Origin: Anaeromyxobacteraceae bacterium
Lineage (GTDB): Bacteria; Myxococcota; Myxococcia; Myxococcales; Anaeromyxobacteraceae
DNA: 64,000 nucleotides
Direction of reading: 5' to 3'
Assembly: GCA_047602405.1 (NCBI GenBank)
Contig: JASGHJ010000002.1
Span: 1,952,001-2,016,000 of the forward strand
Shown here: piece by piece, positions 1 through 64,000 of the stretch
Layout: every line of letters starts with the position of its first letter
How positions within the stretch are numbered: the stretch's first letter is position 1
The notes under the pieces: model-generated
The model's database searches: none
What the model was told of the DNA's origin: nothing
The model's input: the letters and a program-made list of their open reading frames with translations, nothing else
Translations under genes and position numbers: made by a program

Positions 1-443
1 TCCCGGATGAGCGTGATCTTCAGACCGGCGGCGGCCAGCGCGCGGAGCGCCGACTCGCGGCCCGCGCCCGGGCCGTTCACGAACACGGTCACGGACTTGA
101 GGCCGTGCTCCATGGCCTTCGCGGCGGCGTCGCCGGCCGCCACCTGGGCGGCGAACGGCGTCGACTTGCGCGAGCCCTTGAAGCCGCGCGCGCCGGCGGA
201 GGACCACGCGATCACGTTGCCGACCGGGTCGGTGATCGTGATCTGCGTGTTGTTGAACGTCGAGGCGATGTGCACCACGCCGTTCGCGATGTTCTTCTTC
301 ACCCGCTTCTTGCCCTTCTTGGGCGTGACGGGCGAGGCGGTGATGGGCTCGATGCCCGTGAGGTTCGGCGCCGCAGGAGGTGCGGAGGCCGCCTCTTCCT
401 TCTTGGCGGGCTGCTTCTCGGTCGTGGGCTTCTCGTCGGCCAC
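1..443 (-). CDS. rpsK: 30S ribosomal protein S11 (3' end runs off window; ~40-aa N-terminal extension)
   Basis: Manual translation from GTG at 443 (GGAG SD): ...[22 protein letters not shown]...[14 protein letters not shown]...[13 protein letters not shown]; follows rpsM. Confidence 0.95.
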
Positions 444-471
444 TCGGTTCTCCGTGATCTGGGGCTAGGCG

Positions 472-864
472 TTAGGCCTTCGGCGCGGGCGCCGCGGCGA
501 CCGGCTTGCGCACGAGGCCCTTCTTCGGACCCTTGCGCGTGCGGGCGTTGGTGTGGGTGCGCTGACCGCGGGCCGGGAGGCCCTTGCGGTGACGCAGGCC
601 GCGGTAGCAGCCGAGATCGATCAGGCGCTTGATGTTGAGCGAGACCTCGCGGCGGAGGTCGCCCTCCACCTTGAAGTTCGCCTCGATGACGTCGCGGATC
701 CGGCGGACCTCGTCCTCCGTGAGATCCTTCGTGCGGGTGCCGACCTTCACGTTCGCCTTCTCGGCGATGGCGTAGGCGGTCGTCTTCCCGATCCCGTAGA
801 TGTACTGCAGTGCGACCTCGATCTTCTTCTCACGGGGGAGGTCGATGCCGGCGATGCGAGCCAT
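472..864 (-). CDS. rpsM: 30S ribosomal protein S13
   Basis: [10 protein letters not shown]...[28 protein letters not shown]. Confidence 0.98.
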
Positions 865-893
865 TCAGTTCTCTCCGAGTGACGCGGGCTGCG

Positions 894-1010
894 TTAGCCC
901 TGGCGCTGCTTGTGGCGCGGGTTGGCCGGGCAGATGATCCGGACGGTTCCCTTGCGCTTGATGACCTTGCACTTGTCGCAGATCTTCTTGACCGACGCGC
1001 GGACCTTCAT
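894..1010 (-). CDS. rpmJ: 50S ribosomal protein L36 (zinc-binding type)
   Basis: [45 protein letters not shown] upstream. Confidence 0.97.
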
Positions 1011-1210
1011 TTGCCGACGCCTCCCAGCGTGCTGCGTTCCTAGATGCGAAACCCCAACCTCAAAAGACGAAACGACCCGCCGCGACGGCCGGCGGGTTGG
1101 CGACCGGGAGCTCGTGGGACGCTCCGTCGATAGCCGCCTGAATTCTCCGGGCTTTCCCGGCACACCGGCGCTGCGCGGTCCCTGGTCGGACCGGCCGGTG
1201 CGAGGGCGGC

Positions 1211-1239
1211 CTAATAACACACGTATTTTTGGGACGCAA
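1211..1239 (-). promoter_or_regulatory. Putative sigma70 promoter for rpmJ-rpsM-rpsK
   Basis: TTGCGT-N17-TATTAG in an AT-rich patch between map and rpmJ. Confidence 0.55.
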
Positions 1240-1323
1240 GGACGCCCGGCGCCGTTTGGCGTGCGCCGGGCAGGGACCCCGGCACCCGTCGGGGCCCCGG
1301 CGCGGCGCCGGGGCGGACGCATC

Positions 1324-2091
1324 TCACAAGCTCAGGATCTCAGGCCCCTTTTCGGTGATCGCCACCGTGTGCTCGAAGTGGGCCGCCAGCGACCCGTCGG
1401 CGGTCACCGCGGTCCAGCCGTCGTCCAGCGTCTCCACGTCCGGCCCGCCCGCGGTCACCATGGGCTCGATGGCGAGGACCATCCCGGCCCGCAGGCGCAC
1501 GCCCGTGCCGGGCACCCCGACGTTGGGGACCTGGGGCGGCTCGTGCAGCCGGCGGCCGATCCCGTGGCCCACGAAGTCCCGCACCACCGAGAGGCCGAGC
1601 GGCTCGACGTGGGCCTGGACGGCGGCGCCGATGTCTCCCACCGCCCCGCCGTGCAGCGCGGCGGCGATGGCGCGGTCGAGCGCCTCGCGGCAGACCTCGA
1701 CGAGGCGCGCGGCCGCGGCGGTCCCCTGCCCCACCACCACGGTGCGGGCGGAGTCGCCGTACCAGCCCTCGAGCACGACCCCGAAGTCGAGGCCGACCAC
1801 GTCGCCCTCGCGGAGCACGCGGTCGGGCGAGGGGATCCCGTGCACGACCTCGTCGTTCACCGAGATGCAGAGCGAGGCGGGATAACCCTGGTAGCCGAGG
1901 AACGCGGGCGCGGCGCCGCGCGCCCGCGCGCCGCGCGAGGCGACCTCGTCGAGCGCGAGCGTCGTGACGCCCGGGCGGCAGGCGGCGGCGAGCTCGTCGA
2001 GCACCGCCCGCACGACCTGGCAGGCGTCCCGGATCCGCGCGATCTCGTCGGCGGTCCTGAGCAGGATCCGGTCGCGCGGCGTGCCGTCCAC
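1324..2091 (-). CDS. map: Methionine aminopeptidase type I
   Basis: [47 protein letters not shown] start just after adk stop. Confidence 0.96.
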
Positions 2092-2093
2092 CG

Positions 2094-2747
2094 TCAGCCC
2101 TTCTTCACCCCGATGCCGGAGAGCGTCGCGTGGAGCACCGCGTCGGGTGCGAGCATCCCGTCGATCTGGAGGATCGACTTGCGCGCGCCGTAGAAGGCCT
2201 TCAGCGGGGCGGTCTTCGCGGCGTACTCCTGCATGCGGTGGAGCACCTTCTCCGGCCGGTCGTCCTCGCGCAGCACGAGCGGGGTCTGATCCCGGTCGCA
2301 CATGCCCTCGCGCCGGGGCGGGTTCGCGGTCACGTGGTAGGCCTGGCCGCACGACGGGCAGCTGCGGCGGCCGGAGATCCGCTCCACGATCGCGCCCTCG
2401 TTCACCTCGTACGAGACGACGCGGTCGAGCTTCCGGCCGGTCTCCTGGAGGAGCTGCTCGAGGAACTCGGCCTGGGGGATGGTGCGCGGGTAACCGTCGA
2501 GGATGAAGCCACCGCGCACGTCGGCGCGGGCGACCCGGTCCCGCACCATCTCGTTCGTGACCTCGTCGGGGACGAGGCCGCCGGCCGCCATGATCGCCTT
2601 GACCTGCATGCCGAGGTCGGTCCCCCGGCTCGTGTGGTCGCGGAACATGTCGCCCGTCGACACGTGCGGGATCCGCAGCTCGTTGGCGAGGAGCTTCGCC
2701 TGCGTACCCTTACCGGCTCCGGGCGGCCCCAGGAGGATGAGGATCAC
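2094..2747 (-). CDS. adk: Adenylate kinase
   Basis: GPPGAGKGTQA P-loop, STGDMFR, LDGYPRT, Cys-containing LID. Confidence 0.97.
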   Translation of the reverse strand: MILILLGPPGAGKGTQAKLLANELRIPHVSTGDMFRDHTSRGTDLGMQVKAIMAAGGLVPDEVTNEMVRDRVARADVRGGFILDGYPRTIPQAEFLEQLLQETGRKLDRVVSYEVNEGAIVERISGRRSCPSCGQAYHVTANPPRREGMCDRDQTPLVLREDDRPEKVLHRMQEYAAKTAPLKAFYGARKSILQIDGMLAPDAVLHATLSGIGVKKG

Positions 2748-2826
2748 ACCGACCTCCGAGAAGCGACGAAACTCAGAGACTCGAGAAGCAGCTCAATAGA
2801 CCGGTTTCCGAAAAAACCTGTCTCCC

Positions 2827-2861
2827 AAAAGCCGAAGGGCCCCGTCCCCGGGGCCCTTCGG
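2827..2861 (-). terminator. Intrinsic terminator-like hairpin after secY
   Basis: 12-bp stem CCGAAGGGCCCC/GGGGCCCTTCGG followed by CTTTT on the minus strand. Confidence 0.6.
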
Positions 2862-4197
2862 TCAGGCGTTGACCGCCTGTCCCGTCGCGAGCCTGCGGCC
2901 GCGGATTCGCGGTCCCCGAGGTCCCGTGAAGCCCTCGTAGTGCCGTGTGATGAGGTGTCCCTCGATCTGCTGAACGGTGTCAAGCGCGACGCCGACCACG
3001 ATGAGCAGGGACGTGCCGCCGAAGTAGAACTGGATGTTGAACTCGTTCGTGAGGACGGTCGGCAGCACGCAGATGACGGCGAGGTAGATGGCGCCGCCGA
3101 ACGTGATGCGGGACAGCACGAAGTCGATGTAGTCGGCCGTGGTCTTGCCCGGGCGGATGCCGGGGATGTAGCCGCCGTACTTCTTGAGGTTGTCGGCGAC
3201 GTCGACCGGGTTGAAGGTCACCGCCGTGTAGAAGTACGCGAAGAAGATGATCAGGACGACGTAGAGGGTGTCGTACACCCACGGATCCTGCTGGATGGCC
3301 TGCGCCACGCCCTGGAGCGCCGGGAACCAGCCGCCGAGGGTCGCGGGGAAGAGGCAGCAGCGAGGAGGCGAAGATCGGCGGGATGACGCCCGAGGTGTTG
3401 ACCTTGAGCGGCAGGTGGGTCGACTGGCCGCCGTAGAGCTTCCGGCCGACCATCCGCTTCGCGTACTGGATCGGGATCCGGCGCTGGCCGCGCTCCACGA
3501 ACACGACCGCCGCGATCACCGACACCATGATCACGACGAGGAGGAGCATCCCGAGCTCGGACACCGCGGCGCCGGTCGAGAAGCCCTGGTACGTGTTGAA
3601 CGCGGCGCGGGGCGCGCGGGCCACGATGCCGGCGAAGATGATGAGCGAGATGCCGTTGCCGATGCCGCGCTCGGTGATCTGCTCGCCCATCCACATGATG
3701 AAGGACGTGCCGGCCGCGAGCGAGATCATCGTCATCAGCCGGAAGCCCCAGCCCGGGTCCGCCACCACCGCGATGCCCGTGGGATCGCGGAGCGACTCGA
3801 GGTAGGTGGCGATGCCGTAGCCCTGCAGGGCGGAGAGCACCACCGTCACGTACCGGGTGTACTGGGTGATCTTGCGGCGGCCGAGCTCGCCCTCCTTCTG
3901 CATCTTCTCGAGCGCGGGGACGACCACCGCGAGGAGCTGCAGGATGATGGAGGCCGAGACGTACGGCATGATGCCGAGGGCGAAGATCGAGAGCTGCTCG
4001 AACGCGCCGCCGGAGAAGAAGTTGAGGAGGCCGAGGAGGCTGCCCGAGGACACCACGTTCTGCATCGCCTCGCGGTCGACGCCGGGCGTGGTGACGTAGA
4101 TGCCGAGCCGGTACACGGCCAGCATCCCGAGCGAGAAGAACAGCCGCTTCCTCAGCTCCTGGATGCGGAAGATGTTGACGAGCGCGCTCGCTGCCAT
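2862..4197 (-). CDS. secY: Preprotein translocase SecY (apparent +1 frameshift at ~3353, probably a sequencing error)
   Basis: ORFs 2980..4197 ([27 protein letters not shown]) and 2862..3308 ([21 protein letters not shown]) join into one frame if one G is removed. Confidence 0.95.
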
Positions 4198-4264
4198 GTG
4201 AACCCCTTGTTACGGCCCGACGCCCTGTGGTGGGGACCCTGCGGCCCCCTCCCCCGTGCTGCCT

Positions 4265-4777
4265 CTACTTCTTCGCGGCCTTCTTGGCGGCCTTCGCGGC
4301 GATGCGCTCGGCCTTCTGCTTCGCGCCCATCGTGGTGGGCCGCTCGATGAGCTCGATCTTGCCGCCCGCCTTCTCGATGGCCTCGCGGGCGCCCGCGGTG
4401 ACGCGGTGCACCTTCACCTGCACGGCGCTCTTGAGCTCGCCGCCGGCGAGGATGACGACGCCGTCCTGGTTGCCGTTGATGAGGCCGGCGGCCTCGAGCG
4501 CGGCCGGGTCGACGAGGCCGGTGAGGCCCTCGAGGTCGCCCACCTTGACCTCCTCGAGCTCGCGCCGGAAGAGGTTGTGGAACCCGAACTTCGGGAGGCG
4601 GCGCTGGAGCGGCATCTGGCCGCCCTCGAAGCCCTCGAACCGCATGTTGCCGGTGCGGGCCTTCTGGCCCTTGCCGCCGCGGCCGGCGGTCTTGCCGAGG
4701 CCGGAGGCCTGGCCACGGCCGACGCGCTTCTTGACCTTGTTGGCGCCCTTGGGCGCCTTGAGCTGGGAAAGCGACAT
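4265..4777 (-). CDS. rplO: 50S ribosomal protein L15
   Basis: RVGRGQASGLGKTAGRGGKGQKAR, FEGGQMPLQRRLPKFGF; Lys/Ala C-terminal tail. Confidence 0.97.
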   Translation of the reverse strand: MSLSQLKAPKGANKVKKRVGRGQASGLGKTAGRGGKGQKARTGNMRFEGFEGGQMPLQRRLPKFGFHNLFRRELEEVKVGDLEGLTGLVDPAALEAAGLINGNQDGVVILAGGELKSAVQVKVHRVTAGAREAIEKAGGKIELIERPTTMGAKQKAERIAAKAAKKAAKK

Positions 4778-4814
4778 GGAAGAGGTCCCTTCTATCACGC
4801 GAGGGGCGTCCGGC

Positions 4815-5048
4815 CTACGACCGGGCGGCCTTCGCCTTCTTGGCCTTGCGGCTGAGCGGCGCGGGGGCGTCGACCCGCTCCCAGGAGACGAGGTACGCGA
4901 CCTTCGCGATCATCCCGGCCGTCTGCGCGGTGTCCGGGAGGAGCTTCGTCGAGTCGCGCTTCTTGAGGCCCATGCCCGCGACGACCGTGCGGTGCGGCGC
5001 GGGGACACCCGCGAGGCCGCGGACCAGCTTCACCTTGATGGCTGCCAC
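4815..5048 (-). CDS. rpmD: 50S ribosomal protein L30
   Basis: IKVKLVRG...GMGLKK...GMIAKVAYLV; lies between rpsE and rplO. Confidence 0.9.
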   Translation of the reverse strand: MAAIKVKLVRGLAGVPAPHRTVVAGMGLKKRDSTKLLPDTAQTAGMIAKVAYLVSWERVDAPAPLSRKAKKAKAARS

Positions 5049-5084
5049 AGTTCTTCCTCCGAACCCAGTGAGGCGGTCGAACGG

Positions 5085-5588
5085 CTACTCGGACAGCTCG
5101 GCGGCGGTCTTGCCGCGGGCCCGAGCGGCCGCATCCGGCGAGCGGAGCCGCTTCAGCCCCGCCACGGTGGCCTTGATGACGTTGTGCGGGTTCCGCGAGC
5201 CCTGGCTCTTCGTGAGCACGTTGCGGATGCCCGCGGCCTCGACGACGGCGCGGACGGCGCCGCCGGCGATGACGCCGGTACCCTCACCGGCCGGCTTGAG
5301 CAGGACCCAGCCGGCGCCGAAGTGCCCGAGCACCTCGTGCGGGATGGACGTGCCGGCGAGCGGGACGCGGAACAGGTTCTTCTTCGCCTGGTCGCCGCCC
5401 TTGCGGATCGCCTCGGGGACCTCGTTCGCCTTCCCGAGGCCGACGCCCACGTGGCCGTTGCCGTCGCCGACGACGACGAGCGCCGAGAAGCTGAACCGGC
5501 GGCCGCCCTTCACGACCTTGGCGACGCGGTTGATGTGGACGACCTTGTCGGTCAGGTCGAGATCGTTCGCGTTGATGGGAGTGGCCAT
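5085..5588 (-). CDS. rpsE: 30S ribosomal protein S5
   Basis: [33 protein letters not shown]. Confidence 0.98.
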
Positions 5589-5601
5589 TCTCTCGTTACC
5601 C

Positions 5602-5961
5602 CTAGAACTTGAGCCCGGCTTCACGCGCCGCGGCGGCGACGGCCTGGACGCGGCCGTGGTAGTCGAACCCGTTGCGGTCGAACACGACCGCCTCGATCCC
5701 CTTGGCGAGCGCGGCCTTCGCGATGGCCGCGCCGATCTTCTTGGCGGCGCCGGTCTTGTCGGCCTCGCCGAGCTCGCTCTGGAACGCCTTCGAGGTCGTC
5801 CCGACCGACAGGAGCGTCTTGCCGGCCACGTCGTCCACGAGCTGGGCGTACATGTGCTTGAGGCTCTTGTAGACCGTGAGCCGCGGACGGGCGGCGGTGC
5901 CGCTGATCTTGCGCCGGATGCGGGCCTTGCGCTTCTCGCGCGAGGTGACGTGCTTCGCCAT
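5602..5961 (-). CDS. rplR: 50S ribosomal protein L18
   Basis: [23 protein letters not shown]. Confidence 0.97.
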
Positions 5962-6021
5962 GGTGCTCCTCCTTGCGGCGGCGGTGGGTCAGCCGCCGCA
6001 TGAGCCTGCTGCGTGGGGGCG

Positions 6022-6564
6022 CTACGCGGCGCCGGTCTTGCCTTCCTTGCGGCGGATGGTCTCTTCCGCGTACTTGATGCCCTTGCCCTTGTACGGCTCG
6101 GGCGGGCGCAGCGCGCGGACCTGGGCGGCGGTGAGGCCGAGCAGGTGCTTGTCGACGCCCTTGAGCGTCACCTTGGTCTGCTTCGCGTCGACCTCGGCCG
6201 TCACGCCCTCGGGGAGCTTGAAGACGACCGGGTGCGAGAAGCCGAGGGTGAAGTGAATCTCCTTCGCCTTCACCTCGGCCTTGAAGCCGACGCCGTTGAT
6301 CTCGAGGCCGCGCTCGTAGCCCTTCACGACGCCCTCGACGGCGTTCTTCAGGAGGGTCCGGGTCAGGCCGTGCAGGCCCTTGGCGAGGCGGCCCTCGTCC
6401 GGGCGGGTGACCTTCACCTCGCCCTTCTCGACGGCCACCTTCACGACCGGGTTCGTGGCGAAGGACATCTTGCCCTTCGGCCCCTCGACCTTCACGACCT
6501 GCCCGTCGACGGAGACCTTGACCTTCTCCGGGATCTTGACGGGGAGCTTTCCGACTCGGGACAT
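6022..6564 (-). CDS. rplF: 50S ribosomal protein L6
   Basis: [22 protein letters not shown]. Confidence 0.98.
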
Positions 6565-6583
6565 GACTGGTTCGCTCCTCTTC

Positions 6584-6988
6584 CTACCAGACCGTGCAGA
6601 TCAGCTCGCCGCCGACCTTCTGCTTGCGGGCCTCGCGGTCCGCCATGACGCCCTTCGAGGTCGACAGGATGGCGATGCCCATCCCGTTCAACACCCGGGG
6701 GATCTCGTCGGTGGGGACGTAGCGGCGCAGGCCCGGCTTCGACACCCGCTTGATGTCGCTGATGGCCGGCTCGCGATCGCCGTCGTACTTCAGCACGACG
6801 GTGATGGCGCCCTGGTGCCCCGGGGTGCCCTCGTGGACCACGAACTCCTTGATGAAGCCCTCGTCGCGCAGGACCTCCGCGATGCGGACCTTCAGCCGGG
6901 AGGCCGGGATGAGGACCTTCTCGTGCCGCGCGGCGGACGCGTTGCGGATGCGCGTCAGCATGTCGCCAATGGGATCGGTGAAGCTCAT
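6584..6988 (-). CDS. rpsH: 30S ribosomal protein S8
   Basis: [30 protein letters not shown]. Confidence 0.98.
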
Positions 6989-7001
6989 TGAGGTCTCTCT
7001 C

Positions 7002-7187
7002 CTACCAGCTCGACTTGATGACGCCGGTGATCTCGCCCTGGAGCGCGCGCTGCCGGAAGCACAGGCGGCACATCTGGAACTTGCGGAGGAAGGCCCGGGG
7101 CCGACCGCAGATCGGGCAGCGGTTGTACTGGCGAACCGGGAACTTCAGCTTGCGCTTCGCCTGCGCCATCTTCGAGAGCTTGGCCAT
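7002..7187 (-). CDS. rpsN: 30S ribosomal protein S14 type Z (zinc-binding)
   Basis: 61 aa, RCPICGRPR...CRLCFR...KSSW. Confidence 0.96.
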
Positions 7188-7198
7188 GAATGTCTCCG

Positions 7199-7741
7199 TT
7201 ACTGACGGAACGGCATGCCGAGGTGGCGCAGCAGGGCCCGGCCTTCCTCGTCGTTCCTGGCGGTCGTCACGACCGTGATGTTGAGCCCTTTGATCTTCTC
7301 GACCTTGTCGTAGTTGATCTCGGGGAAGATGATCTGCTCGCGGACGCCGAGGGTGTAGTTGCCCTTGCCGTCGAAGGCCTTCGGCGAGACGCCCTTGAAG
7401 TCACGGACGCGGGGCAGCGCGATCGTCACGAGGCGGTCGAAGAACTCGTACATCCGGTCGCCGCGCAGCGTCACCATGGCGCCGATGGACTGGCCCTGGC
7501 GGAGCTTGAAGTTCGCGATCGACTTGCGGGCGCGGGTGACGACCGGCTTCTGGCCGGTGATCGCCCCGAGCTGCTCGACCGAGACGTCGATGATCTTGCC
7601 GTTGTTGATGGCCTCGCCCAGGCCCATGTTGACGACGATCTTCTCGAGCTTGGGCGCCTGCATCGTGTTCTTGAACCCGAACTCCTTCATGAGCTCGGAC
7701 CGCACCGACTGCTCGTACCGCTCCCTCAGACGCGCTGCCAT
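7199..7741 (-). CDS. rplE: 50S ribosomal protein L5
   Basis: [24 protein letters not shown]. Confidence 0.98.
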
Positions 7742-7804
7742 GTGACGCTCTCCTTGCCTTCGTACGGGACCTGCGAATCCCCGGACGATGCGTTGTTCGT
7801 TGGG

Positions 7805-8119
7805 TTACTTCGCGGCCTTGCGCTTCTCGAGCTTCGCCTTCTCCTTGGCGCCGAGGTCGCGCTGGATCTTCTCCTTGCGCACCGCCTCGGTGCCCTGGAG
7901 CACCATCACGCTCGAGATGGCGATGGAGCCGGCCTTCTCGATGATGCCGCCGTCGGGCTGCGACGGGTTGCGGCCCTTCTTCAGGTGCCGCTTCAGCGTC
8001 ATGAGCTTCTCGACGACCACCCGCCCCTTCTCGCGGTTGACCTCGAGGACCCGGCCCTGCTTCCCCTTCTCCCTGCCGGCGATCACCTTGACGGTGTCGC
8101 CCTTGCGGATGTCGGGCAT
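7805..8119 (-). CDS. rplX: 50S ribosomal protein L24
   Basis: KOW motif IRKGDTVKVIAGREKGKQG; lies between rplN and rplE. Confidence 0.93.
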   Translation of the reverse strand: MPDIRKGDTVKVIAGREKGKQGRVLEVNREKGRVVVEKLMTLKRHLKKGRNPSQPDGGIIEKAGSIAISSVMVLQGTEAVRKEKIQRDLGAKEKAKLEKRKAAK

Positions 8120-8121
8120 GA

Positions 8122-8490
8122 CTAGAGGACCTCCGGGGCCAGCGAGATGATCTTCATGAACTTGCGGGCGCGGAGCTCGCGGGCGACCGGCCCGAAGATG
8201 CGGGTGCCGATCGGCTCGAGATCCTTGTTGATGAGCACGGCCGAGTTGCCGTCGAAGCGGATGTAGCTGCCGTCCGGCCGCTTCACCTCGCGGCTGGTCC
8301 GCACGATGACGGCCCGGGCGACCTCGCCCTTCTTCACCTTGGCGGCCGGGATCGCCTCCTTCACCGAGACGACGATGACGTCGCCGATGGAGGCGTAGCG
8401 GCGCTTCGTGCCGCCCAGCACCTTGATGCACTGGACGAGCTTGGCGCCGGAGTTGTCGGCCACGTCGAGGTAGGTCTCCTGCTGGATCAT
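8122..8490 (-). CDS. rplN: 50S ribosomal protein L14
   Basis: [21 protein letters not shown]. Confidence 0.98.
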
Positions 8491-8494
8491 GGCG

Positions 8495-8755
8495 CTAGAC
8501 CTCCGTCGCCTTCACGAGGGTCTCGGCCACGCGCCACCGCTTGTCCTTGGACATGGGGCGCGTCTCGACGATCCTGACGCGATCGCCGATCTTGCAGGCC
8601 TGCTCCTCGTCGTGCGCCTTGTACTTCTCGGCCTTGGTGATGATCTTCCCGTACTTGGGGTCCGCCACGCGGCGCTCGACCTTGACGACGACGGTCTTCG
8701 TCATCTTGTTCGAGACGACCACGCCGATGCGGGACTTCCGGTGTCCACGCTCCAT
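8495..8755 (-). CDS. rpsQ: 30S ribosomal protein S17
   Basis: [25 protein letters not shown]. Confidence 0.96.
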
Positions 8756-8760
8756 GATGA

Positions 8761-8973
8761 TCACTTCGCCTTCCCGGCCGCGGCGCGCTGCTTCTCGCTC
8801 GCGACCATCAGGATCCGGGCGATCTCCTTCCGCGTCTTGCCGAGTTCCGCGGTCGAGTCGAGCACGCCGGTCGAGTGCTTGTTCTTGAGGTCGAACAGGG
8901 TCTGCTTCAGCTCCGCGGCGCGGGCCTGGAGGTCCTTCTCATCGAGCTCGCGCAGCTCCTTGACGGTCGCCAT
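8761..8973 (-). CDS. rpmC: 50S ribosomal protein L29
   Basis: KELRE...LFDLK...RKEIARI; expected position. Confidence 0.93.
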
Positions 8974-8983
8974 CGCTCGCCTC

Positions 8984-9400
8984 CTACAGGGTGGCCCCGC
9001 GCTTCACCATCTTGGTGGAGACGGGGAGCTTGTGCGCGGCGAGGTGGAACGCCTTCTTGGCGGTCGCGTCGTCGACGCCGGACATCTCGTAGAGGATGCG
9101 GCCGGGCTTCACGACGGCCACGTAGTACTCCACGTTGCCCTTGCCGGTTCCCATTCGAGTCTCGGCGGGCTTCTTGGTGATGGGCTTGTCCGGGAAGACC
9201 CGGATCCAGAGCTTCCCGCCGCGCTTCACGTAGCGCGTGATCGCGATGCGGGCCGCCTCGATCTGCCGGGCGGTGAGGTACCCGCACTCGGTCGCCTGGA
9301 GGCCGTGCTCGCCCTGGTTGAGGTCGGATCCGCGGTAGGCCTTCCCGCGCATCTTCCCCTTCTGCATCTTGCGGTACTTCGTACGTGCCGGCTGGAGCAT
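8984..9400 (-). CDS. rplP: 50S ribosomal protein L16
   Basis: [26 protein letters not shown]. Confidence 0.98.
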
Positions 9401-9418
9401 GATCCTCTCCCGATTCCC

Positions 9419-10093
9419 TTACGGCCGCGCCCCGCCGCTCGAGCGCGGCGGGCGGTTGGCGGCGGACTGCGGGAGCACCTCGCCCCGCATGACCCACACC
9501 TTGCAGCCGATCTTCCCGTAGGTCGTCTTCGCCTCGGCGAACCCGTAGTCGATGTCCGCGCGGAGGGTGTGCAGGGGCACGCGGCCCTCGCGGTACCACT
9601 CGTAGCGGGCCATCTCGGAGCCGCCCAGGCGGCCCGAGCACGCGACGCGGATGCCCTTCGCCCCGAACTTGAGGGCGGTCTGCACCGCCTTCTTCATCGC
9701 GCGGCGGAAGGCGATGCGGCGCTCGAGCTGCGTCGCGATGTTCTCGGCGACGAGCTGGGCGTCGGTCTCGGCCTTACGGACCTCGACGACGTTCAGGTAG
9801 ATCTCGTTCTCCGTCAGCGCCTGCAGGTCCTTCTTGATCGTCTCGATCCCGGCGCCGCGCTTGCCGATCACGATGCCCGGCCGCGCGGTGTGGACGTTGA
9901 TCTTGACCTTGTTGGCGGCGCGCTCGATCTCGATCCGGGAGATGCCGGCCTGGCCGAGCTTCTCCTTGCAGAACTCGCGGAGGCGGATGTCCTCGTGCAG
10001 CCACTTCGCGTAGTTCTTCTCCTCGTACCACTTCGACTCCCAGGAGCGGATGACCCCCAGGCGGAAGCCGATCGGATGGACTTTCTGACCCAT
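9419..10093 (-). CDS. rpsC: 30S ribosomal protein S3
   Basis: [27 protein letters not shown]. Confidence 0.98.
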
Positions 10094-10115
10094 GCTTGAC
10101 TCGCTTTCCTATCGG

Positions 10116-10547
10116 CTACGCCCGGGTCTCGGACCCGAGCTCGACGTAGACGTGGCTGGTCTTCTTCTCGACGCGGAACGCGCGCCCCTGGGCGCGCGGC
10201 ATGAACCGGCGCATCTTCGGGCCCTGGTCGACGGTCAGCGTCTTCACGACGAGCGCGTCGACGTCGACCCGCCCGCCCTTGTTCTCGGCGTTCGCGACGG
10301 CGGAGCGGAGCAGCTTGGCGAGCGGCTTCGCGGCGGCGTGCGGCCGGAACTTGAGGATGGCGAGCGCGTCGCCCACCGCGAGGCCGCGCACCTGGTCCGC
10401 CACGAGGCGGACCTTGCGCGGGGCGATGCGGAGGAAGCTCAGCGACGCGTGCGGCCCGGGCGGCGGCGGCGCGGGGCGGTTCTTCCGGGAGCGCGACGGC
10501 GGCGGCGCGGTCCGGACCTTCTTCTTCGGCGTGTTGGTCTCGGCCAT
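10116..10547 (-). CDS. rplV: 50S ribosomal protein L22 (Pro/Lys-rich N-terminal extension)
   Basis: IAPRKVRLVAD, SAVANAEN, PRAQGRA. Confidence 0.96.
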   Translation of the reverse strand: MAETNTPKKKVRTAPPPSRSRKNRPAPPPPGPHASLSFLRIAPRKVRLVADQVRGLAVGDALAILKFRPHAAAKPLAKLLRSAVANAENKGGRVDVDALVVKTLTVDQGPKMRRFMPRAQGRAFRVEKKTSHVYVELGSETRA

Positions 10548-10559
10548 GATGGTCCTCGC

Positions 10560-10865
10560 TTACTTCTTCGCCGGGGCCGACGGCGCAGGCGCCGTGGCGG
10601 CCTTCTTCTCGGCCGAGTGGCCGTGGAAGGTCCGGGTCGGCGCGAACTCGCCGAGCTTGTGGCCGACCATGTTCTCGGTGACGAACACCGGGACGAACTT
10701 CCGCCCGTTGTGCACCGCGAACGTGTGGCCGACGAAGTCGGGCAGGATGGTGCTCCGCCGCGACCAGGTCTTGATGACCGACTTCTTGTTGCCCTTGTTC
10801 GCGTCCTCGACCTTCTTGGTGAGGTGCTTGTCGGCGAACGGGCCCTTCTTGATCGAACGCGCCAT
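10560..10865 (-). CDS. rpsS: 30S ribosomal protein S19
   Basis: [27 protein letters not shown]. Confidence 0.98.
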
Positions 10866-10885
10866 GGTGGTCGTCCTCTAGCCGG

Positions 10886-11734
10886 CTAGTGAGGCGTGTT
10901 CCGGATGCCGGGCCGGCGCCGCGACACGATGAACTTGTCGGTGCGGCGGTTGTTGCGGGTCTTGAGGCCCTTGGTCTTCTGGCCCCACGGCGAAACCGGG
11001 TGCGGGTTGCCCTGTCCGGACTTGCCCTCGCCGCCGCCGTGCGGGTGATCGACCGGGTTCATGGCGAGGCCGCGGACGGTCGGGCGGATGCCCTTCCAGC
11101 GGCTCTTGCCGGCCTTGCCGACGCGGACCGACGAGCTCTCGATGTTGCCGAGCTGGCCGACGACCGCGCGGCAGTCGAGCTCCACCTGGCGGACCTCGCC
11201 GGAGGGCATGCGGATCTGGGCGCGGCCGCCCTCCTTCGCCATCAGCTGGCCGAAGGAGCCGGCGGTGCGGATCATCTTGCCGCCCGAGCCCGGCTGCGAC
11301 TCGACGTTGTGGATGACCGTGCCGAGCGGGATGGCCTTGATGGGCAGCGCGTTCCCGGGGCGGATGTCGACCGCCTCGCCGGAGAGCAGCACGTCGCCCA
11401 CCGCCACGCCCACCGGGGCGAGGATGTACCGCTTCTCGCCGTCGGCGTAGTGGAGGAGCGCGATGCGGGCGGTGCGGTTGGGATCGTACTCGATCGCCGC
11501 GACCTTGGCCGGCACGCCGTCCTTGTTGCGCTTCCAGTCGATGAGGCGGTAGCGGCGCTTGTGGCCGCCGCCGATGTGACGGGTGGTGATGTGGCCGTGG
11601 TTGTTGCGGCCGCCCGTCTTCTTCACCGTCTTGGTGAGCGCCTTCTCCGGCTTCGACTTCGTGATCTCGGCGAAGTCCGAGACCGACATGTGCCGGCGGG
11701 CGGGGCTCGTGGGCTTGTAGAGCTTCAGTGCCAT
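10886..11734 (-). CDS. rplB: 50S ribosomal protein L2
   Basis: [27 protein letters not shown]. Confidence 0.98.
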
Positions 11735-11743
11735 GGTGGCCTC

Positions 11744-12037
11744 TTACTTCCCCTCGAAGAGGGCGATCGTCTCGCCTTCCTTGAGCGTGACGACGGCCTT
11801 CTTCCAGTTCGAGCGGCGGCCGATGCTCCGGCCCACCCGCTTGGTCTTGCCGCGCGCGATGGCGGTGCGGACGGCGGTGACGTGCACCGCGAACTGCTTC
11901 TCGACCGCCTGCTTGACCATGATCTTGGTGGCCTCGCGGTGCACCTCGAACGCGTACTGCCGGTTCGCGGCGCGGTTCTGCTCGGCCTTCTCGGTGATGA
12001 GCGGACGCTTCACCACGTCCTGGATCCCGACGCTCAT
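11744..12037 (-). CDS. rplW: 50S ribosomal protein L23
   Basis: [16 protein letters not shown]; start overlaps rplD stop (ATGA). Confidence 0.96.
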
Positions 12038-12654
12038 GACAGGCTCGCCTCCAGCTTCTTCGCGGTGTCCTGGGTGAGGACGATCGTGTCGTGGCGGAGG
12101 ATGTCGTAGACGTTCAGCCCCTCGAAGGGCAGGAAGTCGGAGCCCTCGAGGTTGCGCACGCTCTTCGCGAGCGCCGCGTTGGCCTGGCCGTCCACCACGA
12201 GCGCCTTCTTCGCGCCCAGCTTGGCGAGGACCTTCGCCGCCGCGGAGGTCTTCGGGGCCGACGGCTTCCACTCGGTCACGATGACGAGCTTGCCGTCCTT
12301 GCCGCGGAGCGAGAGCGCCGAGCGGAGGGCCGCCTTGCGGACCTTCTTCGGCACCTCGTAGGAGTAGTCGCGGGGCTTCGGGCCCATCGCCTTGCCGCCG
12401 CCCACCCAGAGGGAGGCGCGCGTCGAGCCCTGGCGGGCGCGGCCGGTGCCCTTCTGCTTGAACGGCTTCTTGCCGCCACCGGAGACGAGGGAACGGTTCT
12501 TCACCGCGTGCGTGCCCGAGCGATCGGAGGCGAGCTTCGCCTTCACCACCTCGTAGAAGAGGTGCTCGTTCACGTCGGCGGCGAAGACGGCGTCGGCGAG
12601 GTCGATCTCGCCCACCTTCTTCTTCTCGAGGTCGTAGACGTCGAACTTGGCCAT
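12034..12654 (-). CDS. rplD: 50S ribosomal protein L4
   Basis: [28 protein letters not shown]. Confidence 0.97.
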
Positions 12655-12665
12655 GGTCGCCTCGA

Positions 12666-12971
<306 letters not shown>

Positions 12972-13055
12972 CGGAACGCCTTTTGGTCCAGTCACGCGGC
13001 GCGGCGCGGGCCCGATGCTCCGGAATCCCGCCGTTCGCCGGCGTGAACTACCTGA

Positions 13056-14246
<1,191 letters not shown>

Positions 14247-14276
14247 GACGTCCTCTCCTCGCTCGGTGCTGCGGGC

Positions 14277-16367
14277 CTACCTGCTGGGCGCGGTGCCCTT
14301 CGCCTTGGCGACGACGGTCTCCGCGATGTTGTTGGGAACCTGCGCGTAGTGCGCGAACTGCATCGTGTAGGTTGCGCGCCCCTGGGTCTTGGAGCGCAGG
14401 TCGGTCGAGTAGCCGAACATGTCCGCCAGCGGCACGTGGGCCTCGATGACCTGCACACCCGAGCGCGGGTTCATCGCATGAATCTTGCCGCGACGCGAGT
14501 TCAGATCGCCGATCACGTCGCCCATGTACTCCTCGGGCGTCACGACCTCGACGTCCATGATCGGCTCGAGGAGGACCGGGTTCGCCTTGTGGGCGCCGTC
14601 CTTGAAGCCCATCGAGCCCGCGATCTTGAACGCCATCTCGGACGAGTCGACGTCGTGGTAGCTGCCGTCGAAGACCTCGACCTTGAGGTCGACCATCGGG
14701 AAGCCGGCGAGCACGCCGCTCGTCATGGCCTCCTCGATGCCCTTCTGGATCGGGTTGATGAACTCCTTGGGGATCGAGCCGCCCACGGTGGCGTTGACGA
14801 ACTCGAAGCCCTTGCCCGGCTCCTGGGGGATGAGGCGCACCCAGCAGTGGCCGTACTGGCCGCGCCCGCCGGTCTGGCGGACGAACTTGCCCTCCGACTC
14901 GACCTGCTTCGTGATGGTCTCGCGGTAGGCGACCTGGGGCTTGCCGACGTTCGCCTCGACCTTGAACTCGCGGAACATGCGGTCCACGAGGATCTCGAGG
15001 TGGAGCTCGCCCATGCCGCCGATGATGGTCTGGCCGGTCTCCTCGTCCGTGTGGACGCGGAAGGACGGGTCCTCCATCTGGAGGCGGTTGAGCGCCATGC
15101 CCATCTTGTCCTGGTCGGCCTTGGTCTTCGGCTCGACCGCGACGTGGATGACGGGCTCGGGGAACTCCATCCGCTCGAGGATGACGGCGTGGTCCTCGTC
15201 GCAGAGCGTGTCGCCCGTGGTCGTGGACCGGAGGCCGACCGCCGCGGCGATGTCGCCGGCGTAGACCTCCTTGATCTCCTCGCGCTTGTTGGCGTGCATC
15301 TGGAGGATGCGGCCGATGCGCTCCTTCTTGTCCTTCGTCGCGTTGTAGAGGTACGAGCCGGCCTCGAGCTTGCCGGAGTACACGCGGAAGAAGGTGAGGT
15401 TCCCGACGAACGGGTCGTTCATGATCTTGAACGCCAGCGCCGAGAACGGCTCCTTGTCGCCCGTCTTGCGGGTGAGCGTCTCGCCCTTCGCGTTGACGCC
15501 CTGGACCGGCGGCTTGTCGAGCGGGCTCGGGAGGTAGTCCACCACGGCGTCGAGGATCTGCTGGACGCCCTTGTTCTTGAACGCGGTGCCGCAGAGCACC
15601 GGGAAGAACTTCATCTCGAGGGTGCCCTTGCGGATCCCGGCGGCGACCTCGTCCTGGGTCAGCGGGCGGCCGTCGAGGTACTTGTGCATCAGGGCGTCGT
15701 CGATCTCGGAGACGGTCTCCTCGAGCTTCGCGCGGTACTCCCTCGCCTGCTCGAGGAGCTCCGCGGGGATTCCGCTCTCCTGGTACTTCGCGCCCATCGT
15801 CTCGTCGTCGAAGGTGACGGCCTTCATCTTGACGAGGTCGACCATGCCGCGGAACTTGTCCTCGGCGCCGATCGGGAGCTGGAGGGGCAGCGGCCGCGCG
15901 CCGAGCTTCCCCTGGATCGTGTCGACCGACATGAAGAAGTCGGCGCCGACGCGGTCCATCTTGTTGATGAAGCAGATGCGCGGGACCTTGTACTTGTCGG
16001 CCTGCCGCCAGACCGTCTCGGACTGCGGCTCGACGCCGTTCACCGCGTCGAACACCGCGCACGCGCCGTCGAGCACGCGCAGCGACCGCTCCACCTCGAT
16101 GGTGAAGTCGACGTGCCCGGGGGTGTCGATGATGTTCAGCCGGTGATCGCGCCAGAAGGCGGTGGTCGCAGCGGACGTGATCGTGATGCCACGCTCACGC
16201 TCCTGCTCCATCCAGTCCATGACGGTGGTGCCCTCATGGACCTCGCCGATCTTGTGGGTGACGCCGGTGTAGAAGAGGATCCGCTCGGTGGTCGTGGTCT
16301 TGCCGGCATCGATGTGCGCCATGATGCCGAAGTTCCGGTAGCGCTCGAGCGGACTGTTGCGTGCCAT
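14277..16367 (-). CDS. fusA: Elongation factor G
   Basis: [38 protein letters not shown] before ATG 16367. Confidence 0.98.
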
Positions 16368-16533
16368 GTTCGCTGCCTCCGTGCGTTCTCGAGCCCGTCG
16401 CCGAACGGCGGCGACGCCGAAACCAACCACCACCGAGCTGTCAAAGAGCCGACGGGATCTTCCCGATCCCTGCCGTCCTAGACGGCGACTGCGCTCTCGA
16501 ACCTTCCCTCTTCTCCCGTGTACCGCCTGGAGA

Positions 16534-17004
16534 CTACCAGCGGTAGTGCGCGAAGGCCTTGTTGGCCTCCGCCATCTTGTGCGTGTCCTCGCGCTTCTTC
16601 ACCGCGTTGCCGCGGTTGTTGGCGGCGTCGATGATCTCGCCGGCCAGCTTCTCCTGCATCGTCTTCTCGCCGCGGCCCTTCGAGTAGTCGATGAGCCAGC
16701 GCATCGCGAGCGCGGTGCGGCGGTCCTGACGGACCTCGACCGGCACCTGGTACGTCGCGCCGCCGACGCGGCGGGACTTCACCTCGACGACCGGCTTCAC
16801 GTTGTCGAGGGCCTTCTTGAAGATCTTGAGCGGGTCGTCCTTGAGCTTCTGCTCCACCTGATCGAACGCGCCGTAGATGATGCGCTCGCCCGTCGACTTC
16901 TTGCCCTTGCGCATCAGGTTGTTGACGAACTTGGCGACGATCCGGTCCTGGAACTTGGGGTCCGGGAGGATCTTGCGCTTCTCGACTTCGCGGCGACGAG
17001 GCAT
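16534..17004 (-). CDS. rpsG: 30S ribosomal protein S7
   Basis: [27 protein letters not shown]. Confidence 0.98.
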
Positions 17005-17032
17005 CGGAGTGGATATCCCTGAGAAGGAAAAA

Positions 17033-17404
17033 TTAGCTCGGGCGCTTCGCGCCGTACTTGGAGCGGCTCTGCTTCCGGCCCTGGACGCCGACGGCGTCGA
17101 GCGTGCCGCGGATGATGTGGTAGCGCACGCCCGGGAGATCCTTCACGCGGCCGCCGCGGATGAGCACCACCGAGTGCTCCTGCAGGTTGTGGCCGACGCC
17201 GGGGATGTAGCTCGTGACCTCGAAGCCGTTGACGAGGCGGACGCGGGCGACCTTGCGGAGGGCCGAGTTCGGCTTCTTCGGGGTCGTCGTGTAGACGCGC
17301 GTGCAGACGCCGCGCTTCTGCGGCGACTCCTTGAGCGCCGGCGCCTTCTTCTTGATCTCGAGCTTCTCGCGCCCGTTGCGAACCAGCTGGCTGATCGTCG
17401 GCAT
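17033..17404 (-). CDS. rpsL: 30S ribosomal protein S12
   Basis: [26 protein letters not shown]. Confidence 0.99.
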
Positions 17405-17518
17405 CGGCTCTCTGTTCCTGCCCTGTCTCTGTTTCGCAGTCTCTGCTGCGAATCCCCAAGAAAATCGCCCCGGGAACTGCGACGCGGGGCGAGGACAACC
17501 CGTCGTGGAGGGCGCGGT

Positions 17519-18679
<1,161 letters not shown>

Positions 18680-18721
18680 GCCCCCGACTGTAGACGACCG
18701 GGCGCGGATCGCGAACGGCCC

Positions 18722-19720
18722 TCAGGCGCTGCCCGCCCGCCCGTCCCGGTCCTCGAGGTGCAGCGCGAGCCGGCAGGACGCGCAGGTGGGCTCGCCGCGC
18801 CGGTTGCCGGTCGCGGGGCGGCCGCAGCCGCACCGGGCGAGGTGCCCGGAGACAAACGCCGCGAGCTCCGTCGCGAGCGCGGGGTCTCGCAGGATCCGCC
18901 GGTGGCCCAGGCCTTCCGTGCGCCTGAGGCGCGCCCCCGGCCAGGCCGCGGCGATGGCCTCGGCCTCGCGGTACGGCACCTCCCGGTCGTCGGCGTCGTG
19001 GACGACGAGCCCGGGCACCCGGACGGTCGGGAGCAGCGCTCCCGCGTCGAGCGACGCCATCGAGACGCCCACCCGGGCCTCGAGCCCGCGCCGGATCCGG
19101 TCGCCCGCCTCCGGCGGCAGGCCGAACGCCCGCGCGAACGCGCCGAAGAAGCCGAACGGGCTCGACGGGGCGCCGACGGTGACCGCCGCGTCGAGCGCGA
19201 CGAGCCGCCGCGAGAGCGCGATCCCCAGCGCGGCGCCGCCGAACGAGTGGCCGATGGCGGCGCGGGCGCCGACGTGGCGGGCGACCGCGGCGAGCGCGTC
19301 CGCCATGCGCAGGAGGTTCGTGGTGCCGCCGCCGGAGCGGCCGTGCGCCGGGCCGTCGAAGATCGCGACCGCGAGCCCCGCCTCGAGGAGCGCGCGCCCG
19401 AGCGGCGCGAGCTGGGTGCCGCGCCCGCCCCACCCGTGGACGAGGAGCACCGCCGGCCCCTCCCCCGCGGCCTCGCCGTGCACGGTGACCCCCGCGGCGC
19501 GGAGCGCGAACGGGCGCCCGCCGGGGAGCGCCGGACCGGGCCGCCCGGGCCCGGTGGGCGGCGGCGTGAAGAAGAGCCGGGCCGCGAGCCGGTCGCCGAG
19601 CGGGGGCGCCACCGCGTAGAGCGCCCGCACGCCGGTGCGCAGGAGCGCGGGCGGCTTGACCTCGGCGCGGACTTCAGAACGACCGTTCGTGCTATTATTC
19701 GACGAAAACGCGGCAACCAT
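18722..19720 (-). CDS. Alpha/beta hydrolase with C-terminal Cys motif
   Basis: LVHGWGG, nucleophile GHSFGG, HDADDREV, GLGH; C-terminal CGC...CASC. Confidence 0.85.
   Translation of the reverse strand: MVAAFSSNNSTNGRSEVRAEVKPPALLRTGVRALYAVAPPLGDRLAARLFFTPPPTGPGRPGPALPGGRPFALRAAGVTVHGEAAGEGPAVLLVHGWGGRGTQLAPLGRALLEAGLAVAIFDGPAHGRSGGGTTNLLRMADALAAVARHVGARAAIGHSFGGAALGIALSRRLVALDAAVTVGAPSSPFGFFGAFARAFGLPPEAGDRIRRGLEARVGVSMASLDAGALLPTVRVPGLVVHDADDREVPYREAEAIAAAWPGARLRRTEGLGHRRILRDPALATELAAFVSGHLARCGCGRPATGNRRGEPTCASCRLALHLEDRDGRAGSA
19676..19696. promoter_or_regulatory. Second copy of putative TetR operator, inside the hydrolase 5' coding region
   Basis: Minus strand AATAGCACGAACGGTCGTTCT matches 20348-20368 at 18/21 positions. 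Confidence 0.6.
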
Positions 19721-19741
19721 GGGCGCTTCTCCTTCCGGGGG

Positions 19742-20338
19742 TCAGCTCTGGGCGCGCAGCCCTTCGATGAGGCGGTCGACGGCGGCGAGGGCCTTCTCGT
19801 CCGCGCGCGGGTCGCGCAGGAGGCGGGAGGCGAGGTTCCACGTGAGGCTGATGCCGACGAACTCGAACGCGGCCTGATCGGCGTCGGCCCCGGCGCGGAA
19901 GGCGCCGGCCTTCTGCCCGCTCCGCACGACGCGTGCGATCGTGTCGTACCAGGCCTGCTGGTGGACGGCGAGCCGCTCGCGGGCGAGGCCCGGGCGGTCG
20001 TCGAGCTCGGCCGAGGCCGCCATGAAGATGCAGCCGCCGGGCTGCTTCACCTTGCGCGGCCAGACCATGCCGAGCTCGAAGAGCCGCCGCAGCCGGGCCG
20101 CGCCGGCGGGCTCCTCGAGCGCGGGGCGCACGACGACCTCGGTGAAGCGCTCGGCCGCGTGGTCGAGCATCTGCGCCTGGAGGTCCTCCTTCGAGTCGAA
20201 GTGAGCGAAGAGTCCGCTCTTCGAGAGCTCGAGGTCCTCGGCCAGCCTGCCGAGCGAGAGCCCGTCGAGGCCGAGCTCGGAGGCGAGCCGGAGCGCGCCG
20301 TCCAGGATCAGCTCCTTCGTCCGCTCGCCCTTCTTCAT
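19742..20338 (-). CDS. TetR/AcrR-family transcriptional regulator
   Basis: HTH LSLGRLAEDLELSKSGLFAHFDSKEDL; GGCIF C-terminal motif. Confidence 0.93.
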   Translation of the reverse strand: MKKGERTKELILDGALRLASELGLDGLSLGRLAEDLELSKSGLFAHFDSKEDLQAQMLDHAAERFTEVVVRPALEEPAGAARLRRLFELGMVWPRKVKQPGGCIFMAASAELDDRPGLARERLAVHQQAWYDTIARVVRSGQKAGAFRAGADADQAAFEFVGISLTWNLASRLLRDPRADEKALAAVDRLIEGLRAQS

Positions 20339-20347
20339 GCCGCTCAA

Positions 20348-20368
20348 AATAGAACGACCGGTCGTTCC
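20348..20368. promoter_or_regulatory. Putative TetR operator palindrome
   Basis: Perfect 16-bp palindrome GAACGACCGGTCGTTC (20352-20367) just upstream of the tetR start. Confidence 0.7.
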
Positions 20369-20480
20369 TGGGAAGGCCCCGGCCAGGACCCGTCACGGTC
20401 GACCGCCACAGGGTCGCGGATGCGGCGAGGCCCCTGCCCTCGCGGGCAGAGGCCTCGAACTCACCTGCACTTCCCGGTGG

Positions 20481-21086
20481 TTACGCGACCCGGCCCTCGA
20501 CGGCGGCCCAGTCGACGTTCTTGAAGAACGCGTCGACGTACTTGGCGCGCTCGGTGGCGAGGTAGTCCCGCATGAAGGCGTGCTCCCAGCCGTCCATCAC
20601 CAGCACCGGCTTGAAGCCGGCGACGAGGTTGTCCTGGTGCAGCTGGACGAAGTGGTTCGAGAGCCAGCCGGTCTTCGGGTCCTGGAACGTGAAGGCCCAG
20701 CCGATGCCCGGCATCGTCGCGACGGCGCGGAAGTCGGCGAGCCAGTTCGCGTACGAGCCGAACGACGCCTCGACGGCCTTCTTGAACTTCGAGCCCGCGG
20801 CCGGCTCCGCCTGCGCGCCGGCCGTGAGGTTCTCGAAGTAGTACTCGTGGTTCACCATGCCGCCGTACTCGAAGCCGAGGCGGCGGGTGAGCTCCGCGTA
20901 GACCGGGTCGGCGCCGGACGCCTTGCCCTCGCCGCAGATCGCGAAGAGCTTCTCGGTGAGCGTGTTGCAGCGCTTCACGTAGCCCTCGTAGAGCTTCAGG
21001 TGCTCCTCGACCTGCTTGTCCGAGATGCCCGCGAGGCCGCGGACCTTCGAGTAGTCCTTGGGCGCGTACTTCTTGGCGTCTGCCAT
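20481..21086 (-). CDS. Fe/Mn superoxide dismutase family protein
   Basis: Metal ligands EEH..LYEGYV, NHEYYF, DGWEHAF. Confidence 0.88.
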   Translation of the reverse strand: MADAKKYAPKDYSKVRGLAGISDKQVEEHLKLYEGYVKRCNTLTEKLFAICGEGKASGADPVYAELTRRLGFEYGGMVNHEYYFENLTAGAQAEPAAGSKFKKAVEASFGSYANWLADFRAVATMPGIGWAFTFQDPKTGWLSNHFVQLHQDNLVAGFKPVLVMDGWEHAFMRDYLATERAKYVDAFFKNVDWAAVEGRVA

Positions 21087-21201
21087 GGGGTCGCTCCGTG
21101 TTCGGGGTTGGGGAATCGTCCACCCGCGAGGTAGCGGCGGCGACACGAGGTGTCAAGGCGCCGGAAGGGCCGATTTCCCCGCGGGGTGCGGCGGGATTGC
21201 T

Positions 21202-22464
21202 TCACGAAGAGGAAACGCCCCCGCGGCGCGACGCCGCGGGTGAGACCGCGAGCGCGAGCGCCGCCACCCCGGCGAACGCCGCGCACGCGCCGAGCGCCAC
21301 CGCGGGCCCTCGGGCGTCCCACAGCCACCCGGTGAGCAGCCCTGCGGGCAGCGCCACCGCGCCGGTGACCCCGTGGTACCACCCGAACGCGCGCCCTCGC
21401 TCACCCCTCGGAGCCAGATCCGCCACGAGCGCCCGCTCCGCGCCCTCCGCGAGCCCGTGGTAGAGGGCGTACCCGCCGAAGAGGGCCGCCACCTGCCAGG
21501 GCGCGTCCGAGAGCGCGAAGCCCAGATAGGCGAGCGCGTACGCCCCCCACCCCGCCGCCACCACCCACCGCCGCGGCACGCGGTCGGAGAGCGCCCCTCC
21601 GGGCAGCCCCGCGAACGTCTTCACGACGTGGTGCCCGAACCAGAGCAGCGGCACCGCGCTCGCCGAGAACCCGACCTCCCGCGCCTTGAGCAGGAGGAAC
21701 GCGTCCGTCGAGTTCCCCAGCGCGAAGACGGCAGCCAGGATCAGGTACCGGTGCAGGAACGGGTTCAGGTTCGGGTTCGGGTCCAGCTCTTGCTGCACCT
21801 GCAGCTTCGGCTGCACCTGCAGCTTCGGCTTCAGCTTCAGCTGCTCCCGCTCCTGAACCTGCACCCGATCCTGATCCTGCTCCTGCTCCTTGTCTTCCCC
21901 CTCCCTCAGCCGCGCCACCAGCACCAGCGGCGCCAGCACCCCCAACCCCGCCGCGATCGCGAACGTCACCCTCAACGACACCCCGGCCGCCAGCAACCCG
22001 GCCGCGCCGAGCGGCCCCACCGCCGCCCCCAGGTGATCCATCGACCGCTGCAGCCCGAACGCCCTCCCCCGCTCCGCGTCGGGAACCGCGTCCGCGAGCA
22101 GCGCGTCCCGGGGCCCCGACCGGATCCCCTTCCCCGCCCGGTCCACGAGCCGCGCCAGGAGCACCTGCCAGGGCCACGCGGCCACCGCGATCCCCGCCCG
22201 CGCGAGCGCCGGCAGCCCGTACCCCCCGATCACGAGCGCGCGCCGCGGCCCCCGGTCCGACCACCGCCCCGCGGCCACCTTCACGGCGGCCCCGACCGCC
22301 TCCGCCGCGCCCTCCACGAGCCCGAGCGTCCGCGCGCCACCGCCCGGCAGCGACGCGAGGAACAGCGGCAGGAGCGGGAAGATCGCCTCGGACGAGACGT
22401 CGTTGAACAGGCTCGCGAGCCCGAGCAGCCAGACGGTGGGTGAAAAGGCGCGGAGTGCCCGCAC
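21202..22464 (-). CDS. MFS transporter with low-complexity insertion in the central loop
   Basis: SLFNDVSSE, GRWSDRG motif A, DRAGKGIRSGPRDALLAD; two hydrophobic halves. Confidence 0.9.
   Translation of the reverse strand: MRALRAFSPTVWLLGLASLFNDVSSEAIFPLLPLFLASLPGGGARTLGLVEGAAEAVGAAVKVAAGRWSDRGPRRALVIGGYGLPALARAGIAVAAWPWQVLLARLVDRAGKGIRSGPRDALLADAVPDAERGRAFGLQRSMDHLGAAVGPLGAAGLLAAGVSLRVTFAIAAGLGVLAPLVLVARLREGEDKEQEQDQDRVQVQEREQLKLKPKLQVQPKLQVQQELDPNPNLNPFLHRYLILAAVFALGNSTDAFLLLKAREVGFSASAVPLLWFGHHVVKTFAGLPGGALSDRVPRRWVVAAGWGAYALAYLGFALSDAPWQVAALFGGYALYHGLAEGAERALVADLAPRGERGRAFGWYHGVTGAVALPAGLLTGWLWDARGPAVALGACAAFAGVAALALAVSPAASRRGGVSSS
21760..21900. repeat. Hexamer-periodic, partly palindromic in-frame repeat
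   Basis: 6-nt periodic tract; exact 18-nt tandem duplication at 21792-21827; inverted arms 21760-21775 and 21852-21867 (14/16). Confidence 0.7.
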
Positions 22465-22529
22465 GCTGCCTCCGGGAGGTCCTCGGTGCGCCCCGAGCCT
22501 ACCAGGGACCCGTGCTAAGGTCCGCGCCC

Positions 22530-23528
22530 GTGCCCACCGCCCGCCGCCGCCCCGGACTCCTCGCGCGCGCCCTCCTGGGCGTGGCGACCGCAGCCGCGCT
22601 CGCCGCGGGCGCGGCCGGCGTCCTCTGGATGGCGCTGCCGGATCCCTCGCCGCTCGCGAGGCACGACCCCGACACGACCGCGCTCATCGAGCAGCGGAAG
22701 GCCGAGGCGAAGCAGAAGAAGCGCCCGTTCCGGGTCCGGCGCACGGTCGTCCCGCTCGAGCGCGTGCCCCCGCACCTCGTCCAGGCGCTCGTCCTCTCCG
22801 AGGACGCGAACTTCTGGACCCACGGCGGCGTCGACCTCCTCGCGATCCAGGAGGCGGCGCAGCACGACCTCAGGAAGGGCCGCTTCGCGCGCGGCGCCTC
22901 GACCCTCACGCAGCAGCTCGCGAAGAACCTCTGGTACGGCACCGAGAAGAGCCTGGGCCGCAAGGCCAAGGAGGCCGTGCTCGCGTGGAAGCTCGAGCGC
23001 GCCCTCTCGAAGAAGCGGATCCTCGCGCTCTACCTCAACGCCGTGGAGTTCGGCGACGGCGTCTTCGGCATCGAGGCGGGCGCGCGCCACCGGTTCGGCG
23101 TCGGCACCCGCGACCTCTCGCCCGCGCAGGCCGTCGTGATGGTCGCGATGCTGCCCGCGCCGCTCCGGGTCGACCTCGCGCACCCGTCCACCTGGCTGCA
23201 GCGGCGGTCGCGCCGGCTCCTCGACCTCATGAAGGTCACCGGGCGCCTCGACGCCGTGAGCTACCGCGTCTCCGCGACCGAGCTCGATTGCATCCTCGCC
23301 GGCCCGCGGCCGGACGACGACCGCGAGGAGCCGCCCGAGGAGGCGCCGCCCGATCTCCCCGTACCGGCGATCGATCCTGCTGCCGGGGTGGGGACCCGCG
23401 GAGCTCCGCTCCGCGGGGAGGGGGCTGCAGAAGCCCCCTCCGAGGATCAGGGCGCGGCCGGCACCGCCGGGCAGGCGGACGCGGCGCCCAGCGAGCAGGG
23501 CGGGCTGGGCTCCGTCTCGCACGAGTAG
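22530..23528 (+). CDS. mtgA: Monofunctional peptidoglycan transglycosylase
   Basis: GT51 motifs EDANFWTHGGVD, GASTLTQQLAKNL, RKAKE, KKRILALYLN; N-terminal TM; start approximate. Confidence 0.88.
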   Translation: MPTARRRPGLLARALLGVATAAALAAGAAGVLWMALPDPSPLARHDPDTTALIEQRKAEAKQKKRPFRVRRTVVPLERVPPHLVQALVLSEDANFWTHGGVDLLAIQEAAQHDLRKGRFARGASTLTQQLAKNLWYGTEKSLGRKAKEAVLAWKLERALSKKRILALYLNAVEFGDGVFGIEAGARHRFGVGTRDLSPAQAVVMVAMLPAPLRVDLAHPSTWLQRRSRRLLDLMKVTGRLDAVSYRVSATELDCILAGPRPDDDREEPPEEAPPDLPVPAIDPAAGVGTRGAPLRGEGAAEAPSEDQGAAGTAGQADAAPSEQGGLGSVSHE

Positions 23529-24400
23529 TTGCCCGGGTCGTCGACGTACGTCAGGCACGCCGCGGCGTCCCAGCACTCGGCCCAGCCGACGGTCGCGAAG
23601 ATCGTGTGGAACGTGATCGCGGCCTTCCCGGCGCCCGCGCCGTCGAAGGACGAGGCGATCTCGAGGTAGTTGACGCCGCTCGGGATGACGTAGACGAACC
23701 CGCCCGTCCCGTCGGCGTACCCCTCGAACCGGTACTCGAAGGGTCTCAGGGCCGTCCGCGACGCCACCTGCATCACCACCTTGCGCGGGTCACCGCTGCG
23801 ATCGTAGGTCGCGTTCAGCGCGCCGCGCGGCGTGGTGGCGTCGTTGATGCCGAGCGTCCACAGCACCTCGAAGTCGATCTCGAGGGTGCCCGTGCCGACC
23901 TTCGCCGAGGGACCGCGGAAGGTGCCGCTGATGAACGGCACGAAGTCCCCCTGCCCCTTCCTGCGCGCCTCGAGCGAGAAGGCGTGCACGACGAGGTCCC
24001 CCTGCGCCGCCCGGACGATCCGCGCGAGGAGCTCGAAGCCGGGGTGGTTCCGGTCGTTCCAGGGCCCCCACACCCGCTCGTCGTCCGTCCGCGTGGTGGG
24101 CTCGAGCGTCCGCACGCGATCGACGAGGTCGAGCACGAAGTCCACGGCCGCGTTGAGCCCGTCGGAGGTCGGCTTCGCCTCGAGCCACAGCGCCGCCGGC
24201 CGCGTGCCGCACGCCGCGAGCGCGCCCGCCTGGGCGCTCGCGGACGCCGGCACCTCGACGCGCAGATCCGCGCGGGTGGGCAGCGCCGCGAGGAAGCGCA
24301 CGTCCTCCTGGGACCAGTTCCCGCAGCCCGCGCCCCAGAGCGCGACGGCTGCGGCGAGCCCGGCGACGGCCGCGGCCCGGAGGCTAGTCACCCAGCGCAT
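23447..24400 (-). CDS. Uncharacterised lipoprotein (paralog of 27358..28287)
   Basis: Signal with lipobox-like WGAGC; shared WGPW, F.P..SG and CW motifs; start overlaps the caspase stop. Confidence 0.7.
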   Translation of the reverse strand: MRWVTSLRAAAVAGLAAAVALWGAGCGNWSQEDVRFLAALPTRADLRVEVPASASAQAGALAACGTRPAALWLEAKPTSDGLNAAVDFVLDLVDRVRTLEPTTRTDDERVWGPWNDRNHPGFELLARIVRAAQGDLVVHAFSLEARRKGQGDFVPFISGTFRGPSAKVGTGTLEIDFEVLWTLGINDATTPRGALNATYDRSGDPRKVVMQVASRTALRPFEYRFEGYADGTGGFVYVIPSGVNYLEIASSFDGAGAGKAAITFHTIFATVGWAECWDAAACLTYVDDPGNYSCETEPSPPCSLGAASACPAVPAAP

Positions 24401-25997
24401 ATTCCACCCCGACGAGCCCCTCGACGAACCCGAGGCTCTGCTGCGAATCCACGTTGTAGAAGAGCCACGCGACCCGCGCGCGCGCGACCGCGGAGAGGCG
24501 CGGCGTCATCCGCCACCCCACCGCGCCGACGAGCCCGGGCGTGAGCGTGAAGAAGTGCTGTCGCGGGAGCGCGTCCTCGGCCGCGAAGCGCCGCGCGAGG
24601 TAGGTCGCCCCGAGCCTCAGGCCCGCCTGCGCGCCGAGGGCACCCCGGGTCCACTCCTTCCAGAGCCCGACGCCGGCGCCCACGAGCGCGAAGTCGAACG
24701 GCACCGAGACGCCGCCGCCGAGGCCGACCGCGCCCCTCCCGCCGCCGACCGCCGCGTCGAGCCCCCACACGAGCCCGTGGCCGAGGTCGTCGCGCGCCGC
24801 GAGCTCGAAGCCGCCGAGCGCCGCGGGCGGGAAGAGCCCGGTCTTGCCCTTGCCCTCGAAGAAGCGCTGCCCGCCGAGGCCGAGGAGCAGCGCGAACCGC
24901 GCGCCGCCGTAACCCTTCTGCGGATCCCGGTCGAGCGGCACGCGGTCCATCCGCGCGTCGTCCACCGGCACCGGCCCGCCCGAGACCTCGAGCCGCGCCA
25001 CGAGCAGCCCGCTCTCGTCCGGGAGCCGCTTCTTCACAAGGTACTTCCCGGGCGCGAGCGCGATGCGCCGCTCCGCGCCGGCCGCCTTCGCGACCTCCGC
25101 GACCGCGCGGCCCGCGCCGTCGAGCACCACGTAGAGCCCCTCCGTCGCGGCCGGCAGCACGACGCCGCCCCTCGCCGGCTCGAGCTCGGTGAGGACGACG
25201 TCGCCCGCGCCGCCGAGGTCGTACAGGAAGACCGGGTGCTGCACGCCCGCGGCCGAGGACGCGGTCGCCCCGACGGTGCGCGCGTAGGCGTAGGCGTAAG
25301 CCTCGGCGAGCGTGACGAGGCCGTCGCCGGAGGTGTCGGCGCCGCCCAGGAGCCCCGAGGCGAGGTGGTGGGTGAAGTAGCTCGCGCCGATCGCGTCGGA
25401 CTCCTGCGAGTCCTCGTCGGCCGACGACGAGGCCACGAGCACGAGGCCGCGCGGCCCGCCGGGCTGGGCGGTCTTCACGTCGAAGGTCGGCGCCGGGCGG
25501 ACCCCCTTCGCACGGACGATGGCGCCCGAGCGGCAGGAGTCGAGGAGGCCGATGCGCACGTCGGCGGGCGAGGACGCGAGCGCCTCGCGGAGCTCGTCGA
25601 GGGGGATGGCGCCCGTCCCGAGCCGGAGCGCGCCGTCGCGCGCGTGACCCGAGTAGTAGACGACGAGCACGGTGCGCTCGCCCGCGGCGGAGGCCCGGCC
25701 CGCGGCCTGGGAGAGCTCGGCGAGGGCGCGGCGGAACGCGGGGGCGCCCGCGGAGAGGAGAAGGCGCGCGTCCTCGGGCCGGACGCCGCCGACCCCGGTG
25801 AGGATGCCGTGGATGCGCCGGGCGTCGCGCTCGGCGTAGCGCAGGCGGACCGCGCCCGGCCCGCCGTCCGGCTCGCCCGCGACGAGCGCGAAGCGCCGGC
25901 CGGCCCCGCCATTCGCGGGCGCGGCGTGCGCCGGCGCCGCCAGGAGCCCCGCCGCGGCGAGGCCGAGCGCGAGCGCGACGGCGCGGGCGGACCTCAT
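24384..25997 (-). CDS. Exported caspase-like (peptidase C14) protein with probable C-terminal beta-barrel
   Basis: Signal peptide; RRFALVAG, LRYAERDA, His YYSGHA, Cys LDSCRSG, SYFTHHL..GL.G.AD..GDG.VTL.EAY; amphipathic beta C-terminus ending VGVEYALGD. Confidence 0.85.
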   Translation of the reverse strand: MRSARAVALALGLAAAGLLAAPAHAAPANGGAGRRFALVAGEPDGGPGAVRLRYAERDARRIHGILTGVGGVRPEDARLLLSAGAPAFRRALAELSQAAGRASAAGERTVLVVYYSGHARDGALRLGTGAIPLDELREALASSPADVRIGLLDSCRSGAIVRAKGVRPAPTFDVKTAQPGGPRGLVLVASSSADEDSQESDAIGASYFTHHLASGLLGGADTSGDGLVTLAEAYAYAYARTVGATASSAAGVQHPVFLYDLGGAGDVVLTELEPARGGVVLPAATEGLYVVLDGAGRAVAEVAKAAGAERRIALAPGKYLVKKRLPDESGLLVARLEVSGGPVPVDDARMDRVPLDRDPQKGYGGARFALLLGLGGQRFFEGKGKTGLFPPAALGGFELAARDDLGHGLVWGLDAAVGGGRGAVGLGGGVSVPFDFALVGAGVGLWKEWTRGALGAQAGLRLGATYLARRFAAEDALPRQHFFTLTPGLVGAVGWRMTPRLSAVARARVAWLFYNVDSQQSLGFVEGLVGVEYALGD

Positions 25998-26740
25998 CGC
26001 CGCCCCCGGGTGAGCGGCACGACCAGCACCTCGGCCTCGCGGTCGGGGGCCGCCGCGCCGACGCCGGAGGCCCCGAGGCGGCTCACCAGCGCCGCGCCGT
26101 CGATCGGGCGGTCGTCGAGCACCACCACGAGCTCGCCGTCGCCCTCGCCCGTCCACTCGAACGCGCCGGGCAAGGGGCCCTTCACGGCGGGGCCGGCGTA
26201 GACGAGGGCCGGGCCGTCGCGGTCGACGAGCGCGACCGCGGCGTGCGTGTGGCCGGCGGGGCCGAGCGCGACGCGCAGCGAGGCGCCCGCGGGCACCGGC
26301 TCGCCGGGCGCGAGGGCGCGCGCGCCGGCCGCGGAGGAGACGTGGAGCTCGGCGGTGGCGCCGCCCTTCGTGCGGATCCCGGGGGCCGGGTCGTCCCGGC
26401 GGTCGCGGAGCTCCCGGACGAGCGGCACCGCGACGACGGCCGCGAGGCCGGCGGCGAGCGCGAGCGGCGCGAGGCGGAGCGCGAGGCGCGGCGCGGTGCG
26501 GGGGCGCGGCGCCGGCGCGGCGAGGTGGTCGGCGACGCCGGCCGCGAAGGCGGGGAACGGCAGGGCGCGGGCGAGGTCGACCCGCTCGGCCTCGAGGACC
26601 CGGAGCGTCGCCTGGCAGCGGGCGCAGCCCTCGAGGTGGGCCTCGGCCCGGGTCCGCTCGTCGCCCTGCAGCTCGCCCGCCGCGAGGCGGCGGATGCGCA
26701 TCGCCGAGCAGGGCACCCCGGGGCCACCGAGCGACGTCAT
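25994..26740 (-). CDS. Zinc-finger (zf-HC2) transmembrane anti-sigma factor
   Basis: HLEGCARC (HxxxCxxC), single TM, extracytoplasmic domain; ATGA overlaps with both neighbours. Confidence 0.85.
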   Translation of the reverse strand: MTSLGGPGVPCSAMRIRRLAAGELQGDERTRAEAHLEGCARCQATLRVLEAERVDLARALPFPAFAAGVADHLAAPAPRPRTAPRLALRLAPLALAAGLAAVVAVPLVRELRDRRDDPAPGIRTKGGATAELHVSSAAGARALAPGEPVPAGASLRVALGPAGHTHAAVALVDRDGPALVYAGPAVKGPLPGAFEWTGEGDGELVVVLDDRPIDGAALVSRLGASGVGAAAPDREAEVLVVPLTRGRR

Positions 26741-27348
26741 GGCAGCTCCTCCGGGTCCGCGGGCAGCTCGACGTCGGGCATCGCCGCGGCGAGCGTGGCG
26801 CGTGCGGCGGCGAGGAACTCCTTGAGGCGCTTCCTCACCGTGGGCAGGCTGCGGCCGGTCTCGGCGGCGATCTCGGCCTGCGTCAGCTCGTCCACGAAGT
26901 ACAGCACGGCGACCTCCTGCGCTTCCCCGGGCGCGCTCCTGAGCAGCGCCCGCACGAGCTCCCTCGACTCCGGCTCGATGCCGCGTTCCTTCCGGTCGCG
27001 GGCCATCCGCTCGACCTCGTCCCGCCAGGCCGCCCGCGAGGCCCGGAGCACGTTGAGGCAGTGGTGCGTCGCCGCCCGCATCAGGTAGGCCGTGGGCGAC
27101 GCGGCGGTGACCAGCTCCGCCGTGCCCTTCAGGACCCGCGCGAACACCTCCTGCGTGGCGTCGCGCGCGGCGTCCTCGTCCTTGAGGAGGTACCGGCAGC
27201 GGCCGAACACCATGGCCGCGTGCCGCCGGTACAGGTCCTCGATCAGGTGGCCCGGGCGGGCGGCTTCAGCCGCGCCGGGGCCCGGAGCCCCGGCGGAGGG
27301 GCCGACGTGGTCGGCCTTTCCGCCGGGGATGACCGAGAGCCGGGGCAC
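26737..27348 (-). CDS. ECF RNA polymerase sigma factor
   Basis: Region 2 LYRRH...DATQEVF; region 4 LTQAEIAAETGRSLPTVRKRL. Confidence 0.92.
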   Translation of the reverse strand: MPRLSVIPGGKADHVGPSAGAPGPGAAEAARPGHLIEDLYRRHAAMVFGRCRYLLKDEDAARDATQEVFARVLKGTAELVTAASPTAYLMRAATHHCLNVLRASRAAWRDEVERMARDRKERGIEPESRELVRALLRSAPGEAQEVAVLYFVDELTQAEIAAETGRSLPTVRKRLKEFLAAARATLAAAMPDVELPADPEELP

Positions 27349-27357
27349 CCGTCGACG

Positions 27358-28287
27358 TTACGGCAGCGTGAGCGTCGAGTACACCGGGGTGCTGAAGGGC
27401 GCGCAGGCGTCGTTCGTGCCGATGACGGTGACGGCGTCGACGAGGTAGTACTCGAGCGCGAAGCCGCCCGCGTTGCCGGCCCAGCACTGGCTCGCCGTGT
27501 GCGACGCGCCCGTCTCGACGTACTTCGCGTCGCCGCGGCCGTCGCCGCCGGTCACCCAGCGGGTGGCGAGCGAGAGGTTCTTGTCCGAGCCGACGCCCTG
27601 GAACATGAACTGGAGGTCGCCGCCGGTCGCCGAGGCCTCGAAGTCGTAGGCGATGTCGAGGTACGCCGGGCCGGCCGGGTCGGAGTTCTTCGCGCCGGTG
27701 AAGAGGGCGGTGAGCTTCAGGAACGTGCGGTTGTCGTAGGTGACGGAGAGCTTGCCGTGGTCGTCCTTCGTGGGCTGGACGGCCTTCGAGGCGTCGAGGT
27801 CGAGGACGAAGTCGCCCTGGCCGTGCCGGCCGTCGGCGCCGGGGAAGGCGTGGCCGGAGAGGATCGGCGTGAAGTCGGCCGCCGCGGCCGCGTGGGCGGC
27901 GAGCACGTAGCTGTAGCCGTCACCGTCCCGCTTCACGACCATCCGCCACACGACCTGGCTCGCGTTGTCGGTCCACGGGCCCCAGGTGCACTGGTCGGCG
28001 GTGCACTCGGTCGGCGGGAACGCCGTGATGACCTGGACGAGCGTCAGGATCGCCCAGCTGTTGAGGTTGAAGGTGAGCGCGACGTAGTACGAGTCGAGCG
28101 CGAACTCGGCCGGGATCGTGACGGCGTCCTCGACGGTGAGCGCGCCAGGGTTCGCGGCCTTCGGCGAGCCGACCTGGATGTCGGCCGGCTTCGGCATGGC
28201 GGCGCGGGCCTCTTCCGGGCTGATGTCCTTCTTGGCGCAGGCGCCGAGCAGCGCGGCGGCGGCGAGGATGGCGACGGTCTTCTTCAT
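27358..28287 (-). CDS. Uncharacterised lipoprotein
   Basis: MKKTVAILAAAALLGAC lipobox; first gene of the ECF-caspase operon (9-nt gap to sigma). Confidence 0.8.
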   Translation of the reverse strand: MKKTVAILAAAALLGACAKKDISPEEARAAMPKPADIQVGSPKAANPGALTVEDAVTIPAEFALDSYYVALTFNLNSWAILTLVQVITAFPPTECTADQCTWGPWTDNASQVVWRMVVKRDGDGYSYVLAAHAAAAADFTPILSGHAFPGADGRHGQGDFVLDLDASKAVQPTKDDHGKLSVTYDNRTFLKLTALFTGAKNSDPAGPAYLDIAYDFEASATGGDLQFMFQGVGSDKNLSLATRWVTGGDGRGDAKYVETGASHTASQCWAGNAGGFALEYYLVDAVTVIGTNDACAPFSTPVYSTLTLP

Positions 28288-28466
28288 GGTCAGGCCCTCG
28301 GTCTCTCGTTCCAGGGTGGGCCGGGAGAGTCCGGCCGTTCTCCATGAAGGGACACGGCCGCCCCCCTGGAATGGAAACAGGCTAGAGGCCCTCGGACGGG
28401 GCGTGAAGGGACCGATGTGGGGGGAGGTGGGCGAGGCCATGACCGCGGCGTGCTACGGTCGTCGGC

Positions 28467-28940
28467 ATGGCCGTTCACACTCGGGCGTCGAGAGCCGGAG
28501 TGTTGCTCGCTCCTGCGCTTCTGGCCGCCGCGCTCGTCGCCGCGTGCGGCGCACCCGGTTACCGGTGGGTCGTTCCCGAAGGGTACCAGGGCTGGGTCGA
28601 GATGAAGTGCGGGGTCACCGGAGCGCCGCCGTTGCCGGTCGAGGGCGGCCTGGCAGTGATCGTCGTGCCCCAGGACGGCAAGATCGTCACCTCGTCGCCC
28701 CTGCGGAGTGGTCCGGCGCGGGACGAGGCCCTCGCGCGACGCGGCGACCGACTCGAACCCGTGGCGCTGCCGGTCGGCATCTTCGTGCGCCATGTCTCGG
28801 TGGGACAGCCGAGGGCTGGGAACTACGTCTACGCCTACTTCGGAACCCCTGCTCAGTACCAGGCGGCCCTCAGGGACCTCACAGGCCAGGTCGGTGACCC
28901 GATAGAACCCGGCAACCGCCCGCCCCCGGGGTCGCCCTGA
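28467..28940 (+). CDS. Small hypothetical lipoprotein (DUF6843-like)
   Basis: LVAAC lipobox; VPEGYQGWV...GAPPLP...VPQDG..VTSS pattern. Confidence 0.6.
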   Translation: MAVHTRASRAGVLLAPALLAAALVAACGAPGYRWVVPEGYQGWVEMKCGVTGAPPLPVEGGLAVIVVPQDGKIVTSSPLRSGPARDEALARRGDRLEPVALPVGIFVRHVSVGQPRAGNYVYAYFGTPAQYQAALRDLTGQVGDPIEPGNRPPPGSP

Positions 28941-29192
28941 AGGCGCGCGTGGTGCGCCTCGACCGAGAACGTCAGCCCAATCAAGGTACTATTGGTGAAC
29001 GCTCACCAGGGCTCCAGGCCGGTCCCATCTTGGCGCTCCGGCGTCCCGCGCGCGCGGCGAAGTCACGAATGCGCGGGAAGACTACTCGAAACCCCGGGGG
29101 TTCCTCGCGCCGCGCTCGGCAGGCGCGACCATGGCGCCTGCCGGCGCGCCGGCCGCCCTCGCGGTACGCTCCGCCTCGAGAGGTACGCCCGG

Positions 29193-30123
29193 CTACCGCC
29201 GCGCCTTGAACCACGCGAACGTGCGCGCGAGGCCGTCGGCGATCGAGACCTCGGGGCGCCAGCCGATGGCCTTCGCGGCGAGCGACGGGTCGATGCAGGA
29301 GCGGGCCTGCTCGCCGAGGCGCGCGGGCGCGTGCTCCGGGCGCTGCTCGACGCCCGCCGCGCGCGCGAGGTGCGCGTGCAGGGCGAGCACGTCGGTCTCG
29401 ACGCCGGTGCCGACGTTGAGCGGGCCGTCGTGGCGCCTCTCCGCGGCGAGCAGGTTCGCGCGGGCGACGTCTCCCACGAAGACGTAGTCGCGGGTCTGGC
29501 GGCCGTCGCCGTAGACGGTGCACGGCTTCCCGTCGAGCAGCTTGCCGCAGAAGATCGCGACGACGCCGGCCTCGCCGTGCGGGTCCTGGCGCGGGCCGTA
29601 GACGTTCGCGTAGCGGAGCGCGGCGAAGGGGACCTCGTAGCCGGCGCGGAAGACGCCGAGATACAGCTCGCTCGCGGCCTTGCTCGCGCCGTAGATCGGA
29701 GATCGGCGCCTGGCGCTCGGCCTCGGGGGTGGGGATGGGCGCGCCGTCGCCGTAGGTCGCCCCTCCCGACGAGGCGAAGAGCACGTGCTCGAGCCCGCCC
29801 GCGGTCACCGCGGCCTGCATGAGGTTGAGGAGCCCGCCCACGTTCACGTCGGCGTCGTGGCGCGGGTCGCTCATCGAGCGGCGCACGTCGATCTGCGCGG
29901 CGTGGTGGCAGAGGACCTGCGGGCGCTCCTTCGCCACGATCTCGGCGGCGGCGGCGCTCCGGACGTCGACCGGGTAGAAGCGGGCGCCCGCGGGGACGTT
30001 CTCGCGCTTGCCCGACGAGAGGTCGTCGAGGATCGCGACGTCCCAGCCCGCGGCGAGGAAGGTGTCGGCCACGGTCGAGCCGATGAAGCCGGCGCCGCCG
30101 GTGATGAGGATCCGCCTCGCCAT
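29193..30123 (-). CDS. NAD-dependent epimerase, UDP-glucose 4-epimerase-like (apparent +1 frameshift at ~29698)
   Basis: TGGAGFIGS, HHAAQIDVRRS, ASSGG; after removing one base YGASK, RYANVYGPRQ, QTRDYVFV. Confidence 0.88.
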
Positions 30124-30135
30124 GACCGCCCTCCC

Positions 30136-31071
<936 letters not shown>

Positions 31072-31084
31072 TTGGCCCACATGC

Positions 31085-31276
31085 TTACTTCTTGGTCCCG
31101 AGGTCCTCGAGCGACAGTTGCCCTGGCAGGGCGCCGCGGTACTTGTCGAGCACGAGGTCGATGCCCTGACGGATGTACTCCGCCACGGGCACCTTGGTGC
31201 GGTCGTGAAGCAGCTTGAGCCGGTCGTTCTGCTCCGGCGTGATGTACACGGTCGTCGAGATCTTCTTCCGCGCCAT
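31085..31276 (-). CDS. cdbA: Ribbon-helix-helix protein, CdbA-like (c-di-GMP-binding nucleoid-associated protein)
   Basis: [43 protein letters not shown] resembles Myxococcus CdbA as recalled, not searched. Confidence 0.72.
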
Positions 31277-31356
31277 GCCGGGCTCGCTGCCGGGGTGAGG
31301 CCCCGCGGAGCATCGCGCCGTGGGGCGGGGTGTGCCGAACACCCCGTGTCGAAACG

Positions 31357-31385
31357 AACGTAGGTGACCACCGGTATGCTGTCAA
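31357..31385 (-). promoter_or_regulatory. sigma70 promoter for the cdbA-like operon
   Basis: TTGACA-N17-TACGTT about 80 nt upstream of the ATG. Confidence 0.7.
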
Positions 31386-31448
31386 ATAGGGTCACGTGTT
31401 CTGGTCTGCGGCCCTGACCCGGGACTAGAATCCCGGCCCGAGGTGGAC

Positions 31449-32117
31449 ATGCGCCGAACCGCCCTGCTCCTCACCGCTCTCGTGGCCGCGACCGCCTGCG
31501 GCAGCCGCCAGAAGGCCGGCTCCGCCGGCGCGCCCGGTCGCTCCGATCCGGCCCCCGCGAAGGCCATCGTGCCAAAGGGGATGGAGCCGGTGGCGGGCGA
31601 GCAGGTGACCTCCTACGACCTCACCCGCGAGGGCAAGCCCGACGCCTGGAAGTTCACGGTGAAGGCGCCCGACGGGCAGGAGCGCATCGTCCGCAAGGAG
31701 AAGGACCTGAACGGCGACGGGAAGATCGACGCCTGGGAGAAGTACAACGACGACGGCTCCCTCGCGGTGCTGGTCTACGACTTCGACTTCGACGGCAAGC
31801 CCGACGCGACGCTGTACTTCGAGAAGGACCAGCTCGTGAAGAAGGACCTGTCCTTCGGCTTCGACGGCGTGCCGCGGACCTTCGCGTACTACGAGAAGGG
31901 CAAGCTCGTCCGCAAGGAGCGCGACACCACCGGTGACGGCAAGGTCGACACCTGGGAGTACTGGGAGAACGGCGAGCTCGACCGCATCGGCGTCGACCTC
32001 GACGGCGACGGCCAGGTCGATCGCTGGGAGACGAAGCACAAGGACGACGACAAGGCCGAGAGCGCCTCCGCGCCGGCCGCGCCCGCGGCGCCGGCGCCGG
32101 CCGCGAAGACGAAGTAG
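31449..32117 (+). CDS. Lipoprotein with repeated DxDxDG (Ca-binding-like) motifs
   Basis: AATAC lipobox; [42 protein letters not shown]. Confidence 0.8.
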
Positions 32118-32144
32118 CAGCGCAGTCCTTGCTGCCGGGGCGGG

Positions 32145-32171
32145 GCCCCATGGAGCTTTGCTCCATGGGGC
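32145..32171. terminator. Perfect 12-bp hairpin between convergent genes
   Basis: GCCCCATGGAGC-TTT-GCTCCATGGGGC. Confidence 0.55.
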
Positions 32172-32185
32172 GGGGGGTCCGTTCA

Positions 32186-32229
32186 ATCCCGAGCGTAGGG
32201 CCCGCGAAGCGGGCCCGGAGTCGAGGGAC
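32186..32229 (+). repeat. REP-like palindromic element (intergenic copy)
   Basis: ATCCCGAGCG-TAG-GGCCCGC-GAA-GCGGGCC-CGGAGTCGAGGGAC; GTAG plus hairpin; second copy in pheS. Confidence 0.65.
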
Positions 32230-32243
32230 GAGCCCCCGGAAAC

Positions 32244-32714
32244 TCAGTAGCCGATCTCGACCCCGGCGAGGAGCTCGGTCCGCCACCCGGCGGGGCCGCG
32301 CCGCGCGCCCGCGCGGAGCCCCGCGACGACGGTGCCCAGGCGCCACCCCGCGCCCGCGCTCGCCCCGAGCGCCGCGCCCACCCTCCCCACCTCCGCCGCC
32401 GCGCCGAGCTCGACGCCCAGCGAGAGCCGCACCCGCTCCCCCGCGGAGCCGCGCAGCCCGGCCGTCGCCCACGCCGGGGAGCCCGCACCGTCCGCGGCGC
32501 GGCCGGAGGTCCGCGGCGCGGACGCCCACCCGAGGGTCGCCGTCCAGTCGACGGGCCCCTCGAGCCAGCCCGCGGCCGTGAGCGCGAGCGCGAGCCCCGC
32601 GCCGCCGCGGGCCCGGGAGAGCCCTGTTTCCAGGGCGAGGGAGCGATCCGGGGCCTGCGCCGCGACGGCGGCCGGCGCGGCCAGGAGGACGAGGAGGCGG
32701 ACGAGCGTTCGCAT
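32244..32714 (-). CDS. Hypothetical exported protein, possible small outer-membrane beta-barrel
   Basis: Signal peptide (AVAA-Q); Gly/Ala-rich strands; terminal aromatic GVEIGY. Confidence 0.55.
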   Translation of the reverse strand: MRTLVRLLVLLAAPAAVAAQAPDRSLALETGLSRARGGAGLALALTAAGWLEGPVDWTATLGWASAPRTSGRAADGAGSPAWATAGLRGSAGERVRLSLGVELGAAAEVGRVGAALGASAGAGWRLGTVVAGLRAGARRGPAGWRTELLAGVEIGY

Positions 32715-32743
32715 GCGGCACGGGGGTAGCAAGAACCGGGCGC

Positions 32744-33502
32744 ATGCCCCGCCCCGCCCTCGCCGCCGCCGCGGCGCTCCTCCTCGCCTGCGCGCACCGC
32801 CCGACCGTGCACCCCCGCGCCGTGGAGGAGGTGCGGCGCGGCTACGCCCACGTCGCCGCGGGCGACCTCGAGCGCGCCGAGGTCGCCTTCGAGCACGCGC
32901 TCGCGTTCCGCCCGGACCTGCCGGAGGGTCACGCCGGCCTGGGCGTCGTGGCGCGGCTGCGCGGCGATCTCGCCGCCGCGCGGCGCCACCTCGAGCGCGC
33001 GGTGAAGCTCGAGCCCGACTTCGCGGAGGGCTGGGCGAACCTCGGCGAGACCTTGCTCGCGATGGGCCGGCACGAGGACGCCGTCCGGTCCCTCCGGAGC
33101 GCGCTCGCGATCGACCCCGACCTCTCCGACGCGCGCGAGAACCTCGTGCGCGCGCTCATCGCCCGCGGCCTCGAGGGCGGCGCGCGTGGGGTCCCGCTCC
33201 TCGTGGCCGCGCGGCGGGAGGCGCTGCACGTGCTCGAGGCCGACCCCCGCCGCGCCTCCGCCCATCACGATCTCGCCTTCCTCTCCTGGCGCGCCGGCGA
33301 CCTCGAGGCGGCGGCCGCCGGCTACCGCCGCGCGCTCGACCTCGAACCGTCGGACGCCCGCCACGCCGTCGGCCTCTGCGCCGCGCTCGTCGGGCTCGCG
33401 AGATGCGAAGAGGCAGCGACCGCCTGCGGCCGCTGCCTCGCGCTGTCACCTTCGGAGCCCGCGTGCCGGGAAGGCCAGCGGCGGGCCGAGGCCTGCCGGT
33501 GA
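32744..33502 (+). CDS. TPR-repeat lipoprotein
   Basis: LLAC lipobox; multiple TPR-like repeats (AVKLEPDFAEGWANLG). Confidence 0.85.
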   Translation: MPRPALAAAAALLLACAHRPTVHPRAVEEVRRGYAHVAAGDLERAEVAFEHALAFRPDLPEGHAGLGVVARLRGDLAAARRHLERAVKLEPDFAEGWANLGETLLAMGRHEDAVRSLRSALAIDPDLSDARENLVRALIARGLEGGARGVPLLVAARREALHVLEADPRRASAHHDLAFLSWRAGDLEAAAAGYRRALDLEPSDARHAVGLCAALVGLARCEEAATACGRCLALSPSEPACREGQRRAEACR

Positions 33503-33504
33503 GG

Positions 33505-34542
33505 CTACTTGATGGTCCAGGTATCCCCGCTCGCGAGGAGCTTCTCGACGCTCGCCGTGCCCTTGGCCTTCGCCTGGTCGATCTGCTGCCAGGTGAGCTC
33601 GTCGCAGGTCGGCCGGCGCACGTCGCGCAGGACGCCGATGGGCGTCGGGAAGCCAGGCTGCAGCGGCAGGTTCGCGAGCATGAACGCGATGGTCGGGTCG
33701 TCGCGGGTGACGTCGTGCACGAGGATGTCGGCCTCGGTCACGCCGTTCTCGCCGACGGTGACCACCTCGAGCCGCGCCTGGCGGCCGTCGAAGCGGATGC
33801 CCTTCCTGTTGTCCTTGCCGAAGAGGAGGGGCTTGCCGTGCTCCATGCGGAGCAGCTGGTCGGCCTTCACCGCCTTCTCGGTGATCGCGGTGTAGGCGCC
33901 GTCGTTGAACACCGGGCAGTTCTGGTAGATCTCGACGAAGGTCGAGCCCTTGTGCTCCGCCGCGGCCTTCAGCACGCCGCCGAGGTGCGCGCCCTCGACG
34001 TCGATCGAGCGGGCCACGAAGGTCGCCCCCGCGCCGAGCGCGAGCGCCGGCGGGTTGAACGGCGCGTCCACCGTGCCCTGCGGGGTGGACTTCGTCTTCT
34101 TGCCGAGCTCGGAGGTCGGCGAGGCCTGGCCCTTCGTGAGGCCGTAGATCCGGTTGTTGAAGAGGAGGAGCTTGAGGTCCAGGTTCCGCCGCATCGCGTG
34201 GATGAAGTGGTTGCCGCCGATGGCGAGCGCGTCGCCGTCGCCGGTCACGATCCACACCTGCAGCTCGGGGCGGGCGAGCTTCAGGCCCGACGCGAACGAC
34301 GGCGCGCGGCCGTGCAGCGTGTGCATCCCGTAGTTGTTCATGTAGTACGGGAAGCGGGACGAGCAGCCGATGCCGGAGATGAAGACGATGTTCTCGCGCT
34401 TCACGCCGACCGACGGCAGCGTCTTCTGCACCTGGTTGATGATGGAGTAGTCGCCGCAGCCCGGGCACCAGCGCGGATCGACGCCCGACTCGAAGTCCTT
34501 CTTCTGGTAGGTGGGGACCGCCACCGTGTCCGTCGCGCTCAC
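33505..34542 (-). CDS. korB: 2-oxoacid:ferredoxin oxidoreductase beta subunit
   Basis: WCPGCGD, SGIGCS, HGRA, TPP motif GDGD...NN, YGLTKGQASPT. Confidence 0.92.
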   Translation of the reverse strand: MSATDTVAVPTYQKKDFESGVDPRWCPGCGDYSIINQVQKTLPSVGVKRENIVFISGIGCSSRFPYYMNNYGMHTLHGRAPSFASGLKLARPELQVWIVTGDGDALAIGGNHFIHAMRRNLDLKLLLFNNRIYGLTKGQASPTSELGKKTKSTPQGTVDAPFNPPALALGAGATFVARSIDVEGAHLGGVLKAAAEHKGSTFVEIYQNCPVFNDGAYTAITEKAVKADQLLRMEHGKPLLFGKDNRKGIRFDGRQARLEVVTVGENGVTEADILVHDVTRDDPTIAFMLANLPLQPGFPTPIGVLRDVRRPTCDELTWQQIDQAKAKGTASVEKLLASGDTWTIK

Positions 34543-36413
34543 GCCTTCACCTCCGTCATCACCTCGAGGGCGCGGGTGACGAGCTCCGCGATCTTGAGGG
34601 GCTTGCCGTTGATGCGGTTGAACTGGATGGGATCGACGCCGGGCAACGTGCCGCGCAGGTAGAACGCGAGCTGCCCGTCGTTCACCTCGGGCACGAGCAC
34701 CCGCTTGTAGCGCTTCAGCACCGCGCCGAGGTTCTTCGGCAGCGGGTTCACCCAGCGCAGGTGGACGTGGCCGACCGACTTGCCGCGGCCGCGGAGCTCC
34801 TCCGCGGCGCCGCGCACCGAGCCGAACGTGCCGCCCCACGAGACGAGGAGGAGGTCGCCCTGGTCGACGCCGAACGGCTCGGCGTCGGGGACCTCGGCCA
34901 CCACGTTGCGGATCTTCTGGGCGCGGGTCTTCACCATGCGCTCGTGGTTCATGCCGTCGTACGACACCATGCCGCTGAGCGCGTCCTTCTCGAGGCCGCC
35001 GACGCGGTGCTCGAGGCCGGGCGTGCCCGGGACGGCCCAGTCGCGGACGAGGTTCGCGTCGCGCTGGTACGGCATGAACTTGCCGTCGGCGTGGTTCGGC
35101 TTCGTCTGGTACCTCACGTCGAGCTTCGGGAGCTCCGCGGCCGACGGGATCCGGAACGGCTCGGAGCCGTTCGCGAGGTAGCCGTCGGTGAGGAGGATGA
35201 CCGGGGTCATGTACTTCACCGCGACCCGCATCGCCTCGATGGCCGCCCAGAAGCAGTCGGCCGGGCTCTGCGCCGCGATGATCGGCATGGGCGCCTCGCC
35301 GTGGCGGCCGTAGAGCGCCATCAGCAGGTCGGCCTGCTCGGTCTTGGTGGGCATGCCCGTCGACGGGCCGCCGCGCTGCACGTTCACGATGACGAGCGGC
35401 AGCTCGGTGATGACCGCGAAGCCCATCATCTCGGTCTTGAGCGCGAGGCCCGGGCCGGAGGTGGTGGTCACCGCCAGGGAGCCGCCGAAGGACGCGCCGA
35501 TCGCCGAGCCGATGCCCGCGATCTCGTCCTCCGCCTGGAACGTCACGACCCCGTGCTCCTTGAGGTACGAGAGCTCGTGGAGGATCTCGGAGGCGGGGGT
35601 GATCGGGTAGGAGCCCAGGAAGACCTGGCGGCCGGTGATGTGCGCCACCGTGGCGAAGCCGAGGGCCGCCGCGTAGTTGCCGGTCACGTTGCGATAGGTA
35701 CCCGACGGGAGCTTCGAGGCGGGGACCTCGTAGCGCGCGAAGCCGACCTCGGAGGTCTCGCCGAACGCGTAGCCCGCCTTGAAGACCCGGGCGTTCGCGT
35801 CCGCCAGCCCCGGCTTCTTCGCGAACTTCTTCGCGATCGACTCGAGCTGGCCCTCCATCGGCCGGTTGTACATCCAGTACATGAGCCCGAGCGCGAGGTA
35901 GTTCCGGCAGCGCGCCACCTCCTTCGAGGAGAGCCCGCTCCCCTCGAGCGCCGTCTCGGTCAGCTTCGTCATGTCGACCGGGAAGAGGCGGTAGTTGCGC
36001 TGGAGCGCCTCGTCGTCGAGCGGGTTCGCCCGGTAGCCGGCCTTCTCGAGGTTGACCGCGTTGAAGGCGCCGGCGTTGACGATGAGCATCCCGCCCTCGC
36101 GGAGGTCGGGGAGGTTCGTCTTGAGCGCCGCCGGGTTCATGGCGACGAGCACGTCGGGCTGATCACCCGGCGTGTGGATCTCCTTCGAGCCGAAGTGCAC
36201 CTGGTAGCCGGACACGCCGGAGAGCGAGCCCGCCGGGGCCCGGATCTCCGCCGGATAGTCCGGGAAGGTTGCGATGTCGTTGCCGGCGAGCGCGCTCGCC
36301 TTCGTGAACTCCGTGCCGGTGAGCTGCATCCCGTCGCCGGAGTCGCCGACGAACCGGATGATGACCCGCTCGACCTGATGCACCTGACCCTTGCCACCGG
36401 GCTGCGTCGCCAT
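34539..36413 (-). CDS. korA: 2-oxoacid:acceptor oxidoreductase alpha subunit (fused gamma-alpha)
   Basis: GDSGDGMQLTG, YPAEIRAP, YPITPAS, QAEDEIA, TSGPG, QRGGPSTG.PTK. Confidence 0.92.
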   Translation of the reverse strand: MATQPGGKGQVHQVERVIIRFVGDSGDGMQLTGTEFTKASALAGNDIATFPDYPAEIRAPAGSLSGVSGYQVHFGSKEIHTPGDQPDVLVAMNPAALKTNLPDLREGGMLIVNAGAFNAVNLEKAGYRANPLDDEALQRNYRLFPVDMTKLTETALEGSGLSSKEVARCRNYLALGLMYWMYNRPMEGQLESIAKKFAKKPGLADANARVFKAGYAFGETSEVGFARYEVPASKLPSGTYRNVTGNYAAALGFATVAHITGRQVFLGSYPITPASEILHELSYLKEHGVVTFQAEDEIAGIGSAIGASFGGSLAVTTTSGPGLALKTEMMGFAVITELPLVIVNVQRGGPSTGMPTKTEQADLLMALYGRHGEAPMPIIAAQSPADCFWAAIEAMRVAVKYMTPVILLTDGYLANGSEPFRIPSAAELPKLDVRYQTKPNHADGKFMPYQRDANLVRDWAVPGTPGLEHRVGGLEKDALSGMVSYDGMNHERMVKTRAQKIRNVVAEVPDAEPFGVDQGDLLLVSWGGTFGSVRGAAEELRGRGKSVGHVHLRWVNPLPKNLGAVLKRYKRVLVPEVNDGQLAFYLRGTLPGVDPIQFNRINGKPLKIAELVTRALEVMTEVKA

Positions 36414-36594
36414 GAAGCTCGCGTCCTCCGGGAAGGGCGCCGGGGGTGCCTCCGGGGCGCGCGGTCGGGGGAGGCCGCGGCGCACTCGCAGTACCGGCGC
36501 GCGTGTGCAGGAGGTATCGCCCACGCCCCGTCTGGAGTCAAGGTGTCGCAGGGAGTTAAGCCCGCGACCGGACTCGTGCTTCGGCTGTTAACGA

Positions 36595-37974
<1,380 letters not shown>

Positions 37975-37978
<4 letters not shown>

Positions 37979-38661
37979 CCGAACACCTCCAGGTTCGCGC
38001 CGGTGGTGGCGATCGGCGCGTCGAGCGCCGCGAAGGTGATCACCTTCGCGACGTCCTCGGGGGTCATCCGCGGCTCGAACGGCGTCTGCCGGAGCATCGC
38101 GGTGTCGGTCGAGCCGGGCGAGACGGCGATGCAGGCGACGCCGTGATCGCGCAGCTCCTCGGCGAGGCACTTCGTGAGCCCCACGAGCCCCCACTTCGAC
38201 GCGTTGTAGGCCGTCGCGCCCGCCGTGCCGAGCGTCGCGGAGATCGACGCCACGTTCACGATCCGCCCGCGCCGCCGGGCCTTCATGCCGGGGATGACCG
38301 CCCGCGCGCACAGGAAGGCGCCGGTGAGGTTCACGTCGAGCACCCGCTGGAAGTCGGCCGCGGAGGTCTCCTCGGCGAGGCCGCGGACGAGCACGCCCGC
38401 ACCGTTCACGAGCACGTCCACCGGCCCGAGCGCCCGCTCGTGCTCGGCGACGAGCCGCGCCACGTCGGCCTCGACGGCGACGTCGCCGAGGCAGGCGCCC
38501 GCCGCCGCCCCGCCCCGGACGGCCGCCGCGAGCTCGGCCTCGCTCCGGGCGAAGACCGTGACGAGGAGCCCGCGGGCCGTGAGCGCGCGCGCCGCCGCGA
38601 GCCCGATGCCCCGCCCGCCGCCGGTCACGATGGCGGTGCCGCCCGGTGAGGTCCCGCTCAC
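37975..38661 (-). CDS. Short-chain dehydrogenase/reductase
   Basis: TGGGRGIG, NGAG, YNASK catalytic motif, SPG.TDT. Confidence 0.9.
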
Positions 38662-39317
38662 CGCCGCGCCCGCTTCCCGCCAGGCCGGCCGGCCGGCCGC
38701 GCGCCCCCGCCGCCGGCGCACAGCGCCATGAACCGGCGGCGCGCCGGGCCGTCGGCCGCGAGCGCGCCGCTGAAGGCCTCCGCGTGGGCGCGCGCGCGCG
38801 GGCGCCGCTCGCCGCGGGTGGAGAGGCACAGGTGCTCCGCCTCGAGCACGCAGGCGGCGCCGCGCGCGCCGAGGTGCTCCTCGAGGGCGGCGGCGACGCC
38901 GGCCGCGAGGTCCTCGGCGAGCACGAGCCGGTGCGCGAGCGCGTCCACGAGCTTCACGAGCTGGCCGAAGCCCGCGAGCCGGCCGCCGGGCAGGTACGCG
39001 ACGTGCGCGACGCCGCGCGAGGGCAGGAGGTGGTGCGGGCAGACGGAGACGTAGTCGATGCCGGTGACCGCCACGAGGTCGCGCGACCGGCCGGGCAGCG
39101 CGCCCGCCAGGATCGCGGCGGGGTCGCGGCGGTAGCCGTCGGCGAGCTCGTCGAGCCAGGCCTCGGCCACGCGCCGCGGCGTGCCGGCGAGGTCGGGGCC
39201 CTCGCGGACGTCGGGCGGCAGCCCGAGCGCCTCGAGGAACGCGGCGACGGCCGCCTCCGCCCGCGCGGGGTCGGGGCGGGTGCTCTCGCGCGGCGACCTC
39301 GCGGGCCTACTTGCCAC
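38658..39317 (-). CDS. folE: GTP cyclohydrolase I (divergent)
   Basis: TPRRVAEAW, SVCPHHLLP, AHVAYLP, AEHLC..RG. Confidence 0.85.
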   Translation of the reverse strand: MASRPARSPRESTRPDPARAEAAVAAFLEALGLPPDVREGPDLAGTPRRVAEAWLDELADGYRRDPAAILAGALPGRSRDLVAVTGIDYVSVCPHHLLPSRGVAHVAYLPGGRLAGFGQLVKLVDALAHRLVLAEDLAAGVAAALEEHLGARGAACVLEAEHLCLSTRGERRPRARAHAEAFSGALAADGPARRRFMALCAGGGGARPAGRPGGKRARR

Positions 39318-39696
39318 GCGGGCCCCGGTACGTGACGCAGCTGTCCGGGATCTCGTAGAGCCGGACCTCGCACAGCCCGGTCAGCTTCGGCTCGAGCACC
39401 TCCCAGATCCACCGGGCGATGTTCTCGGCGGTCGGGTTGTCGAGGAGGTCATTGAGGGTGCGGTGGTCGACGCGGGCGAGCACGTGCTCCTGCACGAGCT
39501 GCTTCACCACGCCGAAGTCGGCGATCATGCCGGTCTTCGGGTCGACGTCGCCCTCGAGCGCCACGAAGAACTTGTAGTTGTGACCGTGCATCCGGAAGCA
39601 CGGGCCCTCGTAGCGGGGGAGCCGGTGCGCCGCGGCGAAGTAGAACTCGACGTCGAGCCGCATCCGGCGCGCGTCGGTGTAGTCGATCGTTGCCAT
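39307..39696 (-). CDS. queD: 6-carboxytetrahydropterin synthase / PTPS
   Basis: FAAAHRL, CFRMHGHNY, DHRTLN, NPTAENIA, LYE. Confidence 0.88.
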   Translation of the reverse strand: MATIDYTDARRMRLDVEFYFAAAHRLPRYEGPCFRMHGHNYKFFVALEGDVDPKTGMIADFGVVKQLVQEHVLARVDHRTLNDLLDNPTAENIARWIWEVLEPKLTGLCEVRLYEIPDSCVTYRGPRGK

Positions 39697-39703
39697 GGCT
39701 GCC

Positions 39704-40003
39704 TTATAGCTCCACGAAGACGTCCCCGCCCTCGATGGTGACCGGGTAAGCGTCCACGGCCACGCCCGGGAACTCGGGGCACCGGCCGGTCTCGACCTCG
39801 AACGGCCAGGCGTGCAGCGGGCAGTAGACGACCCCGGCCCGGACCTCGCCCCAGGCCAGCGCGGCCCCCCGGTGCGGGCAGACGTTGTCGAGCGCGAACA
39901 CCCGCTCGCCCTGCCGGAACAGCGCGAGCTCCCGGCCCTCGACCTCCACGCACCACCCGACCTGCTCCGGCAGGTCCGACGCCCTCGCGACCCTGTATCG
40001 CAC
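39704..40003 (-). CDS. Rieske [2Fe-2S] ferredoxin
   Basis: CPHRG...CPLHAW. Confidence 0.92.
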   Translation of the reverse strand: MRYRVARASDLPEQVGWCVEVEGRELALFRQGERVFALDNVCPHRGAALAWGEVRAGVVYCPLHAWPFEVETGRCPEFPGVAVDAYPVTIEGGDVFVEL

Positions 40004-40171
40004 GGGGCCACCCTACCCTGAATCCGGGACACGCGCGGGCCCTGCGCGGGGCACGGCCACCGCGCCGGACGGCTCCGCGGGGACCCCGCCGGAACGGGTC
40101 ACCGGGCCGTGGGGCGGTGCCGAAACACCCGATTGCGTAACGTCCGGGGGAATCTAGAGGGGGACCACGCC

Positions 40172-41449
40172 TTGCCCGAGCTCCGCACGCTGCTCGTTCA
40201 CCGAGACCCGACCGCGCGCGAGCGCATCGCAGGCCTCCTGCGCGGCGAGGGGCTCGAGCTCCGCGTCGCCGCGGGCGCCGGGGACGGCGCCGGCACGCTC
40301 ACCGCCCAGCCGCTCGCGCTCGTGGTCGCCGACGAGGCGACCGCGGCCGAGGGGCTCGCCGACGCGTGCCTGAGCCTCACGCCGTCGCCGCTGCTCGTCG
40401 TGCTCTCGGAGTCGGCCGCCGCGGCCGCAGGGCAGCCGCTCCGCGGGACGGGGACGCTCGCCGTCCGCGCCGACGACGAGCAGGCGCTCCGGGAGGCCGT
40501 GCAGTCCATCGCCGGCCGCAGGGTGAACGGCAAGGCCCCGCAGTCGGGGGGCCTCGACGCGATCCTCGGCCCGTCGAAGGAGATGATGGAGCTCCGCGCG
40601 CTCGCCGGCCGCCTCGCCGCGAGCCGGGTGCCGATCCTCCTCCGCGGCGAGGCCGGCACCGGCCGCGAGCTCCTCGCCCGCGCCATCCACGCCGCCTCGC
40701 CCCGCGCGGCGGGGCCCTTCATCGTCATCGACTGCGCCACGCTGCCCGCGCGCGTGCTCGAGACCGAGCTCTTCGGCGGCGCGCCCACCGCGGCCTCCGC
40801 CCCGGCGGCGCTCCTGCGCCAGGCCGAGGGCGGCACCCTCTACCTGCACGAGGTCACCGGCGCGAGCCCCGGCCTCTCCGCGCGCCTCCTGCACGTGCTC
40901 GCCGCCGGCGCCGCCCGCGCCGAGGGCCAGCCGATCGACGTGCGCCTCATCGGCTCGACGCGCGAGGAGCCGCGCACCGGCGGCCGCTCCGACGTCGCGG
41001 CCCGCCTCGACGTCACGACCCTGCGCATCCCGCCGCTCCGCGAGCGCCCCGAGGACGTCCCGGTCCTCGCGCAGCACTTCGCGAACCGCCATGGCCGCCC
41101 CGCGACGCTCTCGGCCGAGGTGCAGGAGGTCCTGCGCGCGTACCCCTGGCCGGGCAACGTCCGCGAGCTCGAGCAGGCGGTCGCGCACGCGCTGGCGCTC
41201 TCCTCCGGCGCCGCCGTGCTCCCGGAGAACCTGCCGCCCAACGTCCGGGGCGAGGGCCGCGCGCCCGTCGCCGGCCGCCCGGGCCAGCGCCCGACGCTCC
41301 AGGAGCTCGAGCGCCGCTACGCCATTGAGGTCCTCCGCGAGACCGGCGGCAACAAGAGCCGGACCGCCGAGATCCTCGGCATCGATTGCAAGACGCTCTA
41401 CCGCCTGCTGGGCCTGACGCCGCCGCCGCCGACGTCCAGGAATCCCTAG
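40172..41449 (+). CDS. Degenerate sigma54-activator-like Fis-family regulator
   Basis: Pseudo-receiver, AAA+-like core (GEAGTGRE, WPGNVRELE), Fis HTH; no GAFTGA; TTG start after GAGGGG. Confidence 0.8.
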   Translation: MPELRTLLVHRDPTARERIAGLLRGEGLELRVAAGAGDGAGTLTAQPLALVVADEATAAEGLADACLSLTPSPLLVVLSESAAAAAGQPLRGTGTLAVRADDEQALREAVQSIAGRRVNGKAPQSGGLDAILGPSKEMMELRALAGRLAASRVPILLRGEAGTGRELLARAIHAASPRAAGPFIVIDCATLPARVLETELFGGAPTAASAPAALLRQAEGGTLYLHEVTGASPGLSARLLHVLAAGAARAEGQPIDVRLIGSTREEPRTGGRSDVAARLDVTTLRIPPLRERPEDVPVLAQHFANRHGRPATLSAEVQEVLRAYPWPGNVRELEQAVAHALALSSGAAVLPENLPPNVRGEGRAPVAGRPGQRPTLQELERRYAIEVLRETGGNKSRTAEILGIDCKTLYRLLGLTPPPPTSRNP

Positions 41450-41886
41450 AGGCATCGCATATGCGGGGGACGGGGTGCGGAGCCGCCGGGGACCTTCCCC
41501 GCGCGGCTCCGCTGTTTTCAGGCGTTCCCCGTCGGCAGAAGTGGCCGTGGGACCTCCGCCGTCGGCATGCGTGTCCGCAGGAGCCAAACGGACCTCCGCG
41601 ACAGCGCTTGCTCGGACGGGTTTGAGACGGAAGAGATTGCCGGAACCGTTGCTGTTCCACGGCGGTGATCGCGCAGCAGGCCTGCGGACCATGTGCGCGT
41701 GACGGCGTCGTGCGCTGAAGCGCACGGCGCCGTCCCCGCGCGATGGTTCCTTGGCCTGCAATGCGACATGTGGGGACGGTACCTCGCCCGTCGCTCGCTG
41801 CGCGCTGCTGCGGAGGCCCGTTTGGCTCTCCGGCGTGGAGGACGATGGTGCGGCCGTGACTGCTGGGTGCTGATGAACGACCAACG

Positions 41887-41934
41887 GGTTGGCACTGCGG
41901 TTGGCACTGCGGTTGGCGTTGCGGTTGGCGTTGT
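41887..41934. repeat. 4 x 12-bp tandem repeat
   Basis: GGTTGGCACTGC x2, GGTTGGCGTTGC, GGTTGGCGTTGT. Confidence 0.85.
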
Positions 41935-42089
41935 GACGACGTGCTCACTCAACGCCTCGCGCCTGTCACCCGCCGAGTCTCATTCACCGTTAGACAGAAT
42001 GGTTGGACCCGCTGTCACGCGAACGTGGGTTACTCCGCGAAGCTGCGAAACCCCACGGCGCAGAGCCACAGCGGGAGGCGGGTCCAACC

Positions 42090-43184
42090 ATGGAGAGCGT
42101 ACGATTCGTCGGTCTCGACGTCCACGCAGACAGCATCGCCATCGCGGTCGCTGAGCCCGGCCGGGGAGAGCCGAGCGCTTTGGCGGTCGTCGCAAACGAC
42201 ACCGCGGCACTGCTGAAGCGCCTGCGACGGCTCGGTACCATCAAATGCTGCTACGAGGCTGGTCCAACAGGGTTCGGGCTCTACCGAGCGCTCAACGCCG
42301 GCGGCGTCGAATGCGTCGTGGTCGCGCCTTCGTTGGTGCCTATGAAGGCCGGCGATCGCGTCAAGACCGACCGGCGGGATGCCGTGAAGCTCGCCCGGTT
42401 TCTGAGGTCTGGAGACCTGACCGAAGTCCACGTGCCCGACGAAGCCACCGAGGCCATGCGGGATCTCGAGCGCGCGCGAGATGCCGCGAAGAAGGCTGAG
42501 CGCGTAGCCCGTCACCAGCTCGGGAAGTTCCTTCTCCGTCATGGGCGGCGCTGGACAGGGAAGACACGGTGGACTCGCGACCACCTGGCGTGGGTTCGGG
42601 TCCAGCATTTCGAGCACGAGGCGCAGCAACGGGTCCTCGAGGACTACCTGAAGACGGTGGAAGACGTGGGGGAGAGGGTTCGCCGGCATACCCGCAGCAT
42701 CGAGGAGCTCGTGGAGAGCTGGAGCCGGATGCCCCTGGTGAAGGCGCTACAGTCGCTACGCGGCGTCAACCTCATCACGGCCACGGTGCTCGCAGCGGAG
42801 CTCGGCGACCTGGACCGGTTCGCCACTGCCCCCGAGCTGATGGGCTACCTCGGCCTCGTCCCCTCGGAACACTCGAGCGGAGAAACTCGGCAGCAAGGGA
42901 GAATCACACGCGCCGGGAACGGCCACGCTCGGCGCATTCTCGTCGAGGCCGCCTGGGCTTACCGGTACCGAGCAGCGAACAGCCCTGCCCTCAGGAAGAG
43001 AAGTCGAGGCTTGTCGGAGGAGGTCTTGCGAATCGCCTGGCGTGCCCAGGAGCGGCTCTGCGGTCGCTATCGGAAGCTCACGGGACGCGGGATGAACAAG
43101 AACCGCGTCGTCGTTGCCATCGCGCGCGAGTTGGCGGGATTCGTCTGGGCCATCGGGCGCCAGCCACAACTCCTAAAGGCGTAG
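42090..43184 (+). CDS. IS110 family transposase/recombinase
   Basis: FVGLDVH, CYEAGPTG, KTDRRDA (DEDD RuvC-like), GLVPSEHSSG catalytic Ser, VAIARELA. Confidence 0.95.
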   Translation: MESVRFVGLDVHADSIAIAVAEPGRGEPSALAVVANDTAALLKRLRRLGTIKCCYEAGPTGFGLYRALNAGGVECVVVAPSLVPMKAGDRVKTDRRDAVKLARFLRSGDLTEVHVPDEATEAMRDLERARDAAKKAERVARHQLGKFLLRHGRRWTGKTRWTRDHLAWVRVQHFEHEAQQRVLEDYLKTVEDVGERVRRHTRSIEELVESWSRMPLVKALQSLRGVNLITATVLAAELGDLDRFATAPELMGYLGLVPSEHSSGETRQQGRITRAGNGHARRILVEAAWAYRYRAANSPALRKRSRGLSEEVLRIAWRAQERLCGRYRKLTGRGMNKNRVVVAIARELAGFVWAIGRQPQLLKA

Positions 43185-43440
43185 CTGTGACGCGTTCGGG
43201 CGGCGAGGGCGGTGGACGACTTGGTCCGGCCCAAAGGGGAATCCTCGTATGAACTATGGGCAGGGCCGTGAAGCCTGATGCCCGCTGTTAGACCGAGGCA
43301 GCCCCCGACGGATTCAGGTCATGCGGTACCCAACCCGCGAATATCAGTCTGATCCGCCGTCGCTCTAGTTCAGGTCGACCACCGCCTTGGCCGCCCGAAC
43401 GCAGAAACGAAAAAGCCGACCCTGCGACCGGGCCGGCTTC
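43185..43440 (+). ncRNA. Putative bridge/seek RNA region of the IS
   Basis: Non-coding, hairpin-rich; contains ATATCAGT (matches donor end) and ATGAAC (complement of target flank); boundaries unknown. Confidence 0.55.
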
Positions 43441-43789
43441 GTTGACGGGTCCAACCATATCAGTTCATCACTTGCCACCCAGCAGTATCGGCCGTTCGCA
43501 GTCCGCCACGCTCCGGAGGCGAGACGTGCCCCCGCAGCGCCGGCCGGCGGAGGTCGGGCTCTCCACGTCTCCAGCATCTCAGCGAATGCAGGCCAAGGGA
43601 TGTGGGCGTGTGACGGCATGGCGCGCGAAGCGCGCTGTGCCGTCACACGCAACTCAACCGCAGGCCTGCCGCGGCCTGAACGATCGCAGCGGCCCCGGTT
43701 CCGGGCGTCTGTTCCATACACGGACCGACGCAGCCGGCCGGCGTCGCGGGGGCGCGTCGAGCCCCCAAGGTCACGCCCGCCAACGGAGG

Positions 43790-44098
43790 TCAGCGCTCCG
43801 AAGAAGGCGGAAAGCTCCTGATCGAAAGGATGCAGTCCGGCCGGCGCCGGTCCGGGAAGGTCCGGCACCGCGACGGGCGCGCCTCGTAGATGCGGCAGGC
43901 GGAGGTGGCGCCGTCGAGCATCGGGCAGTGGTCGCCCGGGTGCTCGTCGAAGGCGATCGCGGCGCCGCCGCCGGGCGCCTCGCGCACGTGCAGCGGCACG
44001 CCCAGGCGGGCGGCGTGGGCCCGGAAGGCCTCGAGCTCGGTGACGGTCAGGTGAAGCAGGAGCGGCCCGCGGCAGCAACCGCCGCGGCACGTCTCCAT
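43790..44098 (-). CDS. YkgJ-family cysteine cluster protein (start uncertain)
   Basis: C...CRGGCC, CPML....CRIYEARP..CRTFP. Confidence 0.8.
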   Translation of the reverse strand: METCRGGCCRGPLLLHLTVTELEAFRAHAARLGVPLHVREAPGGGAAIAFDEHPGDHCPMLDGATSACRIYEARPSRCRTFPDRRRPDCILSIRSFPPSSER

Positions 44099-44121
44099 GC
44101 AGAGCGAGCGATCGTCCGGCG

Positions 44122-44421
44122 TTACGGCGTTCCGGCGGGCGCGCCCATCGTGTTGAGGGCGTTCTTGAGGACCTGGCTCGGCCGGAAGGTCAGCACCCGG
44201 CGGGCGCTGATCTCGATCTCCTCGCCGGTCTGCGGGTTCCGGCCCACGCGGGACTTCTTCTCGCGGACCATGAAGTTCCCGAAACCGCTGATCTTGATCT
44301 TCTCGCCGCGCTCGAGCGTCTCCTTGATCGTGTCGAAGACCATCTCGACGATCTCGGCGGCCTCCTTCTTGGAGAAGCCCACCTTCTCGTAGACGCTCTC
44401 GATGATGTCGGCCTTGGTCAC
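44122..44421 (-). CDS. ihfA: Integration host factor alpha subunit
   Basis: KISGFGNF, GRNPQTGEEI.ISARRVLTFRPS; downstream of pheT. Confidence 0.93.
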   Translation of the reverse strand: MTKADIIESVYEKVGFSKKEAAEIVEMVFDTIKETLERGEKIKISGFGNFMVREKKSRVGRNPQTGEEIEISARRVLTFRPSQVLKNALNTMGAPAGTP

Positions 44422-44504
44422 GGTCGAATCCCCGCGGTTGAGATCGGCGTAAGCTCCTCGAATCGTTAGTCGAATGCCCGCGGCATGTCAAACTCGTGGT
44501 GATC

Positions 44505-44915
44505 TCACCGCTTCCCCGAGGGCGCCCGGGGCCCGGCCGCGTCGCCCCCGGGCTGCCCGGCGGGCGCCGGAAGCTCGCGGGCGGCCCGCTCCCGGGCGTC
44601 CCGGGTGGCCGCGGCCGCGTCGTCGAGCCCCTTCGAGACCTCCGCCGGAGGGGGCGCGGGGACCACGTCGGCGCCCGCGGGGCCCCGGCCCACACCAGCG
44701 GTCAAGGCGAGCACCACGGCGGCGCCGGCGGCGGCGGCCGAGGAGAGCACGAGCGCCACCCAGGCCGCCCAGCGGAGCCTGGGGCCGCGCACGGCCCGCA
44801 CCGAGAGCACCGCGGCGACGAGCCCCACCACGAGGCCGAAGGGCGCGGCGAGCGGGTTCCAGGCCGAGAAGGCGGCCGCGACGGCGAGGACGAGGGCGAC
44901 GACCGCCGGGCGCAC
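44505..44915 (-). CDS. Hypothetical membrane protein
   Basis: 2-3 hydrophobic segments; fills the pheT-ihfA gap. Confidence 0.65.
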   Translation of the reverse strand: MRPAVVALVLAVAAAFSAWNPLAAPFGLVVGLVAAVLSVRAVRGPRLRWAAWVALVLSSAAAAGAAVVLALTAGVGRGPAGADVVPAPPPAEVSKGLDDAAAATRDARERAARELPAPAGQPGGDAAGPRAPSGKR

Positions 44916-44919
44916 CGCC

Positions 44920-47313
44920 CTACCCTCTGAGCTCCGCCCCGAAGGCCGCGGCGACGCGCTTCACGATGCGGGCGTGGGCCGCGTCGGCGTCCCCGTCGGT
45001 CAGCGTGCGGTCCGCGGCGCGGTACCGGATCGCGAGGGCGAGGTTCTTCTTGCCCTCCGGGATTGGCGGCCCGCGGTAGACGTCGAAGAGCGTGGCGCCC
45101 TCGACGAGCGGCTCCTCGCGGACGGCGGCGAGGAGCGACTCGGCGGTGACCGCCTCGGCCACCACCACCGCGAGGTCGCGCAGCACCGCCGGGAACTTCG
45201 GGATCGGCCGGTACCGCGGCACGAGCGCGGCGACGCGGACGAGGCTCGCGAGGTCGAGCTCGAACGCGAGCACGCCCCGCGGCAGGTCGAACGCCTCGGC
45301 GACCCGCGGGTGCAGCTCGCCGACGAGGCCGAGCGGCGTCCCGCGCGCGGCGACCACCGCCGAGTTGCGCGGGTGGAGCCAGGCGTGACCGGGGGCCGTG
45401 AAGGTCGCGTCCGTGACGCCGAGCGCCTCGAGCACGCCCTCGACCGCGAGCTTCGCGTCGTAGAAGTCGACGGCGTCGTTTCCGGCGCTCCAGCCCGCCG
45501 GCGTGCGGCGGCCGGCGAGGAGCCCGGCGACGTGCTGCTCCTCGGAGGCGGGCGTGTCGGCGCCGGGGACCGCCGGGAGGTAGGCGCGGGCGATCTCGTA
45601 GAGCCGCACGTCGTCGACGCGGCGGCTCCGGTTGAGCGCCGCGTTCCGGCAGAGCGAGGGGACGAGCCCGATCCGCATGACCGAGAGGTCGGCGGAGATC
45701 GGGTTCACGAGCTTCACCCCGGCGGGCCCGCCGAACGGCGCGAGCTCCTTCTCGGCGACGAAGCTGAAGTTCACGGCCTCCGAGAGCCCCTGCGCCTCGA
45801 GCGCCGCGCGGATGCGGGCGATCGCCTGCGCCTCGGCCGGCTCGGCGGGCGTCGTGCTCGCGATCGCGGGCAAGGCCTCCGGGATGGCGTCGTAGCCCTT
45901 CGTGCGGACGAGCTCCTCGACGAGGTCCGCCTCGATGGAGACGTCGGCGCGCCAGGACGGGACGCGGAAGGTGGCGCCCTCCCCGTCCTCGTTCACGGCC
46001 TCGAAGCCGAGGCCGGCGAGGATGCGGCGAGCCTCCTCGCGCGGGAGCTCCATCCCGAGCATGGCGGCCGGGCGCGCCCAGCCGAGGCGCACCTCTGGCG
46101 CGGGCACCGGCCGCGGGTGCGCGTCGACCATGCCCGGGCGGACCGTGCCGCCGGAGAGCTCGGCGATGAGCGCCGCGCAGCGATCCGCGGCGCGCACGAC
46201 CATGCCGGGGTCGGCGCCGCGCTCGAAGCGGTAGGAGGCCTCGCTCTTCAGGCCGTGGCGGCGGCTCGTGCGGCGGATGCCGCCCGGCGCGAACCAGGCG
46301 GACTCGAGGAGCACCCGGGTGGTGCCCTCCGAGATCTCCGAGTCGGCGCCGCCCATGACCCCGGCGAGCGCGCTCGCGCGATCGCGGTCGGCGATGAGGA
46401 GGTCCTCGGCGTCGAGGGCCCGCTCCTTGCCGTCGAGGGTGGTGAGCTTCTCGCCGGCCCTCGGGAGCCGCACCACGATCTCCCGCCCGGCCACCTTGTC
46501 GAGGTCGAAGGCGTGGAGCGGGTGGCCGAGCTCGAGGAGGACGTAGTTGGTCGCGTCGACGACGTTCGAGATCGAGCGGATGCCGCAGGCCTCGAGCCGG
46601 CGGGCGAGCCAGCGCGGCGAGGGGCCGATCTTCACGCCCTCGACGACCCGCGCGACGTACCGCGCGCAGCGCTCCGGGGCCTCGATGCGGACCTTCACCG
46701 CCTCGGCGGCCGGGGCGCCGGCCTCCGGGGCCTTCGCAGCCGGGAACTTCACCTGCGTACCGAGCGCGGCCGCGACCTCGCGGGCGATGCCCACGTGGCT
46801 GAGCGCGTCCGGGCGGTTCGGGGTGACGTTCACCTCGAGGAGCACGTCCTCGAGCCCGAGCGCCTTCGCGATCGGCGTGCCGGGGACGACGTCCTTCTCG
46901 AGGATCAGGAGCCCCGCGGCGTCCTGCGACAACCCCAGCTCCCGGGCCGAGCAGAGCATGCCGAAGCTCTGCACGCCGCGGAGCTTCGCCTTCTCGATCT
47001 TCGTGCCGCCGGGCAGCACGGTGCCGATCGTCGCGAGCGGGACCACGTCGCCGACGGCGTAGTTCTTCGCGCCGCAGACGATCTGGAGCGGTTCACCCTG
47101 CCCCGCGTCCACCTTCGTGACCGAGAGCTTCTCGGCGTCGGGGTGCTTCTCGGAGGCGAGGATGCGCGCCGCGACGACGCCGGCGAGGTTCCCGCCGGTC
47201 CGCTCGATCGCCTCGACCTCGAGGCCGACCGCGGTCAGCTTCTTCGCGAGCTCCTCGGGGGTCAGGGAGCCCAGCTCGACGTACTCGGAGAGCCACTGGA
47301 GCGAGATGCGCAT
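44920..47313 (-). CDS. pheT: Phenylalanine-tRNA ligase beta subunit
   Basis: HPDAEKL, IVCGA, TPNRPD, HAFDLD, RFERG, FDVYRG. Confidence 0.97.
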   Translation of the reverse strand: MRISLQWLSEYVELGSLTPEELAKKLTAVGLEVEAIERTGGNLAGVVAARILASEKHPDAEKLSVTKVDAGQGEPLQIVCGAKNYAVGDVVPLATIGTVLPGGTKIEKAKLRGVQSFGMLCSARELGLSQDAAGLLILEKDVVPGTPIAKALGLEDVLLEVNVTPNRPDALSHVGIAREVAAALGTQVKFPAAKAPEAGAPAAEAVKVRIEAPERCARYVARVVEGVKIGPSPRWLARRLEACGIRSISNVVDATNYVLLELGHPLHAFDLDKVAGREIVVRLPRAGEKLTTLDGKERALDAEDLLIADRDRASALAGVMGGADSEISEGTTRVLLESAWFAPGGIRRTSRRHGLKSEASYRFERGADPGMVVRAADRCAALIAELSGGTVRPGMVDAHPRPVPAPEVRLGWARPAAMLGMELPREEARRILAGLGFEAVNEDGEGATFRVPSWRADVSIEADLVEELVRTKGYDAIPEALPAIASTTPAEPAEAQAIARIRAALEAQGLSEAVNFSFVAEKELAPFGGPAGVKLVNPISADLSVMRIGLVPSLCRNAALNRSRRVDDVRLYEIARAYLPAVPGADTPASEEQHVAGLLAGRRTPAGWSAGNDAVDFYDAKLAVEGVLEALGVTDATFTAPGHAWLHPRNSAVVAARGTPLGLVGELHPRVAEAFDLPRGVLAFELDLASLVRVAALVPRYRPIPKFPAVLRDLAVVVAEAVTAESLLAAVREEPLVEGATLFDVYRGPPIPEGKKNLALAIRYRAADRTLTDGDADAAHARIVKRVAAAFGAELRG

Positions 47314-47353
47314 GGCGGCGTACCCGGGACTGCCGGGTCTTGGGGCTGCAGGA

Positions 47354-48497
<1,144 letters not shown>

Positions 48498-48501
48498 GGC
48501 C

Positions 48502-48846
48502 TTACGCCTGCGCGGCCTTGACGACGGCCGCGAAGTCGCCGGGCAGCGAGAGCGCGAGCTCGGCGAGGATCTTCCGGTCGACGATCGCGCCGGCCTTCGC
48601 GAGGGCGGCGATCAGCTTCGAGTACGTCGTGCCGTTCTTGCGGGCGGCCGCGTTGATGCGGACGATCCAGAGCGCGCGGAAGTCGCGGCGCTTCTGGCGG
48701 CGGTCGCGGGTCGCGTAGTCCTGCGCGCGCTCCACGGCCTGGTTCGCGCGGCGGTAGCAGTTCTTGCGGCGGCCGCGGAAGCCCTTCGCGAGCTTCAGGA
48801 CGCGGTTGCGGCGGCGACGAGCCTTGACACCCTTCTTGACGCGCAT
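48502..48846 (-). CDS. rplT: 50S ribosomal protein L20
   Basis: [31 protein letters not shown]. Confidence 0.97.
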
Positions 48847-48945
48847 CGTGCTTCTCCTGCCGGCGGGAGGCGCACCTTCATGGCGCGCGCTTCTGGACCC
48901 CGCTTGGGCGCTGTGTGGCTGGTGATGACCTTCCCGGCGGCGGGA

Positions 48946-49149
48946 CTACCGCGCGTACGGGAAGTTCTCCTTGATCTTCTTCGCGTCCGACGGGTCGAGG
49001 TGGCTCGTGCCGCGGAGGCCGACCTTCTGCTTCTTGGTCTTGCCGAACGTCGCGAGGTGGCGGACGCCGGCGTGGCGGAACTTCACCGCGCCGCTCTTCT
49101 TCACCTGGAACCGCTTCTTCGCGGCGCTCTTCGTCTTCAGCTTGGGCAT
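48946..49149 (-). CDS. rpmI: 50S ribosomal protein L35
   Basis: MPKLKTKSAAKKRF; lies between infC and rplT. Confidence 0.95.
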   Translation of the reverse strand: MPKLKTKSAAKKRFQVKKSGAVKFRHAGVRHLATFGKTKKQKVGLRGTSHLDPSDAKKIKENFPYAR

Positions 49150-49221
49150 GTCTCGGTGCTTTCTGAGCTGTCGTTGAACCGACCCCCCGGCCTCGAAAGA
49201 GACCCGGCGGGGGCCGGGGTT

Positions 49222-49947
49222 CTACCTCGGACCGGGGGCCGGCGTCGAGGGGCTGGCCGCCGGGGCGGGCGCCGGAGCTTCCGGAGCTTCCGGCGCTGCC
49301 GCCGGAGCGGCCGGGGTCGGCTGGGACTCCCCGGCGGGCGCGCCGGCGGCCTTCTCGGCCTTCTCCGCCTGGGCCCGGGCGCGGTCGCGCATGGCCTGCA
49401 GCATCCTCGGGTTCGGCGCGAGGATCATGAACATCTGGCGGCCTTCGACGCGGGGCGCGGACTCGATGACCGCCACCTCGCGCAGGTCCTCGATCACCCG
49501 CTGCAGCACCTTCTGGCCGAGCTCGCGGTGCGACATCTCGCGGCCGCGGAACATGACGGTGATGCGGGCCTTGTTGGCCTCCTCGAGGAACTCACGGACC
49601 TTCTTGATCTTGGTCGTGTAGTCGTGCTCCTCGGTGCGGGGGCGCAGCTTCACTTCCTTCAGCTGCACCACCACCTGCTTCTTCTTCGCCTCGTTCTGCT
49701 TCTTCTTCTCGAGGTACTTGAACTTCCCGTAGTCCATGATCTTGCAGACCGGGGGCTTGGTCATCGGGCTGACCTCGACGAGGTCCATCCCGAGCTCCTG
49801 CGCCCGCGCCAGGGCCTGCTCGACCGGCAGCACTCCGAGCTGCTCACCCTCGGGACCGATGACACGCACCTCGCGCGCCTTGATGCGGCGGTTGGTGCGG
49901 GCGTCCCGGTTGCTTCCGCCTCGAGGGTCTCTCTGCTGGATCGCCAT
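49222..49947 (-). CDS. infC: Translation initiation factor IF-3 with Ala/Pro-rich C-terminal extension (start ATG 49947 or ATC 49941)
   Basis: NRRIKAREVRVI, DLVEV, PPVCKIMDYGKF, KEVKLRP, FRGRE. Confidence 0.95.
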   Translation of the reverse strand: MAIQQRDPRGGSNRDARTNRRIKAREVRVIGPEGEQLGVLPVEQALARAQELGMDLVEVSPMTKPPVCKIMDYGKFKYLEKKKQNEAKKKQVVVQLKEVKLRPRTEEHDYTTKIKKVREFLEEANKARITVMFRGREMSHRELGQKVLQRVIEDLREVAVIESAPRVEGRQMFMILAPNPRMLQAMRDRARAQAEKAEKAAGAPAGESQPTPAAPAAAPEAPEAPAPAPAASPSTPAPGPR

Positions 49948-50100
49948 GAGCCTCCGCTCACGTGCTGGGTCGCGCTGCGCTGTCACTGCTACGGCTGCGT
50001 CTCTGCAGAAACCCTGTCAGCGCGACGGGGAAGTAGACGGAGCCCCGGTCCGCGAGGTGAAGTCCTCGTGGCGCCGGGGCCGTCCCGAAAAAGTCGCGGA

Positions 50101-51697
<1,597 letters not shown>

Positions 51698-51711
51698 GGT
51701 GTCGATCTCCC

Positions 51712-53415
51712 CTACCCGTCGATCATGTCGTTGAGCGGCGCGCCGGCCGGGACCATCGGGAACACCTTCTGGTCCCGCGGGATCCGCACGTCGACGATGG
51801 TGGGCCCATCCTTGTTGGCGAGGGCGCGGTCGATGACCTGATCGAGCTCCGCCACCGTCCTCGCGCGCAGGCCCAGGCAGCCGTACGCGTCCGCGAGCTT
51901 CACGAGGTCCGGCCGATCGGAGAGCGGGGTCTCGGCGAAGCGCTCCTCGTAGAACAGCTCCTGCCACTGGCGGACCATGCCCAGGAACAGGTTGTTGAGG
52001 ACGAAGATCTTGAAGGGGAGCTTCAGGTCCACCGCGGTGGCGAGGTCCTGGAGCGTCATCTGGAACGACCCGTCGCCGTCGAAGCCGATGACGGTCGCGT
52101 CGGGCCGGCCGAGCTGGATGCCGATCGCCGACGGCAGGCAGAAGCCCATCGTGCCGAGGCCGCCGGAGGTGATGAACTGTCGGGGCTCGCTCGTCTTCCA
52201 CCACTGCGCGGCGAACATCTGGTGCTCGCCGACGCCCGTCGTGACGACCGCCTTCCCGCCGGTCTTCTGCCAGATCCGGTCGACGACGTACTGGGCCTGC
52301 AGCGCGCCCTCGGGCTCCTGGTGGTACTTGAGCGGGAACTTCTCCCGCCAGTCGTCCACCTTGCGCCACCAGGCCGCGAGGTCGGGCTTGCCGCTCGCGG
52401 CGAAGGCCCGGCGGACCTCCTCGGTGAGCTGCGGGAGGAGCCGCTTGAGATCGCCCACGAGCGGAACGGTGGCGGTCACGAGCTTCGAGATCTCGGCCGG
52501 GTCGACGTCGAGGTGGACCACCTTCGCCTCGGGGGCGAAGGTGGAGAGCTTCCCGGTGACCCGGTCGTCGAAGCGGGCGCCGAGCGCGATGATGAGGTCG
52601 GACGCCTGGATGGCGTAGTTCGCGTACTTCGCGCCGTGCATGCCGAACATGCCGAGGCATTGGCGGTTCGTCTCGGGGAAGGAGCCCTTCCCGTGCACGG
52701 TGGTGATGACCGGCGCGCCGACGAGCTCGCAGAACTGCATGACCTCGGCGTGGGCCGAGGCGGTCCGCACGCCGCCGCCCAGGTAGATGACCGGGCGGGT
52801 GGCGGAGCGGACGAGCGCGGCGGCGTCCTTCAGGCGCGGCTCGCCGGAGGACGGCGGGTGGTAGCCCGGGATGTCGACCGTCTCCGGGTACTCGAACTCG
52901 ATCTCGGTGTTGAGGACGTCCTTCGGGATGTCCACGAGCACCGGGCCCGGGCGGCCCGTGCGGGCAATGTAGAAGGCCTCCTTCATCACCCGCGGGACGT
53001 CGTGCGCGTCGGTCACGAGCCAGTTGTGCTTCGTGATCGGCACGGTGATGCCGGTGATGTCGGCCTCCTGGAACGCGTCGGTGCCGATGAGGCTCGAGGA
53101 CACGTTCGCGGTGATCGCGACGAGCGGCACCGAGTCCATGTAGGCGTCGGCGATGGGCGTGACGAGGTTCGTCGCGCCGGGGCCGGAGGTGCCGAGGCAG
53201 ACGCCCACCTTGCCGGTCGCGTGCGCGTAGCCCTCCGCGGCGTGGCCGCCGACCTGCTCGTGGCGCACCAGCACGTGCCGCGGGCTCTCGATGCCGTACA
53301 TCGCGTCGTAGAGCGGCAGGATCGTCCCGCCCGGCACGCCGAAGATCACCTCCACGCCCTCGGCCTGCAGGGCGCGGAGGACCGCCTCGGCCGCCTTCAT
53401 CTTCTTCTTCGCCAT
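51712..53415 (-). CDS. ilvB: Acetolactate synthase large subunit
   Basis: VRHEQ, TSGPGATN, DAFQE, RFDDRVTG, SGGLGTMG, GDGSFQM, LGMVRQWQ. Confidence 0.96.
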   Translation of the reverse strand: MAKKKMKAAEAVLRALQAEGVEVIFGVPGGTILPLYDAMYGIESPRHVLVRHEQVGGHAAEGYAHATGKVGVCLGTSGPGATNLVTPIADAYMDSVPLVAITANVSSSLIGTDAFQEADITGITVPITKHNWLVTDAHDVPRVMKEAFYIARTGRPGPVLVDIPKDVLNTEIEFEYPETVDIPGYHPPSSGEPRLKDAAALVRSATRPVIYLGGGVRTASAHAEVMQFCELVGAPVITTVHGKGSFPETNRQCLGMFGMHGAKYANYAIQASDLIIALGARFDDRVTGKLSTFAPEAKVVHLDVDPAEISKLVTATVPLVGDLKRLLPQLTEEVRRAFAASGKPDLAAWWRKVDDWREKFPLKYHQEPEGALQAQYVVDRIWQKTGGKAVVTTGVGEHQMFAAQWWKTSEPRQFITSGGLGTMGFCLPSAIGIQLGRPDATVIGFDGDGSFQMTLQDLATAVDLKLPFKIFVLNNLFLGMVRQWQELFYEERFAETPLSDRPDLVKLADAYGCLGLRARTVAELDQVIDRALANKDGPTIVDVRIPRDQKVFPMVPAGAPLNDMIDG

Positions 53416-53420
53416 GGTGT

Positions 53421-53996
53421 CTAGACCGTCCTCTTCTCGTGAGCCGTGATCGCCGCGTCCTGCCCGAGGAGGTAGCCGAGCTCGTCGACCCCGTTCAGCA
53501 GGCAGTACTTCGCGAAGCCGTCGATGGGGAACGTGGCGGAGCTGCCGTCCGGCAGCGTGATGCTCTGGGCCGCCACGTCGATGCGTACCTTCGCGCCCGG
53601 GGCGGCGAGGAGCTTCGCGTGGGCGGCGGGGTCGAGCACGATCGGCACGAGGCCGTTCTTCAGGCTGTTGTTGCGGAAGATGTCGGCGATGCGGGTCGAC
53701 ACCACCGCCTGGAAACCCGCGTCCACGAGCGCCCAGGGGGCGTGCTCGCGGGACGAGCCGCAGCCGAAGTTGTCGCCGGCCACCAGCACCCGGCACCCCT
53801 CGGCGGCCCTCGTGTTGAGCACGAACTCGGGCCGCGGCGCGCCGGACGCGTCGTAGCGCCAGTCGCTGAAGAGGACCTTGCCGAGCCCCTTCTTGTCGGT
53901 GGTCTTGAGGAAGCGCGCCGGGATGATCTGGTCGGTGTCCACGTTCTCGCGCGGGAGCACGACCGTCGTCGATTCGATGATCTTGAGCGGCTCCAT
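53421..53996 (-). CDS. leuD: 3-isopropylmalate dehydratase small subunit
   Basis: [28 protein letters not shown]. Confidence 0.97.
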
Positions 53997-55424
53997 CTAG
54001 CGGTTCTCCAGGATGCGACGGGGATCCGCGACGGCGCCCTCGACGGCGGCCGCCGCGGCGGTCAGCGGGCTCGCGAGCAGCGTCCGCCCGCCCGGCCCCT
54101 GCCGCCCCTCGAAGTTGCGGTTGGACGTCGAGACGCAGGTCTGCCCGGGCCTGAGGTCGTCGCCGTTCATGGCGATGCACATCGAGCAGCCCGGCTCGCG
54201 CCACTCGGCGCCCGCGGCCCTCACGATCTCGTGCAGCCCCTCGGCCTCGGCGGCCCGCTGCACCGCGCGGGAGCCGGGGACGACCAGCGTGCGGATCTTC
54301 ACCTTGCGCCCCTTCAGCACCGCCGCGGCGGCGCGGAGGTCCTCGAGCCGGCCGTTCGTGCAGGAGCCCACGAACACGGCGTCGACCTTGCGGCCCAGGA
54401 TGGCCTGGTTCGGCTCGAGCCCCATGTAGCGGAGCGCGGCCTCGAGCGTCGCGCGGGAGGCCGCGTCGCGCTCGGCGGCGGGATCGGGCACGCGGCCGGA
54501 GATGCCGATGCCCTGCGCCGGGTTCGTGCCGAAGGTGATCATCGGCTCGATGGCCGAGCCGTCGAGCGTGACGGTCCGGTCGAAGGCCGCGCCGGCGTCG
54601 GTGGGGAGCGCGCGCCAGCGGGCCACGGCCGCGTCCCACGCGGCGCCCTTCGGCGTCCGGGGCCGCCCCTCGAGCCACCGGAAGGTCACGTCGTCCGGCG
54701 CGACCATGCCGGCGCGGGCGCCGCCCTCGATCGACATGTTGCAGAGGGTCATCCGCGCCTCCATCGAGAGCGCGCGGATGGCGGCGCCGGTGTACTCGAT
54801 GACGTGGCCGGTGCCGCCCCCGACGCCGATCTTCGCGATGATCGCGAGGATCACGTCCTTCGCCGACACGCCCGGGGCGAGCGCCCCGTCCACCCGGATC
54901 TCGAGGGTGCGGGGGCGGCGCTGCAGCAGGCTCTGCGTCGCGAGCACGTGCCCGACCTCGGAGGTGCCGATGCCGAACGCGAGCGCGCCGAACGCGCCGT
55001 GCGTCGCGGTGTGGCTGTCGCCGCAGACCACCGTCATGCCGGGCTGGGTGGCCCCCTGCTCCGGCGCGAACACGTGCACGACGCCCTGGGCCGCGTCGCC
55101 GAGGCCGTGCAGCTCGACGCCGAAGTCCTTCGCGTTCCGCTCGAGCATGCGGACCTGCGCCTCCGCCTGCGCGTCGATGAACGGCCACTTCCCGTCCGGC
55201 CCGGGCGGCAGCGTCGGGATCGAGTGGTCCATCGTGGCGAGCGTGCGCTCGGGGCGGCGGACCTTCAGGCCCCGCTCGCGGAGCAGCGTGAACGCCTGCG
55301 GGCTCGTCACCTCGTGCACGAGGTGGAGGTCGACGTAGAGCACCGCCGGGGTCTCCGGGGTCTCCGGGACGACGACGTGGGCGTCCCACACCTTCTCGAA
55401 CAGCGTGCGCGGCTTCGTGGTCAT
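53997..55424 (-). CDS. leuC: 3-isopropylmalate dehydratase large subunit
   Basis: [39 protein letters not shown]. Confidence 0.97.
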
Positions 55425-57020
<1,596 letters not shown>

Positions 57021-57119
57021 GGCGTTACCTCGGCTCCGTTCTGCGGGGGCCGGAGGAGCGTGCTCGCCTTGTCGAGGGCGCCTCTCCGGCCGGGTTCGGC
57101 GGGAGAGGGCGCGGCGCGG

Positions 57120-57185
57120 TCAGACCGGCCGGGGAGCCTCTCCCGCCGGGGTAAGAAGTCGAATGTCGCGCGTTACGAAAGACAC
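57120..57185 (-). CDS. Putative leu/ilv attenuator leader peptide (MSFVTRDIRLLTPAGEAPRPV)
   Basis: GTG 8 nt after the -10 box; rare Val GTA, Ile ATT, Leu CTT CTT codons; overlaps alternative stems upstream of leuA. Confidence 0.65.
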   Translation of the reverse strand: MSFVTRDIRLLTPAGEAPRPV

Positions 57186-57193
57186 GGAGGGGC

Positions 57194-57222
57194 AGCCTAT
57201 CGGCTGGCTCCGCGTCCGTCAA
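57194..57222 (-). promoter_or_regulatory. sigma70 promoter of the leuACD-ilvBNC operon
   Basis: TTGACG-N17-TAGGCT. Confidence 0.7.
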
Positions 57223-57315
57223 GGCGGAGGCCCTGCTCGGCCGGCCGCCGGGGCGGATCCGTGACCCTCGGTGCGCCGCGCTCCCCCGGAGGAGGAGCGC
57301 CCACCGCCGCCGCCG

Positions 57316-58650
57316 TCAGCGGCCACCGTCCGGGCGCCGGAACGCCTCGTTCACGAGCAGCCGCCGGAGCTCCTCCCGCAGCACGGGCGGCACCGCCTCG
57401 TCCTCCTGCCACCGGGCCACGTAGTCGGCGACGATCGGCGAGGTGCGGGTGAACGACGAGAGCGACCACCCCGCGGTGACGTAGAGGACGGCGCGCGCGA
57501 GCTCCGGAGTCAGCGGCTTGTCCTGATCGGGCGTCTCCCGGGCCTTCACGAGGACGCCGTAGTCGTCCCGGAAGCGCAGGAGATCCACGATCGCACGGAC
57601 TGGCTCCGGGCGCCCCGTGGCCATGAGCTCCGCCCACAGGAGGTCCATCCGCTGGGTCGTCGCGTTCAGGCTCGCCGGTGCCGGGTCGAGCGCGTAGCCA
57701 ACCGGGCGCGCCGGGAAGGCCTCGATCCGCGTGCGCCACTCCGGCGAGAGGGAGCCCGCGAGCGCGGAGCCGTCCCGGTGCGCCCAGCGGAGCGCGATCG
57801 CGCCCAGCGCGCGGGACGGCTCCTCCTCGCCCTTCAGCGCGGCGACGATCGACGCCACGACCCCGGGCGGCGCGGCCTCGATCGCGTGGGATGGGACCCC
57901 GACCACCGTGAAGGGATCCTTCGCCATCCGCGCCGCGAGCCGGAGCGCCGCCCCGAGGTGCTGCGGCTCCGGCGCCGCCGCATAGCCGCCCATCCACGCC
58001 TGCAGCGAGGCACCGTCCTGGAATGGTGGCGTCGCGGCGGCGACGGCCCAGGGCTCCACCACGAGCCGGGCGGGGGCGAGCGCGACCCGCCGGCCATCCG
58101 GGAGCGTCGCCTCGCCCTCGACCGTCACCTCCGTGCGGCCGGTCACCTCCGGCGCGATCCAGCGCGGCACGACCGCGGCGACGCTCACGGGCGTGACCGC
58201 ATCGTCGATCCTCCGGCGCTCGGCCTCGGGAACGCCCGCGGCGCCGAGCAGGTGAACCAGCTGGTGCGCGCCTTCCGACCTGACCTTTCTCACGGCCTCG
58301 GGACGCAGCGGGCCGACCTTCGTCTCGCCGCCGGCTCCGGCGATGCGGTACGTGAGCCTGCAGCCCTGCAGGAGCGCGTCGCGTCCCTCCCCCTCCGCGA
58401 CGAGGGCGATCGCGATCCCCTGCCCGGGGACCACGGCCTTGCGGGAGACGGGCGCGCTGATGCGCTCGCCCGCTGCCGGCCAGGCCACGCGCACCGGCTC
58501 CGGGGCGAGGAGCAGGACCTGCGGGACGAGGTGCGCAGGCGTCGCGCTGGGCGGCGCCGCGGCTGCGTCCGTCCGCAGGACGGCGGCGAGGAGCACGAGG
58601 GTCGTGAACAGCCGGAGCGCCCCTCCCGCCGGAGTCGATGGGGTGCGCAT
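57316..58650 (-). CDS. Hypothetical exported protein
   Basis: Signal-like N-terminus; long ORF with host-like codon use; no family recognised. Confidence 0.6.
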   Translation of the reverse strand: MRTPSTPAGGALRLFTTLVLLAAVLRTDAAAAPPSATPAHLVPQVLLLAPEPVRVAWPAAGERISAPVSRKAVVPGQGIAIALVAEGEGRDALLQGCRLTYRIAGAGGETKVGPLRPEAVRKVRSEGAHQLVHLLGAAGVPEAERRRIDDAVTPVSVAAVVPRWIAPEVTGRTEVTVEGEATLPDGRRVALAPARLVVEPWAVAAATPPFQDGASLQAWMGGYAAAPEPQHLGAALRLAARMAKDPFTVVGVPSHAIEAAPPGVVASIVAALKGEEEPSRALGAIALRWAHRDGSALAGSLSPEWRTRIEAFPARPVGYALDPAPASLNATTQRMDLLWAELMATGRPEPVRAIVDLLRFRDDYGVLVKARETPDQDKPLTPELARAVLYVTAGWSLSSFTRTSPIVADYVARWQEDEAVPPVLREELRRLLVNEAFRRPDGGR

Positions 58651-58782
58651 GATCCCTCCCGCGCGACGTGCCGACGCGGCGCTCGCCGAGGACCTCGACG
58701 GAAGCACGCCCGCGGGGCCGTGTCCACGACCGCAGCTTCACGGCCGTCAGCGGGAGCGGGTGCGACAGCCTGCCGCCGCGGA

Positions 58783-60213
58783 TCAGCGTGCCGTGGGCAT
58801 GCCGCGCTCCCCCCAGAGGAGCACCCGCGCGTCGAAGTCGACGGGCCCCGCGATCGTGAGCGCGCCGGCGGGGAGCCCGGCCCAGCGCGCGAGCGCGGCC
58901 GTCGCCTCGGCGTGCGCCGCGGCATCGGTCAGGGAGAGCCGCGAGAGGCTCGCGCCGTGGTTCGCGCCCGCGACGACGTACCGGTGGCCGTCGAGGGCGG
59001 CGTTCGGCTGGAACGGCTGCGCCGACCACGGATCGCGCTCGCCGTAGACGAACATCAGCCGCTCGCCGTGGGCCTTCACCCAGTCGTCGACGTCGGGCAT
59101 CGCCGCCGGGTCCCAGGGCTTGTCCGCCGCCGGCGGGTAGACCCCCGGCACGTCGTTCGTGGGAACGCCGCCCGGGAGCAGATCGAGGAGGTGGTCCTGC
59201 CGGTAGGCGGGCCCGCCGAGCTGGGTCGCCGACTGCTGGTAGTAGGGCGCGAAGTAGGTGAGCGCGGAGTCGCCGACCCAGTCCAGCACCCCGAGCACGG
59301 CGTCCATGAAAGCGAAGAGCGACGAGGCGGAGGCGTCGACCGGCGGGATGGCGGCGCAGTTCGCCGCCGACCCGTACTGCCAGAAGGCGAACGGCAGCTC
59401 GACGGTCGCGTACTCGAAGGCGCGGTCGGGGCCGAGCAGCGTGTACCCGTCGCCCTGCTGCGCGGCGGCCTGCTCGAAGAGCGGCTGGACCTCCGCGCGG
59501 CGCGAAAGCAGCGTCCGCTGGAACGCGCGCAGCTGCTCGCGGCACGCCGCGGTGCCGGCGCCGCCGATCGCGTCCACGAACGGTACGTAGGCGGCGTCGG
59601 ACGTCGAGAACGACTGAGGCGCGACGTAGGCGACCGTGCCGTCCACGTCGCCCGGCCAGAAGCGCCGGTGGTAGACCGCCGTCATCCCGCCCTTCGAGGC
59701 GCCGACCGAGAGCCACCTCCCCTCCCCCAGCACCGGCCGCAGCGCCTGCACGATGCGGTGGTGGTCGGCGGCGGCCTGCTCGATGTCGAGCCTCGACCAG
59801 TCCGCCGGGTCGGGCCGCGACGGCGAGAAGAAGCGGTGCTCGACCGTGAGCTGGTTCGCGCCGAGGAGCGCCGTCAGCTCGGCCCGGCCCGGGTTGCGGC
59901 TCGCGCCGTAGCCGTTCGTGCCGAACACGACGGGGAGCGCGCGATCCTTGAAGAGGAGCGCCGCGAACTGCTGGAAGGTCGGGCTCGCCGGATTGGCGTG
60001 GTCGATCGGCTGCTCGAGCTGGAGGAGGAAGAGCCGGTACCCGGGCTCGGGCGTCTCGGCCTCGTCCACCCGCACGACGTGGGGCGCGAGCGCGAGCGCC
60101 TCGTCGATCGGGAGCGGAGGCTCCACGGTCTGCCGGGTCGCGCCGCCGCCTCCGCACGCGGCGAGGAGCGCGAGGAGCGCGAGGGCGGGCCGGTGACTGC
60201 GCATGGGTCTCAT
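58783..60213 (-). CDS. S37/S28-family serine aminopeptidase, lipoprotein
   Basis: LAAC lipobox; QPIDH, EHRFFSPS, nucleophile GASKGG, YG..DPWS, ANH. Confidence 0.88.
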   Translation of the reverse strand: MRPMRSHRPALALLALLAACGGGGATRQTVEPPLPIDEALALAPHVVRVDEAETPEPGYRLFLLQLEQPIDHANPASPTFQQFAALLFKDRALPVVFGTNGYGASRNPGRAELTALLGANQLTVEHRFFSPSRPDPADWSRLDIEQAAADHHRIVQALRPVLGEGRWLSVGASKGGMTAVYHRRFWPGDVDGTVAYVAPQSFSTSDAAYVPFVDAIGGAGTAACREQLRAFQRTLLSRRAEVQPLFEQAAAQQGDGYTLLGPDRAFEYATVELPFAFWQYGSAANCAAIPPVDASASSLFAFMDAVLGVLDWVGDSALTYFAPYYQQSATQLGGPAYRQDHLLDLLPGGVPTNDVPGVYPPAADKPWDPAAMPDVDDWVKAHGERLMFVYGERDPWSAQPFQPNAALDGHRYVVAGANHGASLSRLSLTDAAAHAEATAALARWAGLPAGALTIAGPVDFDARVLLWGERGMPTAR

Positions 60214-60356
60214 CAGACAACCACGACGCGGCGCGACGCAACCCACCCGACCCCAGCGTCAAGGCCGGTCGAGGCGACGGGGCCATGGCGGCGCCGCGCC
60301 TTGACACCCTCGCGAGCCGGGCACGAAGATCGACGAGACCGCGGCGCCGCACCGCC

Positions 60357-62132
60357 ATGGATGATCACGTCCGAGACCTCGAGGGCCCCGCGGAGGGCGA
60401 CATCGGCGAGCTCGCGCTCGAGGAGATCATCGACGCGCCGCTGCTCCGCTCCATGCTGGACGACTTCTACCGCCTGACCGGCATGCTGGGGGCGGTGCTG
60501 GACGTCTCCGGGAAGGTCCTGGTCGCGGTCGGCTGGCAGGACATCTGCACCAGGTTCCACCGGTGCCATCCCGCGACGCTGCGGAACTGCCTGGAGAGCG
60601 ACACCGCCCTGACCCGCGGCGTGCCGGTGGGGACGTTCAAGCACTACCGCTGCAAGAACAACATGTGGGACATGGTCACGCCGCTCGAGGTCGGCGGGCG
60701 CCACGTGGGCAACGTCTTCATCGGCCAGTTCTTCTACGAGGACGATCCTCCGGACGAGGCCGTGTTCCGCGAACAGGCCCGGCGCCACGGCTTCGACGAG
60801 GACGCCTACCTCGCGGCCCTCGCCCGGACGCCCCGGTTCAGCCGGGCCCAGGCCAACGCCGGGATGCAGTTCTACGCCAAGCTCACGAGCATGATCTCCG
60901 CGCTGAGCTACGGTTCGATCAAGCTGCGGAGGATGCTCGAGGAGCGCACGAAGCTCGAGGAGCAGCTCCGCCACGCGCAGAAGATGGAGGCGGTGGGGCG
61001 GCTGGCCGGCGGCGTGGCCCACGACTTCAACAACATCCTCCAGGTCATCAGCGGCCACGCCGGCCTCATGCAGGTGGACGAGGCGCTGACCGCGGAGCAG
61101 CGGGAGGACGTCGACAACATCCTCTCGGCCGCGGAGAAGGCCGCCCAGCTCACGAGGGGCCTGCTCGCCTTCGGTCGCCGCCAGGTGCTCACCTTCGCGC
61201 CGGTGGATCTCGACGAGCTCATCGCCGGGCTGGAGCGGCTCCTGGCGCGGACCATCGGCGAGGACATCGAGTTCGTCACGCGCCCCTCGCCGGACCGGCT
61301 CCTCATCCACGGCGATCGAGGCCAGATCGAGCAGGTGCTGGTCAACCTCGTGACCAACGCCCGGGACGCGATGCCCCGGGGCGGCCGGATCTGCATCGAG
61401 ACCGCCCTGCAGGTCGTCGAGGACTCGGCGGAGCGCGTCCCGGGCCAGGCAGCGCCGGGCCGGCACGCGGTCGTGACCGTCTCCGACGATGGCTGCGGCA
61501 TGGACGCCGAGACCCGGAAGAAGATCTTCGAGCCCTTCTTCACGACCAAGGAGGTCGGCAAGGGGACCGGCCTCGGCATGGCGATCGTCTACGGGATCGT
61601 CAACCAGCACCAGGGCACCATCCACGTCTACAGCGAGCCCGGGCAGGGCACGACCGTCCGGGTCTCCTTCCCGCTCCACGACAAGGCGCCGCTGCGGGCC
61701 CGGGAGCCGCAGCCCGAGCTCGTTCCCGCGCGGGGAGGCACCGAGACCGTCCTGCTCGCCGAGGACGACCCGGACGTGCGGGCCTTCGTGGTGTCCCTCC
61801 TCCGCCGTCAGGGCTACACCGTGATCCAGGCGGTCGACGGGCAGGACGCCGTCGACAAGTTCTCCGCCGCCATGGACGCGATCGCACTGGTCCTCCTGGA
61901 CGTGATCATGCCGCGCAAGAACGGCAGGGAGGCCTTCGCCGAGATCTCCCGGCTGAGGCCCGGGGTGAAGGTCCTCTACGCGAGCGGGTACACCGCGGAC
62001 TTCATCCAGAGCCGGGGCGTGTCCGAGGAAGGGATCGAGCTCGTCATGAAGCCGGTCCAGCCCGCGGTGCTCGTGCGGAAGGTGCGGGAGATTCTCGACC
62101 GGCCGCCCGGGGGAGCACGCGCCGGCCCGTAG
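60357..62132 (+). CDS. PocR-domain hybrid sensor histidine kinase
   Basis: PocR-like N-terminus (GWQDIC..FHR, YRC); H-box AHDFNN; N/G1/F/G2 boxes; receiver LLDVIMP. Confidence 0.92.
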
Positions 62133-62187
62133 GGAGGCGATCCGTCACACCCGCGCCCGCGCCGCATCACTTCGACGGGGTGACGCG

Positions 62188-64000
62188 ATGACGATCGGCC
62201 GCCGGTCCTTCCTCAAGGCTGCAGCAGCGATGGGCGCCTCACTCGCATGGGCCGGATCGGCCAAGGGCGCCCGCGTGCCCTGGCAGGAGCGGCGCGAGCT
62301 GTATCCTCAAGGGGTCGCGTCCGGCGATCCCGACCCGCACAGCGTCCTCCTCTGGACGAGGCGCCCGTTCGCGGACGGCGCCCGCCACGTCCTGAGCGTC
62401 GAGGTGGCGGAGGACGAGGCCTTCCGCCGGGTCATCGCGCGCGCGAAGGCCCCGGTCACGAGCGCCTCCGACTGGACGGCGCGCGTGCTGGTCGGCGGCC
62501 TCCGGCCGGCGCACACCTACTGGTACCGGTTCGCCGACGCCGACGGGAACGGCAGCCGGGTCGGCCGCACGATCACCGCGCCCTCGCCGGACGATCCGCG
62601 CACGGTGAACTTCGCCTTCGTGAGCTGCCAGGACCTGAACGAGGGCAAGCTCAACGCCTACCGCCGGATGATCTTCGAGGACGAGCGCGCGCCCGCCGGC
62701 GAACGCCTCGACTTCGTCCTGCACCTCGGCGACTTCATCTACGAGGTGGTCGAGTATCCGGACGAGGCGAAGACCCGCTTCGACCGCACGATCTACGAGG
62801 TCGCGCGCATCCCGGACGGCCACAAGGTCGGCAACTTCCACATCCCGCTGACCCTCGAGGGCTACCGGGCCATCTACCGCGGCTACCTCGCCGACCCCGA
62901 CCTCCAGGACGCGCGCGCGCGCTGGCCGTTCGTCGCCATCTGGGACAACCACGAGTTCTCGTGGCAAGGCTGGCAGAGCAACTTGAAGGCGGGGCCGTTC
63001 GAGCGGCCGGGCCAGAGCATCAAGGTCGCGGCGAACCAGGCGTGGTTCGAGTACCTCCCCGCGCGCGTCTCGCGAGCGGGCCGGCCGCTCGAGCGCTTCG
63101 ATCCACCTGCCGTGAAGGACGTCCCGGTCGTCGAGTTCGACGCCGACGGCCTCGGGACCGAGCCCAACAACCTCACGGCCATCCACAGCCTCCGGGTCTA
63201 CCGGGCCCTGCGGTTCGGCCGGCACGTCGACCTCCTCCTCACCGATCAGCGCAGCTACCGGAGCGCGGATCCCTTCTCCGAATCCGTCCCTCGGGAAGCT
63301 CGGCGGCGAGGAGTACGAGGAGATGTTCCCCGAGCACGAGATGCGGGTCCTCGACGGCGGGCGCGCCTTCGACGGCGGCCACCCGCCCGCGGAGATCCGC
63401 TTCAACGACGCGCACGTGCCGAACCCGCAGCGGAGCGCGCCGCCGCAGACGATCCTCGGGGCCGAGCAGAAGGCGTGGTTCAAGGACCAGCTCCGGCGCT
63501 CGACCGCGACGTGGAAGATTCGGGGCAACTCCCTGGGCGCGCTCGACAAGCGCGCCGATCCGCAGAACCTGCCCCCGGGGCTCACGAAGGAGCCGTGGCC
63601 TCCCGGCGCCTACGCCTTCGTGGGCGCCCCCGACTTCGCCACCGCCTGGGCCGAGCGCGCCGAGCTCTTCGGGCACGTGCGCGACGCGAAGATCACCGGC
63701 TTCGCCATCGTCTCGGGCGACCGGCACAGCTTCTGGGCCGGGTACGCGGCCTCGGACCTCCCGCCCGGCAAGTTCGAGCCGGTCGGCCTCTCCTTCGTGG
63801 GCGGGTCGCTCACGAGCCCGGGCACCATGGAGGCCCAGGAGCACCGCCTCCCGAAGGACGCGCCGCTGCGCGCGCTGTTCCTCGCGGACAGGAAGGACGG
63901 CGCGAAGCCGGCCTGGACCTTCAACATGCTGCTGCGCCACGGCGTCCGTGCCTGCCTCGAGTACGCGCGGAGCTTCGACCTCGAGCGCGCGCGGGCGCTG
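62188..64000 (+). CDS. phoD: Alkaline phosphatase D family, Tat-exported (runs off window; apparent +1 frameshift at ~63281)
   Basis: Manual translation: RRSFLK Tat signal, GVASGDP, SCQ, HLGDFIYE, WDNHE; after the shift LGAEQKAW, SGDRH. Confidence 0.9.
   Translation, partial: MTIGRRSFLKAAAAMGASLAWAGSAKGARVPWQERRELYPQGVASGDPDPHSVLLWTRRPFADGARHVLSVEVAEDEAFRRVIARAKAPVTSASDWTARVLVGGLRPAHTYWYRFADADGNGSRVGRTITAPSPDDPRTVNFAFVSCQDLNEGKLNAYRRMIFEDERAPAGERLDFVLHLGDFIYEVVEYPDEAKTRFDRTIYEVARIPDGHKVGNFHIPLTLEGYRAIYRGYLADPDLQDARARWPFVAIWDNHEFSWQGWQSNLKAGPFERPGQSIKVAANQAWFEYLPARVSRAGRPLERFDPPAVKDVPVVEFDADGLGTEPNNLTAIHSLRVYRALRFGRHVDLLLTDQRSYRSADPFSESVPREARRRGVRGDVPRARDAGPRRRARLRRRPPARGDPLQRRARAEPAAERAAADDPRGRAEGVVQGPAPALDRDVEDSGQLPGRARQARRSAEPAPGAHEGAVASRRLRLRGRPRLRHRLGRARRALRARARREDHRLRHRLGRPAQLLGRVRGLGPPARQVRAGRPLLRGRVAHEPGHHGGPGAPPPEGRAAARAVPRGQEGRREAGLDLQHAAAPRRPCLPRVRAELRPRARAGA

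Follow-up and report, generated by a model that had tools for sequence, protein, structure and literature searches.

Gene Organization of the Locus

The locus occupies positions 23447–28287 of the window, i.e., the whole stretch of 64,000 nucleotides of Anaeromyxobacteraceae DNA that was analyzed. It consists of five co-oriented open reading frames on the minus strand, on which all features described below also lie, and their limits agree with those first described. In order, these encode (i) lipoprotein A (27358–28287; 309 aa, lipobox Cys17), the first gene after a candidate promoter, (ii) an ECF sigma factor (26737–27348; 203 aa), (iii) an anti-sigma factor (25994–26740; 248 aa), (iv) an exported C14 protease, hereafter caspase (24384–25997; 537 aa), and (v) lipoprotein B (23447–24400; 317 aa), which overlaps the caspase stop by 17 nt. 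The remaining junctions are a 9-nt gap and two 4-nt ATGA overlaps, and the reading frame limits, strand, and junctions together bear out the tight coupling noted in the sequence-only reading. Domain searches gave matches above cut-off to Sigma70_r2 (PF04542, E = 9.5e-11), Sigma70_r4_2 (PF08281, E = 8.3e-7), and TIGR02937 for the sigma factor, to zf-HC2 (PF13490, E = 7.9e-6) for the anti-sigma factor, and to Peptidase_C14 (PF00656) for the caspase; they placed lipoproteins A and B in no family above cut-off. The closest named relatives are Anaeromyxobacter (96% identity).

Conservation of the Module and Its Core

Conservation was assessed on the best 80 of 138 confirmed loci, with each gene counted only where the DNA was long enough. 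The full five-gene order is present in 58 of 64 testable loci, the ECF sigma factor in 71 of 71, the anti-sigma factor in 73 of 73, and lipoprotein B in 76 of 76 with no loss. Lipoprotein A is found in 60 of 66 and is missing from six. Sigma factor, anti-sigma factor, caspase, and lipoprotein B follow each other in the same order in all 14 selected more distant loci, seven of which also have lipoprotein A within the fetched DNA. Conservation of the order across myxobacteria had been set beforehand as a check, and the order is indeed kept. Beyond these loci, 260 of the 301 genomes sampled from the phylum have a match to the caspase profile (E ≤ 0.001), with paralogues and one unpublished genome (G163) included in the total, and the anti-sigma family comprises 3,915 clusters at E ≤ 1e-30.

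The source genome holds six sigma/anti-sigma/caspase triads with varying flanks. The functional core is this triad, since the five other triads of the genome lack the present lipoprotein pair; their caspases differ in their C-termini, and other predicted lipoproteins adjoin four of the five. Of the five-gene module as originally conceived, the conserved order thus stands, but the functional core is reduced to three genes, with lipoprotein A being dispensable.

The Flanking Lipoproteins

Lipoproteins A and B are homologous (26% identity, E = 9e-16; profile probability 100), as expected of the paralogues they were taken for. Across the phylum, they form two separate lineages (in a quick tree built from 84 rows, roughly half of those aligned, a single change separates them, with a support of 97). 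This separation points to an old duplication, after which A and B have probably specialized. The model of lipoprotein A (pLDDT 88.8) combines a long helix with an antiparallel beta-meander. Its residues Cys268 and Cys295 are invariant, and the lipobox pattern occurs in 48 of 50 sequences. A Foldseek search with this fold returned no match at E ≤ 0.001, and only unnamed Myxococcota clusters were matched in the Atlas. The best likeness, to porins and OspA variants (Z 9.3–9.7, at an rmsd of 4–7), was set aside as the generic likeness of beta-meanders.

Gene position and retention suggest a division of labor between the two. Lipoprotein B is the likelier input partner because it is always retained and its gene overlaps that of the caspase, while lipoprotein A is the likelier output because it comes first after the promoter and is dispensable.

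An Apparently Exported Caspase with a Predicted Outer-Membrane-Type Barrel

The AlphaFold model of the caspase (pLDDT 85.3) comprises a signal peptide, a caspase fold (residues 29–272), a beta-sandwich (278–353), and an eight-stranded barrel (364–535). The caspase domain resembles caspase-9 (Z 20.3) and the plant metacaspase 4 (Z 19.7), and residues 29–272 align to whole caspase folds, so that a p10-like part may be included. The barrel matches OmpA (Foldseek E = 3.6e-8), OmpW (Z 17.5), and NspA (Z 17.3). The eight antiparallel strands of the model are those of an OmpA/OmpW/NspA-type barrel, and they give substance to the beta-barrel-like C-terminus seen in the sequence-only reading. A terminal Phe is present in only 10 of 81 barrels. 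On the basis of the model, the barrel is predicted to sit in the outer membrane.

A hydrophobic N-terminal stretch ahead of the catalytic domain occurs in 78 of 80 orthologues, compared with approximately 4% of control windows. By this measure, a hydropathy heuristic rather than SignalP, the signal peptide ascribed to the protease is a general trait of its orthologues. Both ends of OmpA-type barrels face the periplasm, which most likely places the catalytic domain there as well, as far as the model can be relied on.

The presumed His/Cys dyad is intact. H118 (in YYSGHA) and C155 (in DSCRSG), which delimit a conserved region at 25533–25646, are kept in every one of the 81 aligned orthologues, as are D153, within this region, and D58, upstream of it. 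The protease thus looks exported, with its dyad in place, rather than cytoplasmic or inactive. In metacaspase-1, conserved Asp residues stand at the positions equivalent to D58 and D153. C14B enzymes are described as cleaving after basic residues, using two Asp residues (PMC6426788, in the part available). D58 and D153 are accordingly predicted to be acidic S1-pocket residues matching this preference, and a caspase fold with a His-Cys dyad and two such residues would make the protein a C14B homologue. An EF-hand-like loop, D221–E232 (25302–25337), fits its pattern in 71 of 81 orthologues, with D221, D225, and E232 invariant in the alignment, and is a candidate calcium site.

Sigma Factor, Anti-Sigma Factor, and Promoter

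The anti-sigma factor carries the zf-HC2 residues H35, C39, and C42, a single transmembrane helix (residues 90–108), and a DUF4384-like ectodomain; DUF4384 is detected in 31 of 64 orthologues, and one transmembrane helix is found in 38 of 38 anti-sigma factors. Profile matches include ChrR, RsiW, and the N-domain of DdvA. With its HxxxCxxC domain, one transmembrane helix, and a gene following that of the ECF sigma factor, the protein belongs to the zinc-binding class I. A search for longer, fused forms of the anti-sigma factor found none, which is weak evidence. The genome has four PF02163 (M50 family) matches, two of them strong (best E = 1.2e-70); these are candidate site-2 protease genes whose products are predicted to act on the anti-sigma factor. 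Prediction of a complex between caspase residues 26–365 and anti-sigma residues 110–248 gave a score of 0.01, which weighs neither for nor against an interaction. Two groups in Casas-Pastor 2021, in the portion available, provide leads for placing the sigma factor: ECF25, with anti-sigma factors that combine a zinc domain and DUF4384, and ECF216, which is confined to Myxococcales and has zinc-finger transmembrane anti-sigma factors and EF-hands in its context.

The candidate ECF-type promoter, TTTCCA-N15-CGTGTC, is located exactly where it had been proposed (28351–28377) and is defined by a pattern in upstream regions together with a matrix score. The motif TT[TG][CG]NN-N15/16-G[TG]GTC occurs in 60 of 61 upstream regions, compared with a mean of 0.79 and a maximum of 3 in shuffles; a first pattern with a fixed spacer had matched 11 of the 61, and the spacer was then widened to 15–16 on the same data. 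Because the pattern was tuned on these 61 regions, the independent test comes from the six loci that lack lipoprotein A and lie outside the training. Their best site lies 46–248 nt before the sigma factor gene, i.e., the promoter shifts to the sigma factor gene where lipoprotein A is lost. The sigma factor therefore probably reads this promoter and regulates its own operon. Neither a sigma-70 promoter nor an intrinsic terminator was detected for the operon.

In a matrix scan of the genome, the operon site scores best (28.8), and the next site (23.2) lies inside a gene. A strict pattern matched only two of five close relatives. In five other genomes, a strict pattern has 11 matches; five of these are at the module, and the remaining six have no convincing shared target. 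No wider regulon was found in the matrix scan and these five genomes, and the regulon seems to amount to little more than the operon itself, as judged from these patterns.

Conserved Lys-Gly Sites

Three near-invariant Lys-Gly sites are shared between the anti-sigma factor and the caspase: (i) K125-G126 in the anti-sigma stalk (26363–26368), the predicted site-1 cleavage site; (ii) K164-G165 of the caspase, nine residues after the catalytic Cys (Cys+9; 25503–25508), a predicted self-activation site; and (iii) K361-G362 of the caspase (24912–24917), a predicted release site before the barrel. Lys-Gly makes up 0.27% of positions in the reading frames of the genome.

In the anti-sigma factor, K125 is present in 76 of 76 orthologues and G126 in 71 of 76. 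The pair forms the only invariant columns among 38 diverse anti-sigma factors, an alignment that left out L144, L145, L148, and L151 (all Lys-Gly), L158 (Arg-Gly), and L157 (neither, and with no sigma factor or caspase nearby). In all 38, the Lys-Gly loop lies 5–25 residues from the transmembrane helix. Among 149 representatives with a mean identity of approximately 30% (150 less one repeat protein that was dropped), K125 is kept in 148 and G126 in 145, with a small bias from the motif being contained in the profile. K125 thereby exceeds the zinc ligands (140, 140, and 135 of 149). Six DUF4384 proteins that are not anti-sigma factors, inspected by eye, have no Lys-Gly at the matching place, and one has Arg-Gly nearby.

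In the caspase, K164-G165 and K361-G362 are each present in 81 of 81 orthologues. Residues 158–182 around K164 form a disordered loop in the model (pLDDT < 50), while K361 is modeled in ordered short turns (pLDDT 81–92) and not in a floppy loop. All three sites recur in the five paralogous triads of the genome, with one Arg at the third site, and Lys-Gly is found at Cys+9 in 18 of 20 caspases of diverse triads, one of the others having it at Cys+13 and one having Arg-Gly. A Fisher test on these rows was set aside on account of their relatedness. Self-activation at a basic residue has a precedent in Arg219 of MaOC1, according to the available part of a review (PMC7475262). The Cys+9 site is not specific to the module, as two unrelated secreted caspases (L166 and L170) also carry basic-Gly downstream of their catalytic Cys.

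A sister clade of caspases has Arg in place of Lys at Cys+9 in 29 of 29 members and at the third site in 28 of 29. The 13 anti-sigma factors that adjoin Arg-clade caspases, as counted by eye and leaving out one locus from an unpublished genome, comprise eight with Arg-Gly, two with Arg-Ser, and three with Lys-Gly. This switch is essentially one evolutionary event and so cannot be used as a statistical test. The shared motif and the Lys/Arg switch nevertheless lend indirect support, at the level of sequence, to the caspase being the site-1 protease.

Conservation by itself fits binding as well as cutting. The anti-sigma loop could be a bait that docks in the caspase active site, making the anti-sigma factor an inhibitor or a periplasm-spanning tether that signals by binding and release. 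Substrate-like loops do serve inhibitors, and PCi both inhibits the Haliangium PCaspase and is cut by it (bioRxiv 2023.06.23.546230, in part). The loop, however, lies at the distance from the transmembrane helix at which site-1 cuts expose RseP substrates, and the same motif is found within the protease at typical processing positions. A bait loop thus appears unlikely.

Another explanation makes the caspase an output of the sigma factor and not its activator. The enzyme would mature itself and process lipoproteins or external proteins, and either the anti-sigma factor would be the substrate of a general periplasmic protease or its Lys-Gly would be structural. That the only clear target of the promoter is the operon itself would assign the caspase to the output. 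In addition, Lys-Gly is kept in three pairs of sigma and anti-sigma factors for which the fetched DNA revealed no caspase (L134/L161, L137/L162, and L151/L163, the last on a contig of only 6 kb), so that the motif could be structural or be served in trans. Service in trans is possible because the genomes of all three have caspase-profile matches elsewhere. Arg-clade caspases, too, often have no anti-sigma factor beside them, with 16 of 29 lacking a transmembrane gene directly upstream. On the other hand, the lipoproteins have no strongly conserved basic-Gly site that such an enzyme might process (at best 33 of 58 in B, and none above half in A), and in most triads of the Arg clade the residue of the anti-sigma factor follows that of the caspase. 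A caspase confined to the output is accordingly judged improbable.

Proposed Mechanism

The reading favored here, at a probability of roughly 60%, is that the module is a self-contained, autoregulated envelope switch in which the exported caspase makes the site-1 cut in the anti-sigma factor encoded beside it. At rest, the protease would be a zymogen anchored through its barrel to the periplasmic side of the outer membrane, with lipoprotein B probably part of the resting complex. A cue at the barrel or the lipoprotein, possibly with calcium, would lead to cuts after K164 for activation and after K361 for release. The freed enzyme would then cut the anti-sigma factor after K125 and so remove the DUF4384 domain, and an RseP-type protease would cut the transmembrane stub and free the sigma factor. 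The latter would transcribe mainly its own operon in a positive autoregulatory loop, with lipoprotein A as its leading gene and probable output. Counting against this reading are the ordered turns around K361, the rarity of a terminal Phe, the Lys-Gly of the caspase-less pairs, the three anti-sigma factors that keep Lys beside Arg-clade caspases, and the Arg-clade caspases that stand alone.

This scheme probably requires release from the barrel. An enzyme of two domains seated on the outer membrane would be too short to span the periplasm, and 16 residues separate K125 from the inner membrane, so a protease fixed in the outer membrane could hardly reach it. The initial proposal of an outer-membrane-anchored site-1 caspase therefore retains its anchor, in the form of the predicted barrel, but the anchored form is hardly the one that would cut.

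The mechanism may be shared by a large family of such triads in Myxobacteria, in which a caspase tethered to the outer membrane senses a surface cue via an exchangeable barrel/lipoprotein pair, frees itself, and cleaves the anti-sigma factor at a clade-matched Lys-Gly/Arg-Gly code. This generalization is tentative and is held at somewhat short of even odds.

Relation to Known Systems

Removal of a single-pass anti-sigma factor by site-1 and then site-2 cuts is established for DegS/RseP on RseA and PrsW/RasP on RsiW, and in TonB-dependent cell-surface signaling an outer-membrane protein starts the signal. The classic site-1 enzymes of intramembrane proteolysis differ from the caspase in being serine or metallo/glutamic proteases with neither barrel fusion nor self-release.

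DdvS/DdvA of Myxococcus xanthus, in the part available of its description (PMC11506125), shares with the module an ECF sigma factor, a zinc-finger single-pass anti-sigma factor, a proposed periplasmic site-1 protease of caspase fold, and RseP as the site-2 protease; RseP of M. xanthus degrades truncated DdvA. In DdvA, however, a TPR-CHAT domain lies within the anti-sigma factor itself, self-cleavage is only proposed, and a defense island is controlled. The present module instead has a separate C14 enzyme with an outer-membrane barrel, and its 248-aa anti-sigma factor has a DUF4384-like ectodomain and no TPR-CHAT domain. In the type III-E Csx29/Csx30/CASP-sigma system, a caspase-fold protease likewise cuts the C-terminal part of an anti-sigma factor, the sigma factor autoregulates its own locus, and DUF4384 is one group of Csx30 C-domains, as far as the accessible parts of the sources go (PMC10028731, bioRxiv 2022.08.17.504292). 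Csx29, in contrast, is cytoplasmic, RNA-triggered, and of the CHAT family, cuts after Met, and requires Cas7-11. The Haliangium type III-B system (SAVED-CHAT/PCaspase/PCc-sigma/PCi) also places a cleavage-activated C14 protease beside a sigma factor gene in a myxobacterium (bioRxiv 2023.06.23.546230, in part), but PCaspase is a cytoplasmic, cA3-triggered killer of broad specificity that cuts the sigma factor itself. The caspase systems described in Kaur 2020 and 2021, in the parts available, include one with an ECF sigma factor and differ from the module in architecture.

These closest characterized analogues are defense systems, and the module might similarly be an anti-phage or cell-death system controlling defense genes, in the manner of DdvS/DdvA or the type III CRISPR protease cascades. 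OmpA-type barrels, moreover, can be phage receptors. The surroundings of the module speak otherwise: the five proteins have no PADLOC match, and 126 flanking reading frames from 20 loci include no Cas match and only seven PADLOC matches at 1e-15, five of which are generic matches to Ser/Thr kinases. No match was found in plasmid or phage collections, the promoter scans revealed no defense regulon, and the module is common throughout the phylum. A role in defense is thus considered very unlikely.

The operon type itself has been in print since 2012, in line with the similar myxobacterial gene sets, without a mechanism, mentioned in the sequence-only reading. Asplund-Samuelsson 2012 (PMC3501461, in part) reports sigma-70/metacaspase operons in Myxococcus xanthus DK1622, Anaeromyxobacter, Haliangium, Sorangium, Ralstonia, and Fibrobacter, with several copies per myxobacterial genome, and these are very probably the same gene family as the module. 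In the part available, that account leans toward cell death and names no anti-sigma factor, barrel, lipoproteins, promoter, or mechanism. A literature search that covered mostly open-access texts, and so may have missed a description, found no study of the mechanism of this module; it also gave nothing relevant on a possible connection with the act operon of M. xanthus.

Implications

The module is real and widespread, and its sequences point to a variant of anti-sigma proteolysis with exact predicted sites. These sites (C155, K164, K361, and K125), together with the promoter, make it testable, and a protease that releases itself, recognizes a short code, and has a promoter of its own might serve as a synthetic switch. 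The role of most bacterial caspase homologues is a long-standing question to which the usual answer is cell death; the module points instead to gene regulation across the envelope. Should the proposed family of switches exist across Myxobacteria, it would represent a third kind of trans-envelope signaling and the first signaling role for periplasmic C14 proteases.

Genes bordering the operon

The five-gene operon is bordered on its promoter side by a small predicted lipoprotein with a DUF6843 match (E 8.2e-8; window 28467-28940, + strand), which is divergent from the operon promoter and, as far as examined, lies outside the conserved unit. A monofunctional transglycosylase (PF00912; 22440-23528, + strand) is convergent with lipoprotein B, and the 3′ ends of the two genes overlap. 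The NAD-dependent epimerase-like ORF at 28981-30123 (− strand) seems, by eye, to run out of frame past approximately residue 140, which suggests a frameshift or a sequencing error.

Paralogous triads and caspase relatives

The source genome carries five paralogous sigma/anti-sigma/caspase triads (L081-L085), located at G000:C1:988710-992171 and, on contig C2, at 3025078-3028021, 2385190-2387997, 956-3803, and 2558511-2561293. These differ in their caspase C-termini and, by eye, in the predicted lipoproteins that flank them, including RCC1-like repeats, Ig-like, and other types. In one of the five, Ser-Gly-His is replaced by Ser-Ser-His. Among the related loci, L048 has a second triad (L048:59-4449) directly upstream of the module on the opposite strand.

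A sister clade of exported caspases (L186-L215) has Arg-Gly at both internal sites, i.e., the one following the catalytic Cys and the one preceding the barrel; 16 of 29 have no adjacent anti-sigma, and many of these come from Myxococcaceae-level relatives. Secreted caspases of a different subfamily (L166:3362-7109 and L170:3075-6001) adjoin DUF4384 proteins that are not anti-sigmas and also contain a basic-Gly pair soon after the catalytic Cys. The anti-sigma-like protein P0245 (758 aa) combines two zinc-finger-like N-terminal repeats with four tandem DUF4384-like domains, and no Lys-Gly site follows its TM helix.

Distribution and turnover of the lipoproteins

The module is also present in a record labelled Comamonas (L015). 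In the tree, its lipoprotein A clusters with one from Myxococcus, so either the record may be mislabelled or the module may have been acquired by transfer.

A distant third member of the lipoprotein A/B family occurs in the source genome (L086, G000:C2:2621146-2623221), divergent from an ECF sigma of a different type and with no caspase nearby. At another locus, a third lipoprotein copy follows lipoprotein B (L068:5039-5722). In L079, all that is left of lipoprotein A is a short remnant (L079:5446-5775), and the promoter motif is retained 416 nt upstream of the sigma gene; lipoprotein A is apparently in the process of being lost at this locus.

Follow-up and report, generated by a model that had tools for sequence, protein, structure and literature searches.

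Regulated intramembrane proteolysis is exemplified by DegS and RseP acting on RseA and by PrsW and RasP acting on RsiW, where a site-1 cut of a single-pass anti-sigma factor is followed by a site-2 protease and release of the sigma factor. To our knowledge, the known site-1 proteases are serine or metallo enzymes of the inner membrane that are shared genome-wide. The locus described here, in a window of 64,000 nucleotides from an Anaeromyxobacteraceae bacterium, appears to share this logic, but its sigma factor has a cysteine protease of its own, predicted at the outer membrane. For most caspase homologues of bacteria no substrate is known to us, and the usual view of them is as proteases of cell death.

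Sigma-70/metacaspase operons have been reported from Myxococcus xanthus, Anaeromyxobacter, Haliangium, Sorangium, Ralstonia, and Fibrobacter (Asplund-Samuelsson 2012, PMC3501461). These, including four M. xanthus operons with a metacaspase and a sigma factor, very probably belong to the same operon family as ours, although the section of that article on them names no anti-sigma factor, barrel, motif or mechanism. The M. xanthus DdvA-DdvS system has in common with our locus a zinc anti-sigma domain, a single helix, and a proposed cut of the periplasmic linker by a caspase-fold protease, with RseP acting second (PMC11506125). DdvA, however, carries its own CHAT domain, and its self-cut is a hypothesis in that article, whereas our locus encodes the protease apart from the anti-sigma factor, as a C14 protein with a predicted outer-membrane barrel, and the anti-sigma factor has a DUF4384 cap. 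A DdvA-type TPR-CHAT anti-sigma was set aside as a description of our locus, since the anti-sigma is a 248-aa protein with DUF4384 and the protease has a C14 gene to itself. Caspase-fold proteases also control sigma factors by cutting in the type III CRISPR modules Csx29/Csx30, CalpL/CalpT, and Haliangium SAVED-CHAT/PCaspase, the last of which is itself activated by cleavage (bioRxiv 10.1101/2023.06.23.546230). Those modules work in the cytoplasm and respond to RNA or cyclic oligoadenylate, whereas the window's caspase is predicted to be exported and membrane-spanning; with a signal-peptide-like start, a barrel, and no Pfam or NCBIfam sensor domain, it was rejected as a member of such a module, as judged on protein domains. 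Group ECF25, which includes Deltaproteobacteria, Spirochaetes, and Fibrobacteres, has a single-pass anti-sigma factor with a zinc domain and DUF4384 (Casas-Pastor 2021, PMC7826278). The window's anti-sigma fits this architecture, a likeness that comes from the anti-sigma alone and not from placement of the sigma factor, and the ECF25 text, in its accessible part, mentions no caspase. The operon has been known since 2012; the motif and mechanism described below were not found in the literature searched, most subscription journals lying outside that search.

The cassette and its features are listed in Table 1. The sigma factor gene overlaps the start of the anti-sigma gene by 4 nt. Lipoprotein A had no match in Pfam or NCBIfam, and a scan for sigma-70 promoters and terminators found none, its models being of the sigma-70 type, which does not cover ECF promoters. 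The window's own genome holds six such cassettes, all with K-G at site 1 of the caspase and in the anti-sigma stalk. The family is present in 106 of the 151 Myxococcota genomes searched, with up to about 20 caspase/anti-sigma cassettes per genome, and its anti-sigma domain is matched by 7476 clusters.

Table 1. Genes, domains, and predicted sites of the cassette, by position in the window
Feature	Coordinates	Strand	Description
Lipoprotein A	27358..28287	-	309 aa; lipobox-like LLGAC; opens the cassette; paralogue of lipoprotein B
ECF-type sigma factor	26737..27348	-	Start codon uncertain; Sigma70_r2 and r4_2; TIGR02937 (sigma70-ECF) above cut-off
Anti-sigma-type protein	25994..26740	-	248 aa; zf-HC2 (E 7.9e-6); DUF4384-type domain; AlphaFold model
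Anti-sigma domains			zf-HC2 20-43; hydrophobic helix (start 90, end about 108-115); stalk 116-129; DUF4384-type beta domain 130-243
Stalk motif R123-T-K125-G126	26363..26374	-	Predicted site-1 cut K125/G126
Caspase-fold (C14) protein	24384..25997	-	537 aa; Peptidase_C14, AlphaFold, Foldseek
Caspase domains			Signal-peptide-like N-terminus; caspase 34-271; beta-sandwich 278-353; 8-stranded OmpA-like barrel 367-535
Predicted acidic S1 residues D58, D153, E199	span 25401..25826	-	D/E in 336/336, D in 334/336, E in 336/336 caspases
Catalytic His118	25644..25646	-	His in 336/336 caspases
Catalytic Cys155	25533..25535	-	Cys in 336/336 caspases
Site 1, post-Cys linker R162-A-K164-G165	25503..25514	-	Predicted self-processing site
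EF-hand-like loop D221-E232	25302..25337	-	Possible calcium site inside caspase domain; profile matches to EF-hand proteins
Site 2, D358-P-Q-K361-G362	24912..24926	-	Junction of soluble part and barrel; predicted release site
Lipoprotein B	23447..24400	-	317 aa; lipobox-like GAGC; overlaps caspase stop

The top Foldseek matches of the caspase model were OmpA, NspA, Ail, and OmpX, followed by caspases and Yca1. Its PF00656 match was above the cut-off, and a PDB search with the single sequence gave no match. D58, D153, and E199 are placed like D365, D462, and E500, the Arg-binding trio of MALT1, an equivalence by position and not by superposition (PMC4626109). Residue conservation supports an acidic pocket that would be suited to Lys or Arg, the residues that non-animal C14 members favour (PMC5756287). 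The EF-hand-like loop is kept in the two large clades (D221 in 325/325, E232 in 324/325), and 249 of 268 scorable caspases begin with a hydrophobic stretch. Since a signal peptide and an eight-stranded outer-membrane barrel are both predicted, the protease domain would be periplasmic, and the model predicts a caspase tethered in the outer membrane. The anti-sigma factor has the class I zinc architecture, with a zinc domain, one membrane helix, and a gene coupled to an ECF sigma factor. Searched against the PDB, its profile matched 8rlz (DdvA) best, at E 0.002, and also ChrR and RsiW, while its model gave no Foldseek match at E 0.001; DUF4384 was found in 7 of 16 aligned members.

The initial annotation had proposed that the two proteins share an R-x-K-G motif as a candidate cleavage site, and the peptides it pointed to, VRAKGV (25500-25517) and DPQKGY with its PQKG (24909-24926) in the caspase and IRTKGG (26360-26377) in the anti-sigma, are all present on the minus strand. 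R-x-K-G itself holds at site 1 in 80/80 orthologous loci, and in the stalk Arg precedes the Lys by two places in 63 of 74 orthologous anti-sigmas, but site 2 is D-P-x-K-G in 80/80 orthologues and R-x-K-G in 0/80. Across three clades, site 1 is K or R in 334 of 336 caspases with Gly following in 332, and Arg stands two places before the Lys in 226 of 252 main-clade members; the stalk residue is K or R in 279 of 284 anti-sigmas, with Gly next in 272 and Arg two places ahead in 198. The alignments suggested as a check thus bear out a basic-Gly pair conserved in both families, in which Arg is common and not required, and R-x-K-G as a universal code was replaced by a family-wide core of [K/R]-G. 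Site 2 is K or R in 243 of 252 main-clade and 71 of 73 second-clade caspases, and it is retained where the soluble part ends, before a barrel and before a hydrophobic helix alike; in the AlphaFold model it is coil directly ahead of barrel strand 1. A strict match between site 2 and site 1 was rejected, since 25 of the 239 Lys-type caspases in the main clade have Arg at site 2. The sister clade has R-G at all three places.

K125 of the stalk is kept in 74/74 orthologues, as KG in 71, among neighbours that vary in length and sequence, and the window's anti-sigma contains only two lysines in all. The motif lies about 15 residues past the hydrophobic helix and four before the first strand, and the family median distance from the inner-membrane helix is likewise 15. 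Long ORFs from the window's genome, taken as a proxy set, contain about 0.003 K-G pairs per residue, which amounts to about 4% per 14-residue stalk. A motif-free profile was used to retrieve 150 library representatives; of the 140 that could be scored, 124 had K-G within 15 residues before the domain, against 33 of 700 control windows. The sigma factor and both lipoproteins from the same loci have no basic-Gly pair at 90% conservation or above. As judged by alignment, the three motifs are conserved far beyond chance, and what they share is [K/R]-G, not R-x-K-G. Both the post-Cys and stalk sites fall in coil that AlphaFold predicts as disordered, with pLDDT below 50 over caspase residues 157-185 and anti-sigma residues 123-125.

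Partner proteins tend to carry the same basic residue: K/K in 226 pairs, R/R in 42, R/K in 8, and K/R in 3, a match in 268 of 279. The stalk has Lys beside 226 of 230 Lys-type caspases and Arg beside 42 of 52 Arg-type ones; beside main-clade Lys-type caspases it has Lys in 212 of 214. This covariation was not significant after tree correction, with five caspase changes and four independent pairs, about two of them the same way and none opposite (p 0.5). Within the second clade, K-type and R-type enzymes are not told apart by any alignment column near the pocket; a search for pocket residues that do so turned up clade markers only.

With an anti-sigma profile free of the motif, 37 of 43 matches in five genomes lay directly upstream of a caspase, and 20 caspase-less genomes gave no match. 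In a loss test with such a profile, whose labels were assigned by hand, the motif was kept in all 58 caspase-adjacent anti-sigmas, none lacking it, and was absent in 10 of the 16 that have no caspase next to them. One of the 16 was ambiguous and five kept the motif (L374, L431, L433, L378, and L379), L378 and L379 having a caspase 3-7 kb away. The losses make five changes on the tree, three on well-supported branches (three to five separate lineages), and crude branch-length odds for their association with caspase adjacency are about 0.002; a sign test was not significant for lack of pairs (p 0.25-0.5). The tree omitted 9 of 82 rows, namely L370, L373, L376, L442, and L456 (not anti-sigmas), L401 (truncated), L375 (contig end), L446 (broken caspase behind), and L433, a counter-example among the 16 that keeps K-G with no caspase behind it and is excluded from both the tree and the 0.002 estimate. 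Met replaces Lys in four anti-sigmas beside intact caspases. Motif-less DUF4384 domains are 63-93% identical between genomes, so the fold does not seem to need the motif. Since absence of the motif mostly goes together with absence of the protease gene, we predict that the protease likely cuts there and thereby switches genes on.

Taken from conservation and gene linkage, the caspase-like protein is likely the site-1 protease dedicated to this anti-sigma factor, cutting its stalk after Lys125. In the proposed sequence of events, a signal at the outer membrane, perhaps involving the barrel loops, the lipoproteins or calcium at the EF-hand-like loop, would lead to self-processing at K164-G165, probably in trans because site 1 is only nine residues past the catalytic C155. 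A cut at K361-G362 would then free the soluble protease from the barrel, allowing it to cross the periplasm to the stalk site near the inner-membrane helix, where cleavage at K125-G126 would remove the DUF4384 cap. RseP, which degrades a capless anti-sigma in M. xanthus (PMC11506125), would degrade the stub and so release the ECF sigma factor. We have fair confidence in the cut at K125 by this caspase, consider a cut at site 1 probable, and lean slightly towards site 2 as the release site. In favour of self-processing, the orthocaspase MaOC1 is active only after cutting itself; against it, type I metacaspases show no processing in the post-Cys linker (PMC5756287), and this linker also stays uncleaved in MALT1 (PMC4626109). 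A complex prediction of the caspase domain with anti-sigma residues 108-248 scored 0.00, which is evidence neither way. The further proposal that one K-G specificity serves both proteins draws on the co-conservation, catalytic dyad, acidic pocket, coil setting, and loss pattern; it fits less well with the R-G of the sister clade, the 25 of 239 Arg residues at site 2, and a K/R match short of significance.

The conservation of the motifs, the agreement in K or R between partners, and the disappearance of the stalk motif along with the caspase would be explained equally well if the basic residues were docked instead of cut, as pseudo-substrates in the acidic S1 pocket, with the linkers holding the protease off, the stalk tethering or inhibiting it, and the signal being dissociation or a cut elsewhere. 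Site 1 does lie very near the catalytic Cys, and the Met variants beside intact caspases could bind uncut. We nevertheless regard this as unlikely: protease inhibitors usually carry a cut-blocking feature, the near-invariant Gly (272/284 and 332/336) is what a scissile bond favours, and a barrel-tethered protease could hardly reach the membrane-proximal stalk without release.

A general protease would not impose Lys or Arg by caspase type, nor would motif loss be expected to track loss of the neighbouring caspase, and both observations make it quite unlikely that cutting of the sites is a constitutive part of maturation, or the work of a different trypsin-like protease of the periplasm, with the fragments staying associated until a signal as in self-cleaving anti-sigmas and the caspase having other targets. 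Such an account would suit the motif's retention in L374, L431, and L433, and there is precedent for anti-sigmas that are processed constitutively and whose products stay associated (PMC11506125). The three K-G pairs could also be unrelated turns or caps, each adjoining a domain boundary, whose likeness is coincidental; a profile search found STKG after the Cys of the fungal type I metacaspase 7qp0 too, and the tree-corrected K/R test would agree with this. In a turn, Arg could stand in for Lys, but Lys is kept in 212/214; two of the sites are predicted disordered, DUF4384 is conserved without the motif, and the other three proteins have no conserved basic-Gly pair, so coincidence seems very improbable.

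If cleavage by the dedicated caspase is correct, a substrate and three cut sites at residue level could be assigned to a large caspase family, along with a role in envelope signalling instead of cell death, and the family would represent a new type of site-1 protease with DUF4384 as a protective cap. More tentatively, it may define a widespread and so far undescribed class of trans-envelope signalling in which an outer-membrane-barrel caspase acts as receptor and switch: after two basic-Gly self-cuts it would come off the outer membrane, traverse the periplasm, and use the same code to cleave the anti-sigma that belongs to it, with up to about 20 parallel Lys- or Arg-type channels in myxobacteria and one sigma-less copy wired into the act operon controlling C-signal production.

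A timing phenotype is reported for actD of the M. xanthus act operon. This operon, with actD and a next gene, is said to have been described by Gronewold and Kaiser in 2001 (cited through PMC4877007); PMC2853523 and PMC6791715 gave no match to act terms. In public records, 'ActD' or 'ActD-like' is the name given to anti-sigmas of the family and to one orthologous caspase. The cassette in the window is of a different subfamily from the act locus, its genes being paralogues in a sigma cassette. The proposed mechanism may account for the genes that come after actC in the act operon. At locus L457, no sigma gene lies beside the anti-sigma/caspase pair; ahead of the pair stand GGDEF, sigma-54 activator, and epimerase-GNAT genes, in an order that we take to be actABC-like. 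The L457 pair carries K-G both at site 1 and in the stalk.

The locus holds five closely packed minus-strand genes, encoding lipoprotein A, an ECF sigma factor, a 248-aa anti-sigma-type protein, a 537-aa caspase-fold protein and lipoprotein B, and its nearest named relatives are Anaeromyxobacter. Gene order is retained in the best 80 of 138 confirmed loci, as far as contigs extend. The caspase was found in 106 of the 151 Myxococcota genomes searched. Six sigma/anti-sigma/caspase cassettes occur in the window's own genome; the other five (L081 to L085) each carry K-G at the post-Cys site of the caspase (site 1) and in the anti-sigma stalk, and differ in C-terminal parts and neighbours. The L082 caspase has R-G at the pre-barrel site (site 2) and a longer C terminus with repeats. 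The flanking lipoproteins are paralogues (~25% identity) with W-G-P and C-W motifs in common; neither gave a family match, and both are candidates for sensor or output. A nearby sugar-epimerase-like ORF has an apparent frame shift near residue 140, either a real lesion or a sequence error.

Positions of the genes and motifs within the window
Feature	Position (nt)	Strand	Residues
Sugar-epimerase-like ORF	28981-30123
Lipoprotein A	27358-28287	-
ECF sigma factor	26737-27348	-
Anti-sigma	25994-26740	-
Stalk motif (in IRTKGG)	26360-26377		R123-T-K125-G126
Caspase (C14)	24384-25997	-
Site 1, post-Cys (in VRAKGV)	25500-25517		R162-A-K164-G165
Third basic-Gly pair	25446-25451		R183-G184
EF-hand-like loop	25302-25337		221-232
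Site 2, pre-barrel (PQKG)	~24909-24926		D358-P-Q-K361-G362
Lipoprotein B	23447-24400	-

The initial annotation proposed a shared R-x-K-G motif as a candidate cleavage site, with one K|G specificity that could serve both caspase self-activation and anti-sigma cleavage, and its three peptides lie where it placed them. R-x-K-G is present at the post-Cys site in 80/80 orthologues but at the pre-barrel site in 0/80, all 80 of which have D-P-x-K-G instead. The anti-sigma Lys is kept in 74/74 orthologues and K-G in 71, with the full R-x-K-G in only 63; what both families conserve is a basic-Gly pair. The stalk around this Lys varies freely, and K-G is among only five anti-sigma dipeptides conserved at 90%, a level that no basic-Gly dipeptide reaches in the sigma factor or lipoproteins. 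Using a profile built without the motif on 150 library representatives (10 too short to score), we found K-G just before the domain in 124 of 140 scorable proteins versus 33 of 700 control windows. The background chance of K-G is ~4% per stalk. The feature is real and strongly conserved. The caspase has a third basic-Gly pair, R183-G184, at the linker end (71/80 orthologues, K and R mixed), and may be an additional linker cleavage site or simply the start of a strand.

The wider family set held 336 distinct caspases, which fall into three clades of 252, 73 and 11 members, together with 284 anti-sigmas encoded upstream. A basic residue (K or R) occupies site 1 in 334 caspases, and Gly comes next in 332; the stalk column is K in 234 anti-sigmas, R in 45, M in 4 and P in 1, with Gly next in 272. 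The main clade uses Lys, while the second has mostly Arg at all three places, plus a Lys subgroup. Arg two residues before the basic position occurs in 70% of anti-sigmas and is largely missing in the second clade; the code is therefore [K/R]-G and not R-x-K-G. Caspase/anti-sigma partners, compared by alignment column, are K/K (226), R/R (42), R/K (8) or K/R (3), plus 4 Met and 1 misaligned. On a tree of 120 of 128 thinned rows, with site 1 assigned by pattern and one row miscalled, the caspase state changes just five times, and about two of four independent pairs agree in direction with none opposing (p 0.5), so the K/R match is consistent but unproven. Anti-sigma partners of Lys-type enzymes have Lys almost without exception, and those of Arg-type enzymes are mixed, a pattern that would fit strict versus relaxed specificity. 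In the second clade the residue at site 2 tracks that at site 1 (R/R 57, K/K 6, mixed 4); among the 239 Lys-type caspases of the main clade, 25 have Arg at site 2. Four anti-sigmas (loci L295, L343, L348 and L349) have Met-Gly for Lys-Gly beside caspases whose dyad is intact and whose site 1 is altered, which may reflect a change in specificity.

In the anti-sigma model, a helical zinc domain is followed by a single long hydrophobic helix, then by a coil (116-129) and finally by a beta domain, which Pfam labels DUF4384 in 7 of 16 members; the stalk motif lies a median of 15 residues past the helix and 4 ahead of the first strand. Protein P0125, anti-sigma-like and 758 aa long, carries four or more DUF4384-type repeats in tandem and lacks the stalk motif. 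The caspase AlphaFold model (40 sequences, mean pLDDT 79) begins with a low-confidence N terminus and a caspase domain in which residues 157-185 are disordered, followed by a beta-sandwich, a short coil containing D-P-Q-K-G, and eight long strands. In Foldseek the strands matched OmpA, NspA, Ail and OmpX; the matches for the front part were caspases and yeast Yca1. Eight-stranded barrels of the OmpA/OmpX type have their N terminus on the periplasmic side. Of 268 scorable caspases, 249 have a hydrophobic stretch ahead of the caspase domain. Across the 336 caspases, H118, C155 and E199 are invariant, position 58 is always D or E, and D153 is kept in 334; by analogy, D58, D153 and E199 resemble in position MALT1 D365, D462 and E500, the residues that hold P1 Arg according to PMC4626109. 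A caspase-like gene elsewhere (L386:2522-3808) lacks the His-Cys dyad, among neighbours that resemble type VI secretion parts. The conserved EF-hand-like loop lies inside the caspase domain, and calcium may gate activity through it.

In five genomes, 37 of 43 motif-free-profile matches sit directly upstream of a caspase (coordinates read by eye), and the profile matched in 0 of 20 genomes lacking a caspase match. The loss-test sample comprised 71 of 85 matches in the window's genus plus outliers of other families. All 58 caspase-adjacent anti-sigmas retain K-G, R-G or R-S. Among 16 without an adjacent caspase, the motif is missing from ten (often along with the entire stalk), one is ambiguous and five keep it, two of these having a caspase 3-7 kb off. 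The tree needs five motif changes, all on caspase-less lineages and three on well-supported branches within the genus. Because these lineages account for 29% of the total branch length (12.5% within the genus), the crude chance is ~0.002 either way, a figure made without locus L433 that would rise slightly with it; a sign test had too few pairs (p 0.25-0.5). Motif-less domains are still 63-93% identical between genomes, and two genomes with motif-less anti-sigmas (one complete) have only a distant caspase, which speaks against a role of the motif in folding. Cutting and docking are equally compatible with the loss pattern, and docking without cutting strikes us as unlikely. Eight conserved caspase-less anti-sigmas (L368, L372, L413, L425, L426, L448, L451 and L452) have DUF4384 nearly abutting the membrane helix and must be controlled by other means.

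We consider the most probable model, as a prediction, to be one in which the caspase would activate itself by a cut at K164, be released from the outer membrane by a cut at K361, and make the site-1 cut at K125 in the stalk, after which RseP would act on the anti-sigma and the sigma factor would be freed. According to PMC5756287, non-animal C14 proteases favour Arg/Lys, type II metacaspases process within the post-Cys linker, and MaOC1 works only after cutting itself; in PMC11506125, RseP destroys a myxobacterial anti-sigma after loss of its periplasmic cap. A protease anchored in the outer membrane would probably not get as far as a target close to the inner membrane; release would then be the role of site 2, which is kept both ahead of a barrel and ahead of a hydrophobic helix. 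Against this model count the Met variants, one locus without a sigma gene, and the linker that stays uncut in MALT1 (PMC4626109) and in type I metacaspases (PMC5756287), one of which has STKG there. Constitutive or third-party cutting of the sites appears improbable, somewhat more so than docking, and coincidence seems the least probable explanation. Cleavage at the shared motif by the caspase is a well-supported prediction and would be a form of regulated anti-sigma proteolysis.

No paper on the motif was found in the published literature searched. The consulted part of a 2012 paper (PMC3501461) already notes the operon, without a mechanism. The nearest concept is DdvA, in which, however, a CHAT domain is fused to the anti-sigma; the Haliangium PCaspase module is cytoplasmic. 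ECF25 has anti-sigmas with a zinc domain and DUF4384; the ECF reclassification text, with part of its supplement, contains no mention of a caspase, and the available portions of PMC8999054 and PMC6061681 added nothing on this cassette. Public records call family members ActD. At L457:5585-12866, an anti-sigma/caspase pair with intact motifs lies downstream of GGDEF, sigma-54 activator and epimerase-GNAT genes, an act-operon-like setting in which the sigma gene is absent; its relative in L458 has one.
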